A stretch of DNA of 64,000 nucleotides from IMG/VR virus record IMGVR_UViG_3300047160_010653, positions 1 through 64,000 of that record; one strand, given 5' to 3'. Below, piece by piece: positions 1 to 64,000 of the stretch (positions are counted from its first letter, which is position 1; each line of letters opens with the position of its first letter). The position numbers were made by a program, and so were the translations under genes. The notes under the pieces are model-generated. The model had not been told where the DNA came from. It saw nothing but the letters and a program-made list of their open reading frames with translations, and did no database searches. Origin of the DNA: a virus (lineage: Duplodnaviria; Caudoviricetes).

Positions 1-528
1 GTTGAATTTGCCAAGGCCATGGTTGCAATGAGCACACAGCAATTCGCGGGTCTTGCCGGTTCGATGATCATGATCAACGCAAAGCCGTCGCGTTGTGCTA
101 AGGCGCGTTGATGTTTCTGGTTTTCTGCAGATTGCGCATAAGCCGGATTGGGCTTCGTGCATGGCCATGTACCGTTCCCGAGTCATGTCGTAGTAGCTGC
201 GCAGAATGAAGGTTCTCGCCGCTCTTGCTCTATTTGCCCGGCCATTTGGTGATGTGCGGTAAAGACGTGCTTGTTCGGCAGAACATGTTTTACACACTTC
301 TTGGCAACCATCAGGGGCTCTCTGCTTCCTGTGGAAGTCATAGAGTTTCTTCCAGCGCGAGCATTTGCAGCATTTCTTGTAAACGCCATCCTTGCTGACA
401 TGGCGGTTCTTGCTGTGATGCGGAAGGAACGGTTTCGGTTTGCCTTTGATCCATCCGCATCGTGGTAGGTTCCTATCGCTGATTTCCGTTTTTCGTGCGC
501 ATCCACATCCGCAAATGCCGAACTTCAT
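1..528 (-). CDS. Recombination endonuclease VII-family (His-Me finger) endonuclease, 3' end truncated by window edge; not in ORF track
   Basis: Manual translation from ATG 528: MKFGICGCGC...KKCCKC...VCKTC...QSGLCAICRKPET...RRLCVDHDHRTGKTRELLCAHCNHGLGKFN, the canonical Endo VII CxxC..VDHDH..G..R.LLC..CN motif. Frame open to position 1. Confidence 0.9.
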   Translation of the reverse strand, partial: MKFGICGCGCARKTEISDRNLPRCGWIKGKPKPFLPHHSKNRHVSKDGVYKKCCKCSRWKKLYDFHRKQRAPDGCQEVCKTCSAEQARLYRTSPNGRANRARAARTFILRSYYDMTRERYMAMHEAQSGLCAICRKPETSTRLSTTRRLCVDHDHRTGKTRELLCAHCNHGLGKFN

Positions 529-570
529 GTTTGGCGTTCCTGTCCAAGATTCCGGCCATAGGAGGCTACT

Positions 571-1197
571 GTGAGCAACGCTTTATACCCCAAGTACAAG
601 CAGTCCGTCCTGTCTGGCGACGCCAACAGCGACTTGCTGCAAACCTCCGCCACCACGGCGCCGTTCCTGGCGCTGGTCAATACCAGTTCGTACACCTACT
701 CCTCGACGCACCAGTTCTACTCGTCGCTTTCAGGTGTCGTCGGCACAGACCAGCAGCTCACTACGCCGACCACGACCAACGGCACCTTTGATGCCGACGA
801 CGTGACCTATACGGCAGTGACGGGTTCGACGGTGGGTGCGCTGGTTGTCTATCGCAAGAACGCGGGCGCCAACACGACATGGCGTCTGGTGATGTACGAA
901 GATACTTCCGTCACTGGTTTACCTGTGACCCCCAATGGGGGTAACATTGTTGTGACGTGGAATGCCTCAGGAATATTCTTAATAAGTTCAAAGTCACATA
1001 AGGTCTCCATCGTTCAAGTTGACAAGATGGGGCCTCTTGGTGTCTATGAGTTCTCGTATGTCGGAGACAACCCGTCTCGACGCTATCGAGGATTCATGGC
1101 CAATGAAGTCAAAGCGTATGCCCCGGAAGCGGTCCAAGCGTTCGACGGTATCGACCACGTCGATTACCAAAGAGCGATCACACAGCTTCACCTTTGA
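571..1197 (+). CDS. Virion structural protein with C-terminal intramolecular chaperone (Peptidase S74-like) domain
   Basis: GTG start with GGAGG RBS. N-terminal part (FDADDVT...LPVTPNGGNIVVTWNASGIF) resembles small phage virion proteins. C-terminal SxxxxK...VYEFSY...GFMANEV...PEAV...VDY resembles the S74 chaperone. Confidence 0.65.
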   Translation: MSNALYPKYKQSVLSGDANSDLLQTSATTAPFLALVNTSSYTYSSTHQFYSSLSGVVGTDQQLTTPTTTNGTFDADDVTYTAVTGSTVGALVVYRKNAGANTTWRLVMYEDTSVTGLPVTPNGGNIVVTWNASGIFLISSKSHKVSIVQVDKMGPLGVYEFSYVGDNPSRRYRGFMANEVKAYAPEAVQAFDGIDHVDYQRAITQLHL

Positions 1198-1846
1198 GGA
1201 TGGTGAATGGTGGTTACATTACCACTCAGTTCGGCACAGGGCTCGTGTTGCTATTTGCCTGACCTGCAAGAAAAAGTTTCCTGATTATCCGCATAGCACT
1301 AAGCAGTATTGTTCGACGGCATGCCGTCGTGTTTCTTGTGCCCGTTGCGGTAAGGTGTTCCAGCCGACAAGTAATCGTAGCAAGTTTTGCTGCTTAGACT
1401 GTAAGCACGGCGATGGAATATGCGAAAACTGCGGTAAGTCGTACGTCTACAGTCACCACGGTGCGAAGCGTTTCTGTAGTAAAGAGTGCTTTTACGACTT
1501 CACCTGTCCGGTTGGAATGGTCATCCCAGACCCGAGCGGTTATACGCTGACGAAAGTTCCAGAAGGGACTCTTGGCGTAAAGCTAAAGAGCAGAGGACGG
1601 GCGCGCTGGATGTGGACACATCGATGGGTCAAGCAGCAAGAGCTTGGACGACCTTTGTTGGCTCATGAAAAGGTGCACCATATCAACGGTCATCGGGATG
1701 ATAACCGTCCTGAAAATCTTGAGCTGTGGGATCGTACGCATCCTTCTGGTGTTCGCTTGCGGGATCGTATGAAACGGTACACCACGGAAGAAATCGAAGC
1801 CGAGTTGGCTCGGCGGCGTAGAAGCGAGGAACGCGATGCATCATGA
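1019..1846 (+). CDS. HNH homing endonuclease with CxxC zinc-finger repeats (true start probably ~1103-1118)
   Basis: Repeated CxxCxKxF...YCSxxC fingers and HRWV...LGRPL...EKVHHINGHRDDNRPENLELW HNH core. Confidence 0.9.
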   Translation: MTRWGLLVSMSSRMSETTRLDAIEDSWPMKSKRMPRKRSKRSTVSTTSITKERSHSFTFEDGEWWLHYHSVRHRARVAICLTCKKKFPDYPHSTKQYCSTACRRVSCARCGKVFQPTSNRSKFCCLDCKHGDGICENCGKSYVYSHHGAKRFCSKECFYDFTCPVGMVIPDPSGYTLTKVPEGTLGVKLKSRGRARWMWTHRWVKQQELGRPLLAHEKVHHINGHRDDNRPENLELWDRTHPSGVRLRDRMKRYTTEEIEAELARRRRSEERDAS

Positions 1847-1921
1847 AATCCCAGGCGCCGTGGCGCGGACGGGGCGGTACTTGGCCGCGAGTTATTCCCG
1901 CATCTTCGAGAGATTGGCCGC

Positions 1922-2245
1922 ATGACGGAGTTCAAGAACCCGAACGACCCTCTGAAGAAAGAGCAGGGGGCCGAGCTGATGCGCAAGCTCGGCCTGCAGT
2001 GCAAGGGGCATCAGTACGACGAGGTGATCTCGGCGGCTCTTAACCTCGCCATCAACGCCATCCGCCAGAAGCACGACACCAGGATGGGCGCCGACGCAGA
2101 GTACCGCGAGAAGGCCGGCAAGACCGGCCAGCTCTTGCTTGACCACTACGACTCGGTGACGGGAAAGCGTAAGAGCATCTTCCCGTTTACACAGCACATC
2201 AGTATGCCTTTCCACGTCGACCCAGACCTACTCAGGAAACACTAG
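1922..2245 (+). CDS. Hypothetical phage protein
   Basis: 107-aa ORF with RBS-like GGAG upstream and high-GC3 codon usage. Confidence 0.6.
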   Translation: MTEFKNPNDPLKKEQGAELMRKLGLQCKGHQYDEVISAALNLAINAIRQKHDTRMGADAEYREKAGKTGQLLLDHYDSVTGKRKSIFPFTQHISMPFHVDPDLLRKH

Positions 2246-2275
2246 AACACTTTAGAGCCTAAAAGGGGTAGTTCT

Positions 2276-2779
2276 ATGTCCACGATCCTTAAACCCTCAT
2301 ATGGCTCGTCAGTTGCTTTCACGACTACGAACCTTCAATCCCTTGCCAACTCCTCAGGTGGGACCGCGGGGTGGATGTCTGCAGTAGTGGACAATACATC
2401 CAACCTCAGCATGGACGAAATGGTGAGTTGGGTAATTAAGATGGGTACCTCGCCAACAGCGGGAGCGACATGCGAATGTTGGTTGTGGGAAACTCTTGAT
2501 GATACTCCGACCTATCCGGACACTATAACGGGTTCGGAAGGCACCGTCACGTTCACTTCGGCAAACGTCAAGTTGTCCGGAGCGCTCAAGTTCGCTGGGC
2601 TTATTACGGTCGACGGCACATCAAGCCGCCTTTATTACAACACCGTGCGGCTGTCACAATGCTTTGGGTTGAGTGTGCCCAAGAAATGGGGGGCTGCGTT
2701 CATCAATATTTCAGGCGTCACTATGGCGTCAAGTGGAAACGTAGTCACTCGCACACCGATACAGTTCCAGAATGCCTAG
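2276..2779 (+). CDS. Putative virion structural protein (beta-rich, Ser/Thr-rich)
   Basis: AAGGGGG RBS; composition and location in the structural module. Confidence 0.55.
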   Translation: MSTILKPSYGSSVAFTTTNLQSLANSSGGTAGWMSAVVDNTSNLSMDEMVSWVIKMGTSPTAGATCECWLWETLDDTPTYPDTITGSEGTVTFTSANVKLSGALKFAGLITVDGTSSRLYYNTVRLSQCFGLSVPKKWGAAFINISGVTMASSGNVVTRTPIQFQNA

Positions 2780-2785
2780 TTAGTC

Positions 2786-5700
2786 ATGATTATTGTTCCG
2801 CCAACTTCTCCACTTCCTGTCTTCAAGATAGACAGGTCGAAGCAGTTTTCCGACGCTCTAGTTTTTGCGTCTACTCCTATAAGTCCAAATCATGGCGCAG
2901 GCCTTTCGGTCAACTGGAGTATAATTGGTTCTTGTAATTCTGGCGCCTCTTCGTTTAAGGCTTTTACCCCTACATGGATGAATTATCGCGGGAACATGAT
3001 TCTTGGTCATAAGCTAACTACTGCTATTGCTACCTCTATTTGTTATTTTACTGGTGGTGCAGATTGGATCAAAACATCCAATGGATCGTACACAGGCGAC
3101 TTTTCATTTTTAATGTTGTGGAATCCTGCTTCTGCTGCAGCATTCAGACGAGGGGCAGTCCAGGGAAATGCAGGTCAATTACAGCCTGGTATACAGTTCT
3201 TCATCCAGAACTTTTCACAAAGCACCAAAACCAATACCGCCGGTATGATGACTTCCGCGTGTGGATCGAGCACGAGTGGTGGAACAACATCGAGCTGGGC
3301 AGATTCCACCGCCAATATGATAGATGGTAATCCGCACTGCTGGATTATGAAGCGTCAAGGTGGTCTGATATCGCTGTGGCGCGATGGCGTCGACGTTACG
3401 GGGAATAGGTCAACTTCAAATTCTCAGGCCATTGGTGGTACCGGTTCCGGAGGTTCCAACGGTATCGGCATTGGCGAGATGCCAAATAGCAATGAAGCCA
3501 GCGCTGCAAACTGCACCATTGCGCTGGCTGTGGGCTGGAACCGAGCACTCTCTGATGGGGAAATGGCTAGTCTGGGACAAGATCCATTCCAGATATTTTT
3601 CCAAGGGCAAGCCACCTACCTTTATAATTCACTCCTGCAGAATCTTACTCCTGGGTTTGTTGACCAAGACGACACTTTTTACCAGTCAATTGTTGCCCCC
3701 AGTGCAACGATTGCACCCCCGCTCTTCTCCGACACCGACACCTTTTATCAACCCAACGTAATTCCTGGGGTAGTAAGCCTTACACCTGATCTCTTTACTG
3801 ACGCAGAAACTTTCTATGCACCGTCAGCTGTCTCAACATACACCCTCACCGTCGAACTATTCGACGATAGTGCTGACGATACATTTTATACCTCAAACAT
3901 TGTATCCTCCGGCACCATTTTCCCAGCGCTATTTGATGACAGCACTAATGATACGTTTTACTCACCAATTGCTCTATCTGTCTATACTATACAGCCAAAT
4001 TTATATGACGATATCACGGTCGAGGCTTTTTATTCACCAACAGTTTCCAGACAGTCGGACTCCTCGATCGAGCCAGACTTGTTCACCGATATAGATGTTA
4101 TCTACTCTACTGTAGCACTGTCATTTAACCCACTGCTGCCGTCGCTGTTCATCGATACGGACTCATTCTTTGCTCCTGTGATCACTACTACCTATTCGCT
4201 GTTTCCAGCACTGGCATCTGATAACGACGTGTTCTACGTTCCAGCCGTCGTCAATGTTCAGCCGACAATATTGTTACCACCTGAGATACAAGACACTGAT
4301 GTTTTCTTCACCGCGCTAATGGTCTCGACGGCGCAGTTACTGCCTACGTTGGTCAGCCTAGGGGATGTGATCTATGCTCCGCGTGAGGGTTCGGTACTGC
4401 AGCCTCAATTGGTGATGGATGCCGATATCATCTATTCCGCCGCGGTGCCTCTTTATGGCACGCTCGTACCTCCCAAATTATTGGATAGTGACATCTTCTT
4501 CACCCCCGCAGTCTTGCGAGGACAAAAGCAGGGCGGAGGCGGCGGAGGTGGCGGAAATATCCCGGGAGACTTGAAGTACACGACTTCGCAGGTGATGACC
4601 CAATCAGGGCTGATCACCATGCTGGGGATCACGGCGAACGGCGCCCAGATCGTCAATGTGCGCTTGTTGCTCTATGGCGACGTCGGCGGTCTGCCGGACG
4701 CTGGGGCTCTCCTGGGAAAATCCCATGACAATGCCGCGGTGATCAGCGGCGAAAACGATTTTCCGCTGATCACGCCGGTGTCCGTGCTCGCGGGCCAGCG
4801 CGTATGGCCGACCGTGCAAGCTGACAAGTCGCTCTCGACGTTCCTGCAGAACGTCAAGTCGGGTTCGCGCTGGAACAACGATGCCTTTGCCGACGGGCCG
4901 ACCGATCCATTCGGACAGTCCTCGGCGGACAACAAGCAGGCGCCGTTCTTCATCATCTATCTGACCTCGGCGAACGCGACGGTGCAGCCGCCGCTGTTTG
5001 TCGACCAAGACCTGTTCTATCCGCCGGTGATCGGCGGTGCGGCCACCATCCTGCCGCCCGAGCTGATCGACCCGGACTTCGTCAATGTGCCGGTGCTGTC
5101 CGGGCTCGACACTGCGATCGACAGCTTCTTCACCGATGACGATACGTTTTCGCCGCCCACGGTGACCTCGATCTACACCCTGATGCCGGGGCTGGTGATC
5201 GACAGCGATATCTTCTACTCGCCTGCCGTGGTCGGACTGCCACCGCCCGAGCAGGATATTGCCCTCGACCTGTTTGTCGACCCCGATGTGATCTATGCGG
5301 CGTCGGTGGTGCTGTCGAACTACCTGCTCGCTCCGTCGCTGGTGGTCGATACCGATAGTTTCTTCGTTCCGGATGTCTCCAGGCTAGCCCTCCCGGACCA
5401 AGGGATCGGGATGGATATCTTGGTGGACGGGGACGTGTTCTACCCGCCCGTTGTCGTCCTTGCCAATTACGTGCTCTCTCCCGGGCTTGTAGTGGACGCT
5501 GATGCGTTTTTCACGCCTGCCGTGGTTGGGCTACCCCCGCCCACGCAGACGCTCCTGCAGGCTCTGCTGAACGACCTGGACTTCATCTATCCGCCGACGG
5601 TCCGGGCCGATGCGTTGTTGCAGCCGCCGTTCCTGGTCGACAACGACTTCACGATCTCACCAGGGGTGGGCGGAGGGTCGGGCGGCGGTGCAGGCAAGGT

Positions 5701-6094
5701 CATCGATGACGATGTGGTGTATTCGCCGTCGATCTCGCTGCCCGACTACGTGCTGCGGCCCGGCTTGGTGATCGATCACGACCACATTGATGATATTGCC
5801 GCCAGTATCGCGCTCACCAACCAGAACTTTGTGATCGCGCCCGGGCTCTTCGTCGACCCCGACTTCATCTACCCAACCGGCGGTGGCAACAAACGCTTCT
5901 ACAAAGAAGTGGACCTGCTCGGCACCGCTGATCCTCGGGTTCAGATCATCGGCGACCGCGACACCAGGGTTCCCATCCTGGGCACCGCGGAGCCGGGCGT
6001 GAGAATCCTCGGCGACGACACCCCTGGTCCTGACATCGAGGGCGACAGCACGCACTGGATCGATCTGACAGGAGATCACCGTCGTGACAGCTAA
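2786..6094 (+). CDS. Large virion protein: N-terminal LamG/concanavalin-like domain plus ~30 copies of a ~20-aa PxLFxDxDxFYxPxV repeat
   Basis: LamG-like segment (PHCWIMKRQGGLISLWRDG...IALAVGWNRALSDGE); repeats are directly visible in the translation. Confidence 0.7.
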   Translation: MIIVPPTSPLPVFKIDRSKQFSDALVFASTPISPNHGAGLSVNWSIIGSCNSGASSFKAFTPTWMNYRGNMILGHKLTTAIATSICYFTGGADWIKTSNGSYTGDFSFLMLWNPASAAAFRRGAVQGNAGQLQPGIQFFIQNFSQSTKTNTAGMMTSACGSSTSGGTTSSWADSTANMIDGNPHCWIMKRQGGLISLWRDGVDVTGNRSTSNSQAIGGTGSGGSNGIGIGEMPNSNEASAANCTIALAVGWNRALSDGEMASLGQDPFQIFFQGQATYLYNSLLQNLTPGFVDQDDTFYQSIVAPSATIAPPLFSDTDTFYQPNVIPGVVSLTPDLFTDAETFYAPSAVSTYTLTVELFDDSADDTFYTSNIVSSGTIFPALFDDSTNDTFYSPIALSVYTIQPNLYDDITVEAFYSPTVSRQSDSSIEPDLFTDIDVIYSTVALSFNPLLPSLFIDTDSFFAPVITTTYSLFPALASDNDVFYVPAVVNVQPTILLPPEIQDTDVFFTALMVSTAQLLPTLVSLGDVIYAPREGSVLQPQLVMDADIIYSAAVPLYGTLVPPKLLDSDIFFTPAVLRGQKQGGGGGGGGNIPGDLKYTTSQVMTQSGLITMLGITANGAQIVNVRLLLYGDVGGLPDAGALLGKSHDNAAVISGENDFPLITPVSVLAGQRVWPTVQADKSLSTFLQNVKSGSRWNNDAFADGPTDPFGQSSADNKQAPFFIIYLTSANATVQPPLFVDQDLFYPPVIGGAATILPPELIDPDFVNVPVLSGLDTAIDSFFTDDDTFSPPTVTSIYTLMPGLVIDSDIFYSPAVVGLPPPEQDIALDLFVDPDVIYAASVVLSNYLLAPSLVVDTDSFFVPDVSRLALPDQGIGMDILVDGDVFYPPVVVLANYVLSPGLVVDADAFFTPAVVGLPPPTQTLLQALLNDLDFIYPPTVRADALLQPPFLVDNDFTISPGVGGGSGGGAGKVIDDDVVYSPSISLPDYVLRPGLVIDHDHIDDIAASIALTNQNFVIAPGLFVDPDFIYPTGGGNKRFYKEVDLLGTADPRVQIIGDRDTRVPILGTAEPGVRILGDDTPGPDIEGDSTHWIDLTGDHRRDS

Positions 6095-6446
6095 GATACA
6101 GCACTTCCCAGTCAGTCGAGGCAACACGACCTCGTTGTTCTTCGATGTGAACCCTGACGACGGTGTCTCCATCGTTGGGGCTGATATCACCTGGATGGTT
6201 TACCCGCAGGCATTTGGTGTGCCGGACACATCAACCGTGTTGATTTTCAAATCGGTCAATCACGGCGGCATTGTCATCACCGATCCGGATCAGTTGCTGT
6301 TTACCGTGTTTCTGGACCCGGCGGATACCGATGCGTTGATCGGAAACTATTACCACGAGGCTACGATCCTTCCACGAGACGGCGAAGTGGTCACCTGCAC
6401 GGTCGGAATCATGACCGTCACCAATACGGGAGCGCCAAATGGCTGA
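6084..6446 (+). CDS. BppU-like/baseplate-upper-type virion protein
   Basis: RG.T..L.F.V...ITW...LDPADT..L.G.YYHEA.I pattern typical of this small phage domain; overlaps neighbours. Confidence 0.55.
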   Translation: MTAKIQHFPVSRGNTTSLFFDVNPDDGVSIVGADITWMVYPQAFGVPDTSTVLIFKSVNHGGIVITDPDQLLFTVFLDPADTDALIGNYYHEATILPRDGEVVTCTVGIMTVTNTGAPNG

Positions 6447-6834
6447 GCCTTCCGCCGAGAGCATGAAGTTCAAGTTTCCGGAGTTCCAGAACATCCCCGA
6501 TGCGACCATCGAGTTCGCGCTGGAGGAGGCCAAACTGGCGTGCGGCGCGTTCGGTACGGGGTACTGGATCAACAACGCCAATCAGACCGTCGCGGTGATG
6601 TATCTCGCCGGACATATCCTGCAGCTGTCGATCCAGCGCGCTCAGTCCGGAACAGGCCAAGTGATCGCTTCGGAGAGCACGCCCGAGCTGTCGGTGACCT
6701 ACGCGGTGCCGCAGCAACCTGATCTTTCGAAACCGCTCAACTACACCACGACCTTCTACGGGATCAAATTCCTGGAGCTGGCGGAGAAGAACTTCCCGCC
6801 GGTGCTCGTGGCTAATACCGGGATCGCGATGTGA
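6439..6834 (+). CDS. Head-tail adaptor (DUF4054-like)
   Basis: FK.KFPEF...AVMYLAGHIL...SE...LSVTY...TTFYG.KFLEL pattern of DUF4054 adaptors, which co-occur with DUF1073 portals. Confidence 0.75.
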   Translation: MAEPSAESMKFKFPEFQNIPDATIEFALEEAKLACGAFGTGYWINNANQTVAVMYLAGHILQLSIQRAQSGTGQVIASESTPELSVTYAVPQQPDLSKPLNYTTTFYGIKFLELAEKNFPPVLVANTGIAM

Positions 6835-7238
6835 CCGTCACTTTTCCGTTCGGCATCGCGCGGTCGCGGGCGGTCTGGGATGGGCTTATTCGACGCTACG
6901 GGGATTTGGCTCTCCTGCGTCAGCCCGGCCTGCCGGACCGGTACGTATCGTACTTGTCGGCCCAGTTCACCGCGGCCGAGCGGCTGGGGATGGCGCAGAA
7001 CCCGACCGATCGCAAGGCGCTGATCTCGGCTATCGCGCCGGATACCGGCCTGCCGCTCGATCCCGAACCGTCGGAGAAGGACACGCTGATCACGCTGGTG
7101 CTCGACGACCAGGGGGCTCCTGTTCTCACCCCTGGCGGAGCGCCCACCGAGGACGAGCGGCTGGTGATCGTTGCGCCACCCGGCCGGGTTGGCCCGTCCC
7201 GTCAACAGCTCTACTGGCGTCTGCAGGTGCGCGCTTGA
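6831..7238 (+). CDS. Putative head-closure/neck protein
   Basis: Follows the adaptor with GTGA overlap; LIRRYG..A.L and YWRLQVR termini are typical of head-closure proteins. Confidence 0.55.
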   Translation: MTVTFPFGIARSRAVWDGLIRRYGDLALLRQPGLPDRYVSYLSAQFTAAERLGMAQNPTDRKALISAIAPDTGLPLDPEPSEKDTLITLVLDDQGAPVLTPGGAPTEDERLVIVAPPGRVGPSRQQLYWRLQVRA

Positions 7239-7759
7239 GCTTCGACTATTCGCTGGACAGGCGCGAAGCCATTCTGGAGCGGCTCCTTCAGATCGGACAA
7301 GCAGGTATTTCCGGCCTGGGCATTCAATACGCCATTAGGAACCGTCGGCCTGCGCAAACCGGCAATCCGTTTGGTGTGCCGCGTCCTGCTTGGATTATTT
7401 ACGATGGCGGGGCTCGAAATACCTCTGATCCGTGGCGGCACAAAATCCCGATGTCGGCGACTGGTATATGGGAAATGCGGCCGCAGATCATGGTTTTGTT
7501 GGCAAATCGGGATACCGTCGAGAACGAAAACCTTGACGGTGCTTATAGTCCGGTGGGGCCTGAACTGTCCCGCTGGATGAATGTCATCAACGATACCGTC
7601 ACCAACGATGACGTTCTGATCGATCTGGTGACGCCGAATGGTGGTCATGTCCTGAGCGCCTTCGAAACTGACCTGATGGTAGGGAGACACGTAGGAGCCT
7701 ATGGCGCATGGCTCATGATGCTCTACGCGTTTCGCTATCCCGTTTTCCCGTCGCGCTGA
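7235..7759 (+). CDS. Putative tail terminator/completion protein
   Basis: Synteny (between neck and tail tube) and size. Confidence 0.45.
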   Translation: MSFDYSLDRREAILERLLQIGQAGISGLGIQYAIRNRRPAQTGNPFGVPRPAWIIYDGGARNTSDPWRHKIPMSATGIWEMRPQIMVLLANRDTVENENLDGAYSPVGPELSRWMNVINDTVTNDDVLIDLVTPNGGHVLSAFETDLMVGRHVGAYGAWLMMLYAFRYPVFPSR

Positions 7760-7787
7760 ATGAGGAGGAGCAAGGAAAGGAGCGGCT

Positions 7788-8348
7788 ATGGTTGCCCCTC
7801 ATGAACAATCTCCCAATATTGGTAACTATATCGTGGGTCGCGGCATCGGGTATATCAAGCTGGTTCCGCCTAGCTTAAACCCCGACGCAGATTGGGTTGA
7901 TGCCGGAAACATAACTGAATTTACGTTTCAGGTGAAACCCACCCGTCTCGAACACTTTTCATCGCGTATCGGCGTCCGCAAGAAAGACATGGTGGTCGTG
8001 ACCGAATTGGCCGCGTCGCTCACCATGATCCTCGAAGAGTTCACCGCGCGTAACCTGGGGTTCGCGTGCTTGGGCGCTGTAGCGAACAGTCCTCCGGGCA
8101 CCAAAACGATCAGCATCCTGTCGGAACCGCTGATCTATGCCAGTTTCAAGTTCGTTTCCACCAACGTCGTCGGCCCGCAGTGGACGTACATCTTTCCGTT
8201 GTGCCTGTTCACACCGAATAAAGCGATGTCGCTGCTGCCGACGGGATCAGGCACATGGGGTTCGATGGATTTCGAATGCGACGTTCTCTACGACGACGCG
8301 CTGGGGTCGTTCGGCACGGCATCAGCGACGGATATTCTGTCGCCGTAA
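7788..8348 (+). CDS. Major tail tube protein
   Basis: GRG..Y...W.DAGNITEFTF...EHFSSRIGVRKKD..VV......L..LEEFTARNL pattern; position before the chaperone and tape measure. Confidence 0.75.
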   Translation: MVAPHEQSPNIGNYIVGRGIGYIKLVPPSLNPDADWVDAGNITEFTFQVKPTRLEHFSSRIGVRKKDMVVVTELAASLTMILEEFTARNLGFACLGAVANSPPGTKTISILSEPLIYASFKFVSTNVVGPQWTYIFPLCLFTPNKAMSLLPTGSGTWGSMDFECDVLYDDALGSFGTASATDILSP

Positions 8349-8362
8349 AATGAGGAGTCTAA

Positions 8363-8857
8363 ATGGGAGCAATGCTGTCACTAAACGATGTCCTCCCGCG
8401 GCATGAGCGGGTGGACATCGGGACCGGGAAAATCGACATCTTCGGGATCAGCGGGGAAGACATCGGCGAGATACTGCGGCGCTATCCCAACGCATTTCAG
8501 CAGATGGCTGATTCCGGGTCACAGTCCATCAAGATGGACCCGGGTTTGATGGGCGCGCTGCTGGCTGCTTCGCAACGCAATCCTGAAGGCACCAAGAGTT
8601 TTCTTGGTGACGAGAAGACCGAAAGCCTGAGCCGCGCGCTGGGTGCGGCCGATCAGAACCAAGTGATGAAAGTGATCGGGAGATGCACCTTTCCTGACGG
8701 TGTCGGCCCTTTTCTCGAAGACCTACAGTCCATGTCCGAATCGACTTTGGAGGCTATGGAGGTAGTCGTACGAGTAAGTTCAAGGGGACAGGCTACGGCA
8801 TCGCCGCCCAAGCCGAAGCCCTCGGATGCGCCCAGCACCCAGCCGTCTGGAAGCTGA
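8363..8857 (+). CDS. Tail assembly chaperone (gpG-like)
   Basis: Between tail tube and tape measure; contains in-frame slippery heptamer C CCT TTT at 8707-8713. Confidence 0.75.
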   Translation: MGAMLSLNDVLPRHERVDIGTGKIDIFGISGEDIGEILRRYPNAFQQMADSGSQSIKMDPGLMGALLAASQRNPEGTKSFLGDEKTESLSRALGAADQNQVMKVIGRCTFPDGVGPFLEDLQSMSESTLEAMEVVVRVSSRGQATASPPKPKPSDAPSTQPSGS

Positions 8858-9027
8858 CGCCGCGGCAGATGTCAGCTCTCTTATTTCTGAAAAACAAACG
8901 TGAGGTCAGTGAGCGCATGGACTTCGTCTCGGCGATGCGAACAGCGTTGGCTAATTCGGAAGGGTACAAAAAAGCTATGGAACAGTGGGCCAGATCGGCA
9001 GAGATCGAACTGAGGTTTGATGACTGA
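8363..9027 (+). CDS. Tail assembly chaperone -1 frameshift product (gpGT-like)
   Basis: The -1 frame from CCCTTTT (8707-8713) is open to TGA 9025-9027 (…GYGIAAQAEALGCAQHPAVWKLTPRQMSALLFL…), and its stop overlaps the next ATG. Confidence 0.75.
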
Positions 9028-9632
9028 TGGAGCTACGTCTCTCGCTCGAAGGCGAAGGTCTCGGTCCTTGGACCCAGATGAAAATGGACAAGCTCGGCGG
9101 TGTCGTGCGCGAGGCCATGCGTGAGGCTGCGCAGGAGACTGCCGATTTCATCCTGTTCCGCACCCAGGAAGACATCGAGGAGGCTGGTAACTTCGGTGAC
9201 AAATGGACTGAAATGATCAATGCCGACATTTCGGAGACCCAACGTACGATACGGCTCGATGTCACAATCGACCCTGAAGGACCGCCCCAGGTCTACTGGC
9301 CTGTATTCGAATATAGCGCGCATATCGAGGCAAAGAACCCTTCTGGTTATATGTGGCTGCCGTTCATCGGCGTAGACCGTGCGGCCGCCGGGATCGATGT
9401 GTGGCCGCGTGTGTACTCTGGTAACTTGTTCCGCGCCACCAGCAAGAGCGGTACACCGCTGCTCGGTGACGTGGATGCAGCCAAGGCCGGTGACATGCCT
9501 TGGCGTTACTTTGGGGTGGAATCCGTCGACATTCCCAAGAAATTTCACCTGCATGAGATCATCAAGGAAGAAGCTGAAAAGGCAAGGATCGCTTTTCACC
9601 GTCTCGTAAGTGAGGCCATAACCAATGGCTGA
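9027..9632 (+). CDS. Tail-module protein (DUF6441/tail-completion-like)
   Basis: TGATG coupling; FEY..HI.AKNP.G.MWLPF and VP..FHL.EI motifs; location before TMP. Confidence 0.5.
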   Translation: MELRLSLEGEGLGPWTQMKMDKLGGVVREAMREAAQETADFILFRTQEDIEEAGNFGDKWTEMINADISETQRTIRLDVTIDPEGPPQVYWPVFEYSAHIEAKNPSGYMWLPFIGVDRAAAGIDVWPRVYSGNLFRATSKSGTPLLGDVDAAKAGDMPWRYFGVESVDIPKKFHLHEIIKEEAEKARIAFHRLVSEAITNG

Positions 9633-12600
9633 CGACGAAAAACTGCTAACAATCAAATGGGAGAACGATCCCGGCACCGTTGTCGAAGACAGTGGGAAGA
9701 TGGGGGATGCGGCTGGGAAGAGCTACAAAGAAAAGTTCGAGGCGGCGACCAAGAACCTTGTCACAGGAACGCCGCAAACCGACAAGGCGATCGGGCCGCT
9801 TTCCGACCTCATGGCGAAGGTGACGAAAGAGCACATCGCCAAATTGCAGCCGCAACCACTCACTTCAGGTCCGGTAAAGCACGAAGCTACGGCTGCGCAT
9901 CAAGAGGTGATGAAGCGCATCGAGCCCGCGGTGGCGGTGTTCGAAGGCATTGCGGCTCTCTTTCGGCATGGTTCGATTGGGTTTGTCGCCAACCAATTGC
10001 TGAAGCCGTTTTTGGAACGTGCGGAAGAACGAGCAGGCGCAGGGAAGATCGGCACGGTTACAACACCGGTCATGCTGCAGCCTGGGCAGTTGTTGGCGCC
10101 CGAGCTGGCCAAGGTGTCGAAAGCAGCGGGAGCCAGCTTAGCCGACGCATTCAAGGGCAGGATGCTCGAGACAGTAACCGGTGCCGCCCTTGGTAATGCT
10201 TTGATCCCGGGCGGTCCTGGTTTGTTAGGCGGCGCCATACTGGGAGGTGGCGGGCCTCCGGGGCTTGCTATTGGAGCAACCCTTGGTGTTGCTGGCGTCA
10301 AGCTGGTCTATGACGCTGCGGAAGCTCTGCATGAGTTCGGAGTGGAGTCGGCTCGGACCAATATTGAACTTCACGACATGTCCAAGATCATGGGGATTAC
10401 CCCAGAGAAATTCTTGGATATGTCCATTCAAGCAACTCACGCAGGGGTCAACGTCGAGGAGTTCAAGCAAAGTTTCATCCGTTTGGGAGTGACCGCCCAG
10501 CGGCAGATGCCGGAAATCCAGAAGAAGTATGAAGACGCTGGGCGAACTATTGCCGAGTCCAACCTCAAGGTAAAAGAATCTCAAGTAGGGCTGGCACAAG
10601 CCGGGATCAACCTGCAATTCGCTCCGCAGCAGCAGGTGCTGCAGGATATTCAGGGACCGTTGACTGTTCAGGGCGCCCAATTCGGAGTTCAAGGGGCAGG
10701 CTTTGCCGTTGCAGAAGCGCGCGAGCGTTATCGTCAGGTGATGTTTGGCGATATGCCCGATCCGGATGTCGTCAAGCGGCGTCAACAAGCACAGGCCAAG
10801 CTAGCGCTCGATCAAGCCAAGTACAGCGAGGAACAGGCTCAGCTTCGCAAGCAGGAAGCTGACATGGCCGAAGAAAAGCGGTTGATGATGCAGCAGGCTG
10901 GCCTCGGGCCGGAACAGCAGGCGCAGCAGCAATTCGAGATGGCGCGCCTTAACGCAGAGAAGCAACAGGTAGAAGCTCAACGGCTGCGTTACGGGTTGCC
11001 GTCCGAAGTCGAAAAGATGCTCACTGCCGGGCAGCCAATCACAGGAGTAGAAGCCGGGAAGATCGAGCCCGAAGCGCTGCGCGAAGCCGTCTTCAAGATG
11101 GGTGGCGGCGAGGCCGGTGGTATCATCGATGTTACGAAGCAACTTCTTGCAGGGCCGTTCGCGGGTTTAACGGATGCGGAGAAGGTGGGACAGCTCGGGA
11201 AGATCATCCCTCAGATACAACGTGGACCGCAAGCCGGTGGCTGGTTGGATTTCTTCCAGTCAGGCGGGGCCAATCTCACTAAGGAAGAGAAAGACTGGCG
11301 CACCGGCGTGTTGGAGCGACTGGACCAGGGCTTGCCGAGTTCGAGACGGACCGTAGCCGAAGAAGAGTTCCAGAAGCTCCAGGTTAAGTATGGCGGGGCG
11401 GCGGTCGGCGTCGGTGAAGGTGTGCAGTCGACCACACGAGCTTTTGGCGACGTGGCCACCGGCATTAAGACAGCCGGGTTTGGCGTAGTTAACGCCTTGA
11501 ACACAGTTGCTGGCGGTATCAGAGGGACGACAGGGGTTGAAGGTGGAGGGGGTGACAAAAGCAAAGGTGACGACGAGGATAACATGGTTGGTGGCGGCCT
11601 TGTCGGCGGATACGGCAGCGGCACCAGTGACAGCAATCTGATTCACGCCTCAAAGGGCGAGTATATGATCCGCGCAGACGGATCAAACCTCGATGACGCT
11701 GTCAGGCATTTCATCCCAGGTTATGCTGGTGGCGGCGAGATCGATCCCAACGACCCCCTGGGCTACAAACGAACTCACCTGTACCGTTCGGCGATCAAGA
11801 AGATAAAGAGGGACAAACCTTCCTGGGCGTATCAGGCGCCGAAGGCTTTCCACCCCATGCATCCTGAGCATGAAACGGAAAAAGCACCTTTCACAGGGCC
11901 TGGGGTGGCACCGAAGACTGCGGCTGCGACGAAGGGGCCTGGGCCGTGGGGAGGGTATGCCAACGAACAGCAAATGAAGCTCGCTGCCGATTACGAGCTT
12001 CGTATGCGGACGCGCGATTTCGATCCGAAGAACGTTCAAGAGTATTTGAAGCAACTGCAGGCAGGCAAGACAGTCGAAGAACTTCGTGAAGAGCGCAAGC
12101 AAGCTGTGCTGGCTCCGCATCCGGCAGTCTACCGTCTGCCCGACCAATTCCCCGGTCCAATGGTACGCGTCACCCAGGAAGACGCCATTAGGGCTTCCAG
12201 GCAGGAATTTCTGGACCGGCAGACATCTGCTGAACCTGTACCGTTGCCGCGCGAGGCTCCTGTACCGTTGCCGCGTGAGGCCCCTGGACCGCCAGGGCTT
12301 GTATCCCGGTTCATGGATGCGCTGACTTCGGAATCCAAAGGATTTTCGCCGCCCGAGATCAAACCGGCAGGAGAGAAAAAAGAGAAGGAAACTGCTGAGG
12401 GTTATGCCGAAGGCGGTGAGATCAAGAACGCCGAGGATTATCTGAAATCTCTGCAAGAAGAAAAGCAGATGACGCATGAAGGCGAAGGGGTTTCAGGTGT
12501 CGGCGAAGGCATCAACGTTCCTCCGGAAGCCATCAGCATGGCTGCTCAAAAGGCTATCGGCTGGGGAACTTCGGCAGCACGGTTTCTAGCGCCTGAACTG

Positions 12601-13251
12601 CCGATGGCTGCTGATATGGCCTTGGGGGCGACCAGCCCTGCCATGACCCTGGGGCAGTTCGGCGCGCTGCTGTATTCGGAATCTCACAAGCATGAGCCGA
12701 TGACGTTGAATGAGGTTCTCCGGATGCACCGTGGTTCATCGGTGCGCGAGCGGGAACAGCAGCGGTTCAGAGAAGGGGTGGCTGCGGATGCCGACAGGTA
12801 CGCTGAAGGCGGGCTGATCCGGGCTAGCAAAGGCGAGTATCTGGTGTCGGCCGACGGCTCGAACCTCGGTGATGCCATCAGTCACTTCACCCGCGGCTAC
12901 CAAGGCGGTGGCCCTATTGATGTCAGCAACCTGATGCTGCGGAACACCCAACCGGCACAAGACACGCACCTGCAACCTGGGCCAGAAGCGCTCGGCCTGG
13001 AAGAAGGCGCAGCACGGTTGGCCAGTTCATTTGCAGCCGGTGTTGCGCAGATGGAATCAACTATGCCGGGGCCCTATGTTGCCGGAGGCGGCGGCGGAGG
13101 CGGGATGGCTGGTTATCATCAGCTCGATATCAGAACCAATCAGGGATCATTCTCCGCGATGATTGCTCCGGACACCATGACGGCGCTGCAGAGTTCGGCC
13201 TTGGGGGCGAAGATCAGCTCCACCGGACAAAGACCCTCCTGGTACAGCTAA
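9625..13251 (+). CDS. Tail tape measure protein
   Basis: 1208 aa, Ala/Gly/Gln-rich helical; C-terminal GGLVGG.GSGTSDS..ASKGEY TMP motif; follows the chaperone genes. Confidence 0.85.
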   Translation: MADDEKLLTIKWENDPGTVVEDSGKMGDAAGKSYKEKFEAATKNLVTGTPQTDKAIGPLSDLMAKVTKEHIAKLQPQPLTSGPVKHEATAAHQEVMKRIEPAVAVFEGIAALFRHGSIGFVANQLLKPFLERAEERAGAGKIGTVTTPVMLQPGQLLAPELAKVSKAAGASLADAFKGRMLETVTGAALGNALIPGGPGLLGGAILGGGGPPGLAIGATLGVAGVKLVYDAAEALHEFGVESARTNIELHDMSKIMGITPEKFLDMSIQATHAGVNVEEFKQSFIRLGVTAQRQMPEIQKKYEDAGRTIAESNLKVKESQVGLAQAGINLQFAPQQQVLQDIQGPLTVQGAQFGVQGAGFAVAEARERYRQVMFGDMPDPDVVKRRQQAQAKLALDQAKYSEEQAQLRKQEADMAEEKRLMMQQAGLGPEQQAQQQFEMARLNAEKQQVEAQRLRYGLPSEVEKMLTAGQPITGVEAGKIEPEALREAVFKMGGGEAGGIIDVTKQLLAGPFAGLTDAEKVGQLGKIIPQIQRGPQAGGWLDFFQSGGANLTKEEKDWRTGVLERLDQGLPSSRRTVAEEEFQKLQVKYGGAAVGVGEGVQSTTRAFGDVATGIKTAGFGVVNALNTVAGGIRGTTGVEGGGGDKSKGDDEDNMVGGGLVGGYGSGTSDSNLIHASKGEYMIRADGSNLDDAVRHFIPGYAGGGEIDPNDPLGYKRTHLYRSAIKKIKRDKPSWAYQAPKAFHPMHPEHETEKAPFTGPGVAPKTAAATKGPGPWGGYANEQQMKLAADYELRMRTRDFDPKNVQEYLKQLQAGKTVEELREERKQAVLAPHPAVYRLPDQFPGPMVRVTQEDAIRASRQEFLDRQTSAEPVPLPREAPVPLPREAPGPPGLVSRFMDALTSESKGFSPPEIKPAGEKKEKETAEGYAEGGEIKNAEDYLKSLQEEKQMTHEGEGVSGVGEGINVPPEAISMAAQKAIGWGTSAARFLAPELPMAADMALGATSPAMTLGQFGALLYSESHKHEPMTLNEVLRMHRGSSVREREQQRFREGVAADADRYAEGGLIRASKGEYLVSADGSNLGDAISHFTRGYQGGGPIDVSNLMLRNTQPAQDTHLQPGPEALGLEEGAARLASSFAAGVAQMESTMPGPYVAGGGGGGGMAGYHQLDIRTNQGSFSAMIAPDTMTALQSSALGAKISSTGQRPSWYS

Positions 13252-13715
13252 TGTATCTCCCCTTCGGCACACTGCTGGTCATTACACCTCTATCAGGGAC
13301 CAACACTCCGGTGTTGACGCCATACTCCGCACGCGGGTTGACGCAGACCTACGAACCGATCAAGCCCTCCGGGCAGGGGAATGATTGGTTGCGGCGTGAT
13401 GTCAACGCCGTGCTGCGATCGCTGGTTGACACCCGGTTTCAGAAACTCAAGACCACGATCACCTGCAAGGACGGCGAAACGCCGTGCTTGGATTCGGCGT
13501 GGATCGGCACTGAGGTGATGATCGACTGCGTGTTCGAGTTGTCGTACCCATTGGGGGCCTCCCCCTCTCGTCCGGTGGTCGCGGGCTCCTCGAAGAGCTT
13601 CGGTCATATCACCTACTACCGGCCGCAACTGATTTGTCTGATCAAGGATATCCGAGCAGCGCTCGCCGAGTATCCAGCGCTGTACGACTGGCAGATCGAC
13701 ACTGAAGAGAAATGA
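13251..13715 (+). CDS. Distal tail (Dit-like) protein
   Basis: Directly after TMP; LRRDVNAVLRSLVDTRFQK..TTITC.D pattern. Confidence 0.55.
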   Translation: MYLPFGTLLVITPLSGTNTPVLTPYSARGLTQTYEPIKPSGQGNDWLRRDVNAVLRSLVDTRFQKLKTTITCKDGETPCLDSAWIGTEVMIDCVFELSYPLGASPSRPVVAGSSKSFGHITYYRPQLICLIKDIRAALAEYPALYDWQIDTEEK

Positions 13716-16690
13716 ACCGCGAGTATACGTTATATTTTGCTTGGACGCCAATTGGGACACCTTGGGATGTTTCATTAGCTCGGTTTGACGAAAATATTTT
13801 TAACCTGCTGATCGAGCATGATGAAGGCCAGATACCGACGGCGGTTATCGAGATCAAGAACCCTCGGCGAGGTCTGATTGATCCACATCTGATGGCCTGG
13901 GCTTGGATCAGTTACTCGGTTGACGAGTGCGGGCCGTTTCCTTTGTTCTATGGGCGATTAATCGGCATCCCTGAAAAGATGCTGCTCAATACCGTTCGCA
14001 TCAAGTTCATCGCGCGAGCTGACAACTACGTACAGCAGAAGCAACAGATCGCAGAAGGGCTGAAGATCGCGCCACACTACGACTACATCTGGGTGGACGA
14101 TCTTAAACGGGATGATCCAGATACAATACTCGAAGGCTGGTCAGCGCTTTATCACGTAGACCGGGTTACTTTGAAAGTTTTGGCTTCCGATATTCTCTTA
14201 GGTGAGGATGGCACTGTCGACTTTGCTGACGAAGAAGTATTCTACGACAGTTTCGATATTCAGACACTACAATCGCCTCTGGTCGCCGTCAATGTCAAGG
14301 CCGAAGTGAATTGGAACCAGCAAGTCGGCGGTTCGATTGCGCTGGGGTCGTGGGCGTTTCCCACTTTGGGTGGGGAACCTTTTGTGGGCGCGTGGCCGCA
14401 GTCAGGGCAAGCGCTCGGCGGCGGTTGGTACGTCGGCATCGCCTGGGCGGGCGAACGTGATCCTGACCCAGCTTCACTGGCACTGATGACAGCAGCTCCG
14501 CAGGTGACTTCGTACACCTATCAGTGGGTCAACACCATGAAGACCCACCAGACCGGCGATACCATGTCGGTCTCGATCAACTACACGCCGCCGTGGGGGA
14601 CGGAAATCGTCCTCAAGCAATCTAGCCAGATGGGGATTATCAACCCCTACAATGTCGACGCCCAAGGCAATCCTGATCCAATCAATCAACCAGCCAAAGC
14701 AAGTATCGACTGGTTTTGCTATAAAACTTTCAAGCTCGGTTTTGACGGCAAACAATCGCTGGCGGTTCTTTCGTGCGCCTATTTTGCCGACAGGAAGCGG
14801 GTCGAACGCATCGAGCTGACGGTACAGGCTGATGTGCAGCCGATGCTGGTCGATCCGACCGTCGTCGAAGACACCGAAACTATCACATTAAAAAGTGCCA
14901 ATCTTTCAGAGCCACAGCTTGATCTCGACAACTGGTCAACGGTTGGCGGGGGTCATGCTGTAGGTGTCGGAGTGATCATCTTCCCAGACAACCCGCTGGT
15001 GCCCGGACAATCGTCTTCGCAAATCTGCGTCACTAGCGGCAACACTGGTGCGGAAGAACCGATCTTCTCCAACATCCCTGGCCAGACAACGCAAGACGGC
15101 ACCGTGGTGTGGGCAAGTTTGGGAGACACCCCTCCACCAAGTTCGGCACAGGATTGGGTGCCTGCAGCCCGTGTCGGGATCGGTACGTTGATTGTCCCTA
15201 AACCTATCCTCGGCGTGCCCGACTTTGACTCGGCGTTGAAGCCCGGCTCACTCACGTTTCCCAAGCAAGGTTTGCCGGTGGCGCAGTATACGGTGTTCAC
15301 CCACGGCAATGGCGGCCCGTATGCAGCGATGAGTCAATGCAATCGTGCTGGGATACTTAACGGCCCGTCGGACGATCAGGCACCCAGCTTTATCGGCTTC
15401 ACCAATCCCTCGGGCGCGTTTGCTTACATCTGCATCCAAGGCGGCGAAACCAGTCTGTACTATCATTCCTGGCCTGAGGCCAAAGGCGCGCAGATTAATG
15501 ACGGAGCAACGTGGTTGTGTGTCGGCACTGCCGGACCGGCACTTGGCGGCGGCCTCGGCATGATTAACGCCGCAAGCTTCTTTCCGACCACCCGCGGTAA
15601 TATGGCAATAGAAAATCTGTTCTCTCGCGCGCGGGCGAAGCTGCGCAAACGTGCCCGCGCAGCGCAGGTAAGTTTTGAAACCCGTTTTGAAACAGCAGCG
15701 ATGCTCTCATGCCGTATGAACGGCAAAGTACGAAACATCAACCTGCCGGGTGGCGAAGCCTTTGGCAAAGTGATTGGCTACAAACTAATGGTCGATGGAG
15801 ACAGTGGCGTCATCAAAGGATCAGTGCTGCTGGGGTGTAGTATCGGCAAGGAGCAGGTCGATCTCACTGGCACACCGCAGGCATCGCGACCGCCGTTGAC
15901 TGATTACGGGGTGCCGAGCTACGTCACTGAACACTACGTTAAACGTGGATATCAAAGATATGATCCTACGCCACCTATATTGCGTGATGTCTTTATACCT
16001 ATATCCGCATTAACTACAACCAAAGGCGTTGTTTATGCTACGCCGTATGGCGCACCTATCCTTTCTCCGGGCAGCGGAGGTAGCACAGGCGGGATAACTG
16101 GCGGCGGTGGGTGGAATGGCACATGGGGCAGCGGCAATGGCGGGATCAATCCTTTTGGACCTATGCACGGTGTTCCGCCAACAGTGCCGCCGGAAGGATG
16201 CGTAAAAAGCCAATGGTTTTTAGGTCCGTTCGACCCTGGCGGCGACGAGATGTCATACGCACCGCCTGCAAACAACCCCAACGACGATGGCATCCATTTT
16301 GACGGCTACGGCAATGACCTTGTACTCACCAGCCAATGGCACGGCACGCCAAGCACTTTGAACCAGAACAATATCCAGTCTTATCAGCTAGAGCTGGATC
16401 AGATCGTCCACAATGCGGTGGCACAGGCGAACCAGACCAAGGAAGTTGCCTTTCCCTCCGTCGGCGGCATCGGCACAGGCACTATCACAAGCTCGGAACC
16501 GCCATTTTATGACATTCAGGTCGCCGTGCAGCAGGCTGTGTTGAAAGGTCAGAACCAAGGCAAGGCGCTTTGGTATGAGCTGGCACTACGGCCGATCTCC
16601 AATGGCCCGTTTAATACCTACTATGTCATTCCAACCTCGCCGCTCAAGATCATACAGACGATTGATCTGTCGGCGCCATCGAGGTTCTGA
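13712..16690 (+). CDS. Tail tip/baseplate hub protein
   Basis: 992 aa; N-terminal FNLLIEHDEGQIPTA.IEIKNP...LFYGRLIG.P; embedded short DG.V.W carbohydrate-binding-like motifs; synteny. Confidence 0.6.
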   Translation: MNREYTLYFAWTPIGTPWDVSLARFDENIFNLLIEHDEGQIPTAVIEIKNPRRGLIDPHLMAWAWISYSVDECGPFPLFYGRLIGIPEKMLLNTVRIKFIARADNYVQQKQQIAEGLKIAPHYDYIWVDDLKRDDPDTILEGWSALYHVDRVTLKVLASDILLGEDGTVDFADEEVFYDSFDIQTLQSPLVAVNVKAEVNWNQQVGGSIALGSWAFPTLGGEPFVGAWPQSGQALGGGWYVGIAWAGERDPDPASLALMTAAPQVTSYTYQWVNTMKTHQTGDTMSVSINYTPPWGTEIVLKQSSQMGIINPYNVDAQGNPDPINQPAKASIDWFCYKTFKLGFDGKQSLAVLSCAYFADRKRVERIELTVQADVQPMLVDPTVVEDTETITLKSANLSEPQLDLDNWSTVGGGHAVGVGVIIFPDNPLVPGQSSSQICVTSGNTGAEEPIFSNIPGQTTQDGTVVWASLGDTPPPSSAQDWVPAARVGIGTLIVPKPILGVPDFDSALKPGSLTFPKQGLPVAQYTVFTHGNGGPYAAMSQCNRAGILNGPSDDQAPSFIGFTNPSGAFAYICIQGGETSLYYHSWPEAKGAQINDGATWLCVGTAGPALGGGLGMINAASFFPTTRGNMAIENLFSRARAKLRKRARAAQVSFETRFETAAMLSCRMNGKVRNINLPGGEAFGKVIGYKLMVDGDSGVIKGSVLLGCSIGKEQVDLTGTPQASRPPLTDYGVPSYVTEHYVKRGYQRYDPTPPILRDVFIPISALTTTKGVVYATPYGAPILSPGSGGSTGGITGGGGWNGTWGSGNGGINPFGPMHGVPPTVPPEGCVKSQWFLGPFDPGGDEMSYAPPANNPNDDGIHFDGYGNDLVLTSQWHGTPSTLNQNNIQSYQLELDQIVHNAVAQANQTKEVAFPSVGGIGTGTITSSEPPFYDIQVAVQQAVLKGQNQGKALWYELALRPISNGPFNTYYVIPTSPLKIIQTIDLSAPSRF

Positions 16691-16932
16691 TGCCCGCAGG
16701 CATTCAAGATGCAGTAAGGACCAGTCAGCTCCCCGATACCTCGGTGGGTCAGCCTTACATTGCGCCGGGGAGCATGACCAGCAACAAGCCAATCACCCTC
16801 ACTCCAGGGTTTGGTGCATCGCCACCGTCGACGTTGCCGCCGATCCAGACTGGGAGTGGACACTACGACATCACCATCACTTATTACATGGATCAAGCTG
16901 CGGTTGAACAGCAGACCGCTACGGAGCAATAG
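16690..16932 (+). CDS. Small tail-module protein
   Basis: TGATG and TAGATG coupling with neighbours. Confidence 0.5.
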   Translation: MPAGIQDAVRTSQLPDTSVGQPYIAPGSMTSNKPITLTPGFGASPPSTLPPIQTGSGHYDITITYYMDQAAVEQQTATEQ

Positions 16933-17916
16933 ATGGTCTACAAATTCCGCACCACTGGTCCGTGGGGTCCTGGTCTCGGGTACGACCTTAACCCCGAGGA
17001 TGTCGATGGAAACTTCTGGCAGGCGATCCAGGACATTCAGGCCAAGAGTGCACAGGGTGTCGGTATCTCGAACATCACCGTACACGGCAATCAGTTCTCG
17101 GTGGTGCTGACGGATCATTCCATACTTGGTCCGTACACAATGCCGATGATGACCTTGACCTTCAAGGGTACCTGGCAACCGAATTTCAGTTACAGTGCTG
17201 GCGACATCATTACCTATGGCGGCTCGACCTACATGGTTCGGGCGAACCATCTCTCGGCCGCGACGTTCGACCCCGGAGCCAATGACGGTCATGGCACCGA
17301 TTACTACGGTCTCCTGCTGTCGAACCCGGCTTGCACTCTCCCCTCAGGCGGGCCGGTAGGCAATTTCCTGCGCAAGGCAGGCGTCGGCGACTACGTCACA
17401 CAGTGGCAGACAGCCGCGCTGCATGATCTATCGGACGTAAGCTTGCCTCAATCACCACCGCCCGCAAGCGGGAATGTCCTTACTTACGAGAGCGGGCTCT
17501 GGGTGGCAAGGAGTGGCATAACTGCCCTCGCTGACCTAAGCGATGTGAACATATCCAGCCCGGCAAACAATGATGTCCTGCAATACAATGGGTCAAACTG
17601 GTTCAATGGCCCTGCGCCTTCGAAGCGCATCAATTCGTCCGTCAGCAGTACGACGCTGGATACTTCGGCATACGACATATTCAACATAACTCCCAGCAGC
17701 GGCAATACCTGGGTGACCTCGATACTTGTGCCAGGGCAGGAGATCACGTTAATCTTCACGACTTCGGGAACATCGTCCTACAATCAAGTGTTCGGCTCCG
17801 GGCTCAAGTCTCAGGGTACTCTGGCCACTGGTACGGTTGACAGTAAGGTGTTCACCGTAACTTTCCTGGCGGATAATTCCAGTTACAACGAGATTTGCCG
17901 TACAACGGCGATGTGA
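16933..17916 (+). CDS. Tail fibre protein with CBM5/12-like module
   Basis: FKGTWQPNFSYSAGDIITYGGSTY CBM-like motif; two LxDLSDV...VL.Y...W fibre repeats. Confidence 0.7.
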   Translation: MVYKFRTTGPWGPGLGYDLNPEDVDGNFWQAIQDIQAKSAQGVGISNITVHGNQFSVVLTDHSILGPYTMPMMTLTFKGTWQPNFSYSAGDIITYGGSTYMVRANHLSAATFDPGANDGHGTDYYGLLLSNPACTLPSGGPVGNFLRKAGVGDYVTQWQTAALHDLSDVSLPQSPPPASGNVLTYESGLWVARSGITALADLSDVNISSPANNDVLQYNGSNWFNGPAPSKRINSSVSSTTLDTSAYDIFNITPSSGNTWVTSILVPGQEITLIFTTSGTSSYNQVFGSGLKSQGTLATGTVDSKVFTVTFLADNSSYNEICRTTAM

Positions 17917-17940
17917 TGCCAAAGCGTCCGGTCGATAATA

Positions 17941-20061
17941 ATGGTTGACGATCCCCGTCTGCGCAAGGCGCACGTCAAGCGCGTTTACCTCTCCGATCCG
18001 GTTGACACCAGTGATCAACCCTTCAATCCCAATGCCGGGCCGCCCAGTCCGGACGCTGGCAAGCCAACTGACAAATCAATCTGGGTCGACGTGTTGCGTA
18101 TCGATAACATGTTCATCGACTACAAAGCTATAGATACCGGCAAACGCACCAGCACACAGTACAAGTTTACGTGGAATGACGATCCGAAGAAAGCCGATCC
18201 GGACAACAACACAGCCGATGTACAGCAGGAAAACGGCAATTCCGCCAGGAAGACTAAGCAGGTTCTGGTTCACAATCCGCAAGAATACGATCCCAGTAAT
18301 AAGACTGCAGGTACATCGATCCCGTTATGGCTTATCAACAAGACACCGGTGAGCAACAGAGGCGGAGGACAACCCGGCATTGAGGATGGCCAGACTCACC
18401 AAGTCATCAGTTGGAAATTCAACAACACCAATCCGGTCGACGCTCAGGATGATCCGAGCCTGCCACAGCCATCGAAGCGTGATGTTACTGCAGTACGAGT
18501 GTTGAACAATAATCTGCAGAGTAACAACCCCGGCGTGCCTTCTGTCAATTTTGATTTTGATGACAAGAATGTGGTGGCCCCCTGGGAAGACTATCTTGCA
18601 GCGCTTCAGGAAGGCAGCACGGACGACAGTCAGTTTGTCGATGTGGAATTTCCGGATGCGTTTTTTGTCGTGTTCGGTGCTGATCTCACCAAAGGAGTCA
18701 GAGGTCAGACCGTCAAGTACAAGCTGGCAAACAATAAAGCCATCGAAGAGGCAACCAGCAATATTGATGGCTCGCTGCTGTTTCAAAAAACCTCGGACAT
18801 CACTACCGACGATCCGAATGTCACTCTGCCGCCTCCGGTGCGCACCGACCCACTGCAGATGATCGTCAACGTGGGTTGGTCAAATCCCATTTTAGGGTTT
18901 ACTAATTTTCCCGATTTGACATCGTCCAGTGACGGCAAGACATGGAAGAAGTTTGTAATTACTACCAAAGGGATGTCCACCGGAGCATACGGAAATGGGG
19001 TCTGGCTGGGTATTAATATTTTCAATACTCCAACCATTGTTTTTTCTTCTAAGGATGGTGCAAAGACTTGGACTCAAGTTGGCACAGTTTCCGATGCCTT
19101 CCAGGGAATGTGCTTTTTTAATGTAAAGGATGATCAAGGTAAAACAAAACCGACTTTCGTTGTCTCCGGTTCTAGGAAAATTTACACCTCCACCGATAAT
19201 GGTAAAACTTGGGTTGTAACGCTTGATTTCAGCTCTAATCTAAGTAACACCGCCCCGAATATACAATTTACCTGTGAAGCTGGCGGCTTCTTCTATGCCG
19301 GAGTCGTTAATCCAGCACCACGTGATGATAGTAACAATCCTAAAAGCAATCCAACTTGCAAACTGTACATCTCTAAGGATGGGGTGGTCTGGACACCTCA
19401 AACATTATTCAGCAGCGTAGACTGGGGAGCCTTAAACCCATTCTACCAACAGCCTCCATTTCCGTACAACGGAAATGATATTATCATGATGACTGTGGGT
19501 TACGACGTCTTAAAAGATGACGGAGGAGGCAAAAATAAAAAGTGGATCGTATACGCGAACCCCTTTAATTTTGCCGGTTCAGTGTACATCGCAACGTCTT
19601 CCGATGGTCTATCTTTTGGGAGTGAGACAGTCATAGCCCAGGGCCACAGTGGTACGGTTGAAAACGTATCTATTTTACCCGGATGGTTTGCGACGTCTGG
19701 CGGCGCACAGACTGGAGCCGGTAATGGCGCAGGCACCGGCTTTGTGTGCTCGGTGACTAAGTTAACTGACGACGGCGCCGCAGAACCCAGTTTTACAGTA
19801 CAGTGTGCCGTACTTTACTCAGCAGACGGAAGCAGCTGGAAACCAGAGTTGTTTGGCCCTCTGGCAACTGAACAAGGAACCACCAGCGTGGGATTTACGT
19901 CGTTTGGCATCGGTAATACCTTCGTGACTGTTGGTGGCGGCCCCAACAAAGCTGGCATTTGGATGCGCGATAAGAAGAATGGTTCCTGGAGCCTTGTCTA
20001 CTCTGAGGGGGACAACCCAGTGTGGTTCGCTAGAGGACCGGTGAACTGGCCGAAACAATAA
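17941..20061 (+). CDS. Tail-associated protein with C-terminal Asp-box (BNR) beta-propeller, candidate receptor-binding protein
   Basis: Asp-box motifs SSDGKTW, SKDGAKTW, STDNGKTW, SKDGVVW, SSDGLSF, SADGSSW. Confidence 0.7.
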   Translation: MVDDPRLRKAHVKRVYLSDPVDTSDQPFNPNAGPPSPDAGKPTDKSIWVDVLRIDNMFIDYKAIDTGKRTSTQYKFTWNDDPKKADPDNNTADVQQENGNSARKTKQVLVHNPQEYDPSNKTAGTSIPLWLINKTPVSNRGGGQPGIEDGQTHQVISWKFNNTNPVDAQDDPSLPQPSKRDVTAVRVLNNNLQSNNPGVPSVNFDFDDKNVVAPWEDYLAALQEGSTDDSQFVDVEFPDAFFVVFGADLTKGVRGQTVKYKLANNKAIEEATSNIDGSLLFQKTSDITTDDPNVTLPPPVRTDPLQMIVNVGWSNPILGFTNFPDLTSSSDGKTWKKFVITTKGMSTGAYGNGVWLGINIFNTPTIVFSSKDGAKTWTQVGTVSDAFQGMCFFNVKDDQGKTKPTFVVSGSRKIYTSTDNGKTWVVTLDFSSNLSNTAPNIQFTCEAGGFFYAGVVNPAPRDDSNNPKSNPTCKLYISKDGVVWTPQTLFSSVDWGALNPFYQQPPFPYNGNDIIMMTVGYDVLKDDGGGKNKKWIVYANPFNFAGSVYIATSSDGLSFGSETVIAQGHSGTVENVSILPGWFATSGGAQTGAGNGAGTGFVCSVTKLTDDGAAEPSFTVQCAVLYSADGSSWKPELFGPLATEQGTTSVGFTSFGIGNTFVTVGGGPNKAGIWMRDKKNGSWSLVYSEGDNPVWFARGPVNWPKQ

Positions 20062-20074
20062 TGAGACCAGAACA

Positions 20075-23000
20075 ATGATCTACTCGGTGCAGAACATCTC
20101 ACCATCGCAACGGGTCTTCTACGACACCGGCAAACGCGAGGTGAAGATCGACCCAGGCCAGATGAAGCTGATCGATCTCGACGAAGGCACCTACAACCAC
20201 ATCGCGATGCGAATGGACGTGATCGTGCGCCCCGCCAGTTTCGAGCGCAAACCGACGCAGGCAATAGTGCCGCCGAAGTCGGTCGAGTTCGCCTCACTGC
20301 CGCCTCCTCCGCCTCCTCCGCCTCCTCTCGCTGTAGCCCGACCGGCGATGGATATCCAGGGACACTTCGGGATCGGCGATAATCTGCATCAGCGCGCGAT
20401 CCTGCGCTGTCTGTTGCCGACCCACGACGTGTGGCTGCGCACCTGCCACTATCTCCTTTATCACGATCTGGTGGCGCAGGGTCTCAAATTGGTGATGCGA
20501 GATACTTCGCTACATGCCCAGCGCAAGACCATCGCACGCGAGCACGAGCTATTCGATCGGGCTGCTTTTCCACCGCCTCCCTCAAATGCTGCCCGAAAAA
20601 ACATCGGTTACCCGAAGGTTCTCATCGACCAGCACGGCTCAATCCTCGAAGCGCAGTTCTCCTGCGTCGGTCTCAAGATGCCGGAGCGGCCAGATTTCAG
20701 TCTTCCTGTGAGGGAAGAGTGGATGAAGGCGGTGCGGGAACGGATCGCCAGTTGGGATATGAAGGGAAAGCCGCTGATGATCCACCGTCCGGTGGTGATC
20801 CGGCAGGAATGGGACGGCCGGTCGCGCAATCCGGATGTGAAAGCCTACGATGAAATCTACCGCGCGATCCGCGATCAGTTCTTCGTGGTGTCCGTCGCCG
20901 ATCTGGAGGTGAGCCGGGAGTGGATCGACGGGCCGGAGCAAGAGGTCGACGTCAAGCTCCACAAGGGTGAACTCGAGTTCCCCGAGCTGGCAGCCCTCTT
21001 CCGCGCCGCGCGCCTGATCTACTGCAATGCGGGCTTCGCGCCCGTACTCGCCCAGGCGGTCGGCACACCTCAAATCTGCGTCTACGGCGGCCGGGAGAGC
21101 TTTCGGACCACGCAGCGGATCGGGGTTCACCTCGCTCCAACGTGCCCGATTGACGTGATCAACCCCTGCGACTGTCACAGCGCGGCTCACCGGTGCGACA
21201 AACGCATCGATGTGCATGCTGCCCTGGGGAAGGCCATCGGCTTCGCCAGCGGGCTGGACAAAGAGCGAACAAATTCAACCCTGGTGTTCGGAACGTTTTA
21301 CGTCGATAGCCCCGACAGGGACCAACTCACCGATCTCTGGCGCAAACTCCACGTCGAGCTGAACGGCGACGGCTGCGACTTCCTGGCGGTGGACTCAGCT
21401 TCGCCAATCAAGAAGTTCGATGACTGGCCACGCTACGACGGCCAGCGGCACCATTTCAGCTACTACAATTTCCCGTACAACATCGGCCACCTGTCGCGGC
21501 GCCGGGTGACAGCGGGCCGCGACGGCTGGGGCCGGGCATTTTGCCAGGGGCTGCAGATCGCGTGCGATCTCGGCTACGAGCACGTCGTCCACATTGAGGG
21601 CGACAGCCTGCTGCGGCTGCGGGTCAAGGACATCGTCGACGAGATGAAACGCGACGGCGTCGACTGCATGTCCACCAGCGTGAGGGGGATGCGGCATGCC
21701 GATCTGGAAAAGCAATGGGTCGAAACCGGCCTGATGTTTTTCACCACCGACTACATCCGGCGCTCGCAGTTCATCAAGCGCTATGACTGGCCGAACCGGC
21801 GCGTGGCGCCGACGCCGGAGCGGTGGGTGCGATTGGCTATTCTCGAAAAAGACCTCAACGACAAACAGTTCAAGATCATGCCCTGGCGCGCGTTCCGCGC
21901 CGACAAGAACCAGATTACCGTCGATAACATCGCCTCGCTGGATTTGGACTGGGTCACTCACCAGCACGACAGCTCGCAGCAGGGCGTCTACCAGAAATTC
22001 GTCGATATGGCTCTGGGGCGTGCGGCGATCATCCCGGCAGTCGCCAGCGCCTCATCTGCGGCCGCGGTTCCTCCCATTGCTGCGGCCCAGACACAGCCGG
22101 GGTTGGGCCTGCAGAGGTACAATCTCGGCTGTGGCACTAACAAGCTGGCGGGTTGGCAGAACCACGACGCCGACGTTGACGTCACCAAAAAGCTCCCCTG
22201 GCCGGATCAGTCGGCCTCGCATATCGTGATCGAGCACTGCATCGAGCACGTGCCCTACAAGGCGGCCATCGGCTTCTTCCAGGAGGCTTGGCGCGTGCTT
22301 GCGCCAGGCGGCGTGCTGCGGGTAACGGTGCCGAGCCTGGAGCAGATCGCGCGGTGCGACGATGACAGCTACTTCAAATTCACCACCAAATGGCAGCCAC
22401 TCGGGGCTACCCGACGCGGAGCCATGCACGCGATTATCTACGCACACGGACACGAATGCGCTTGGAACTCACGGCTCCTGCAAGACACCCTCTACTTCGC
22501 CGGGTTCGATGATGTACAGCCTGTTGAACCCGGAAAGAGCAACGATCCTGCTCTGGTGGGTGTCGAGGGACATGGCCGCGTCATTGGAGATAAGTTCAAC
22601 CTGATTGAGAGCTGCACCTGCGAGGCGCGCAAAGCCGGGCGGCTGCAGGATGCGATCTCGGGCGATGCCGTTGCGATTATCGTAGGGGGAGGGGATCGCT
22701 GGAAAGAAGAACTGGACGAAGTGCTGCGGCTCGTCGGCGATCGGCCGGTGACCTATTTCTATATCAATGATCAGATCAAATCGTTCGACCAGCCGGGCTA
22801 CGCCTGCACGCTGCACCCGGACAAGCTCAATGGCCATTTCAACTGGCTGGCTGTGCGCAAAAAAGCCGGACTGTCCCCGCCGTTGGAGGTCTGGTCGCAC
22901 CGCAAGCACGGCGCCGTCACTCACGACACGGCGTCGGCGGAATGGAAGGGGTCGAGCGGATTGTTCGCGGTTCAGGTCGCACGGCGCAAAGGCTTCCGGA

Positions 23001-23194
23001 AGGTGATCGGCTGCGGGGTGCCGATGACGGTGGAAGGCGGTCACTTTGAGCGGCGGCAGAAGTGGCAGTCGGCGATTGCGTTCCGCCAGGGTTGGCTGAC
23101 ATGCCGCAACGAGATCACACCTGATTTCCGGTCGATGAGCGGGTGGACGGCAGACATCTTCGGCCGTCCGACCCAGGAGTGGTTAGGACAGTGA
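20075..23194 (+). CDS. Multidomain glycan-modifying protein: GT9/heptosyltransferase-like GT-B + GT-A-like + SAM methyltransferase + DUF115/GT-D-like domain
   Basis: GIGDNLHQR and NAGFAPVLAQAVGTPQICVYGG (GT9); VVHIEGDSL (GT-A DxD-like); YNLGCG...EHCIEH...RVLAPGG.LR..VP (Methyltransf_11); IIVGGG...GSSGLFAV..A...GF.KVIGCGVPM (DUF115-like). Confidence 0.8.
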   Translation: MIYSVQNISPSQRVFYDTGKREVKIDPGQMKLIDLDEGTYNHIAMRMDVIVRPASFERKPTQAIVPPKSVEFASLPPPPPPPPPLAVARPAMDIQGHFGIGDNLHQRAILRCLLPTHDVWLRTCHYLLYHDLVAQGLKLVMRDTSLHAQRKTIAREHELFDRAAFPPPPSNAARKNIGYPKVLIDQHGSILEAQFSCVGLKMPERPDFSLPVREEWMKAVRERIASWDMKGKPLMIHRPVVIRQEWDGRSRNPDVKAYDEIYRAIRDQFFVVSVADLEVSREWIDGPEQEVDVKLHKGELEFPELAALFRAARLIYCNAGFAPVLAQAVGTPQICVYGGRESFRTTQRIGVHLAPTCPIDVINPCDCHSAAHRCDKRIDVHAALGKAIGFASGLDKERTNSTLVFGTFYVDSPDRDQLTDLWRKLHVELNGDGCDFLAVDSASPIKKFDDWPRYDGQRHHFSYYNFPYNIGHLSRRRVTAGRDGWGRAFCQGLQIACDLGYEHVVHIEGDSLLRLRVKDIVDEMKRDGVDCMSTSVRGMRHADLEKQWVETGLMFFTTDYIRRSQFIKRYDWPNRRVAPTPERWVRLAILEKDLNDKQFKIMPWRAFRADKNQITVDNIASLDLDWVTHQHDSSQQGVYQKFVDMALGRAAIIPAVASASSAAAVPPIAAAQTQPGLGLQRYNLGCGTNKLAGWQNHDADVDVTKKLPWPDQSASHIVIEHCIEHVPYKAAIGFFQEAWRVLAPGGVLRVTVPSLEQIARCDDDSYFKFTTKWQPLGATRRGAMHAIIYAHGHECAWNSRLLQDTLYFAGFDDVQPVEPGKSNDPALVGVEGHGRVIGDKFNLIESCTCEARKAGRLQDAISGDAVAIIVGGGDRWKEELDEVLRLVGDRPVTYFYINDQIKSFDQPGYACTLHPDKLNGHFNWLAVRKKAGLSPPLEVWSHRKHGAVTHDTASAEWKGSSGLFAVQVARRKGFRKVIGCGVPMTVEGGHFERRQKWQSAIAFRQGWLTCRNEITPDFRSMSGWTADIFGRPTQEWLGQ

Positions 23195-23393
23195 TTTCTG
23201 TCGTTCCTCGCGTCCGCAGCGATAGCCGATGATCCAACCAAACAGTCTCGTGGTAGTTAGGCGAGAGATCAGCATCACCGTGAAGCGCCGCCTTATACCC
23301 CCTTCGGATCGCCGCAAGCAGCTTGGGGTCGCCTTCGGCGCGGTTGATGACGTTTTGCGTTGTCACTTCGACACCATCGATACGTAAGCCCAT
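23115..23393 (-). CDS. Hypothetical protein (convergent, overlaps GT gene end)
   Basis: GAGA RBS-like sequence; last gene of the leftward operon. Confidence 0.5.
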   Translation of the reverse strand: MGLRIDGVEVTTQNVINRAEGDPKLLAAIRRGYKAALHGDADLSPNYHETVWLDHRLSLRTRGTTEITVLTTPGSDGRRCLPSTRSSTGNQV

Positions 23394-23397
23394 TCTC

Positions 23398-23664
23398 TCA
23401 ATCCTTCAGTTTGGGGCTGATCGACACTTTGGTCTCCGGCCCGATCAGATCAATAAAATCGCGCTGCATCGTGCGTTCACTCTCGCCCGCGAAGATCAGG
23501 AACTCGATATCATCACCTAGTCCGCAGGTCGAGCCGTTGAACTTGATCGGAGCGCCATCCTTGAGCCGTCCGAGGTTCGCATGAGACAGTCCGAACACTA
23601 CCAGTTTAACCGGACGTCCGTCGTCACGTATACCGTTTCCCATCATTTTTAGCATTTCTGACAT
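23398..23664 (-). CDS. Hypothetical phage protein
   Basis: ORF packed with neighbours; start uncertain. Confidence 0.55.
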   Translation of the reverse strand: MSEMLKMMGNGIRDDGRPVKLVVFGLSHANLGRLKDGAPIKFNGSTCGLGDDIEFLIFAGESERTMQRDFIDLIGPETKVSISPKLKD

Positions 23665-23896
23665 CCTTCAATACGAGGTCTATTCCGGTACGGATTTGTT
23701 CGTCGGTCATGCCGCAAGCAACTGCGCCGACGACAGCCTCGTACCACAACAGGCCAACGATGACAGAAGCGGCCTCTCTGTAATCTGTACTGACCCGTCT
23801 GTACGTGTCGTAGGTGTTGCGCTCCCATCGCTTAAGCTCGTCACTGGCATGTTTTTTCAAGTCTTCATTTAGCTGACGTTCCATTGATTTCTCCAA
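23624..23896 (-). CDS. Hypothetical helical protein
   Basis: GGAGA RBS before ATG. Confidence 0.55.
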   Translation of the reverse strand: MEKSMERQLNEDLKKHASDELKRWERNTYDTYRRVSTDYREAASVIVGLLWYEAVVGAVACGMTDEQIRTGIDLVLKDVRNAKNDGKRYT

Positions 23897-24022
23897 AACG
23901 GGCGGTAGAGGGTTGCATCACCGCTGCCGCCCGGGTGCGTCGATGATTCCTGAAAGCCCGCGGGTTCCTCATAACCGTTAGCGTTTTTTGCGAATAAGCG
24001 GCGCACCAACACAAGAGCGGAA

Positions 24023-24050
24023 GGGGCCCACGGCCCCCTTTTTCTTTTTC
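24023..24050 (+). terminator. Intrinsic terminator-like hairpin (GGGGCC-CCAC-GGCCCC + T-tract)
   Basis: ggggccccacggccccctttttctttttc; possibly bidirectional. Confidence 0.6.
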
Positions 24051-24765
24051 ACGGCCGCAATGCTTTCTGGATAGTCTGCAGCCGTTTCTCCAGGTCCTCG
24101 GCCATGACCGATAGCTTCTGTGCCATGGCCTTCTCCTCATCGGCAGTGGCCAGCAGCTTGGCGGCCATGGTGCGGCACTCCTCGATCTTTCTGGTTGCCG
24201 CGATGATGTCGTGATCGATGGCGACGTTCGAGCCGTGCGGGCCGAAGTTGACTTCCCGGAGTTGCGTCACCCAGGCTAACGGACAGCCGAGGTCATCGGC
24301 TACTTTCCGATCCGTCCAGTCTGCGGAGTAGCCCTCCTTTTCGTTGAGGTAGACATCGTTGAGCTTATCAAGGATCAGCCGTTTGTACTCGTAGGTCAGG
24401 GGCTTTAATTCCGGCGTGGTTTCCAATGCCCGCTGGGATACTTCGTAGAGGTGATCGGATTTTTTCATCAAATTTCCTCCGTTGTCGGGCTGGGATTTAT
24501 TACATGCCGGACAGCGGTGACGGCCAGCGGTGTCACCGACACTCCAACCCATCCGGGTGAACTTCCGCGTGGCAATGCGGTTCTCGGTGTGGGTGGTGTC
24601 GCCACTGCCGTGCATGGTGTTCATTTTTGTCATTTCGACTTTGCGACACCGGCCGCAGCGGATCGCAAAGCCACGACTGGGCTGTCCGTTGACGATCATC
24701 TTTGTCAATTCGAACAGCCCGATGATATGGGCCGGGATGCCATGCTCCCATTTTCTGTCATTCAT
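24049..24765 (-). CDS. Hypothetical protein with two CxxC pairs and a C-terminal HTH-like/coiled-coil region
   Basis: RCGRC...HRCPAC; WTDRKVADDLGCPLAWVTQLRE. Confidence 0.65.
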   Translation of the reverse strand: MNDRKWEHGIPAHIIGLFELTKMIVNGQPSRGFAIRCGRCRKVEMTKMNTMHGSGDTTHTENRIATRKFTRMGWSVGDTAGRHRCPACNKSQPDNGGNLMKKSDHLYEVSQRALETTPELKPLTYEYKRLILDKLNDVYLNEKEGYSADWTDRKVADDLGCPLAWVTQLREVNFGPHGSNVAIDHDIIAATRKIEECRTMAAKLLATADEEKAMAQKLSVMAEDLEKRLQTIQKALRP

Positions 24766-25105
24766 GCTTTTTCGCCAGTTGCTCGATGGCCCATCCGCTC
24801 AACCCTGTGGCCAGATCGAAGGGCTGGATCGAGGCGAGCTTATCCGAGTTGCCAATGGCTTTCTGGCACAGCTCGATCAGGTCGTGAAAGCGCAGGTCGA
24901 AGATGCACTGCGCCGTCGTACGCAGTGCCTCCGGTTGTGCCAGCGTATGGTTGAGAGCATCGAGGTGAGGGGCGTTGCGCATGGCCTGCAGAATATGGTC
25001 TGGGGGGCGAGCACGCTTGGCATAGTCGGATTCGGGCGCACGCGCAGGCACCTCGGTGGGCAGCGTTGGGACGCGCTTGTCGATAGGCCAGTTATTGTCA
25101 GCCAT
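24758..25105 (-). CDS. Hypothetical protein
   Basis: MADNNW... start after GGGAAG; contains one copy of the 64-bp repeat. Confidence 0.55.
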   Translation of the reverse strand: MADNNWPIDKRVPTLPTEVPARAPESDYAKRARPPDHILQAMRNAPHLDALNHTLAQPEALRTTAQCIFDLRFHDLIELCQKAIGNSDKLASIQPFDLATGLSGWAIEQLAKKHE

Positions 25106-25234
25106 TTGTTTCTTCCCTTTCTCGCGTTTCAAGTGCGTGGTTCAACATGTCATGAAGGTGATGTATCTGACGCAGTGCCTCCGGTTGTGCCAGCGTATGG
25201 TTGAGAGCATCGAGGTGAGGGGCGTTGCGCATGG
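24921..25234. repeat. Exact 64-bp direct repeat (24921-24984 and 25171-25234)
   Basis: cgcagtgcctccggttgtgccagcgtatggttgagagcatcgaggtgaggggcgttgcgcatgg occurs twice, 250 bp apart. Confidence 0.9.
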
Positions 25235-25406
25235 TAGTCCGGATGACACGGGACAATTCCCAGACCAGCAGTGTGATCAGCGTCATGAAAATTTCGACGG
25301 CGCCGAAATCAGCCATGCGGTACAGCTCGACGGTGTCGTTTACCCATTGCAGTAGTTTGTTGTGGCACTGCGTACGCAGGTCGTCCTCCAGGGTTTCCCG
25401 GCTCAT
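25098..25406 (-). CDS. Hypothetical protein
   Basis: MSRETLEDDL... after GGGAGAA; contains the second repeat copy. Confidence 0.5.
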   Translation of the reverse strand: MSRETLEDDLRTQCHNKLLQWVNDTVELYRMADFGAVEIFMTLITLLVWELSRVIRTTMRNAPHLDALNHTLAQPEALRQIHHLHDMLNHALETREREETNG

Positions 25407-25663
25407 TGGATTCTCCCTGCTGCGTTCCGGTAGGCCACTGTCATTACTTTGTTGATAAAGTTCTCTTCCGATATTCCGCTGACGACAGCCCATTTGGCGG
25501 CGCGAGCCGATACAAGCGCCGTGAGAGCCTGGAGCGCCTCACTGAGCTTGATACCAGCTTCCTCGAACCGGTTGAGCGTATCGCTTTCCCATTGCATGAG
25601 TTCTGTGTTGGCGTTGTCGCCGAGGTTATGCACCAACTGACTTAGAATGATATCTGTGCTCAT
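25403..25663 (-). CDS. Hypothetical protein (similar helical composition to 23624-23896 and 25098-25406)
   Basis: GGAG RBS; overlap coupling. Confidence 0.55.
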   Translation of the reverse strand: MSTDIILSQLVHNLGDNANTELMQWESDTLNRFEEAGIKLSEALQALTALVSARAAKWAVVSGISEENFINKVMTVAYRNAAGRIQ

Positions 25664-25854
25664 ATTTCACTTGCTCCTCTCCGGTTTCCTTAAGTTCTTG
25701 AATCAGTCCATTGAGCGTCACGAAGAAATTACATAGACTGATGTCGATAAACTCACTTTGACAGTTTGGGACATCGCAGTTGTTCCAGATACGGACAGTC
25801 AACTGATCATCGTAAATCCAAAGCTCTGCGTTGCCTTTTCTGCCAGTAGTTTAT

Positions 25855-27300
25855 TCATATCAACCACTCCTGATAAGTGTCGCGGGTCAGTTTGGTGCTG
25901 AGGTCGATTTTGTTGCGCAGGGCTCCGATGATTTTCTCATCGACGGTGCCCTTGGCAATGAGGTCGACGTAGAGTACGGATTGAGATTTGCCGACGCCTT
26001 GGGCGCGCTCCTCGCTTTGCAGTCTGTATTCGAGATTGTAGGTGTTCGAGAAATAAACGACCAAGCTCGCATTGGTCCAGGTACGCCCGCGCCCGCCTGC
26101 CTGGGGAGTGGCAACCATCCACCGGCAACGGGGATCGGTCAGAAACCGCTGCTCCTCATCATTGCGGATTTTTCTGTTCATGCCCCAGAACCGGGCGACG
26201 GAATGGATACCGTACTCCTCCGCCAGCACCGCACCCACGTTGTGGATGTCCTTGCCGTACGACACCCAGATGATCCCCTTGCCTTCGTACTCGGCGAGCA
26301 GCTCCAGGAGAGCCTTGGTGCGGTTCTCCGGGATCGTGACGGGGTTGCCTTCGGCGTCTTCGCAGTGCCCCATCAGTATCTGGTGCATGCGCAGGAGCTG
26401 CGTGAGCACGACGGTGGAGGTGATGTGCTGGTCCTCCTCGATCATAGTCGTGGCATACCTTTTCATCTCGCTGTACGCCTTACGCTGTTCTGGCGTCAGC
26501 TCGACCTCACGCATCGAATACATTTTCGGCGGCAGATCATAGCAGTCTTCGAGCTTGATCTTGTACGAAAAGGGCGCGAGCTTTTCCGCCAGCTCATCGA
26601 GGTTCTGATAGCCGGTGACGACCTCGACCGGAACCGGTGAGGTGTTGAACTTCTTCAGCTCCGTGATAGCATATCGGCGCTGGAAGCTGGAGAAATTTCT
26701 GAACCCGATAATCGCAGGGTCCAGAAAATTGAACTGCATGAAAGCGTCCAAAGGGCTTTGTGGATACGCCAGTCCCGATAGGATGCGCCGGTACTGAGCC
26801 GTCGGGCCAAGCACGTTGCAGCAGAACTTGGCGCGGGCGGCGGACGGTCCCTTGATGCTAGTCGACTCGTCAACCACCATCATGCTGGCGCGCTGCGCCA
26901 GGAACTTGTGGGCGAGGGTCTGGGCGCGAACAACAGTGCTCAGCGCCTCGATGTTGATCAGCAAAACACGTGGCCGCCCCTCGGCATTGCGTAGGAAATT
27001 GTGCGGCTTGTCGTGAGCATCTTCCGCCTTCCAACAGTAGACCGCAAGGCGCTTTTGGAGCGACGGGCTGACATGATCCACGATGGCCTGGAGCCACGTC
27101 GTGTATACGCCTGCGGGCGCGACCACCAGCAGGTCCTGACAAGCTCCCGCGGATTCCAGCCTGCCAAAGTCGTCGAGAATAACTTTGGTTTTGCCGGTGC
27201 GCATCGCCATCAGCAAGGCAAAGGCGCGCTGGGTTCGTAGTCTTTTGAGAGCTTCTTCCTGGTGCGCCCAAGGTTTAACGGCGGGAATATAGGTCATCAT
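25855..27300 (-). CDS. SNF2/DEAD-like helicase
   Basis: PWAHQ, MRTGKT (Walker A), VVDES (motif II), LSG, GGRGRTW..A, Q.EER..R.G. Confidence 0.92.
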   Translation of the reverse strand: MMTYIPAVKPWAHQEEALKRLRTQRAFALLMAMRTGKTKVILDDFGRLESAGACQDLLVVAPAGVYTTWLQAIVDHVSPSLQKRLAVYCWKAEDAHDKPHNFLRNAEGRPRVLLINIEALSTVVRAQTLAHKFLAQRASMMVVDESTSIKGPSAARAKFCCNVLGPTAQYRRILSGLAYPQSPLDAFMQFNFLDPAIIGFRNFSSFQRRYAITELKKFNTSPVPVEVVTGYQNLDELAEKLAPFSYKIKLEDCYDLPPKMYSMREVELTPEQRKAYSEMKRYATTMIEEDQHITSTVVLTQLLRMHQILMGHCEDAEGNPVTIPENRTKALLELLAEYEGKGIIWVSYGKDIHNVGAVLAEEYGIHSVARFWGMNRKIRNDEEQRFLTDPRCRWMVATPQAGGRGRTWTNASLVVYFSNTYNLEYRLQSEERAQGVGKSQSVLYVDLIAKGTVDEKIIGALRNKIDLSTKLTRDTYQEWLI

Positions 27301-27313
27301 CTCTCCTCATATG

Positions 27314-27334
27314 AAAAAGGCCACCGAAGTGGCC
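27314..27334 (-). terminator. Intrinsic terminator, C(UUCG)G loop + U5 on minus strand
   Basis: Minus strand ggccac-ttcg-gtggcc-ttttt. Confidence 0.65.
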
Positions 27335-27339
27335 CTGAG

Positions 27340-27603
27340 TTACCGCGCTCGCTGAATCCAAATCTGCATCGGCTTCGGGCCGCCGTATCCAGTGAGCACC
27401 AGTATCTTGCCGGTCGCTGCCAGTTTGCGCTCCAGAATGCGCAGCCGCGCCAACATAGCGGACCGAGCGTAGAACGGCTGATCTTTCTTCCCCCAAAATT
27501 TGTTGATCAGTTCGGTGCTCGTGATTGCGTTTCTTTTGCCATTGGGGATCAGGCTTTTCAAACGCTTGTCGTCATTGTTCAGTTCGTTATTGATCCTTCT
27601 CAT
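27340..27603 (-). CDS. Hypothetical protein (winged-helix-like)
   Basis: GAGGAGG RBS; ITSTELINKFWG...ARLRILERKL. Confidence 0.55.
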   Translation of the reverse strand: MRRINNELNNDDKRLKSLIPNGKRNAITSTELINKFWGKKDQPFYARSAMLARLRILERKLAATGKILVLTGYGGPKPMQIWIQRAR

Positions 27604-27629
27604 CTACACCTCCTCAACACGCCGGTGTT

Positions 27630-27908
27630 TTACACGTACCTCTTGCCAATATCAAACGCCCGGATCGGCCGGTTCGGTCTGCCATCAGCTCGCAGCGGGC
27701 GCTCTGCTGGCACCTGCATGAGGAAATCCCGAGCTTCACTGTCGTCTTGGAACACGAGAGCTTCGTTGATGTCCTGGGTAAACTCCACATCACCGAGGCC
27801 ACCGAAGGCCGCAGGATTATACGATTTGATGTACGCACCCTGGTGCATCTTTTCAGTCGGGGCGATCACGACACCCCGCGGTCCGTAGGCTCTGAGAACT
27901 AGCGGCAT
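27630..27908 (-). CDS. Hypothetical phage protein
   Basis: MPLVLRAY... PLRADGRPNRP.RAF. Confidence 0.55.
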   Translation of the reverse strand: MPLVLRAYGPRGVVIAPTEKMHQGAYIKSYNPAAFGGLGDVEFTQDINEALVFQDDSEARDFLMQVPAERPLRADGRPNRPIRAFDIGKRYV

Positions 27909-28132
27909 CGATTTGCTTCCGCTTGCAACACGCGCTCTTGCGCGTAAAGCCTGATCGGCGCGCCGCCCTTGGGCTTTACGCCCATGCGATCGGGCTCGCC
28001 GAGCACCGTTAAAATGTCTGCGCGGGTCCAACCGCGCAGGATCAGATTGTGGTAGGTGAGCATAGGACCAAGTTCGGTGTCATACCACGATTTGTGGATC
28101 GTTTTAACCATGGCTACAGATGTGGTGAGCAT
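27899..28132 (-). CDS. Hypothetical protein
   Basis: LILRGWTRADILTVLGEPD; overlap coupling. Confidence 0.5.
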   Translation of the reverse strand: MLTTSVAMVKTIHKSWYDTELGPMLTYHNLILRGWTRADILTVLGEPDRMGVKPKGGAPIRLYAQERVLQAEANRCR

Positions 28133-28133
28133 G

Positions 28134-28445
28134 TCAATCCATCCTGCATACTTCGAAGGTTCGGTCGAGTTGAATGATTGCTACCCAGGCGTAGTCGTAG
28201 ACCACGATAAGCTCGTCGCGGAGCTTGGTCTGGGCGAGGGGGGCGAGGACGGGATCGCCAGGATACTGGAGAGCGTCGCCGGGCAAGAGCTTGAACCCTT
28301 TGAAAGGGTTCCAGCCGCCACCGTGACCGTAACCCTCATGCAGTTGAACCCGCGCTGGGCGCGGGTCCATTTCTGAGAGCATCATGGGAATAGTGCCGAG
28401 CATATCGGGGTTGAAATGAGAGTCGAGCAGGGTCCAGATCATCAT
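28134..28445 (-). CDS. Conserved hypothetical phage protein
   Basis: DPRPARVQL...YGHGGGW.PFKGF...L.YPGDP.L.PLA...LRDE.IVVY..AWVAIIQ pattern. Confidence 0.65.
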   Translation of the reverse strand: MMIWTLLDSHFNPDMLGTIPMMLSEMDPRPARVQLHEGYGHGGGWNPFKGFKLLPGDALQYPGDPVLAPLAQTKLRDELIVVYDYAWVAIIQLDRTFEVCRMD

Positions 28446-28572
28446 GGCTTGCTCCGTTGCAATAGGCCGATGGCGACGACGATCAGGGCGATGATAACCA
28501 TCGCCGCCGCGTCGGTATTGCTGACGCCGAACGCTCGCGCGGTGATAGCGTCGATGATGGCTGTGGAGACAA

Positions 28573-28848
28573 TCATTCGAAGTCCTCCGCCTCGAACACG
28601 ACGACCTTCTCGGTTATTTCTTTCAGGAACGTGGTAACGACTTCCGGCCTTTCCTTCGGATCGGTTATCGCCGGATGGATTTTCGCCTGCCTGCACAGAC
28701 TCGCGTACCACGCGCGAGCGAGCGTATAGTAGCGGCGATCATGGATGGCGGCACGTCGCGCTTCCCAATAGGCGGTGTCGATCAGCGCGGCCATATCGAG
28801 CGGTAGGACGACGATGTCGTCCAATCGATTGACGGGGATGAACTTCAT
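28573..28848 (-). CDS. Hypothetical protein
   Basis: AAGGAAACCCAAAAATG leader. Confidence 0.55.
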   Translation of the reverse strand: MKFIPVNRLDDIVVLPLDMAALIDTAYWEARRAAIHDRRYYTLARAWYASLCRQAKIHPAITDPKERPEVVTTFLKEITEKVVVFEAEDFE

Positions 28849-29120
28849 TTTTGGGTTTCCTTGTTTGGACGAATAATTATCCGAGGCTGTTGCTGTTGCT
28901 GTTGCAGCAGCCATTGTTCGCTCTGCAGGCGCTGTATCTGCTGTTGCTGACGTTCCAGCTCCATGCAGGCGCGCCATGCCGCTTCGTTGCGCCCTGGCCA
29001 GAGAGTGCAAGCCGCAGATGCTTGCTGTACGGCGAGAAAGAGAACGGCTAATAGCAACTTCATTCTGATCACCCCAACATGATGTAAACGATCAGAAATG
29101 ATGCCTTCTCGTGTGAACAT
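28845..29120 (-). CDS. Putative secreted/membrane protein with poly-Gln tract
   Basis: Signal-like MKLLLAVLFLAVQQASAAC; QQQQQQ. Confidence 0.45.
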   Translation of the reverse strand: MFTREGIISDRLHHVGVIRMKLLLAVLFLAVQQASAACTLWPGRNEAAWRACMELERQQQQIQRLQSEQWLLQQQQQQPRIIIRPNKETQK

Positions 29121-29272
29121 TTTGGGTATCTCCTATTTTAGAGGTTGAGGTGACTTGCGAAGCTTGGCGGATAACATGCCGGTGAGGGGCTGCACTTCAG
29201 CTTCGCCTTGTTCGGGACTCACACCCGACGCGCGCTGTCACCGCGCCTGCGTGGCGTACTCCCCTCGTGCTG

Positions 29273-29509
29273 TTACGACGACGTTACCGCATGCAGTTGG
29301 CGGCCTTCGCCTTCGGCGCGCTCCTTGCCGCGCTCCGCCGCCTGAGCCAGGGCAATGTTTTTCTGGATCGAGCGCAGCCGGTCGAGAGCGCGAATGGTGC
29401 CCTGCATGGCCGCGGCGAGGTTCTCCTCTTTGACAGAGCGCGCCACGTCCTCTAATTCGGTGGCGATCTCCTCGATGCGGTTGCATACGACTTTGATCAG
29501 CTTTTTCAT
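29273..29509 (-). CDS. Hypothetical coiled-coil protein
   Basis: GGAGGA RBS, MKKLIKV... Confidence 0.55.
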   Translation of the reverse strand: MKKLIKVVCNRIEEIATELEDVARSVKEENLAAAMQGTIRALDRLRSIQKNIALAQAAERGKERAEGEGRQLHAVTSS

Positions 29510-29724
29510 TTGGTGTCCTCCTTGATTGGTTCCGCCCCGCGCGCAGCGTTCCAGCGGTAGTTGACTGGCTCGTCTGAGGCGACGACGCGAGTGTCTCTCA
29601 CCAGCGTCCAGCGCCAGGACAGGTCCTGGACGTACTTTTGAGCCTCGTCCTCGGTGGCGAAACGCAGCATGTTGCCGCACCACTTACCGCTGCTGTCGGC
29701 GATCACTTCAGCCTTGAATGACAT
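29506..29724 (-). CDS. Conserved hypothetical phage protein
   Basis: MSFKAEVIADSSGKWCGN.LRFAT..EA..Y..DL..RW; GGAGG RBS. Confidence 0.65.
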   Translation of the reverse strand: MSFKAEVIADSSGKWCGNMLRFATEDEAQKYVQDLSWRWTLVRDTRVVASDEPVNYRWNAARGAEPIKEDTK

Positions 29725-29743
29725 TGGTTTCCTCCTGGGTTTC

Positions 29744-30097
29744 TCAGAACGGGACTGTTTCTCGCTCCGACTGTTTCGGCTTTGTCGTTTCAGCAAGGAT
29801 GAACTCCACGTCCACGACATCGCCATCCTTGAGCGAGTGCCAGTTCTCGTAGATGTAGTTGTGAGCGACTTTGAAAGTGCGATCCCTCCAGCCGTAGGGA
29901 TCGTTCCAGCAAGGACGGCCACCAGCATCGAGCGGCGTCATCGCTATGTTGGGATTCCCATCGCATGGATATCCGCACCGTCGCAGGAGGTAGCGCTGGG
30001 CTTCCCAGGCTGAAGCAACCCCTACAGGGTTCATGTCGATGCACAGCATCGGAATGAACGTATTGGAGTCTCTGATCTCAAGTATCTTGACGTTCAT
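29744..30097 (-). CDS. Conserved hypothetical phage protein
   Basis: KILEIRD..TFIP.L...W...T...AH.YI..NW..LKDGDVVDVEFIL.E. Confidence 0.65.
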   Translation of the reverse strand: MNVKILEIRDSNTFIPMLCIDMNPVGVASAWEAQRYLLRRCGYPCDGNPNIAMTPLDAGGRPCWNDPYGWRDRTFKVAHNYIYENWHSLKDGDVVDVEFILAETTKPKQSERETVPF

Positions 30098-30372
30098 GGT
30101 GGTCGTTGTCCTCCGCAGACGATGCCTGCTGCGGCATCGCGGTTGTGAACGAAACGGTCCTGGTCCCTGATGGTTTGCAGCAGGGTCTTGGCGTCCCGGG
30201 CTTTCTCGGGACGATTGGCCTTGCGCTTGCGCAAGGCGCGCAGGATTTGCGTGCCCGACCAGTTGTGATCGGCCTCCCGCAGGGCGGCACGAACCGCCCT
30301 GGGCAGCTTGTCGAAATCGGCCATGCGGCTCGCCGTCATGGGGCCGAGATTGTTGCTGTTGACTTGGTGCAT
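30094..30372 (-). CDS. DUF6525-like protein
   Basis: MADFDKLPRAVRAALREA...WS pattern. Confidence 0.55.
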   Translation of the reverse strand: MHQVNSNNLGPMTASRMADFDKLPRAVRAALREADHNWSGTQILRALRKRKANRPEKARDAKTLLQTIRDQDRFVHNRDAAAGIVCGGQRPP

Positions 30373-30382
30373 GGTGGGTGGC

Positions 30383-30589
30383 TCAGTTGTTGCGGTGCCG
30401 CGCATACGCCTTGCGGGCGTAGGCGAAGGCGCATCGCAGGGTGCAGAAAGGATTGTACTGGTGCACCCAGGTGGTGCCGTCCCACGGAGACGGCCTCATT
30501 TGACCAGCAGGCCAGTGATTGTACTTGCGGCCGCATTTGCGGCCGCAGTGAACGCAGACGGGGCGCGTTTTAACGGTGAACGAGTACAT
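30383..30589 (-). CDS. Small Cys-rich (zinc-binding) protein
   Basis: CVHCG...FCTLRCA. Confidence 0.5.
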   Translation of the reverse strand: MYSFTVKTRPVCVHCGRKCGRKYNHWPAGQMRPSPWDGTTWVHQYNPFCTLRCAFAYARKAYARHRNN

Positions 30590-30897
30590 CAGAACACAAG
30601 CTCCGGTATCTTCACCGCAGCGCCACCAGGGCGCGGGGTGCGGGGCGGCGGGGTTGGGGTAGGCACCTTGGCGAACGGCTCACCGGTGGCCTCCGTAGGA
30701 GCAGGGCGGGGCGGTTCAGGAGGGGTAAGGCGCCGGACCGGCGTCCAGGTCACCTCGCGGAGCCGCTCGCCGTTGCTCATGCGGTCCAGGATCGCGATCG
30801 ACGCGGCGACGATGCCACGCTGCGTGGTGATGTCGTCCTCCGGCATGAGCCAAGGCGACCGGGACAGTTCGGTTTGCAGATTTTTCCAGGAGAACAT
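30589..30897 (-). CDS. Hypothetical protein with Pro-rich tail
   Basis: AAGGTAC leader; TGATG coupling. Confidence 0.5.
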   Translation of the reverse strand: MFSWKNLQTELSRSPWLMPEDDITTQRGIVAASIAILDRMSNGERLREVTWTPVRRLTPPEPPRPAPTEATGEPFAKVPTPTPPPRTPRPGGAAVKIPELVF

Positions 30898-30951
30898 GTA
30901 AAAGTACCTTTGGTTGGGGAGGGGAGGGGGAGCCGTAGCTCCCCCGGGTTG

Positions 30952-32061
30952 TCAGGCCGCAACACGCTCCTTGAAGCGCGGCAACAGCAGACCGGCGGTG
31001 CGCTCGAAGTCGACCCGCTCGTCCTGCCACGGGATGGTCTTCGCGTAGGCCGTCGCGGCGGTCACTACGTCCCACACGGTCTCGATCGGCCGGTTCTCTT
31101 CGGCCATGTGCGTGGCTTTCAGGCTCTCGACCTTGCCCTTGCCGAAGCGAGTGGCCAAGAACTCGTCGAGCTTGTCGGCGACGTTCTGCTGGCGTGCCTC
31201 CGCAATGGCCTCGATGATGTTTTTCGAAGAACCCTGGGCAAACCGGTTGATCGCAGGCATGATTTCATCAAGCCAGCGGGTGGGCGCGCCCGAGGTGTGC
31301 CGGACTTTGATCTCCTGGAAGTCGACGCCGCCCCAGATGATGCGGTTCATGCACAGAAAGTCGAAGTAGACCGTGCCGACCCGCAAAGACTGCTTGCCGA
31401 CCTCCGACTGCGAGACCATCAAGCCGCGGCCGAGCGTGCCGGTTTTGCCGTCACGACGGTTCGGGATGTCGATACGGTTCTGCTCGTCGCAAAGGAACAC
31501 AAACATGTCCCGGTCGCTGGCATAGAGCGTGGTGTTCTCCTTGGTGACAGGGACTTTCTTGCCGAACTCACCAGGGATTTGCCAATTCTCCGGAAGATCG
31601 AAAAGGGCCTGGGTTATCTCGTCGTTCCAAATCCGGCCATACCCAGCCGAGGTCACCGCGTTGAGGTGGTTGCCGCTGTTGCGGTGCAGGAGCAGCTTGC
31701 AGTCTTCCTGCAGCCCGAGCTGGCGCCTGCGAATCTGCAGGCCGTAGTTCAGGCAATCCGCCGCGAGGGGCGAAGGCAATAGGCGCAGCCCGTTGGGCTG
31801 CAAACCTGGGATTTGGGCGGTGCGCACCAGCTGATTGAACGCCCAGTTGGTAGGTGCATAACCAACCTTTGACGGACCTTCGACGGTCAGGCCGCGATTG
31901 TCTTTGGCCGGAACGACGGTGAGGCTCTTGGGGTCGATCGTGACCTCCCGGCTGTTCTCGTGCACGTTCTTGAAGTGGGCGTGCATCTCGGTAAGTGAGG
32001 TGTAACGCTCGTCGGCAGGACGGGCGGCCCACTGGTTAGAAACGGTCATCGCGTCAAACAT
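30952..32061 (-). CDS. DUF932-domain protein
   Basis: QWAARPADERYTSL...YGRIWN...TTLYASDRDMFVFL...SEVG...FDFLCMNRIIWG...IRH. Confidence 0.8.
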   Translation of the reverse strand: MFDAMTVSNQWAARPADERYTSLTEMHAHFKNVHENSREVTIDPKSLTVVPAKDNRGLTVEGPSKVGYAPTNWAFNQLVRTAQIPGLQPNGLRLLPSPLAADCLNYGLQIRRRQLGLQEDCKLLLHRNSGNHLNAVTSAGYGRIWNDEITQALFDLPENWQIPGEFGKKVPVTKENTTLYASDRDMFVFLCDEQNRIDIPNRRDGKTGTLGRGLMVSQSEVGKQSLRVGTVYFDFLCMNRIIWGGVDFQEIKVRHTSGAPTRWLDEIMPAINRFAQGSSKNIIEAIAEARQQNVADKLDEFLATRFGKGKVESLKATHMAEENRPIETVWDVVTAATAYAKTIPWQDERVDFERTAGLLLPRFKERVAA

Positions 32062-32246
32062 GACTTGGTCCTTTCACTTCAGTTCACACGACGGCCTATG
32101 CCGCCGTGTCCGCATGATGCGGCTGGAGAGGCAGCCATGGCTGTCCCTCGGGTCGCGTCACTTCATCATCGGTGCCGAGAGAGCCGGAAGGCCGACTGGA
32201 CTGACATCCGAGACTGATCAGCTACTGCACGATCAACCTGGTCTGT

Positions 32247-32275
32247 AATATGCCACTGCCGCTAGGTAATGTCAA
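32247..32275 (-). promoter_or_regulatory. Sigma70-type promoter driving the leftward early operon
   Basis: Minus strand TTGACA-17 bp-CATATT. Confidence 0.6.
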
Positions 32276-32296
32276 TGTTTTCGAAAAAGCGTGTGT

Positions 32297-32725
32297 TTAC
32301 AATGGTTTACCGAACAGCATTTGCTCAATCGTGTTCCAGTGCCACTTCGCCGGACCCCCGGCGCACTGGATCAGCGGCTTGATCTCGCCGAGCCAAGCGC
32401 CGTCGTGAAACTGACGCAGCGCGCTGGCAGGATAGAGCAGCAATTCATCGATGGTTTTGTCGTGGCGGCGAATTGCCAGGAACACGCGACCGAAATGGCG
32501 CACGCGGCGCTCGGCCCAGGCGATCTGCGTGGGGCGTATCTCAGAGCAACGGGTAAGGGTCTTGCCGGTGGCGCGCTTGCATTCGATCCAGACTTCGACC
32601 CCAGCGAAGCAACCGTTGAGGTCGGGGATACCGCCGCCTGTTGCTCCTGATTCGATACTTTGCCAATGAACGTACGGCAAATATTTTGGAAATAACGAAC
32701 GAAGGCCTTGGTCCGCTCTACTCAT
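32297..32725 (-). CDS. VRR-NUC/Holliday junction resolvase-like PD-(D/E)xK nuclease
   Basis: ESGATGGGIPDL...VWIECK...IRPTQIAW...R...G. Confidence 0.8.
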   Translation of the reverse strand: MSRADQGLRSLFPKYLPYVHWQSIESGATGGGIPDLNGCFAGVEVWIECKRATGKTLTRCSEIRPTQIAWAERRVRHFGRVFLAIRRHDKTIDELLLYPASALRQFHDGAWLGEIKPLIQCAGGPAKWHWNTIEQMLFGKPL

Positions 32726-32893
32726 ACGGCATATCCCGGGGCACCAGGACGGGGTCACGGTCGGTCGGCTGATGAGTTCGCTGCTCGATCTGGCGCTCGG
32801 GCTTCGCGCATCAGGCGGCGCTGATCGGCGCGAGCAAACTCGATGATTGTCTTGGCTGCGCCGAGGTCCATGGATGGAGTAGCGATACGCTCG

Positions 32894-33136
32894 TTATAAA
32901 TCGCCATCGTCCCAGCTCCAGTAATTGTGGGCCAGCAGCCACTGTTTTGATCCACGACGGTACTCAATAGGGAGGTTTTTCACTGCAGTGATGCATTGGT
33001 GAAAGCAGATTTCCATCACGTGGGGATCGCTAGGCGTGGGCTGGCCATACTTGCGGCCGACCTCCATCAGAGCTTGGGGGTCCTTGAGGAGCGCGGCGTC
33101 GCGTTCCTTGTTGTAGGCTTTGATCGCTTCAGACAT
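32894..33136 (-). CDS. Hypothetical protein
   Basis: AAGGA RBS, MSEAIK... Confidence 0.55.
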   Translation of the reverse strand: MSEAIKAYNKERDAALLKDPQALMEVGRKYGQPTPSDPHVMEICFHQCITAVKNLPIEYRRGSKQWLLAHNYWSWDDGDL

Positions 33137-33277
33137 TCGTTTTCCTTTCAAACGCTGGGCAACGGTAACGGCTGTCGGTTTTCTCGCCAAACGACATGCT
33201 GTCGTGCTTGGTGCAGGTGCCGACGTAAAGGCGTTCCTCGACGAAGCAATCAAAGAGTTTGAGGAGAAAAAGTGATC

Positions 33278-33305
33278 TTGACAATAGGCAAGTAGTGCCT
33301 ATATA
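33278..33305 (+). promoter_or_regulatory. Sigma70-type promoter with overlapping operator-like inverted repeat
   Basis: TTGACA (33278-83), 16 bp, TATATA; TAGGCA-agtag-TGCCTA palindrome in the spacer. Confidence 0.6.
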
Positions 33306-33389
33306 CGTGATGGCGGAGCCGCCTCCCCGCCCTCGGAGGGACCGGCGAGACTAGGGGCCTCCCACTTCCCTCCAACGAAAGGAAACCAA

Positions 33390-33521
33390 ATGACCTAGCC
33401 CGGCCTTGGCACGGTGCCAGAAAACGGCACCGTCTACTTGGAAGGCCCGCACTACCCTGAGCCTCATAAATGGTACGCCCAGGGCACCATGGTGAACGGC
33501 AAGCTCACCAAAGTCAAATAA
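33390..33521 (+). pseudogene. Truncated small phage gene with in-frame TAG at codon 3
   Basis: Strong RBS (AAAGGAAACCAA) then ATG ACC TAG CCC GGC... continuing as PGLGTVPENGTVYLEGPHYPEPHKWYAQGTMVNGKLTKVK*. Confidence 0.5.
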
Positions 33522-33621
33522 TCCCGGGGGCTTCGACCCCCTCTTTTCAGGAGAGATCAATGAGCTTCAAGAAAATCAAAACCATTACCAGCCACGTGGA
33601 CTGGCCCGCTGGCTGGCCACC

Positions 33622-33879
33622 GTGAGCGAGGAGCCGGTGGCTTACCTCGCCCGTCTTCAGGTCAACGACATCCCATCGCCCTATGCCTACAGCCCGACCA
33701 AGGATGTGTACTCCTGGAAGACCGCGCGGCATCCTGAAGGGCAAATGGTGATGTGGTTCGAGACGCGGCACAAGTACTTCGAGATATTCGAAGTACCCAA
33801 AAGCTTCTCGCCGATCTTCAACACCGAAGAGGCTGCTTCGAATTGGAACTTCCACCATGACACCGAGATGCGCACATGA
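33622..33879 (+). CDS. Hypothetical protein
   Basis: GTG start; high GC3. Confidence 0.5.
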   Translation: MSEEPVAYLARLQVNDIPSPYAYSPTKDVYSWKTARHPEGQMVMWFETRHKYFEIFEVPKSFSPIFNTEEAASNWNFHHDTEMRT

Positions 33880-34029
33880 CACAAAGCTGGATCATCATCT
33901 CACGTGAAACCGGGAAGCCGGTATTCGAAACTTTCACACGCAAGATTGCTGCCCGTGTCAACCTGGAAAAGTACGAAGTCCTGACCGCTAAGGAATGGCT
34001 CGTACGTTTCAATAAGCAGGTCAAAGCAA

Positions 34030-34248
34030 ATGACGTCGCGCGAGCTTGAGCTGCACCTCATCAAGCTCGACATGACGCAAACGCGGTTTGCCGAGCTGAT
34101 GGGCTACAAACCCCGCGAAGTCCGCTACTGGATAGCCGGTGGCCACCCGATCCCCGTGCCCGTCGCCATCCTGGCCCGGCTGCTCATGCTGGGCCGGATC
34201 ACCGTCACTGAAATTGACAACGTACGAGAAAGGAAACCCTTGAAATGA
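34030..34248 (+). CDS. XRE-type HTH DNA-binding protein
   Basis: LDMTQTRFAELMGYKPREVRYWIAG..PIP..VAIL. Confidence 0.75.
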   Translation: MTSRELELHLIKLDMTQTRFAELMGYKPREVRYWIAGGHPIPVPVAILARLLMLGRITVTEIDNVRERKPLK

Positions 34249-34439
34249 GATACCTAGTCAAATGCGGCTACCGCACCGCCACCGGCTTCCCATCGATGAC
34301 AGACTATCCCACGCACTTCGACACCGTCGAAGTCGAAGCCGATGATGTTCCGGCTGCGCGCACCGAAGCGATCGACGTCATGTACAGCAAGCACACCAAC
34401 ATCGAGCACGTCAAACCTATGACCGTGAAGGAAGCCTGA
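34245..34439 (+). CDS. Hypothetical protein
   Basis: AAAGGA RBS; ATGA overlap. Confidence 0.5.
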   Translation: MRYLVKCGYRTATGFPSMTDYPTHFDTVEVEADDVPAARTEAIDVMYSKHTNIEHVKPMTVKEA

Positions 34440-34477
34440 CTAACGCGCTCGCACAAACGCACAACGACAGTAAATTC

Positions 34478-34924
34478 TCATCCTCGCTCTTCCACCAGCC
34501 CACGCAGGTCTCGCAACAGATCGAGCGCTTCGACTTCAGCCTTCGCAGCGCGCTTGGCCGCCGCACAACGAGCGGCCGAGACAGGGGGAAGGGCGGGGGC
34601 AAACCCGGCTCGGGCTTCATATCGCATGTGGCCCCCGCCCAAGGCGGCACCGCCGACCTGGGCATCAAGCGTTTTTTGGCCGCCTTTTGTATTGGACGCG
34701 GCAGAGTGAATCTGGGGCTCAACCGCCTTGTGGCCGCGTCCGCGCTCGGCATGCGCGCTCTGGGTTTCACCTCTGTCATGGCCGAGCTTGTTCGTCATAT
34801 CGTTCTGCACGTCCTGCAGGAACGGCAATGCCAGCGCGTCGAGCAGCGGTGGCTTGTCCTTGATGCGCTTGACGAACTCGCGGAGCGCCTCGGGCAAAGA
34901 CCGGTCACGCAGCGCCTGCCGCAA
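34478..34924 (-). CDS. Hypothetical protein(s)
   Basis: ORF track; start uncertain, may be two genes. Confidence 0.35.
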   Translation of the reverse strand: MRQALRDRSLPEALREFVKRIKDKPPLLDALALPFLQDVQNDMTNKLGHDRGETQSAHAERGRGHKAVEPQIHSAASNTKGGQKTLDAQVGGAALGGGHMRYEARAGFAPALPPVSAARCAAAKRAAKAEVEALDLLRDLRGLVEERG

Positions 34925-35234
34925 TATAGAGCGCCGAGGTTGCGACGTTGAGGCCCGCGCGTTTCATGGCTGACGAGATTGCAGTTTCTGTCATGGTTCA
35001 TCTCCTTTGAGAAAGTGACGGGCCAGCAGTGCAGGATTGGTTTGCACAAAGACCCTGGCTGGCCCGAGACGGTGGCAGTTGAGGGCTGGGTTTCACACTG
35101 CGGCTGGCCTCCGTCATTTGTCTCGGGCGGGAAGGGGACTAGCGAGGTTAACCTTCCCGCCCGCCGTGGTCCCGGCGGGGCACCAGGGTGTCCGGTCTGA
35201 GTTCGGACCTAGGTTTGTGCCGGGCACGGGAACC

Positions 35235-35594
35235 TCATGAAAATTTCACCATCAGTTCGAGCACGCGGCGCGCACAAGCTTCGGGGTCGATCGAAGCAAA
35301 TGCCGCTGCGCTGGCCCGGTTGTCTTTGTGATGACCCTTGGTCGGATCGCGGCCGGTATTGATGCGCCAACCAAATCGAATGGTGTTCTTGCCGTCTGCG
35401 GTGGCCACTTCGACAAACGCCCCCCTCCCACTGGTGGTGCGGCGGCGAACAGGGTTGCCGTTTTCATCGTAGACATAGTCCGTCAGCCGAAGAGCGCGCA
35501 GCTCGGTGCGCCGCGCCGAACAGGTCTGATGCGACATTCCGAGGCGATGTTCGCATTCTTCGCAAGTGGTTCCCTGTGGCATAGGAGACCTCAC
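35235..35594 (-). CDS. Hypothetical protein
   Basis: GTGA overlap with MazG-like gene. Confidence 0.45.
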   Translation of the reverse strand: MRSPMPQGTTCEECEHRLGMSHQTCSARRTELRALRLTDYVYDENGNPVRRRTTSGRGAFVEVATADGKNTIRFGWRINTGRDPTKGHHKDNRASAAAFASIDPEACARRVLELMVKFS

Positions 35595-35872
35595 AGTCTT
35601 TCATCGAGTTCGAGCCTTGCTGAAGATTCATTGAACTTGGCGCGCACCGCAGCACCGAGGTCAATGTCGAATTTCCACGCCAAGAGGTCGGCGATAATAA
35701 TCACATCAGCCAGTTCCATGGCGAGGTCGCCCACATCGGCGCGGCTGCCACGCATGCCCCAGGCTTCGCGCGCGAGGTCGGCGAGGCGCTCAACAACGTC
35801 CGGGTCCCACTGGCGCTGACGTGCAACGTTGCCGAGCCGCAGCTCGGCGAATGTCAGAGGATCGATTTGCAT
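35591..35872 (-). CDS. MazG-like nucleotide pyrophosphohydrolase, apparently lacking its first ExxE helix
   Basis: LRLGNVARQRQWDPD...GMRGSRA...LAMELADVII.ADL.A....IDL..AV..KFNE.S. Confidence 0.65.
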   Translation of the reverse strand: MQIDPLTFAELRLGNVARQRQWDPDVVERLADLAREAWGMRGSRADVGDLAMELADVIIIADLLAWKFDIDLGAAVRAKFNESSARLELDERL

Positions 35873-35894
35873 GGTTGCTTGCTCCCTTTGATTC

Positions 35895-35910
35895 GTGATA
35901 TCAAAATCAC
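35895..35910. promoter_or_regulatory. Operator-like inverted repeat GTGAT-N6-ATCAC abutting the RHH start codon
   Basis: gtgatatcaaaatcac immediately before ATG 35911, between divergent genes. Confidence 0.45.
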
Positions 35911-36120
35911 ATGAACAGATCAAGATCGCAAAAATCCAAGAGCGGACGGCCGAAAACAACCGGCCCGGGGGTTCCGGTGGTGGTGCGCATGCACAAAGCG
36001 CAGTTGCGGGCGATTGACCGTTTCCGCGGCCCTGAGCTTTCACGTCCTGAAGCCGTTCGTCGACTTGTCAGACTGGCGCTAAACAGGAGCAAGACCATCA
36101 ATGACAGACACACCACGTAA
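35911..36120 (+). CDS. Ribbon-helix-helix regulator
   Basis: GRPKTTG...VVVRM...L.AID.....LSRPEAVRRLV..AL. Confidence 0.7.
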   Translation: MNRSRSQKSKSGRPKTTGPGVPVVVRMHKAQLRAIDRFRGPELSRPEAVRRLVRLALNRSKTINDRHTT

Positions 36121-36364
36121 AATCATCCAAGTCGCCACCAGTGATAACTGTATCGTCGTACTTTGCGATGACGGCAGCGTGTGGACGCTACCTGAAGAAA
36201 GCACCAAACCTGGATGGTGGCGAATGCCACCGATCCCACAAGAAAAAGACTATGAAACGACAAAACGACAAGACCGTGAGACAAGTAAAGCCAACAAAGA
36301 AATCATGAAGATAGCTGCCGAGGCCGGGTACTTCGACATACTAAACCGTGTCAAGGAGAAATAA
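36101..36364 (+). CDS. Hypothetical protein
   Basis: AGGAG RBS; IVVLCDDGSVW...W..MPPIP. Confidence 0.6.
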   Translation: MTDTPRKIIQVATSDNCIVVLCDDGSVWTLPEESTKPGWWRMPPIPQEKDYETTKRQDRETSKANKEIMKIAAEAGYFDILNRVKEK

Positions 36365-36367
36365 AAA

Positions 36368-37588
36368 ATGCCGTCAAGACACTCCGCAGTAGCCGGGGGC
36401 AGCAGCGCCGCCCGTCTCGTCAACTGCCCAGGCTCGACCGCCATGCTGGCACGCTTGCCGCCGGTGGTCGACCGCGATTCGTCCTACGCGATCGAAGGCA
36501 CCGCCATGCATACCGTGGTGGAGCAAGTCATCACTGGCAAGATGAAACTCAGCAAATTGCCGCCGACTGTCGACACTCACGCCGGGCCGGTCGAGATCAC
36601 GTCGGAGCTTGTCCACGACGCCCTGGAACCGGCGATGGACTACTGGCGCGATTTCAAATCCAAAGTTGATAGTTGGCAAACCGAGGTTCAGGTCGAGTTC
36701 CCAGGGATCGCAGATGCCTTTGGCACGCTGGACCTTCTCGGCCGCACCGAGAAAACCAACACCACCTATGTGACTGACTGGAAATTCGGCGCCGGAGAAG
36801 GCGTTCAGGCAGTCTATCCGGACCCGGATAACCCGAACTACGAAATCGTTAATGAGCAGCTCATGTTCTATGCTGCCGCCGCCCGGCACACGCTCCCCAA
36901 GCTGTTCCCGCCGGGCTGCCGTATTATCCTGACCATCGTGCAGCCGCGCGCCCGCGACCATGACCCCGTCACCAGCGCCGAGGTCAGCCTCGCCAATCTC
37001 GATGGTTTTGCGCATGAATTGCGCAATGCCCTCACGATAGCCGAGTACAAGGATGCGCCAATCAAAAAGGGACGCTGGTGCCGGTTCCAGCCGTGCCAGA
37101 CCATCTGTCCGCTGCATACCGGCCCTTTGTTCGACCTGGAGATCATCAAACCAAGGGAGATCACGGACAAGACCGAGGCTCTTCCAACTTACCAAGCTAT
37201 CCTGCTCGACATTCTCGACGCCGCACCCGCCGTTGAAAAGTTGATCAGCGAGGCGCGCACCCAGGCGCATCTGATCCTCGCCAATGGCGGCGAGGTGCCG
37301 GGCTGGAAGCTGGTGCAAAAGCGCGCCACCCGGCAATGGGTAGTCGAGCCCGAGACACTGGCCAGACGGCTCAAGCTGCCGAAGTCGAAGCTGTACGACA
37401 AGGAACTGAAGTCACCGGCCGGTGTCGAACGCATGCTGAAAAAAGGACAGAAGCTGCCGGATGGGCTGGCAGTGCCAGTTTCCTCCGGAACAACGATTGC
37501 GCCGGTGACCGACAAGCGTCCGGCGGTAACGGCAAGCCCGAGCGCACTTGCCGACATTCTGCTTGAGGCGGCCAGCAAAAGCGAATAG
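36368..37588 (+). CDS. DUF2800 PD-(D/E)xK (Cas4-like) exonuclease
   Basis: HS...GSSA.RL..CPGS...EGT..H...FGTLDL...DWKFG.G...QL.FYA...G.WCRFQPC...CP. Confidence 0.88.
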   Translation: MPSRHSAVAGGSSAARLVNCPGSTAMLARLPPVVDRDSSYAIEGTAMHTVVEQVITGKMKLSKLPPTVDTHAGPVEITSELVHDALEPAMDYWRDFKSKVDSWQTEVQVEFPGIADAFGTLDLLGRTEKTNTTYVTDWKFGAGEGVQAVYPDPDNPNYEIVNEQLMFYAAAARHTLPKLFPPGCRIILTIVQPRARDHDPVTSAEVSLANLDGFAHELRNALTIAEYKDAPIKKGRWCRFQPCQTICPLHTGPLFDLEIIKPREITDKTEALPTYQAILLDILDAAPAVEKLISEARTQAHLILANGGEVPGWKLVQKRATRQWVVEPETLARRLKLPKSKLYDKELKSPAGVERMLKKGQKLPDGLAVPVSSGTTIAPVTDKRPAVTASPSALADILLEAASKSE

Positions 37589-37633
37589 CCTCGGCCATAC
37601 GGCGATTCTGCCGTTTACCTGGAGCTTTTTACC

Positions 37634-38404
37634 ATGAACGACAACCTTGTACCTACCAACAGCAACGGCAACCTGCCTGACCATATCGGCCGCATGCAAA
37701 ACCTGCTCGGCGGTCTCGCCAACATATCACAGTCCATCGACGAAGCTGGTGGCGTCGCATCCGGACTGCCGTTCATCGGCATTAACGGCGACGGCGTCTG
37801 GGCCTACGGCCAGGATCGCACCGAGGTCGAGCCGGATTCGCGCTGGGCAATCGACATCCGCTCCTGCAAGCACGGCTACATCGCGTGGCCGCCGAACAAC
37901 ACGAAAGAGCGCAAGCCGCTCGGCGAGCGCATGGTCCCGGCCAGCATGCCGTTGCCGCCGGTCACCGACCTGCCGAACGTGGGCGCGCCCTACACTTTGC
38001 AGTTTTCTTTCGAAGTGCTGTGCCTGACCGGCGAGGACACGGGCACGATGGCGCTCTACAAGAACGGGTCCTACGGCGCCAAGGTGATCATGCAAAATCT
38101 GGTCGATGCCGTGCGCAAGCAGGCGCGGCTCGACCAGTCAAACCTGTGCCCGGTGGTCAAGCTCGGCATCCGCGACTATTTCCACAGCGAGTGGAAAAAG
38201 ACGATCTACAATCCGGTGCTGGACATCCAGAAGTGGATGACCTTCGAAGAGTTCGATGGTCTCGCAGACGGTGAAGACCCGCCGCAGCAACGCGTCGAGC
38301 AGAAACCGCAACCGCAGCCGCAGCGGACCGCGCCGCAGTCTGAGCCGCAGCCGCAGGTGACGCCGACAGGACGGCGGCGGCCGCGTACACAGCCGACGGC
38401 GTAA
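37634..38404 (+). CDS. Phage ssDNA-binding-like protein of the DUF2800-SSB-PolA module
   Basis: Synteny between DUF2800 and PolA; W.YGQ...E..S.WA...HGYIAW; CPVV.L....Y.H.....IYNP...I..W; disordered C-terminus. Confidence 0.65.
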   Translation: MNDNLVPTNSNGNLPDHIGRMQNLLGGLANISQSIDEAGGVASGLPFIGINGDGVWAYGQDRTEVEPDSRWAIDIRSCKHGYIAWPPNNTKERKPLGERMVPASMPLPPVTDLPNVGAPYTLQFSFEVLCLTGEDTGTMALYKNGSYGAKVIMQNLVDAVRKQARLDQSNLCPVVKLGIRDYFHSEWKKTIYNPVLDIQKWMTFEEFDGLADGEDPPQQRVEQKPQPQPQRTAPQSEPQPQVTPTGRRRPRTQPTA

Positions 38405-40561
38405 TTGCGCTACGCCCCGGAAAATCTGGTTTTCTTTGACTTCGAGACGCGTTCGCCAGTACCGATCAGCCACGGCTCCTACCGCTATGCGGTCGAAGCC
38501 GAGGCGGTTCTGCTGGCGTACGCCATCGGGCTCGGACCCGTGCAACTGGTCGACCGCCGCGGCAGCGCGCTTGCCTACGGCGATCTGCCGGGCGATCTGC
38601 GGGAAGCCTTCGAGGCCGGACAGGTGTTCTGCGCCTGGAACACCGGTTTCGACCGCTGCGTGTGGAATTACGCGCTCACCGATAGCCCGTTCCTGGCCCC
38701 TGGGCAGGTCATAGACGCGCGTGCGACCGCGCTCGCCCATAACCTGCCCGACGACCTCGAAACCGCATCCACGAGGCTGGGAGGCCCGGGAAAGCGCAAG
38801 GACGGCAAAGCTCTGATCGCCCGCTTCTGCGGCAGCAAGGCGGTCACCGCCGATGACGACCCGGAAGCCTGGGAACGGTTCGGCCGCTACGCCAAGCAAG
38901 ACGTCGAGGAGTTGCGACGGGTGTTCCGGCTCATGCTGCCCGCGCTCACCGACTACGACTGGGCCACCTATCAGGCCAACGAAGCCGTCAACGACAACGG
39001 CGCGGCGGTTGACCTGCGGTTCTGCCAGGAGGCGGCGCGGCTCGCCAGGGAAGATACGGTGCGCACCAACGACCGGCTCGCGGTTCTGACCGGCGGCGCC
39101 ATCACATCGATCCACCAGCATCTGCGCATCGCGCAATTCATCCATGACCGGCTGCCGAGCGCCGAAGCCCGGCTGGTCATGTCGACGGTCTACAAGGAAG
39201 AGGCCGACAGCGAGGACGACGAGGATTTGGTCGAGAAGGTCAAGTTGACGATTGCCCGCGGGGTGGTCGAACGGCTCTTGGATATGCTGCGGTCGCAAGG
39301 CTGCGACGACAAGGTGCTGATGGAGGTGCTGGAGCTGCGCGAGTTCGGCGCCTCGGCGGCGCCGAAGAAGTTCAAAGCCATCCTTGAGCAGCACGTTGAT
39401 GGACGATTACACGGGCAATTCGTATTCAATGGCGGCGGTCAAACTGGTAGATTCGCAGGTCGCGGAACGCAGCTCCAGAATCTCACAAGAACAGTCCTGG
39501 GTAAGGATGCCTCCGATGATTACGGATATTGGGAGGATTCGACTGTCGCCCTGATCAGCGACGGCTGCTCGCTGGAGGAGCTGGCGGCGCATGGCAATGG
39601 TGAGGTGCCCGCGCGCAAGCTGGCGCTGACGATCAGACCTGCCTTCATCGCCACCGGCAGCAGAACATTGATCAAGGCCGACTACGCGCAGATCGAGGCA
39701 CGGGTGCTGCCGTGGCTGTCAAAGTCGAAAGGCGGCAATGAACTGCTAGACGCATTCCGGCGCGCCGACGCCGATCCGGCGGAGCCGGACCTCTACATCG
39801 TGACCGCAGCCGGAATGACCGGCAAGAGACCAAAGGAAATCAGCAAAGAGGAGCGTCAACGCGGCAAGGTAGCAACCTTAGCCTGTGGCTTCGGCGGCGG
39901 CAGGAACGCTTTGCATTCGATGGCGGCAAACTACCGGATGCACTTTACCGATGAGCAGGCGCAGACGGTGGTCGATGCGTGGAGGGCAGCCAATCCGTGG
40001 GCACCGGCATTCTGGGGCAAACACAGCCGCGAAGGCAGTTATGGCCTGTTCGGCGCCGCGCGGCAAGCCATCATGCAGCCGGAAACACCAATCACAGTCG
40101 GCCGCGTCACCTTCGTTTACGTGCCGTTGCGCCGCGACGGCATGCTGTTGTGCATCCTGCCGTCGGGGCGGCCGTTGATTTACCCCTCCTGCAAGATGCG
40201 CGACTACGACATCATCGACAAGACAACAAAACGCGTGCTCGATACACGGCACGGGCTGACGTTTCGCCGCGCGCATGGGATCGTTGCGCTGTATGGCGGC
40301 CGGTTTGCAGAAAACATCACCCAGGCGGCTGCCGCAGATTTGCTGCGTGAGGCCATCGTGCGGCTGGTCGATGAAGGCTTCGCAGTCATTTCGCATTCGC
40401 ACGACGAGATTGTGGTCGAATGCGAGCGGCGCGATATCGAGCGGACAATGACGGCCATGAAGGAGGCAATGGTATTCGACAGACCATGGGCGGCAGGTTT
40501 GCCGCTGGCCGTCGATATGACGGAACGCTGGTTCTACTCAGCTAAGAAAGAACCACAATAA
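38405..40561 (+). CDS. polA: DNA polymerase family A with 3'-5' exonuclease domain
   Basis: FDFETRS (ExoI), WNTGFD (ExoII), TGRFAG..QLQNL, ADYAQIEAR (motif A), RQRGKVATLACGFG (motif B), HDEIV (motif C). Confidence 0.95.
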   Translation: MRYAPENLVFFDFETRSPVPISHGSYRYAVEAEAVLLAYAIGLGPVQLVDRRGSALAYGDLPGDLREAFEAGQVFCAWNTGFDRCVWNYALTDSPFLAPGQVIDARATALAHNLPDDLETASTRLGGPGKRKDGKALIARFCGSKAVTADDDPEAWERFGRYAKQDVEELRRVFRLMLPALTDYDWATYQANEAVNDNGAAVDLRFCQEAARLAREDTVRTNDRLAVLTGGAITSIHQHLRIAQFIHDRLPSAEARLVMSTVYKEEADSEDDEDLVEKVKLTIARGVVERLLDMLRSQGCDDKVLMEVLELREFGASAAPKKFKAILEQHVDGRLHGQFVFNGGGQTGRFAGRGTQLQNLTRTVLGKDASDDYGYWEDSTVALISDGCSLEELAAHGNGEVPARKLALTIRPAFIATGSRTLIKADYAQIEARVLPWLSKSKGGNELLDAFRRADADPAEPDLYIVTAAGMTGKRPKEISKEERQRGKVATLACGFGGGRNALHSMAANYRMHFTDEQAQTVVDAWRAANPWAPAFWGKHSREGSYGLFGAARQAIMQPETPITVGRVTFVYVPLRRDGMLLCILPSGRPLIYPSCKMRDYDIIDKTTKRVLDTRHGLTFRRAHGIVALYGGRFAENITQAAAADLLREAIVRLVDEGFAVISHSHDEIVVECERRDIERTMTAMKEAMVFDRPWAAGLPLAVDMTERWFYSAKKEPQ

Positions 40562-40775
40562 CAGTTTACAAACGCAGGAAAAATTTTTCCGTGCGTTTTC
40601 ACCTGTCGTGCTTGATTCACAATCGTCACCGAGCTTAGGCTTGCAATCGCGTCACAATCAAGAGCGCGCTGCAGCATTCGCTAACCCACTACATCAGGTA
40701 GGTCAAACCGCAACGGAGCACAATCCAATGCGGTCGCGGCCTTCTGTAGGCCGCGAATCACCGGGGAGAAGTTCC

Positions 40776-41723
40776 ATGGACAGTGTGCGCCATCTGTTTC
40801 CGCAGTTGCTGAAAAACGGCTACGTTCCGATCCCGAACAGGGACAAGGCGTGTTACCTGCCGAAATGGCCGACAATAGAGGTCGACGAGTATCAATGTCA
40901 GCGCTGGGCGCGGCAGCATAAATGGCCAGCGATAGGATTGCGGGTCGAGCCGCCGCTTCTGGTGCTGGATTACGATATACCTGATATTAATATTTTAGCG
41001 GCACTTGAAGATATTACACCTACCATTGTATTCGACGGTTTGGAACGGCACGGAAACCCACCCAAAACGGCATTTTTCCTGCGGCTGGCTGATGGTGAAG
41101 AAGCGTTCCACGAGGCTCATACGCGCCGCTTCACGTTTACCGGAACACCGAAACCTGCTTTTGCCGTGCAGGCTTTTGCCGGAGGCGGCGGCGGTCAGCA
41201 GTTCGGCGCATTCGGTCCACACTCCCATGATGCGCAAGGGCAGGTGCTGCGGACCTACTCATGGGTCGATGGACGCTCACCGGCCACGGTGCATATCGAC
41301 GAATTGCCGGAGCTGACACGGGCGCAGGTGTTCGCGTTGCTGGATGCAGCCGACAAAGTGCTGGCAAACTGGCCTGGGTTGACCCTTGACCCGAAGTCGA
41401 GACCGCTCGGCGAAGGGCACCAGGAACAAGCTTACGATCTCACCGAAGACATGTTGTTCCGCGATGTCGAAGGCGTGGAATACACCTATGCGGAGCTGAC
41501 CGAAGAGGCCAAGGCGCGCAAGGAGCTGGGGCAACCGGTGATGCGGGTCACTGGCTCGTTCACCAGCGATCCGGTGTCATCAGGGTCACCGCGGGCCAAA
41601 GTGTACTGGGGCCACAACGGAATTTCGATTCACGATTTCAAAACCGGCATCACGCATCGGCCACTGCTCAACATGCATGACCCGGAGGTACAGCGAATAA
41701 TCAATAAGTATATCATTGACTAG
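40776..41723 (+). CDS. Bifunctional primase-polymerase (AEP/prim-pol) protein
   Basis: GGGGAG RBS; NGYVPIP...K.C.LP.W...IGLR....VLDYD; directly upstream of the D5 helicase. Confidence 0.75.
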   Translation: MDSVRHLFPQLLKNGYVPIPNRDKACYLPKWPTIEVDEYQCQRWARQHKWPAIGLRVEPPLLVLDYDIPDINILAALEDITPTIVFDGLERHGNPPKTAFFLRLADGEEAFHEAHTRRFTFTGTPKPAFAVQAFAGGGGGQQFGAFGPHSHDAQGQVLRTYSWVDGRSPATVHIDELPELTRAQVFALLDAADKVLANWPGLTLDPKSRPLGEGHQEQAYDLTEDMLFRDVEGVEYTYAELTEEAKARKELGQPVMRVTGSFTSDPVSSGSPRAKVYWGHNGISIHDFKTGITHRPLLNMHDPEVQRIINKYIID

Positions 41724-41734
41724 AGAAACGCGCC

Positions 41735-43132
41735 ATGAAAACCAGCGCCAACAAGCTGCATGCGTGGCTGCGCAGACATCAACAGGTTTCCGAGGCATCG
41801 CTGGCAGCGACAATCGCCGAGCACGCAGGCGACAAATGGAAATACGATACCGACAATCAGGTATGGCTGCGGTGGGTCGACACCCACTGGGCGAGACGGC
41901 AGACGCCGGAAATGCTCGATAAGACAAGGCTCTTCGCAATAGAGTTCACCGGCGCATTGAAGAAAAACGAAATCATCACCAATGCCGAAGCCGTCAAGTT
42001 TCAAACCCAGCGGGCAATCGGGGCAATCGAACGCATCTGCCGCTCGCTGCCGTCATTCCTGGCGCGCACAGCGCTATTCGACGCCGACCCGCATGCACTC
42101 GGCACACCGGCAGGCACGATTGATTTGCGCAACGGTGAGATAAGGGCGGCCGACCCAGGGGACCATATCACGATACTGGCGACCGTCGTGCCCGCGCCGC
42201 CGGGCACGCCGTGCCCGCGCTGGCAGGCTTTTCTCGACGAGGTCACCGGCGGCGACCGCGACCTGCAGCGCACCCTGCAGCAGTGGGCCGGGATATCGGC
42301 GTCCGGGACCACGCGTGACCAGCGGCTGATGTTCATCTACGGGCCCGGCCGCAACGGCAAGGGCGTGTTCATACGCACCATTGCCGGGCTGCTCGGGGAG
42401 CATGCCGTCAACGCGCCGCGGGATTTGTTCATGGCCCACGCCGCGGGGGCACAGCACCCAACCGCGCTGGTCGACGTGGTGGCCGCCCGCATGGTGATGG
42501 CCACCGAGATACCGGAGGGCGCGACATGGGATGCGGCGCTGATCAAGGACATCACCGGCGGCGACCTCATGCCGGTCCGGCGCATGCGGCAGGATTTCTA
42601 CCGGGCCGCCCCGCGCTGCACGGTGACGATCTCGGGCAACGCCAAGCCGGAACTGAAGACGGTTGACGAGGCCGTGCGCGGCCGGTTCCTGGTGGTGACG
42701 TTCCCGGTGGTCATTCCGGCCGAGCGGCGGGTGGCCGATCTCGACAAGGTGCTCATCGAGGAGGAGGGGCCAGCGATCCTGCGGTGGGTCATCGACGGCG
42801 CTGTCGACCGCGAGCGCTCGGGGCGTCTCCACGTGGCCAAAACCATCATCACCGACACCGAAGACTACTTCGCCGAGGAGAACATTCTGGAGGACTTCAT
42901 CACCACCTATTTCGAGCGGGCGGATGACGCGGTCGACGAATACAACCGAAATTTCTGGGTCCAAACCAGCGATGCTTTTGTGCTCTGGAGGGGCTTTTGT
43001 GGCCAGTTTGGGCGGGTCCCGGGAGCCAGAAACCCGTTCACAACGGCAATGAAAAATGCACGCATAGGTTACAAGAGAACCGAGGACGGACGCTATTTCA
43101 CAAGGATTCGCCGCAAGTTAGACAAGTATTGA
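41735..43132 (+). CDS. D5/P4-type primase-associated SF3 helicase
   Basis: D5-N (LGTPAGTIDLRNG...DP.D.IT), WQAFLDEV, GPGRNGKG (Walker A), IKDITGGD...RRM.QDF. Confidence 0.92.
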   Translation: MKTSANKLHAWLRRHQQVSEASLAATIAEHAGDKWKYDTDNQVWLRWVDTHWARRQTPEMLDKTRLFAIEFTGALKKNEIITNAEAVKFQTQRAIGAIERICRSLPSFLARTALFDADPHALGTPAGTIDLRNGEIRAADPGDHITILATVVPAPPGTPCPRWQAFLDEVTGGDRDLQRTLQQWAGISASGTTRDQRLMFIYGPGRNGKGVFIRTIAGLLGEHAVNAPRDLFMAHAAGAQHPTALVDVVAARMVMATEIPEGATWDAALIKDITGGDLMPVRRMRQDFYRAAPRCTVTISGNAKPELKTVDEAVRGRFLVVTFPVVIPAERRVADLDKVLIEEEGPAILRWVIDGAVDRERSGRLHVAKTIITDTEDYFAEENILEDFITTYFERADDAVDEYNRNFWVQTSDAFVLWRGFCGQFGRVPGARNPFTTAMKNARIGYKRTEDGRYFTRIRRKLDKY

Positions 43133-43135
43133 GAA

Positions 43136-43253
43136 CCATGACACAGAATGACGCAATGTCGCAAATGACGCAGTTTCCCTTCTTATGATGTTCATGCGCG
43201 CATTACCGTCATAAGAAGGGAAAGTGCGTCATGTGCGTCATGCTGTGTCATGG
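43136..43253. promoter_or_regulatory. Long inverted repeat with ATGACRCA iterons, candidate replication origin
   Basis: ccatgacacag aatgacgca atgtcgca aatgacgca gtttcccttcttatga ... tcataagaagggaaag tgcgtcatg tgcgtcatg ctgtgtcatgg, directly after the helicase stop. Confidence 0.6.
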
Positions 43254-43345
43254 GTAAAATTGTACCGACCGGGCCAGAAACGGCCCGGCCAGGAATGGCC
43301 CGGCGTGTAGAGGTTCAACGGCTCAACCAGACCCCGCCCGGCATT

Positions 43346-43906
43346 TCAGCGATCACGATGGAGCCAGTGGAGCGCTGGGGAGCCTTTGTGGAGGGGGTCC
43401 AGGATCAGCCAGCAGAAGTCCTGGGTGCCTCCGCTAGCCTTCCCACCGGCCTTTAGAAAGCTTCCTGGGGGCATGCTGGGGCGCGGGGTGAGCAGGTAGA
43501 CCTTGGCGAGCGGGAGCGCTCGCAGCCAATGCGCGGCGTTGAGGCGGCGTACGAGGCAGATGGCGGCAACTTTGCGGGCGCCGCGGTCGAGGGAGAGCCG
43601 GACGAAGTCCTCGACGTGATCGAATGGCGGGTTGGTGACGACGCTGCCGTGGATCGGTTGGGTCCAGGTCAGGAAATCACGCTTCCAGAACGCGAAGCGT
43701 GAGGTGCGACGATCCTCGATGTCGGCACCGAGGGATCGGTAGCCCGCCTTGCGGGCTTCCTGGACGATGGTGCCAAAGCCGCAAGCGGGATCGAGGATCG
43801 GTTCGGGGAAGCGCTCGACCTCGAACAGGCGCTGGGAGCACCAGGACGGCTCTACGTAAAATCCGTCTTTGTTTTTCGGCCAGATATGGGAATCGCGGGG
43901 CTTCAT
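43346..43906 (-). CDS. Small amino-DNA methyltransferase (NPPF)
   Basis: FYVEP...ILDPACG.G (SAM binding), VVTNPPF. Confidence 0.8.
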   Translation of the reverse strand: MKPRDSHIWPKNKDGFYVEPSWCSQRLFEVERFPEPILDPACGFGTIVQEARKAGYRSLGADIEDRRTSRFAFWKRDFLTWTQPIHGSVVTNPPFDHVEDFVRLSLDRGARKVAAICLVRRLNAAHWLRALPLAKVYLLTPRPSMPPGSFLKAGGKASGGTQDFCWLILDPLHKGSPALHWLHRDR

Positions 43907-44145
43907 GCTTTTTGTTTTTTCCTGGCTTCTTCGATTCGTTTGGCGAGCCCGGGGTAGCGTTGGCGCATGAGCCGAAGAATGTCAGGAGAGATTGTGTTGG
44001 TGAAACGTTCCCAATGAGCGCAGCGCACATGCTCGCGTAGATAGTTATCACTCCATTTCCAGTTTTCGTTTTCTACGTGTCTAAGGAGGAAGAGTGCGGC
44101 TTGGCGAAACTCCTCGATCAGTTTGCTTTTGTAATCTTCGTCCAT
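43903..44145 (-). CDS. Hypothetical protein
   Basis: ATGA overlap; W.WSDNYLREH. Confidence 0.55.
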   Translation of the reverse strand: MDEDYKSKLIEEFRQAALFLLRHVENENWKWSDNYLREHVRCAHWERFTNTISPDILRLMRQRYPGLAKRIEEARKKQKA

Positions 44146-44151
44146 GGTTGG

Positions 44152-45273
44152 TTACTTTATGCTAACCTTGGTCTTGCCTGCAGCTCGTGCCTTGGCGGCG
44201 GCCGAGCGCTCGGCTTTGAACTTGGCGGCCTGCTCTTGCAGATCGGCAAATGTTTTTGGCAATGGCTGGAATCCTGACGGGCTGTCTTTCTCTGACAACA
44301 AGAGCTTTTCGAGATCGTTGAAGATGGTGAAAGCTTCATCGTAGCGACGTTTGAGCGCAGGGTCCTGGACGTGATCGGAATGCAGACACCAGCGGATTTT
44401 GTTGTAGGTCGTTTTGTCCATGACGCCTTTGCGCGCGGTTATCAGGCGTTCTAGACGTTCCAGCTTTTTGAGGTAGTGTGGAAGACCGACCGATTCGAGA
44501 TATTGATGGCATTCGGCTTGAACGCGTTGTTCGTACTCGGCGTCGAGTTTGCGTGTGTGCTGGCGGATTGCTGTATCAAGTTTCTCTTGCGCGGTCATGG
44601 AGAGAAGCTTGGCATCGATTTCGGGTTGGGCGTCGCGACGAGCTTTGTCTTTGGCTTCGGCGATCTTGATCGGTTGTACTGAATCGAGGTTGAGTTCTTT
44701 ACGGACCTCTTCCTGTGTCTTGCCTTGTTGGCGCAGTGTGAGGATTTGAATTTCGGTTTCTTCAGTGGTTTTGCTGGGGCGATTGCCTTTGCGGCGGCCC
44801 GAGCCTCTGGGATTGGTCGGAGTTTTTGGTTGCTTTTTTGATTTGGCGGAATCCGCCAAATCAAGAAGATCGTCTCTGATCGTCTCTCGACTTACATTCA
44901 TAGCATCAGCGATGGCTTGTTGAGTCCAGTTGTCTTGCTCGTAGAGCTGCACGGCAATGCGCTTGCGGTCGTGCTTGGTTAGGTCTTTGCCTCCAGTGTT
45001 GGAAGCAATGGCGAACTGCAAACGTTTGGTGTCGGCGTCTTGACCTTTACCGAATTTAACTTTGTGGATGATCGGTTTGATTTTGAGTTCTTCGGCAATT
45101 TTCATGCGGCGGTGGCCTACAATGACCACATCATTTTCGTCGATGAAGGCGGGCAGGTGCTCGATCCAGCCGCTGTGCTTCATTGACTCGCGTAATTCGC
45201 TATCGTCCTTTGGGAGTTTGCGGATGTTCTCGGCGAACCTGCCGTCTTTTGGGTCGAATAATCCTGCGTTCAT
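44152..45273 (-). CDS. ParB/Srx-like N-terminal domain protein with HTH motifs
   Basis: LRESMKHSGW...IDENDVVIVGHRRMKIAEEL; WTQQAIADAMNVSRETI. Confidence 0.8.
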   Translation of the reverse strand: MNAGLFDPKDGRFAENIRKLPKDDSELRESMKHSGWIEHLPAFIDENDVVIVGHRRMKIAEELKIKPIIHKVKFGKGQDADTKRLQFAIASNTGGKDLTKHDRKRIAVQLYEQDNWTQQAIADAMNVSRETIRDDLLDLADSAKSKKQPKTPTNPRGSGRRKGNRPSKTTEETEIQILTLRQQGKTQEEVRKELNLDSVQPIKIAEAKDKARRDAQPEIDAKLLSMTAQEKLDTAIRQHTRKLDAEYEQRVQAECHQYLESVGLPHYLKKLERLERLITARKGVMDKTTYNKIRWCLHSDHVQDPALKRRYDEAFTIFNDLEKLLLSEKDSPSGFQPLPKTFADLQEQAAKFKAERSAAAKARAAGKTKVSIK

Positions 45274-45315
45274 TCTGGTCTCCTATTGATTACGGGGGCC
45301 GTAGCCCCCGTAGTT

Positions 45316-45834
45316 TTACTCTTCGGTTTCTTGCTGCTCGTTCTGTGCAGGTTCTGCCTCGGCGGTTTTCTTGGGTTTCTTATAGCTGGGGTCGTTGGTC
45401 GGCGTGTCCGGTTCCCGTTCACGCTGAGCGATGCTGTTATGGTGCCGCCATAACACTCTCTTGAAGGCAGTGCGGATGGCTTTGAGGTTATGCTTGGCTA
45501 CGATTGCGATCTTGTGTTCGATGGCATAATCGCGGATCATTTCGGCCGCTTTGACGTAGTCGATGTCGATGTCACCTTCGACCGCTTCCTCGTCATTCAT
45601 GGGGTCTACATATTTGATGAACTCGGGGTTCTCCCACAGTTCACCGACGATGGGTTCGATGTAGTCGACCAGGATGAGACGACGCTTGAGGATGCGAGAG
45701 GCATGCCAGCCTTCGCGTGTTTTTGGGAGTGCTTGGAATTTTGTAACAGCCATGCCGTTCTCCTTTAGGGCACGAGATCGCCGCTGTCGTTCAGCGCCGG
45801 TCATTGGACGGTTGAAGATGGAATGTCGGCCCAT
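45316..45834 (-). CDS. Hypothetical DNA-binding-like protein
   Basis: MGRHSI..RPMTGAERQRR.R N-terminus. Confidence 0.55.
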   Translation of the reverse strand: MGRHSIFNRPMTGAERQRRSRALKENGMAVTKFQALPKTREGWHASRILKRRLILVDYIEPIVGELWENPEFIKYVDPMNDEEAVEGDIDIDYVKAAEMIRDYAIEHKIAIVAKHNLKAIRTAFKRVLWRHHNSIAQREREPDTPTNDPSYKKPKKTAEAEPAQNEQQETEE

Positions 45835-45842
45835 GGGGGAGA

Positions 45843-45884
45843 TGTAACAGAATTTTGTTGTGTGATAAGAAAAATTTTGTTACA
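45843..45884. promoter_or_regulatory. AT-rich inverted repeat at a divergent promoter junction
   Basis: TGTAACAGAATTTT ... AAAATTTTGTTACA between starts 45834 (-) and 45893 (+). Confidence 0.55.
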
Positions 45885-45892
45885 GGGAAGGA

Positions 45893-46651
45893 ATGAACAC
45901 AACCGAAGATTTGTTGAACTTCGTGGGCGGGCGCAGGTTTGCGACTGTGCTTGCCGATCCACCGTGGCAATTCGAGAACCGAAGTGGAAAGGTTGCGCCA
46001 GAGCACAAGCGTTTGGCGCGCTACAAGACGTTGCCGTTGGAAGAGATTTGTGCTTTGCCGGTGAAGAGTTTTGTACTGCCCACTGCGCATCTGTGGTTGT
46101 GGGTGCCGAATGCGTTGTTGATCTCGCATGGAGCGCGGGTGATGGAGGCATGGGGGTTTGAGTACAAGACCAACATTGTCTGGCACAAGATCAGGAAGGA
46201 TGGTGGATCGGATGGCAGGGGCGTTGGATTTTATCTTCGTAATGTGACTGAGCTTTTGCTGTTGGGGGTCAGAGGGAAGGGGGCGCGGACATTGGAGCTG
46301 GGGCGCAGGCAAGTTAATTACATCGGGACGATGAAGCGTGAGCATTCACGTAAGCCTGATGAGCAGTATCCGATTATCGAGGGATGTTCACCAGGGCCGT
46401 TTATCGAGTTGTTTGTCAGGGAGGCTTGGTGGGAGGCTTCATGGGGCGATGAAGTGGTGCCGCCTTCTTCGGGGAGTGGAATAATTAAACCTAAACGGTC
46501 TCGTTCGTGGGCAATGCATAAATGGGGAAGTGCGCGAGATGATGGAACCCTGGCTGTTGCAGGAAGTGGTTTCGCCTGGAAGAGCGCATCCGACCGATCG
46601 ATGGAGGGCGCAGGAATTGCCGCGTGGTGCCGCTGCGCTCACGGCTCCTAA
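45893..46651 (+). CDS. MT-A70-family adenine methyltransferase
   Basis: VLADPPW, HLWLWV.NA, WGFEYKTNIVW.K, YLRNVTELLL.G.RG, REHSRKPDE, IELF. Confidence 0.92.
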   Translation: MNTTEDLLNFVGGRRFATVLADPPWQFENRSGKVAPEHKRLARYKTLPLEEICALPVKSFVLPTAHLWLWVPNALLISHGARVMEAWGFEYKTNIVWHKIRKDGGSDGRGVGFYLRNVTELLLLGVRGKGARTLELGRRQVNYIGTMKREHSRKPDEQYPIIEGCSPGPFIELFVREAWWEASWGDEVVPPSSGSGIIKPKRSRSWAMHKWGSARDDGTLAVAGSGFAWKSASDRSMEGAGIAAWCRCAHGS

Positions 46652-46731
46652 AAGGGCGTGGTGGAGGCTAGACAGGGGGGATGGAATGCTGTAAGGGGGA
46701 AGGCTCCTGCCGATTCGCGGGAGGGAGATGC

Positions 46732-47247
46732 ATGGAATGGCTGGTCTGTAGGACCAATCCTATTCTCGAAAACCGGGTTCAGCGCCAGATGTCACGCGCT
46801 GGGCATACGACGTTTTCGCCCTCCTATGTCGAGGCCAACAGCGGCCGTTTGCGCCGCTTTTTTCCGTCATATCTGTTCGTGCACTCACCGACGCGCTGGT
46901 ATCACCTGCTGCGCATGGATGGGGTGATCGGGGTGCTGGCTGGCCGGACCTCGCGGGTGCCGTTCCGTTCGCAGGCTCTTGATGCGGCGGTTGAGGGGAT
47001 GATCGAGAAGGGGGATTGCCTGGGGCATGCGCCAGCGCCGCCGCGGGTGCTCAAGAGCCGGTTTCGGCGTGGCGATCGGGTGCGGATTTGTTCGGGGGTG
47101 ATGCGGGATTGTTACGGGCAGTTCGAGGAATTTCGTGGCGGGCGGTCGTGTATTTCATTGGACGGAATGGGTGCGACCGTGACAGTGTCGGATTCTGATC
47201 TCGCTCTCCTGGAAGAGCGGCACAACACGAGCCCCTATAAAAACTAA
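46732..47247 (+). CDS. NusG/RfaH-like antitermination factor (NGN + KOW)
   Basis: W.V..T.P..E.RV...FFPSYLFV...GV.G.L (NGN); F.RGDRVRI.SG.M....G.F (KOW); GGAGGG RBS. Confidence 0.85.
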   Translation: MEWLVCRTNPILENRVQRQMSRAGHTTFSPSYVEANSGRLRRFFPSYLFVHSPTRWYHLLRMDGVIGVLAGRTSRVPFRSQALDAAVEGMIEKGDCLGHAPAPPRVLKSRFRRGDRVRICSGVMRDCYGQFEEFRGGRSCISLDGMGATVTVSDSDLALLEERHNTSPYKN

Positions 47248-47298
47248 GAACTAATGGGCAGTGGCTGTGCGTGGCCCGGTTCGAGGGAAGTGCGCAGC

Positions 47299-47571
47299 AT
47301 GAAACCACGCGGCGAGCAGCTCGGGCCGAAGACGCGGCATGTGTTGAACTATCAGTTCATACCGATCTCGGCTGTGAATGTGCTGACGATGATCCGGCGT
47401 CGCGGGCTCGATCCGATCAAGGACGATGCATGGGTGGCGCGAGATTTGAAAGCGAGAGTGCAGCAGGTGACGCGGGTGTCGTTCGCGCACTGTGAAAAGC
47501 TGGTACATGCGGGCGGGAAAGCAGAAGCAAGAAAAACAAAACGAGTGGACGCGACGGTTTCGGGAAAGTGA
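47299..47571 (+). CDS. Hypothetical protein
   Basis: GAGGG RBS; ORF track. Confidence 0.45.
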   Translation: MKPRGEQLGPKTRHVLNYQFIPISAVNVLTMIRRRGLDPIKDDAWVARDLKARVQQVTRVSFAHCEKLVHAGGKAEARKTKRVDATVSGK

Positions 47572-47701
47572 CTGGCGCAAGCTGCCTTTGAAGCTGCGGC
47601 TCAGGTGGTGGGACGAGACCAATTATTCGAAGAAGCCTCCTCCGCCTGCTCTGTTGGCGGCGGTAGAGCAGGCAATGCTTGAAAACGACGTAAGATGATG
47701 C

Positions 47702-48112
47702 ATGGCACCGCGTGTTGGACAACCGCATTCAGGATCGTTTAAGAAGGGGCATGTGAAGCCTCCTGGTGCTGGTCGTGCGCCCGGGCAAGCCAATCACCGG
47801 ACTCTTGAATGCAAAACGATATTCGAAGCAGCTACCAAGATGATGGGTGGCGCCAAGGGTTTGATGGAATGGGCGCAGCGCAATAACGAGAATGAAACCA
47901 TTTTCTGGTCGATTATGTTCATGAAATTGATACCGGTGCAGGTGCAGGGGGAGATACAGACGACGAATGAGCTGGTGGTGTCTGTCACCAAGGATGATTT
48001 GGCGAAGAAGCTCGAAGAGCACGGACTGCCGCCGTTGATGTATGAGCGCGATGTGCCGCTGCTCGAAGGTGAGGTTGTTGATGACCAAAAGTCCTGCAAA
48101 CAAAGTGGATGA
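47702..48112 (+). CDS. terS: Terminase small subunit
   Basis: FKKG...PGAGR.PG..N...GG..GL..WA......FW.....KL.P; upstream of TerL. Confidence 0.75.
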   Translation: MAPRVGQPHSGSFKKGHVKPPGAGRAPGQANHRTLECKTIFEAATKMMGGAKGLMEWAQRNNENETIFWSIMFMKLIPVQVQGEIQTTNELVVSVTKDDLAKKLEEHGLPPLMYERDVPLLEGEVVDDQKSCKQSG

Positions 48113-48358
48113 TGATTCTGATTGGGTTCATGATGACGCAATCAAGAACTATGAGTTTTGGATTTCTTGGAAGCGATCTCAGTTGATGTGTGAGCGCGAC
48201 GCCGAGGGTGTGAAGAATGAAGCCGGGTATCGGATCAATCGCTGAGCGGATGATCGAAGCGCTCAATTGCGGTGATATTAAAGAGTTTGAACGACTCAAG
48301 GACGGTTCACCGCCGCCGAAAGACGAGCCGCGGCAATTGACTTCGTGCGTGTTTCATT

Positions 48359-50932
48359 TTGCGCCAGAGCGGCATGTTGAACCTCAAAAGTGACGCCGAT
48401 CTGCTGTGGTTGAAAGAAAAGCGCAAGAGGGAGTCGACCGAGAGCTTCTGGCGTTACCGGCAATATGCCAATCCTCGTATGCTGGTCGACTGGTGGCCGC
48501 GTGCGGTCGCGTTCGAGCTGCACCGGTTCTGGCTGCAGTATAAGGCGGGGCTTCGTCCTAAGCTATTGCTGCAGGCTCCTCCTCAACACGGAAAGGCCGA
48601 GTTAAATCAAACACTTACGCTTACATCTGAGGGTTGGAGCACTCACGGTGATCTGAAGGTTGGAAGTCGGGTTTGGGGGCCGAACGGCAAGCTACGGCGG
48701 GTGACGGCGGTTTCTGCTGATACGCCGATGCACATGCGTGTTGAGCTGTCGAATGGGCAAGTGATCTATTGCCACGAACGTCATGAGTGGACCGTTAACG
48801 ACAAGAAATATCGTCGTCGAGGAGATCACTGGCGCACGTTCGAAACGCAGGAGTTACTACAGCAGGGGTTGCTGATTGGTGGTGTGCGAGGCAAGCGAGG
48901 CTCGCGATTTCGTTGGCACCTGCCTGCAGTGATGCCTCTACAGGGTTCGCAGCAATTTTTGCCTGTGGCGCCTTATGCGCTCGGTGTCTGGCTTGGTAAC
49001 GGAACGTGGCACGCACCTGTTATTACGCAGGCTGTGAAGGATGAAGCGCCGATTGAGTATATGCGTAAGCTTGGTTACACGACTTCGCATGTTGGCGTTC
49101 ATCCGACGATTGCCATTAGACAGTTTTACTTTAGCGCCAAGGCTGGTGGGCGAGATTTGCGGGGGGAGCTGCGCAATCTCGGTTTTGCAATGCCTACTAA
49201 CGAGGATATCGGTGAGCGTCAGCAGAAGTTTATCCCTGATTGTTATTTCGTTGCGCCGCTTGCGGATCGCTTAGAGTTGCTTGCTGGACTGATCGACACC
49301 GACGGCTATGTGTATCACCGAAATGGTCGCGTCGTTTTTGTCACTGCTGATCCGTTGATGCGAGATGCGTTTGTCGCATTGCTGGCGACGTTTGGTTGGC
49401 ACGGTGCCGTTGACAGGACGCCGCCGCGACGTTCATCGAGCACCCGTTTTGCTATTGAGGGGCGGCGTGATTGTTTCTATATCGGATTTAGCCCGACGCT
49501 CGATATTCCCTGCAAGCTGTTGCGTAAGCGTTTGCAACGTGTCTTCGAACGATCAAAGCCGGTAGCGATCGTCTCGGTTACTCGTTCGAAGAAAAGCTAT
49601 GGCATGGGTCGCTGCATTACTGTTGATGCGCCTGATGGGTTGTATTTGACTGGTGAAACATTGCAGCCGACACACAATTCGCTTTCACTGATTGATTTCA
49701 TTGCCTGGATCGTTGGACTCGACCCGAACTTGCGTGTGATCTATTCGAGTTTCTCGGATCGCCTGGGAGTTCGAGCAAATCTTCGTTTGCAGCGGGCTCT
49801 TGGTTCTGAAGCATATAAAAGCATTTTTGATACTCGTATCTCTAATGGCAGTGTAGTTACCGATGCTTCGCGGTTTCTTCGTAACCATGAGATACTGGAG
49901 TTTGTCGGAAATGAAGGGTATTTCAGGAATACAACTGTCGGCGGACCTATAACCGGCGAAGCGCTGGATATCGGCGTAATTGACGACCCAATCAAGGGCC
50001 GCGCCGAAGCGCAGTCGGAGACGATCCGCGACAAGACATGGGCGTGGCTGACCGATGATTTTTTGTCGCGGTTCGCGGACAAAGGTGCGATGGTGTCTAT
50101 TCTCACACGGTGGCATTTGGATGACCCTGCTGGAAGGCTTATTGAGCATTATCCTGGTGTACGTGTGCTTCGCTATCCCGCTATTGCCGAGGTCGACGAG
50201 CGGCACCAAGTCGGACAGCGAGAATGGTACACGCGACGAGCCGGAGAACCGCTGTTCCCTCGACTGAAATCGCGTGAGTTTCTCGACAAGCAGAAAAGTG
50301 TGATGACGCTGTCGGGGTGGGAGAGCGTTTACCAGCAGTCACCGATCATCGCTGGCGGCGACATGTTCCCGGTTGAGAAGGTTGAGATACTGCCGGAGCG
50401 ACCGGCACGGGCAAATGTCTTGTCTTCGGTGCGTTATTTTGATAAAGCGGGCACCGCTGATGGTGGGGCCTATACGGCGGGTGTCCTCATGCTGAAGATG
50501 AAAGATGGTACGTTCTGTGTCGCTGATATTCGTCGTGGGCAGTGGAGCGCACTGGATCGCGAGAGAGTTATTCTGCAGACAGCGCATCTCGATCAGCAGA
50601 TGTATCCAGAGACCAGAATTTATTTAGAGCAGGAACCTGGCAGTGGGGGCAAAGAATCTGCGGAAGCATCGATTAGGATGCTGTCCGGTTTTGTGGCGGA
50701 AGCCGACAAGGTGACAGGGGCGAAGGAATTGCGCGCCGAACCATTTGCCGCACAGTGGCAGTCGGGCAATATCAAGTTGGTCAACGGAAGCTTTGCGAAA
50801 GCGTTTCTGGACGAAGCAGAGGTTTTCCCTGTCGGCAAGTACAAGGATCAAATCGATGCGTCGAGTGGCGCGTTCAATAAGCTCGCGGGTCGCTACAATG
50901 GATATCCCGATTCTGTGGCTTGGATTGGGTGA
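48359..50932 (+). CDS. terL: Terminase large subunit (intein-containing precursor)
   Basis: LQAPPQHGK/S Walker A, GGPITG...DIGVIDDP Walker B, TRWHLDD..GRL, C-terminal nuclease YFDKA...EQE.GSGG...DQIDASS.AF. Confidence 0.95.
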   Translation: MRQSGMLNLKSDADLLWLKEKRKRESTESFWRYRQYANPRMLVDWWPRAVAFELHRFWLQYKAGLRPKLLLQAPPQHGKAELNQTLTLTSEGWSTHGDLKVGSRVWGPNGKLRRVTAVSADTPMHMRVELSNGQVIYCHERHEWTVNDKKYRRRGDHWRTFETQELLQQGLLIGGVRGKRGSRFRWHLPAVMPLQGSQQFLPVAPYALGVWLGNGTWHAPVITQAVKDEAPIEYMRKLGYTTSHVGVHPTIAIRQFYFSAKAGGRDLRGELRNLGFAMPTNEDIGERQQKFIPDCYFVAPLADRLELLAGLIDTDGYVYHRNGRVVFVTADPLMRDAFVALLATFGWHGAVDRTPPRRSSSTRFAIEGRRDCFYIGFSPTLDIPCKLLRKRLQRVFERSKPVAIVSVTRSKKSYGMGRCITVDAPDGLYLTGETLQPTHNSLSLIDFIAWIVGLDPNLRVIYSSFSDRLGVRANLRLQRALGSEAYKSIFDTRISNGSVVTDASRFLRNHEILEFVGNEGYFRNTTVGGPITGEALDIGVIDDPIKGRAEAQSETIRDKTWAWLTDDFLSRFADKGAMVSILTRWHLDDPAGRLIEHYPGVRVLRYPAIAEVDERHQVGQREWYTRRAGEPLFPRLKSREFLDKQKSVMTLSGWESVYQQSPIIAGGDMFPVEKVEILPERPARANVLSSVRYFDKAGTADGGAYTAGVLMLKMKDGTFCVADIRRGQWSALDRERVILQTAHLDQQMYPETRIYLEQEPGSGGKESAEASIRMLSGFVAEADKVTGAKELRAEPFAAQWQSGNIKLVNGSFAKAFLDEAEVFPVGKYKDQIDASSGAFNKLAGRYNGYPDSVAWIG
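48596..49678 (+). mobile_element. Class 3 intein (361 aa) with LAGLIDADG homing endonuclease
   Basis: GK|AELNQ...CHERHEW (block B Trp)...YALGVWLGNG...LLAGLIDTDG...GRCITV (block F Cys)...QPTHN|S (block G Thr, His-Asn, Ser+1). Confidence 0.92.
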
Positions 50933-51130
50933 GTGGGGGCCTGCATGAAGGTTCTTGTTGAGATCGTAAGGTTTCAGATTGACGACGACGGTTGGATGGT
51001 TGGGATCAGATCAGACGGCCACACGGTGGCGGTGCAGGGACCATTTCAGCTCGATGTGGCGGAGATGGTGTGCGCTGAGCTGGAGCGTCGCGCTTATGCT
51101 GCGCAGGACGACAAGGCGATGAAGTCATGA
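50933..51130 (+). CDS. Hypothetical protein
   Basis: ORF track; likely start MKVLV at 50945. Confidence 0.45.
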   Translation: MGACMKVLVEIVRFQIDDDGWMVGIRSDGHTVAVQGPFQLDVAEMVCAELERRAYAAQDDKAMKS

Positions 51131-51299
51131 GAATCTGCTTTGGCTGCAAGCAGCCATTCGAGACGATCCCGCCCGGCGAGGATGACACGCCGCGGATCGC
51201 CAAGGACTGGTTTGGACGCGAGTGGCATCAGGCGTGCTACGACACGGCTGCCGATGATTTTCTTTCGACCGTGCCAACGCGGCCGGAGCGGCATCGGTA

Positions 51300-51566
51300 A
51301 TGACGTGGACGACGCACCGTTTACGTAACCTGAAGCCGGGCGAGCGTATGACCTATTACCGCGGCGATTTCGGTTATGACACCGTGCACGGGCCGTCGGA
51401 CTACTGCTCGATCCTCGCTGATGTCATGCGTGTGGCAGCGCATCTGGAAGACTGTGGACGGATTCGATTGGAGAAGTTTGAGCACCACGGCGATTACGAT
51501 CGCAGAACACAGAACGCCAAGAAGTGGTTTGAATACGTTGCGGTGGGCTGTGAAGAGACCGTTTGA
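51300..51566 (+). CDS. Hypothetical protein
   Basis: LKPGERMTYYRGD...FEYVAVG. Confidence 0.55.
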   Translation: MTWTTHRLRNLKPGERMTYYRGDFGYDTVHGPSDYCSILADVMRVAAHLEDCGRIRLEKFEHHGDYDRRTQNAKKWFEYVAVGCEETV

Positions 51567-51650
51567 GGAAGCGTTCTGGGTTGCCGGAATGGTTTTCTTT
51601 TTTGCGGTGATGTTTTTTGCGTTCTTCGAAATGTTGAACCGGGTAGCGCA

Positions 51651-52064
51651 ATGAAACTGAACTCGTTCGTCGACCGGAATCCGACGCGAGCGAACGTACC
51701 TTGCGGCACCTGCACACTCTGTTGTCGCACCATGCTCGTGCCGCTCGCCGAGGAAGAGACCGATTATCTGTGGGCGTGGGTGGAGCACCCGAAGACGGGA
51801 GAGCGATTAGGGCGTGCGTTGCAACGGCGGCCGGATGGCGCATGTGTTTACCTCGGGGAAAAGGGCTGCACGATCTGGGATCGCGCGCCACATGTATGCC
51901 AGGTTTTTAGTTGCGCGGATGTTGTGACGCGATGGAATCGAAATGAAAGGCGTCATATGGTTAACAGTGGGAAGCTTCCCAAGTCTCTGTTCATACGCGG
52001 ACGTGAAATACTTGAACTTTATGAAAAAGAAAACCAGCGGCCAGTCTTAGGACGACGCTCGTGA
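51651..52064 (+). CDS. YkgJ-family (CxxCxxCC) cysteine-cluster protein
   Basis: PCGTCTLCC...GACVYL..KGCTIW.R.PHVCQVFSC. Confidence 0.8.
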   Translation: MKLNSFVDRNPTRANVPCGTCTLCCRTMLVPLAEEETDYLWAWVEHPKTGERLGRALQRRPDGACVYLGEKGCTIWDRAPHVCQVFSCADVVTRWNRNERRHMVNSGKLPKSLFIRGREILELYEKENQRPVLGRRS

Positions 52065-52128
52065 AGTACGAGTACAGTCAGACGGCCGAAGCGTTGTCCA
52101 GTGAGGTCTTCAAGAGCGGGCATGCAGC

Positions 52129-52449
52129 ATGCTCGCAGTCAGCGGTTTGACTGTCAAAGAGGCTGGCATGGACGAGCCACGTAATCAACTCAGGCCAGTT
52201 GCCGAAGAGCCTGTTCGTGCGCGCACGCGAGATGACGAAGAGGACCTGAAGTTGCTCAAGCAGGAATATGCCAATGCGATGGCTGAGTGTCGGCGTTTTG
52301 AGCAGCTCGCAGCCAGCAATCGCTTGAGAGCGTATGGATATGCGAAAGAGATCGAAGACCGGTTCGGCATTCCGGTGGGGATTGGTGTCGGTGATCTCGT
52401 GACGATGGACGAGCTGCAGAGGTTGATGGGAACTGTCACACGGTCTTGA
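52129..52449 (+). CDS. Hypothetical coiled-coil protein
   Basis: ORF track; likely start MDEPR. Confidence 0.45.
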   Translation: MLAVSGLTVKEAGMDEPRNQLRPVAEEPVRARTRDDEEDLKLLKQEYANAMAECRRFEQLAASNRLRAYGYAKEIEDRFGIPVGIGVGDLVTMDELQRLMGTVTRS

Positions 52450-52551
52450 TATCAGTGATGTAACACACCTCGATCGTATCGGAATTGAGGAAGAGCGTTA
52501 ATGGCTAGTGTTGCTGGTTGTCGTGAGATCGAACAACAAGAGGAGTAATCT

Positions 52552-52875
52552 ATGAGCGCGGTTCCTGTAATTCTTAACGGCGTGTTCATGCCGTCGGGCA
52601 AGACGGCGGATGACGTGCCGATCAAAGGTACGATGATCGGCTACCTCAGCATCCAGGGTCTTGAAATTGGTGGCGGTCCGATCATCCCTCCGGATGTCGA
52701 TCCGCCTCCGATCGACCCTCCTCCGGTCGATCCTCCGGTCAACCCTCCTCCTAGTGTTGCCATTGTCGTCAAACCCGCACCGGTGACCGGCGGTTGGGGT
52801 ATCGCGACAGACTCCAGCCAGAAGTTTCAGTGGTTCTACACTCCTGGCGCGATGAGCGCGGGACCGAAGCGTTAG
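52552..52875 (+). CDS. Pro-rich hypothetical protein
   Basis: GAGGAG RBS; (D/N)PPP repeats. Confidence 0.65.
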   Translation: MSAVPVILNGVFMPSGKTADDVPIKGTMIGYLSIQGLEIGGGPIIPPDVDPPPIDPPPVDPPVNPPPSVAIVVKPAPVTGGWGIATDSSQKFQWFYTPGAMSAGPKR

Positions 52876-52941
52876 TAAGGCGTGTTGTGATTTCCTCCCT
52901 GTCTCTAACTTCCCTCCCCGTTCTGCGGGGAGGGTCCTTTG

Positions 52942-53316
52942 ATGGCCGGGCCTGCTGAAGAGGCAGGCAAAGTAGCTGGTAGCGCGGTCGACGCGCTGAA
53001 AGGCAACCCGGCAATTCTTGCGCTGGTGATCTTGCAGTTCTTCATTCTCGGCGCGGTGCTGTACAATTCGATCGATCGTCAGCGGGCCAACACGGCCAAC
53101 GTCGCCGAGCTGCATGCGTTGATCGACAGATGTATTGCGCGGTTTGAGCCCACCAAGGATTTTCGCAAGGTGAGGAGAATCAACATGAGCGATGAAAAGA
53201 AACCTGAAGAGAAGAAGCCTGCGCCTGCACCGGAGCCGAAGCCCGATCAGGCACACGAGAACAAAGCACCTCCAGGGCAGCCTGCGACTGTAGTGCTACC
53301 GCCGGATCAGAGATAA
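52942..53316 (+). CDS. Single-TM membrane protein (holin candidate) with K/P-rich tail
   Basis: PAILALVILQFFILGAVLY hydrophobic helix. Confidence 0.45.
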   Translation: MAGPAEEAGKVAGSAVDALKGNPAILALVILQFFILGAVLYNSIDRQRANTANVAELHALIDRCIARFEPTKDFRKVRRINMSDEKKPEEKKPAPAPEPKPDQAHENKAPPGQPATVVLPPDQR

Positions 53317-53547
53317 ATGTCCGAGGATCAAGTTCTGCGTCCTGCGCTGCATGTCGACCGTGACAGGTTTCTATCGGAAGGTATGTCACAAAGGGACGTC
53401 GAAGAAGCCGAGTTCAATGCCGAGTGCGATCATCTGGCTGCCGCGCTCGATTATTTGATTAGCAGGTATCGCGATCGCATGCCGCTCGAATACGCCTCTA
53501 TGCTTACGAAGGCCGTCGATCTAATCAAGTGTTCGCGTCTGAGATAG
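53317..53547 (+). CDS. Hypothetical protein
   Basis: TAAATG coupling. Confidence 0.5.
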   Translation: MSEDQVLRPALHVDRDRFLSEGMSQRDVEEAEFNAECDHLAAALDYLISRYRDRMPLEYASMLTKAVDLIKCSRLR

Positions 53548-53659
53548 CCTACGCACCTCCCCAGGTGCGTCGAGGCAGCCCCTGGCTTACCCCATCCCCC
53601 CAAGCTCGTGGCGGCTGCCTCCATTCGATACGCGCTTTGTCACCAACAAACGGCGCGTA

Positions 53660-53700
53660 AAAGGCCGCTCCTGGTCTCAAGGGAGCGGCCTTCCTTTCCA
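53660..53700 (+). terminator. Stable hairpin/terminator
   Basis: aaggccgctcc-tggtctcaag-ggagcggcctt followed by cctttcc. Confidence 0.45.
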
Positions 53701-53717
53701 AAAATGGGAGCTGAAAC

Positions 53718-53942
53718 ATGCCGTCGATTGGCGAGCAGCGCGTGCGTATTACGTTCAATCCCTCGGCCAGCGAAATGGTCGAGGTGCTCAAACAGAAGTC
53801 TGCCGAGTTGATCGATCTGTGTGAGCAGCTCAAGGTCAAGGACGCGCGGTTGGCATCCTTGGCGCAGACTTCATATGAGGAAGCCTGTGGTTGGGCCGTC
53901 AAAGCGTCCACGACGCCGGAAAAGCCAAATGCATTGGGATAA
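53718..53942 (+). CDS. Acb2/Tad1-like helical-hairpin protein (candidate immune-signal sponge)
   Basis: RVRITFNPS...LKQKSAELIDL...RLASLAQTSYEEA..WAVKA.T hairpin, recalled as the Acb2/Tad1 hairpin family. Confidence 0.6.
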   Translation: MPSIGEQRVRITFNPSASEMVEVLKQKSAELIDLCEQLKVKDARLASLAQTSYEEACGWAVKASTTPEKPNALG

Positions 53943-54234
53943 CCTGTGGCCTGACATACCGCCGCGCGCCAAGCTGATGATGCATCGGTTGGTTATGTCG
54001 GAGGCGCGCGAGAAAGAGCAGCGCGAAGAAGTGCGCAGGCTCGAACTGGAGCGCTGCACATTCAAAGAGAAAATCTTGCGGCTTGAAGCCAAGATCGCGA
54101 GCATCGAAGAGATCACCAAAACCGAGGGTTATTGGGAGCGTCAATGGCGTAGTGAAGCCAAGGCGCGCGAATGGGCGGAGGCCAAACTTTATGAACGTAA
54201 GTTGGCTCCACAGAGCGCTGGCCAACGGACCTGA
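53935..54234 (+). CDS. Hypothetical coiled-coil protein
   Basis: Overlap coupling; helical heptads. Confidence 0.45.
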   Translation, partial: WDNLWPDIPPRAKLMMHRLVMSEAREKEQREEVRRLELERCTFKEKILRLEAKIASIEEITKTEGYWERQWRSEAKAREWAEAKLYERKLAPQSAGQRT

Positions 54235-54375
54235 GCTTCGTCAGGTCATGTCTGTTTGGCATTCGGTCATCGACAGTTTCGTGCCGACTGCGGCGCTGGT
54301 CGGCCCCGACGGCTTTACGCCGGTCGGCATCGATATCCTGGTGCCGCGCAAGAAACCCGCCAACGACAATTGAGA

Positions 54376-55224
54376 ATGAATTATTACAACGACAATGATC
54401 CATATGTGGCACAATGGCTGCGCAATCTGATTCAAGCTGGTCATATTCCGCGTGGCGATGTGGACGAGCGCGACATCGCTGATGTGAAATCACGCGATCT
54501 GAGGGGATACGTGCAATGTCATTTCTTTGCCGGGATCGCCGGATGGCCGTTGGCGCTGCGAATGGCAGGGTGGCCGAGTGAGCGCTCTTTATGGACCGGA
54601 TCGTGTCCGTGCCAGCCATTCTCGTATGTTGGTAGCCGGAGCGGTGAAGACGATCCGCGCCATCTCTGGCCGGAGTGGTTCCGGCTCATCCGCCAGTGTC
54701 GGCCTGCAACGATCTTTGGAGAGCAGGTTGCAGCGGCAATTGGGCAAGGTTGGCTCGACACTGTTTTCGCTGACCTGGAAAAGCAGGGTTACGCCTGCGG
54801 GGCGGCCGTACTGCCAGCTTGCAGCGTCGGCGCGCCGCATATCAGACAGCGATTATGGTTCGTGGCCGACGCCGCAGGCATACGGTGTAACGAGTCCGCG
54901 CGATCTGGGGAAACGAGTCAAGGGCGACAGGCAGACACGCAATCCAAGGTTTCTCGGAAACACACGCAAGGATTTGGCAGATGTAGTAGGGCTGGCAAGC
55001 TGGACGACGCCGCGGGCCAACAAGTGGGGCGAGCCGGACAGCCATGGAAAAACTGTTCTTGGCTCCCTTGCGCAGACGGAAAGGCGCGGCCAGTTGAACC
55101 CGACGTTTTCCCTTTGGCTCATGGGGTTTCCGCCCGAATGGGAAAGCTGCGCGCCGCAGGCAATGCGATCGTCCCGCAAGTTGCGGCGCAATTCGTAAGA
55201 GCGGCGATGGAGATTGCGTCGTGA
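54376..55224 (+). CDS. C5 cytosine DNA methyltransferase, alpha polypeptide
   Basis: HFFAGIAGW (motif I), GSCPCQPFS (motif IV), IFGEQV (VI), GAPH.RQRLWFVA (VIII), LRAAGNAIVPQVA (X). Confidence 0.92.
   Translation: MNYYNDNDPYVAQWLRNLIQAGHIPRGDVDERDIADVKSRDLRGYVQCHFFAGIAGWPLALRMAGWPSERSLWTGSCPCQPFSYVGSRSGEDDPRHLWPEWFRLIRQCRPATIFGEQVAAAIGQGWLDTVFADLEKQGYACGAAVLPACSVGAPHIRQRLWFVADAAGIRCNESARSGETSQGRQADTQSKVSRKHTQGFGRCSRAGKLDDAAGQQVGRAGQPWKNCSWLPCADGKARPVEPDVFPLAHGVSARMGKLRAAGNAIVPQVAAQFVRAAMEIAS
54626..55198 (+). CDS. Nested alternative-frame beta polypeptide of the C5 methyltransferase (motif IX-bearing)
   Basis: Open +1 frame within the alpha gene: SLESRL...GSTLFSLTWK..TP.GR...SWPTP...SWTTP...QLNPTFSLWLMGFPPEW; start ATG 54626 or GTG 54644. 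Confidence 0.7.
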   Translation: MLVAGAVKTIRAISGRSGSGSSASVGLQRSLESRLQRQLGKVGSTLFSLTWKSRVTPAGRPYCQLAASARRISDSDYGSWPTPQAYGVTSPRDLGKRVKGDRQTRNPRFLGNTRKDLADVVGLASWTTPRANKWGEPDSHGKTVLGSLAQTERRGQLNPTFSLWLMGFPPEWESCAPQAMRSSRKLRRNS

Positions 55225-55301
55225 GTGACGACGAACAGGGGGCAATCTGAAACGGGACATCGGTTTCACGGACATTTTCAACCTTCGGTGAGGAGCATGG
55301 C

Positions 55302-56840
55302 ATGGTTCGCAGAATTGCGATATCGTCGGGACATGGCTTGCATATCAGAGGCGCGCGGGGCAATCCGGTGCCGCCACAGTGCGATGAGGTCGACGAGGCC
55401 CGCAAGATCGTTGACAAGGTAGCCTCGTTGTTGAGCTGCCCCAAATTTCATGACAACATTTCATACGATCAGTCGACCAATCTTCACACGATCGTCGCGT
55501 GGCATGATAAACAGCAGCGTGACCTCGACGTGTCGGTCCACCTGAACGCGACGGCAGGCGCGCACGGCACCGAGGTGCTGTATGTCTCGGACGGAACGAA
55601 ATCGCTAGCGAAGGAAGTTTGCGATGCGATTTGCAAAGCCGGTGGCTTTACAAACCGCGGACCGAAGAAGCGCACCGATCTTTATTTCCTGAACAACACC
55701 GACGAGCCTGCGATCCTGCTCGAAATGTTCTTTTGTGATACCACCAGCGACTGCGACCTCTACCGCAAGAATTTCGAGGCTATATGCTCGGCGATAGCTT
55801 CGTCAATCTCTGGGCAACCTGTCAAAGACGACGCTCCCGGCAAGTGGCCCGAGAACCCACGCGATGTGCCGGTCGAACAACGCTCGACCGTCGCGCGGGG
55901 CGACTACGGCCAGGATGTCACCGATCTGCAGAAGATGCTGCCGCGGTTCATTGGTGAAATTGACGGCGACTTCGGGTCAGTGACCGAGGCCGAGGTACTC
56001 GACTATCAGCGTTCGCGCGGGCTCGTCGCCGACGGCGTTGTCGGGCCGAACACGTGGCACGCACTGTACGATCGGAAACCTCCTCTTCCGCCGCCAGCGG
56101 CGTTCACACAGGCGCAGCAAGATGAAATTTGCCGGATCGCGATCAACTCGCACATCGCCGAGTACGCCTGGAAAAACAGAGGACGTGCGCCTGCTGGATA
56201 CACCAAAGGCATGGCGCTCGCGTTCGCTTCCACTTATCGCAAGCTTCAGCATAACCATCCCGCTGCGATCGACATGGCGAAAGCGCGGGTGAACAGCGAC
56301 AAGGATGCACTAAACCTCTACAAGTCGAAGTTCGATCAACTGGGAATGAACAATGAGCATTCCGGGCCGGATACTCTACGACACCTCTACGCCCTTATGC
56401 TGGGTCATGGAATGCGCGAAAGTAGCGGACGGCACTGCGAAGGACGAGACCAGAGTGCGAGCAACACTAGCAGCGACACTGCGGAGGCTGGGCTTTTTCA
56501 ACATTCTTGGAATTCGCATTCCGCAAGCGATCCCGAGTTCAGCGATCTCATGACTGAATTTTCGACGGGGCAGAGTCCCAGTTACCTTGACCAATTCGCT
56601 GAAGACGTATCATGCAGCACCAGCGACTGGGCTTGTTATGGTTCAGGAAACGGTTACGAGTTCCAGGACCTCTGCAAGACCGCGCCTGCGTTTGCGGTCG
56701 AGACTTGCGCGCTTACATTGCGCAATCTCGCGAACCATTACGGTCCGATTATCCGCGGCGAAACCGAGCTGCGTGAAGATAGCGATGAGATGTTCCGCGA
56801 CGTACAGGCGTATGTCGACCGCCTGGAGGGTGAGGTATGA
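55302..56840 (+). CDS. Endolysin: Amidase_3 + peptidoglycan-binding domain + lysozyme/SLT-like C-terminal domain
   Basis: ISSGHG...E...SVHLNA...GTEV...AILLE.FFCD (Amidase_3); G.DV..LQ..L...DGDFG..TE..V..YQ..RGL.ADGVVG..TW (PG_binding_1); MRESSG...AGLFQ.SWN. Confidence 0.9.
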   Translation: MVRRIAISSGHGLHIRGARGNPVPPQCDEVDEARKIVDKVASLLSCPKFHDNISYDQSTNLHTIVAWHDKQQRDLDVSVHLNATAGAHGTEVLYVSDGTKSLAKEVCDAICKAGGFTNRGPKKRTDLYFLNNTDEPAILLEMFFCDTTSDCDLYRKNFEAICSAIASSISGQPVKDDAPGKWPENPRDVPVEQRSTVARGDYGQDVTDLQKMLPRFIGEIDGDFGSVTEAEVLDYQRSRGLVADGVVGPNTWHALYDRKPPLPPPAAFTQAQQDEICRIAINSHIAEYAWKNRGRAPAGYTKGMALAFASTYRKLQHNHPAAIDMAKARVNSDKDALNLYKSKFDQLGMNNEHSGPDTLRHLYALMLGHGMRESSGRHCEGRDQSASNTSSDTAEAGLFQHSWNSHSASDPEFSDLMTEFSTGQSPSYLDQFAEDVSCSTSDWACYGSGNGYEFQDLCKTAPAFAVETCALTLRNLANHYGPIIRGETELREDSDEMFRDVQAYVDRLEGEV

Positions 56841-57055
56841 ACGGCATCGGTTGGGCAGTAAAGCAACTTCAGAACGGCAGTCGTGTCAGTCGTTCAGGAT
56901 GGAATGGTAAAGGCATGTGGCTGGAGCTGCAGGTGCCTGACGAAAATTCTAAAATGACATTGCCCTATGTTTACATGAAAACGGCTGATAATCAGTTGGT
57001 GCCGTGGTTGTGTTCACAGACAGACCTGCTCGCTATTGATTGGGGCGAAGCCTGA
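56837..57055 (+). CDS. DUF2829 / Tad2-like (Thoeris anti-defence 2) protein
   Basis: G.RV.R.GWNGKGMW...LPY.YMKT....VPW..SQTD.LA.DW, the DUF2829 signature. Confidence 0.85.
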   Translation: MNGIGWAVKQLQNGSRVSRSGWNGKGMWLELQVPDENSKMTLPYVYMKTADNQLVPWLCSQTDLLAIDWGEA

Positions 57056-57131
57056 TCTTTGTCTAGTGGCGGGCAAACTTTCAGAAAATCGGCTGGCGAT
57101 ACGGACCGTGCGCGTGCGCGCATAACCTCTA

Positions 57132-57425
57132 TTGGGGAATACCGTGGTTGGAGTGATGAACATCAAGCGTTGCGGTGGGTGCCACTTCGCCAAGATCATC
57201 AATCAAGACCTCACGAAACGCCTCTGTCATGGCGCGCCACCGAGCGCTATTCAAATCCCTACGCCCAACGGGCAGATGCGTTTACAGATGGCGCGGCCTG
57301 TCGTGCAGGTCACCGACGAAGCCTGCAGCATGTATCAGGCCAAAACCGGCGCGGATGAAGTGCGCGACAACGAAGCGGTGAAAGCCGCTTACGAGATGGC
57401 GCAGGCACAGGTGATCAAGCAGTGA
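57132..57425 (+). CDS. Small four-Cys protein (CxxC..C..PP..P.V...C)
   Basis: CGGCHF...LCHGAPP...[13 protein letters not shown]. Confidence 0.55.
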
Positions 57426-58939
57426 GCATCTTTAACACTTCATCGGTGCTCGACCCCAGCCTGATCCTCCGGCAAGTGCAGGAAGAGTTCAACCGCGTCT
57501 GGGCCGCGATGGGCGTGGGCGGCAGCGGTGGAGCGCAGGGGCCTCAAGGCGAACCCGGACCGCAGGGCACGCAGGGACCGCAGGGACCGGCCGGTGCAGA
57601 CGGTGCGGTTGGTCCTGCCGGTCCGCAGGGGCTCCAGGGGCCGCGCGGTGTACCAGGGCCATTGGGACCGTCAACGCCTGGGGTTCAGGGACCGGCAGGA
57701 CCGGCAGGGCCACAAGGGCCGCAGGGGGATGCAGGAACTCCCGGGGTTTCTGGCACGGATGGCGCACAAGGTCCAGCAGGGCCGCAGGGCCCGGCCGGGC
57801 CGCAAGGCGATCCCGGGCCCGCGGGCGTGCAGGGCGACCCCGGTCCGCCCGGCAAGACCTGTGCGATTATCGGTTCGTTTTCGAACCGGCAGATTTGGGA
57901 GTTGCCTCCCTCGGGATACATCCCCGCGGATTGGGACAGCCCGGGCAATCCCCCCGCGGGCAATCAGCTCGCCAACGGCCAGGGATTGCTCCACAGCCCG
58001 ACGCAAGAGGTGTGCCTGTGGGTTGGCCCGATGTTGACCTCGGGCTGGGTTGTCCTGGGAGAGGTGCAGGGTCCCGCGGGCTCGCCGGGACCTGCCGGAC
58101 CGGAAGGTCAGGCGGGGCCGTCGGGCGGCCAGGGACCGCCCGGGCCGCAAGGCGTGCAAGGTAATCCCGGCGCTGTCGGTCCAACGGGCAAGGACGGAGC
58201 GCAGGGACCGGCAGGTGCCGCTGGTCCACAAGGGCCTGCCGGGCCTGCCGGTGCCATTGGACCGCAGGGCGGCCAGGGTGTGCAGGGGCCGATGGGCGCA
58301 GTCGGTCCGCAAGGACCGCAAGGCGTGCCCGGTCCGACTGCGGTGTCGAGCGACCCCTCGAACACCGCGACGCTGGGTAGTGACGGCAAGGTGTTCGTGC
58401 CGCTGGCGCCTGCAGGCGGCAACGCCATCCCTCAGATGGACGGCACCGGAGCGGCTGGGTCTAACACGACATGGTCGCGCTCGGACCACGTCCATCCCAC
58501 CGACATCAGTCGACAGCCTGTGAAAGGCACGATTTCGGCTGACAATGCGGCCGCCGGTAACCTCGGCGAGGTGCTGTCGACGTCGGTCACGACAGCGGTG
58601 AACTTGACTGCCAACACCGCGGCGAACATAGGCAGTCTGGTTCTGACTGCAGGCGACTGGGATGTTTCGGGCGTCGTCAACTTCGTCTCGCCCGGCGCGG
58701 CGGCGACCCGCATGGCGGCAGGAATTTCATCGGCATCTGCGACGCTGCCGACACCGGCGCAGATCGCAGCGGGGACGGGGACGCTCAACGACCTGTCGCT
58801 GGTTTTCTCGAAGGCGGCGATGACGATGGCGACCGGCATCTGCCGTTTCAATGTTTCCGCATCGACGACGATCTATCTGATTGGTCTGGGACCGGCCACG
58901 ACTGCGACGGGATACATATGGGCAAGGCGCGCCCGCTGA
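57422..58939 (+). CDS. Collagen-like (Gly-X-Y) fibre protein
   Basis: Two long GPQ/GPA triplet runs separated by a globular spacer; C-terminal SRSDHVHP and beta-rich head. Confidence 0.88.
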
Positions 58940-59127
58940 CCTACGAACCGATAGAGTTTCCCAGAGATTTGCAGCGTTGCGACAACTGCGCCTGTTTCAA
59001 ACGCGATCAGGAAACGCCGGATCGCGGCTGGTGCCGCGCATTTCCGCCGACGGTGCTGGGACCGAACCAGAGCTTCTGGCCATCCGTGTTTGCGATGGAC
59101 TGGTGTGCGAGGTGGACAGCTCGATGA
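58918..59127 (+). CDS. Small four-Cys protein with HiPIP-like spacing
   Basis: CDNCACF...GWCRAFPP...WPSV..MDWCARW. Confidence 0.55.
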
Positions 59128-60713
59128 GCTACGTCAAGATTAAAGACACCCTCCGCAATCTGATCACAGGCCTGGGGCAGATGGGTATCGACCCTTCTGC
59201 GTCAACGCAGTATGTGCTTTATCTACTGCAGCGCGACCAGCTCGAAAATATGTACCGTGGCGATTGGCTAGCGCGGAAAATCTGCGATGCGCCCGCCGAG
59301 GATATGACCCGCGAGTGGCGCGCGTGGCAAGCCAACCAGAACCAGATCGAAGCGATTGAAGCTGTCGAGAAAACGCTCGACATCAAGCGCAAGACCAAGC
59401 AGTGGCTGATCAAGGCGCGGCTGTACGGCGGTTCGGCTTTTGTGGTTGGTGTCGATGACGGGCAGGACCCCAGTCAACCCATCGATCTCGACAAGTGCAA
59501 GAAGGGCTGTCTGAAATACGTCGTGGTGCTGCACCGGTGGGAATTGAACGCCGGGCCGCGCATCTACAATGTAATGGACCCCTATTATACCCGCCCTGCA
59601 TACTATACGGTGGCGACGCCGATGTTTGGTTTCATGGGCGAGAGCGGTGCGACGATGCCGACGCCGTCGGGCACGCCCGAGCCGATCCCTGGCTCGATCA
59701 ACAATTTCATGAGCAAGGTGATTCCGTTTCAGAACCGGCCCGGTAAGCAGCAATCTCAATATCCCAGCACGACGCCAACCAACCTCGGGCTCACGCAGAT
59801 ACACCCGTCTCGCGTGCTGGAAATGCCCGGCAATGAATTGCCGGACTGGCGGCTCGCGCCGCTGGGCGGTGGATGGGGCGATAGCATTCTGCAGACCGTT
59901 GTCGATACCATGACCAGTTTCACGCAGGTGACGCAGTCGATCACTGCGATGGTCAATGACGGCAAGATGGATGTGGTCAAAATTCCCAACATGGCCTCGC
60001 GGCTCACCAATGAAGAGTACAAGAACACGCTGCTGTCGCGGTTCGCCATGTCGGCGCAAAGCAAGAGCGTCATTTCCGCGCTCCTGCTCGATCGTGAAGA
60101 AGAGTGGGAGCGGGTATCGACGCAGTATGGCGGTTTGCCCATGATACTGCACGAGTTCATCACCCTGGTTTCCGGTGCGGCCGGGATACCGGTGTCCCGT
60201 CTGTTCGGTCAGGCGACCGGGCGCGGGCTGGCTGGCGGCTCGACCGGCGGCGGCGCGTCGGGAGGGGAATCCGATCTGAGAAACTATTACGACGACTGTG
60301 CGCAGAAACAGAAAAACGAGATGGCGCCGCGCATGGGTATGCTCGATCAGTTATTGATGCGTTCGGCGCTCGGGACTGATGATCCGAATATACATTATGA
60401 TTGGAACTCATTATGGCAGATGGACCAGGACGAAAAGTCCAAGATCGCGCTTGCCAAGGCGCAGGCCACGCAGATTTATGTTTCACTTGGCATCGTCAAT
60501 GAGGACGCGTTCCGCGAAGGTGTTGTCAACCAGCTGGTGGAGGATGGAACTTATCCTGGTCTCGACGACGCCATCGAGCAGTTCGGGGCCGAGCCTGAAA
60601 TGCCTGACGATGATGGCGGCTTCATGCCGGGGCGTGGCACGCAGGGACCGTCGCCGCCGGAGCCTGATCCGGAACCGGAGGACATCGGTCATTCCGGACC
60701 AGTCGGTGGTTAA
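59124..60713 (+). CDS. Portal protein (DUF1073 family)
   Basis: YRGDWLARKICD.PAEDMTREWR, ARLYGG, IHPSR, GWGDS.LQ, AAGIP.SRLFG, G..GESDLRNYYD. Confidence 0.9.
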   Translation: MSYVKIKDTLRNLITGLGQMGIDPSASTQYVLYLLQRDQLENMYRGDWLARKICDAPAEDMTREWRAWQANQNQIEAIEAVEKTLDIKRKTKQWLIKARLYGGSAFVVGVDDGQDPSQPIDLDKCKKGCLKYVVVLHRWELNAGPRIYNVMDPYYTRPAYYTVATPMFGFMGESGATMPTPSGTPEPIPGSINNFMSKVIPFQNRPGKQQSQYPSTTPTNLGLTQIHPSRVLEMPGNELPDWRLAPLGGGWGDSILQTVVDTMTSFTQVTQSITAMVNDGKMDVVKIPNMASRLTNEEYKNTLLSRFAMSAQSKSVISALLLDREEEWERVSTQYGGLPMILHEFITLVSGAAGIPVSRLFGQATGRGLAGGSTGGGASGGESDLRNYYDDCAQKQKNEMAPRMGMLDQLLMRSALGTDDPNIHYDWNSLWQMDQDEKSKIALAKAQATQIYVSLGIVNEDAFREGVVNQLVEDGTYPGLDDAIEQFGAEPEMPDDDGGFMPGRGTQGPSPPEPDPEPEDIGHSGPVGG

Positions 60714-60785
60714 CCTCGCCGATGTGATATTGTTCGTCGCGCTGGCGGCGCTCGCGATCATGGCCGCGATCGCTGTTTCCAAGTT

Positions 60786-61058
60786 GTGGAAGAGAGATTG
60801 ATGTTCACTGTCATCGGCACACTGTGCGCATTCGTGTTCTCGCATCCCGGTGATATGGCTTTCATCGCCGTCGGATTTTCGATCGAGAACCAGTGCAACG
60901 TGTCGTTGCTGCTGTATCCCGACGGGCCGATCGGGCCATTGGAAATCAGGCCGGGCTCGGGCGAGATGCACACCTTCCGTGCTATCATTGGCCGCCAGCA
61001 AGCCGTGCTTTACGTCGACGGCATGCCGCATCCGATCCCGTTCGGGGTGCCGTTGTGA
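60786..61058 (+). CDS. Hypothetical protein
   Basis: ORF track; beta-rich; between portal and MuF. Confidence 0.4.
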   Translation: MEERLMFTVIGTLCAFVFSHPGDMAFIAVGFSIENQCNVSLLLYPDGPIGPLEIRPGSGEMHTFRAIIGRQQAVLYVDGMPHPIPFGVPL

Positions 61059-61063
61059 GTTTG

Positions 61064-64000
61064 ATGTGCATGTGCGGCCCGCGCACGCGTGTGCGGGATG
61101 CGTATGACCCCGACGAGCCGCGGGACGAACGTGGGCGTTGGACAACATCGGACGAACCTAAGTTGGAAGGCGGACGTTCGCTCAAGGAAGCCGAGGATCG
61201 CGGCATCTTTGAAGGAAGGTTGGGCGAAAAGAAAGAGGTGTCAGGTGGCGAGCGGCAGTTAGTACTGCTCAAACCGACGGACATTCCCAAGGATTGGCAG
61301 ACGATTGAACATCCTAATGGGAAGCGCCTCTACTTCGATCCGAAGCTTGCTGAAGCTTATGAGCTGATCCCGGGCTACGGCAAAGAGTACGCCAAGCCAA
61401 AAGACAAAACGATTGGCGACTTCGATGTGAAGCCTGAGCCCGACAAGATTTATCGTGGCATGAGCTTCGAGGAGTACCAACGAGCGCTGGATCAAGGGTA
61501 CTTTGCCTCCCGTGGCGACTACAATATCGGCGGCGCACAGGAGGGGCTTACCTACTATTCGACCGATCCGCGGCAAGCACAGAGTTACGCGCATGGGTTT
61601 GCGCCTTGGATGTACAAGGCGACGCCGTCGCGCCCTGCGGTGATCGTCGAGGTGAAAGACCCTGGTGAACATGTCGACGTCCCTGGGATCGGGCAGACTT
61701 CGACCGAGGTGGGACTTCGCAAACATGTGCCAATCAGCGACATCACGCGTGTCTGGTTTGGCAAGCCGTATATCGTGCAGGAGCATCAAGTCGATATCCA
61801 TCGGAATTGGAGCGGTAGTCGCGTCGGCGGTGGCACGAGCTATGATGCGTCGGTGCGATGGGAGCAGCAGCATCTAAAGGATGCTGTGACGATTCACATC
61901 GTCTATGACCGCGCGCGGCGAGACCCGCGCGGGCAGGCGGTGCACTACCTCGAAGCCCGGTTCCGGGCCGAGGCTGACCGGCGCTGGCGGCTACTGGCCC
62001 AGACCATTCGCGAGGCGCTGATCACCCACGACCTCCTGGGCCTGAAGGGCCTCAGCCGACTGCCGCATGAGAACAAGGTCGAGGGGTGGGGCTCTTGGTT
62101 GCGGGGCGAGGTCACCCAGAAGATTTTGGGGTTCAACGGGTACTGGACTGCCCCCTACGTGGAAAACGCATCCATGGAGGCTCTAAAGGGCGCCTCGGGC
62201 GTTGCATTTGGGCAACAGTCTACCGATGGGGAGGGGCCAGGGCACCCGTTCCGGGGCAACCAGTACACCAGCGGGGAAGGTGGACTTCCAGAAGAGCCGG
62301 GAACAACGCCGATCCCGGAAGGCCATGTCCGCTTGTATCACCAGACTGGCGCAGAGAACATTGAATCGATCAAGAAGAACGGCTTGACGCTGTCGAGCGC
62401 TAAGGGCATCGAAGGGCCGAAAGCAATTTATGCTGGGGAGACTGGATTTTATCATAAGGTGGGGGAAGAACAGCCGGGACAGATAACAGTCGAGTTTCAT
62501 GTTCCCAAGGAACGCTGGAGTCCGCCGTTCGTGCGTGTCGACAGTCAAGGTCGCGTTGCTCCGGAAAACATCATCGCTGTCCACGAAGCTTGGCACGGAT
62601 CGGCGCGCTATATTGAAAATGACCCAGAAGTCTTACGGGCCACTCTCGCCGGGGAGAATGATTCACTACTTGATTTGCCACGTGAAGGTCCGGCAATTCG
62701 TTACATCAAGGCGAAGCACGCGCGTGACGCCGCGCCCGGCCCTGCCGAGCGTCTCGCCAGCATGAAGGCGCTGGCGGTGTCGGAGCTGAAGGGCATCGCT
62801 GCGGCGTTCGAGCAGCAGGCCACCAGGGTGGTAGCCCATCACCTTTCGTGCAGTTCGCCCCCGTACTGCACGGCCAATGCCCTGGTGCCGATCATCACGC
62901 AATTCCGCAATCGCACCAGGGCGATGGCAGCGTATGTTGTGGCGAAAGCTCACGCCGGGGCGACGTTGGCGGCGCTGCGCAGCCAGGGCGCGACGCACGT
63001 CGACCTGATCCCCGAGCGGGTCGGCCAATGGGGAAAAGTCGGTGATGGCCGAGGGATTTTCCCCATTAACGATGTCGGACCTCCCGACGAGCCGCGTGAT
63101 CTCAGGGGAAGGTGGACGGAAGGTGGCGGAGGTGGGGAGACTCCAGTGAACCGGTTCGTCGAAACCGGGATTGGTTTGATCATCACGCCACCATTGGGGC
63201 TAGGTGACGCGCCGCGCAAGGTCGGGCCGGGAGCGCGTGGCGGGACGTCGGCGCGAACGGTGCGGCGGATCAAGGCGGTGTCGCGCAAGCTGCGCCGAGC
63301 ATTGCCGCAGCGTGTCGACGTGCTCACGGCCGGTGATGACGATGTCTGCCCCAAATGCCAGGACATTGCCGATAGCGGGCCGTACACTATCTCTGAGGCG
63401 GAGGGGCTGATCCCAGCCCATAATTACTGCCGCTGTAGCTTTGTAAAGGCCGGATATGCCAAGGATTTTGACCCCAACGAACCCCGAGCCAAGGATTTCA
63501 ACCCCTATCATCTGCCGTCAGGTCCTGGCGGCGGACAGTTCACGTCGGGGCCTGGAGGAGAGGGTGCGGGCGCGCCCGAATATGTGCGCGAGCTGGCGAA
63601 GCTCAGCGAGCGCGTGCAGGGGCTCGATCCCCGCGTCCTTGCGGTGGGCGGCGATGACTGGAACAAGGACACCGCGATCAGGCTGGAGCGGCAATACCAG
63701 GACGCCAAGCCCGAGCTGGACAAGGTTGTCGACAGGCTGGTGGAGGGGGCCGCTGCCGGTACACAGCATCCGTACATCCCCGAAGAGTGGGACATGATGT
63801 CTCCTGAGGATCAAGAGTCGGTCAAGAGCGCGTGGATGGATTCCACCAAAGACGATTTCAATAGCAGCGAAGTGGACAGCTGGATCGAGAACGGCAACCA
63901 GCTCGACGAGAGCAAGGCGAAGACGGCTCAGGATTACGGTGACAAAGAGCTGCCGAATTGGGCCAAGGACGTATTCGACGAGGTGCGCGAAGAGTACCGC
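61064..64000 (+). CDS. MuF/SPP1-gp7 head morphogenesis polyvalent protein with two ART-like domains; 3' end beyond window; not in ORF track
   Basis: Frame open for 979 codons to the window end. MuF core TAGDDDVCPKC...GPY...LIPAHNYCRCSF at ~63325-63442. ART-like domain 1 IYRGM...YYSTD...TEV. ART-like domain 2 LYHQT..NIESIKKNGL...AIYA. Follows the portal. Confidence 0.85.
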   Translation, partial: MCMCGPRTRVRDAYDPDEPRDERGRWTTSDEPKLEGGRSLKEAEDRGIFEGRLGEKKEVSGGERQLVLLKPTDIPKDWQTIEHPNGKRLYFDPKLAEAYELIPGYGKEYAKPKDKTIGDFDVKPEPDKIYRGMSFEEYQRALDQGYFASRGDYNIGGAQEGLTYYSTDPRQAQSYAHGFAPWMYKATPSRPAVIVEVKDPGEHVDVPGIGQTSTEVGLRKHVPISDITRVWFGKPYIVQEHQVDIHRNWSGSRVGGGTSYDASVRWEQQHLKDAVTIHIVYDRARRDPRGQAVHYLEARFRAEADRRWRLLAQTIREALITHDLLGLKGLSRLPHENKVEGWGSWLRGEVTQKILGFNGYWTAPYVENASMEALKGASGVAFGQQSTDGEGPGHPFRGNQYTSGEGGLPEEPGTTPIPEGHVRLYHQTGAENIESIKKNGLTLSSAKGIEGPKAIYAGETGFYHKVGEEQPGQITVEFHVPKERWSPPFVRVDSQGRVAPENIIAVHEAWHGSARYIENDPEVLRATLAGENDSLLDLPREGPAIRYIKAKHARDAAPGPAERLASMKALAVSELKGIAAAFEQQATRVVAHHLSCSSPPYCTANALVPIITQFRNRTRAMAAYVVAKAHAGATLAALRSQGATHVDLIPERVGQWGKVGDGRGIFPINDVGPPDEPRDLRGRWTEGGGGGETPVNRFVETGIGLIITPPLGLGDAPRKVGPGARGGTSARTVRRIKAVSRKLRRALPQRVDVLTAGDDDVCPKCQDIADSGPYTISEAEGLIPAHNYCRCSFVKAGYAKDFDPNEPRAKDFNPYHLPSGPGGGQFTSGPGGEGAGAPEYVRELAKLSERVQGLDPRVLAVGGDDWNKDTAIRLERQYQDAKPELDKVVDRLVEGAAAGTQHPYIPEEWDMMSPEDQESVKSAWMDSTKDDFNSSEVDSWIENGNQLDESKAKTAQDYGDKELPNWAKDVFDEVREEYR

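Follow-up and report, generated by a model that had tools for sequence, protein, structure and literature searches.

A divergent MuF-like phage head protein with predicted ADP-ribosyltransferase cargo within and around its scaffold

Introduction

Published work predicts packaging in phage heads, and injection, for polyvalent proteins and for effectors fused to MuF or to the portal; ADP-ribosyltransferases (ARTs) are the commonest protein-modifying cargo, with MuF and portal proteins as carriers (PMC5512222, PMC9503650). In the MuF polymorphic toxins the toxin domains are C-terminal, with ARTs in 14% (PMC5576092). These proteins, which belong to temperate phages, each carry a single toxin at the C-terminus, and a small immunity gene comes next; ART activity is established for the MuF-ART toxins EFV and Bxa (PMC5576092, PMC11699363). 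Phage T4 Alt is a head-packaged ART of the R-S-E type which, as summarised in PMC5512222, is injected with the DNA and modifies host proteins.

Here we analyse a stretch of 64,000 nucleotides (positions 1 to 64,000 of IMG/VR record IMGVR_UViG_3300047160_010653; hereafter the window), at the end of which a first-pass annotation had placed a MuF head protein with ART-like inserts. That annotation took MuF-toxin fusions and polyvalent proteins with ART domains to be known, as indeed they are from published work (PMC5512222, PMC9503650, PMC5576092). We consider it likely that the protein is a MuF-like minor head protein turned polyvalent effector carrier, the ART cargo of which would be delivered by the virion.

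Results

The MuF-like gene lies on the + strand, opens at ATG 61064 and remains open to the end of the window (61064..64000), as first described. Following the frame into the full record, a step that the first-pass annotation had proposed, recovers the whole ORF, which runs to a stop at record 65189-65191 (gene end 65191) without frame breaks and encodes 1,375 aa. The start is ambiguous: the frame is open upstream to GTG 60893, and an 85-aa ORF stops 5 nt before ATG 61064. Relatives match the 1,375-aa protein at up to E = 2e-187, which indicates that the gene is real. The source record is a complete phage genome of 73,103 bp (73.1-kb), with 97-bp direct terminal repeats and a CheckV completeness of 100. 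The strong GC3 differences between modules (0.54 to 0.85) would fit a chimeric assembly, or separate genes fused by artefact, but we regard this as extremely improbable given the complete, repeat-bounded genome, the unbroken frame, and the same fused architectures and synteny in independent metagenomic relatives.

The intact gene is placed between portal and capsid genes. Immediately upstream of the MuF-like ORF is the portal protein gene (58881..60713, + strand; PF06381 Phage_portal_3, E = 4e-86), and the 85-aa ORF (60801..61058, + strand; taken from the ORF list and the sequence) has no Pfam match; small ORFs between portal and MuF-like gene are also present in relatives. The gene order is portal, small ORF, MuF-like gene, PF03496 ART, DUF7178, ChaB+DUF2213, cement protein and major capsid, and the head-module synteny from portal through MuF-like gene to capsid genes is kept in relatives. 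Directly after the MuF-like gene come a 247-aa PF03496 ART gene, nearest to the T6SS antibacterial effector Tre1, and then a gene for a 489-aa DUF7178 protein, with no obvious small immunity-type ORF directly downstream. We further note that the adjacent gene encodes a fourth, Tre1-like ART.

Three scaffold pieces, all on the + strand, can be delimited within the protein. These are MN (aa 279-373, 61898..62182; piece HMM E = 1e-42, GC3 = 0.85), MM (aa 554-653, 62723..63022; piece HMM E = 1e-41, GC3 = 0.84) and MC (aa 748-808, 63305..63487), the last of which holds the MuF core motif TAGDDDVCPKC...IPAHNYCRC. Searches of Pfam, relaxed to E = 10, of NCBIfam and, with phmmer, of PDB sequences find no match to the 1,375-aa protein, and the PF04233/TIGR01641 family profiles give no significant match in it, so the MuF assignment is transitive and runs through motifs, synteny and relatives. 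The core motif D...C-x-x-C ... P-x-H-x-x-C-R-C is present, and a PHROG minor head protein family weakly matches aa 758-810 (E = 9e-4). The MC HMM matches the PF04233/TIGR01641-positive region of one relative, P0020, at 3e-5, and the two share a C-x-x-C...H-x-x-CRC layout (TTDGCCDDCEE...PPLHPNCRC in P0020). Where the scaffold of a relative is contiguous, it matches PHROG head morphogenesis and minor head families; that of P0027 reaches E = 4e-12 against head morphogenesis over profile positions 24-289 of 326. As with MuF and SPP1 gp7, the gene lies just downstream of the portal gene, inside the head module. Judged from these sequence features, the product appears to be a divergent minor head protein of the MuF/SPP1-gp7 kind.

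The relatives also reveal how the scaffold is interrupted. The three pieces are uninterrupted in P0004, P0006, P0023, P0024 and P0027. The slot between MN and MM is interrupted in P0021 (by ART-PolyVal and ParB-like domains), P0022 (GNAT and others) and P0015, whereas the one between MM and MC holds cargo A itself in P0005 and an intein in P0022. Since the scaffold is contiguous in some relatives and differently interrupted in others, the cassettes vary within a fixed MuF-like scaffold. The alternation of MuF scaffold and inserted domains proposed in the first-pass annotation is thereby borne out for a MuF-like scaffold, through relatives that lack or swap the cargo, and the comparison of homologues that it had called for finds the pieces contiguous or the same slots filled differently. 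All motifs quoted there are present, in the scaffold (EARFRAE at aa 297, SELKGI at 573, TAGDDD at 755, HNYCRC at 786), in insert 1 (IYRGM at aa 129, YYSTD at 164, STEVG at 213) and in insert 2 (LYHQT at aa 424, AIYAG at 454, VEFHVP at 476, APENII at 499), and its insert limits agree with the HMM-defined modules (A, nt 61202-61882; B, nt 62285-62710).

Effector cargo in the relatives comprises ART-PolyVal, Acb1 (2H), NUDIX, GNAT and ParB-like domains. The query protein itself combines three autonomous cargo modules, A, B and C, in one head-module protein, each of which is found stand-alone or elsewhere in other architectures. Pfam models are lacking for all three families, and a tblastn search of cultured phages with the whole protein found cargo A alone, in three cyanophage records.

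Short conserved motifs, DEPRDxxGRW and NPYH..GGQF, occur at every module border. On the + strand, junction J1 (DPDEPRDERGRWT, aa 15-27, 61106..61144) lies ahead of cargo A, and J2 (GHPFRGNQYTSGEGG, aa 393-407, 62240..62284), read from the sequence as an NPYH..GGQF variant, lies ahead of cargo B; its counterpart in the relative P0052 is HPREPGGSGKGGEFTSSG. J3 (PPDEPRDLRGRWT, aa 673-685, 63080..63118) falls within a Gly/Pro-rich linker (aa 654-747), at the slot that is filled by cargo A in P0005, and J4 (DPNEPRAKDFNPYHLPSGPGGGQFTSGPGG, aa 803-830, 63470..63553) precedes the C-terminal module. The NPYH..GGQF motif of J4 recurs close to the N-terminus of the protein encoded by the following gene. 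In relatives, 41/41 junction motifs fall outside mapped modules. The idea that the motifs are parts of the cargo domains was rejected, as they occur in 2/125 stand-alone B proteins and in 0/7 of the stand-alone A frames inspected.

Cargo A consists of an N-terminal beta-rich subdomain (aa 47-124, 61202..61435, + strand), for which no fold match was obtained, and an ART-fold core (aa 125-273, 61436..61882, + strand) with R131 (in YRGMS), S166-T-D168 and E215. The AF2 model of aa 40-275 has a mean pLDDT of 90.8, and Foldseek matches it to CC0527 (prob 1.00) and pertussis S1 (0.99); the ART matches span residues 86-236 only of this model. The closest structural relatives are TreX, LT, pertussis S1, Scabin and Tpt1. 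Among 25 sequences Y-R-G-M-S and E215 do not vary. Position 166 holds S or T throughout, and the first alignment shows D168 as invariant. In the predicted strand order the Arg lies on strand 1, the Ser/Thr motif after strand 2 and the Glu on strand 5. Alignment offsets bring R131 into register with the catalytic arginine in LT-A, pertussis S1, PltA, Scabin and CARDS. Two positions ahead of E215 the residue varies, so that cargo A is without a strict ExE or QxE. As modelled, cargo A has the ART fold, of the R-S-E type, and enzymatic activity is predicted; the earlier reading of insert 1 as an R-S-E ART thus agrees with the AF2/Foldseek result and with the conserved Arg and Glu. Assignment of cargo A to the ART-PolyVal domain was rejected, as the PF18760 regions of relatives lie apart from the cargo-A-like region.

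Cargo B (aa 408-549, 62285..62710, + strand) is an autonomous domain whose GC3 of 0.54, against 0.84-0.85 in the adjoining scaffold, indicates an acquired cassette. The family comprises 371 clusters (50% identity) at E <= 1e-3, both stand-alone and embedded, and in P0052 it is fused behind a canonical SPP1-gp7 core. R421, H424, G438, E475 and W508 are invariant in sets of 35 and 126 sequences, and T426 is nearly so. In a PDB profile search DarT1 (E = 0.0045) and KptA were the sole matches. The strand-helix element of cargo B has H-x-[ST] on strand 1 and closes its helix with G-L; its counterparts by alignment are DarT1 aa 12-37 and KptA aa 96-118 or 102-122, and an hhalign comparison with E. 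coli KptA aa 102-122 yields P = 7e-4 at a probability of 27%. Cargo B falls below the Pfam thresholds for PF01885, PF00644 and PF22531 (Tpt1, PARP and DUF7002), and PF01885 has no match in the six frames of the genome. DUF7002, a family for which we found no literature, was rejected as an assignment, since the best score is 25.2 bits against a 27-bit cutoff and covers profile positions 2-31 only.

Another possibility is that insert 2 is not an ART but a small alpha/beta domain of other descent, which happens to share 'LYHxT..GL' with DarT and Tpt1 and might bind nucleotides or nucleic acids or act as a hydrolase. The likeness to ARTs is limited to ~21-27 residues, with one further, weakly matching segment in DarT1, and the domain is under threshold for every Pfam family. 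Local hhalign comparisons among the A, B, C-ART, ART-PolyVal and PF03496 regions give tiny matches around YRG only and thus lend cargo B no support from the other ARTs, although such a blank says little because ARTs are very divergent. ESM Atlas scores are no more than leads, namely sub-threshold hits to clusters of hypothetical viral proteins, in one of which 16% of the members have PARP, and to Tox-ART-HYD1 at 0.83. Against this reading, the 126-sequence profile retrieves just four of 177,635 PDB sequences at E <= 10, all of them H-x-T ARTs; the order of the invariant residues (H strand, 'IYA' strand, strand-opening E, 'V-x-P-x-x-I-I' strand) parallels the ART core of cargo A; and the sub-threshold matches of family members are to PARP, Tox-ART-HYD1 and Tpt1. 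A non-ART domain is on the whole doubtful, and we read cargo B as a probable, though unproven, H-type (DarT/Tpt1-like) ART. Of the original H-x-T assignment, the LYHxT..GL element shared with DarT1 and KptA/Tpt1 and the invariant Glu stand, whereas the Pfam thresholds for Tpt1 and PARP are not reached.

The acidic third cargo noticed after the MuF core is also present, and its C-terminal end appears to be a third ART, with an R-S-ExE signature. Cargo C begins with an acidic helical domain (aa 852-1123, + strand; 63617..64000 in the window and on to record 64432), which opens the C-terminal module, and ends with the predicted ART (aa 1128-1371, + strand; record 64445-65176, beyond the window). 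A ~270-aa acidic helical domain always precedes this ART. In an alignment of 17 sequences (A1), Y1256-R1257, S1295, E1337 and E1339 are invariant, and R, S-T-S and E-x-E occur in canonical spacing. The profile of the C module has no match in PDB or Pfam. The AF2 model has a mean pLDDT of 75.7, and the top Foldseek rows are nearly all R-S-E ARTs of the C2/C3/VIP2 type, weakly matched (best E = 0.11). On these observations the third cargo probably includes an R-S-ExE ART, structurally of the C2/C3/VIP2 kind.

Conserved catalytic-type residues in all three modules bear on a further reading, in which the ART-fold modules are NAD+ glycohydrolases or binders that alter immune signals derived from NAD+, or structural domains that have lost catalysis, rather than transferases acting on host macromolecules. 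ART folds do include NADases, such as Tne-type effectors, cargo A has no strict ExE or QxE, and in relatives these modules occur together with Acb1 and NUDIX, whose targets are nucleotide signals. However, Arg and Glu in A, R-S-ExE in C, and H and E in B are invariant across families, which argues against degeneration, and the nearest structural relatives of cargo A listed above are transferases. We consider this reading unlikely, and transferase activity the better prediction for the modules.

Discussion

In the query protein the scaffold pieces MN, MM and MC are interleaved with independently mobile cargo modules: cargo A at the N-terminus, cargo B between MN and MM, and cargo C, an acidic helical domain plus probable ART, at the C-terminus. 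In the mechanism that we favour, the MuF-like protein would be loaded into the prohead in few copies through its portal-proximal scaffold, like SPP1 gp7, Mu F and the MuF-fused toxins, and would leave the capsid together with the DNA. As infection begins, its ART modules may then draw on the NAD+ of the host for the ADP-ribosylation of host proteins, and possibly of nucleic acids, in the service of host takeover or counter-defence. Virion delivery we infer by analogy, from gene position and published work.

A different purpose would follow if the protein were a MuF polymorphic toxin (Jamet et al. 2017), that is, a temperate-phage weapon with immunity genes for inter-bacterial competition or lysogeny decisions, and not an early battery for lytic takeover or counter-defence. 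MuF with C-terminal toxin domains, ARTs included, defines that family, of which EFV and Bxa are active (PMC5576092, PMC11699363), and the adjacent stand-alone ART is nearest to the antibacterial Tre1. Yet the next genes encode that 247-aa ART and the 489-aa DUF7178 protein rather than a small immunity-type protein, the cargo consists of several modules, some internal, instead of a single C-terminal toxin, and the portals of relatives carry the anti-defence enzyme Acb1, which points to counter-defence. We thus find a polymorphic toxin quite improbable here and retain the polyvalent effector carrier.

A more far-reaching version of the carrier model, which we put forward only tentatively and hold to be less likely true than false, would make the MuF-like head domain a holder for cassettes with four slots, two of them internal and two terminal, and the junction motifs that border each slot recombination or processing signals. 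One virion might then deliver up to four mechanistically different ARTs from three Pfam-less families, and cargo B might form a new phage-specific H-type clade that possibly targets nucleic acids as DarT and Tpt1 do.

Head-packaged effectors act ahead of any phage gene expression, so that the outcome of the earliest minutes against host defences depends on them; the locus described here offers a concrete case of several ART-type enzymes on one putative carrier. From it three cargo families can be defined (A, B and C, the last a helical domain plus ART) that are widespread and that current profile libraries leave unannotated. The tolerance of the MuF-like scaffold to insertions at fixed internal positions helps in the annotation of metagenomic phages and provides a natural template for capsid cargo loading.

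Among known ARTs, cargo A resembles the cholera/LT/pertussis group and the Rhs toxins TreX and TreTu in its ART fold and Arg/Ser/Glu layout, with an extra N-terminal beta subdomain; cargo C shares the catalytic Arg/Ser/Glu layout of the C2-I, VIP2, CDTa, C3 and ExoS group, with weak fold matches of its model to ARTs of this kind, and the neighbouring gene product resembles Tre1. Sequence identity between these R-S-E toxins and the query ARTs is just 10-21%. Cargo B has in common with DarT and Tpt1/KptA the 'LYH-x-T...N-l-x-SI-l-K-x-GL' strand-helix element, which opens the NAD+-binding lobe of those enzymes, and a later 'V/I-P-P-x-x-I-I' strand, but is without the N-terminal RNA-binding lobe of Tpt1/KptA, and the overall similarity is non-significant. 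T4 Alt is a separate internal head protein, whereas the query ARTs are fused to MuF; no sequence relationship of Alt to the query was detected, PHROG Alt-like matches being confined to the relative P0024.

As in the MuF polymorphic toxins, for which delivery with phage DNA has been proposed, an N-terminal MuF-type carrier is joined to an ART toxin; the query differs in its three cargo modules and adjacent ART gene, with no obvious immunity ORF. With the polyvalent and MuF- or portal-fused effectors it shares the presence of several effector domains in one polypeptide among portal and head genes. The ART-PolyVal domain (PF18760) of polyvalent proteins matches none of the three query modules, two of which are of the R-S-E type. 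Moreover, the MuF-like domain takes up cargo internally, at two recurrent slots, and not at its ends alone, an arrangement for which we found no description in the parts of the polyvalent and MuF effector literature that cover such carriers (PMC5512222, PMC9503650). As the principle in general has been published before, what is gained is detail and new families rather than a concept: the multi-ART MuF carrier would be a known strategy in an unusually rich form, new in its cargo inside the scaffold and in three families without Pfam models.

A long open frame in the head module

The first-pass annotation had described a frame that begins at ATG 61064 and meets no stop before the window ends, and the sequence bears this out, with every motif that it had quoted found in place. 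Extension beyond the window places the stop at record positions 65189-65191 and gives a protein of 1,375 aa from ATG 61064. The record of 73,103 bp, of which the window covers the first 64 kb, has direct terminal repeats according to IMG/VR and 100% completeness according to CheckV, and an exact terminal repeat of 97 bp is found in it. Upstream of the ATG, the same frame stays open to GTG 60893; we take ATG 61064 as the start because an 85-aa ORF in a different frame terminates 5 nt ahead of it. Metagenomic relatives of the protein reach a best E of 2e-187. This big ORF is a real gene.

The big ORF is part of a head module. The portal gene (58881-60713; PF06381, E = 4e-86) is followed by a small ORF, the big ORF, a PF03496 ADP-ribosyltransferase (ART), a DUF7178 protein, a ChaB + DUF2213 protein, a cement protein and the major capsid protein, an order that is the same on relatives' independent contigs. 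No cultured phage has a major capsid protein more than ~48% identical to this one. We further note that an endolysin (Amidase_3 + PG_binding_1; 55302-56840) and a collagen-repeat protein (57422-58939) separate an accessory block from the portal. In two related phages (L037:1525-4173 and L038:2499-4556), the portal protein and the anti-CBASS nuclease Acb1 form one fusion protein; Acb1 is also a cargo in the relatives' proteins P0008, P0026 and P0029.

Beyond the window, the stand-alone 247-aa R-S-ExE ART (record 65160-65903, L002:5160-5903; PF03496, E = 2e-9) lies in the +1 frame and shares 32 nt with the 3' end of the big ORF. Among relatives of solved structure, the T6SS effector Tre1 is nearest to it (E = 1e-7), and the same junction motif as in the big ORF, DFNPYH..GPEGGQFTS, stands near its N-terminus. 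The 489-aa DUF7178 protein (record 65900-67369, L002:5900-7369) has the junction motif DQPRDPHGRW at about aa 33. DUF7178 is also found as internal cargo in P0006, a MuF-like relative, so the gene has the look of a cassette that became detached. The 929-aa ChaB + DUF2213/Pa193_gp24 protein (record 67634-70423, L002:7634-10423), which also has a weak match to a DnaJ-type CXXCXGXG zinc-finger region, is possibly a scaffold or protease fusion, given that the cargo genes flank it on one side and the cement and major capsid genes on the other.

Cassette slots in a divergent MuF-like scaffold

BLASTP mapping and HMMs built per module define an architecture of scaffold pieces (MN, MM, MC), cargo modules and bordering junction motifs (J1-J4). 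The query protein runs J1, cargo A (47-273), MN (279-373), J2, cargo B (408-549), MM (554-653), J3 linker, MC (748-808), J4, the helical domain Ch (852-1123) and C-ART (1128-1371). The earlier identification as a MuF head protein holds in part. Pfam and NCBIfam searches of the query gave no match, and it fell outside strict MuF profile membership, but its MC weakly matches a PHROG minor head profile, and the contiguous scaffold of P0027 matches PHROG 'head morphogenesis' over almost the full profile (E = 4e-12). The MC HMM also matches the region of P0020 that is positive for PF04233/TIGR01641, and both proteins have the C-x-x-C ... H-x-x-CRC core motif. Together with the position after the portal gene, these matches lead us to treat the scaffold as that of a divergent MuF-like protein.

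The scaffold pieces are contiguous in P0004, P0006, P0023, P0024 and P0027 and differently interrupted in other relatives. The MN-MM slot is filled by cargo B in the query, by ART-PolyVal and ParB-like domains in P0021, by GNAT and others in P0022, and also in P0015; the MM-MC slot holds cargo A itself in P0005 and a Hint/intein in P0022. That cassettes vary in a fixed scaffold, the check that had been proposed, follows from slots that are empty or differently filled across relatives, and agrees with the strongly uneven GC3 within the big ORF (over 61202-65176), which is 0.85 in MN and 0.84 in MM versus 0.54 in B (A, 0.65; helical domain, 0.72). In P0022, the Hint/intein-like insertion (aa ~707-1196) splits the MuF core motif, with MC HMM matches at aa 707-721 and 1196-1259.

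The motifs DEPRDxxGRW and NPYH..GGQF occur at each module border of the query, and in relatives 41/41 occurrences lie outside mapped modules. A six-frame scan of the genome found them essentially confined to three consecutive genes (the big ORF, the next ART and the DUF7178 protein), and stand-alone A and B homologues are without them. This distribution makes the motifs a trait of the fusion lineage, not of the cargo; they may serve in processing or targeting, or mark where recombination joins modules.

Cargo modules resembling ADP-ribosyltransferases

Cargo A, read earlier as an R-S-E-type ART, has no Pfam annotation. An AF2 model from a clean alignment of 25 sequences (mean pLDDT 90.8, pTM 0.86) best matches CC0527/DUF952 in Foldseek (prob 1.00, TM 0.65 on target, rmsd 3.2 over 111 columns), followed by pertussis S1 (0.99), PltA, Tpt1 and TreTu, with no match at E <= 1e-3. 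Going by alignment start offsets and the residue numbering of the toxins, R131 falls on the residue that is the catalytic Arg in LT-A, pertussis S1, PltA, Scabin and CARDS. Neither R131 nor E215 varies, and Ser or Thr occupies position 166 throughout, which, with the matches to ART structures, upholds the R-S-E reading. No structural match is found for the beta subdomain that the N-terminal ~80 residues make up. Identity of cargo A with the ART-PolyVal region of relatives was considered and rejected. Cargo A is an autonomous domain: the 34 viral loci that have it include open frames about 235-330 aa long, proteins of 570-1,300 aa that contain it and frames of >3,000-4,000 aa. The giant frames include L017 (>4,199 aa) and L018 (>3,231 aa). 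It also occurs on jumbo-phage-sized contigs of 236-430 kb (L015, L016, L032). Three cyanophage records with the annotation 'large polyvalent protein' or 'RelA/SpoT' carry it as well.

An exhaustive HMMER search with cargo B recovered 371 clusters at E <= 1e-3, whose members either stand alone (150-190 aa) or form part of larger proteins, the longest having 4,079 aa; in P0052 the domain is fused behind a canonical SPP1-gp7 core via a similar junction. Two alignments, of 35 and 126 sequences, both keep R421, H424, G438, E475 and W508 without exception. Against the PDB, the profiles of both place DarT1 first (E = 0.006 and 0.0045) and KptA/Tpt1 next; at E <= 10 the deeper profile retrieves four sequences of these proteins and no others. 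In hhalign, RLYHQT...GL aligns on FLYHGT...GL of E. coli KptA (P = 7e-4, probability 27%). An Atlas search gave leads only. The earlier H-x-T assignment gains from the DarT1/KptA matches and invariant H424, but all Pfam matches (DUF7002, PARP, Tox-ART-HYD1, Tpt1) are sub-threshold; cargo B is probably, though not established as, an H-type ART.

At the C-terminus, the acidic cargo that had been noted corresponds to a confidently predicted helical domain, and the window end had hidden what comes after it. In nearly every case the helical domain precedes a domain of ~250 aa in which Y-R, S and E-x-E are invariant. Most carriers of this C module (alignment A1, P0007-P0019) also have a conserved upstream domain with 'DGHH-WAGQ', recalling ParB-like nucleases, which is missing from the query.

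Comparison with known systems

Iyer et al. (PMC5512222, PMC9503650) described polyvalent proteins as well as effectors fused to MuF or portal proteins, ARTs being frequent cargo, and Jamet et al. (PMC5576092) described MuF toxins that carry ART domains, so the concept of ART cargo on a MuF or polyvalent carrier is known. Activity has been shown by experiment for EFV and Bxa (PMC5576092, PMC11699363); for the query protein we infer packaging, ejection and activity. What stands out here is a single carrier with three ART-type modules that differ in kind, adjoined by a fourth ART closest to Tre1; recurrent slots within the scaffold that hold cargo; and three cargo families without profile-library models.
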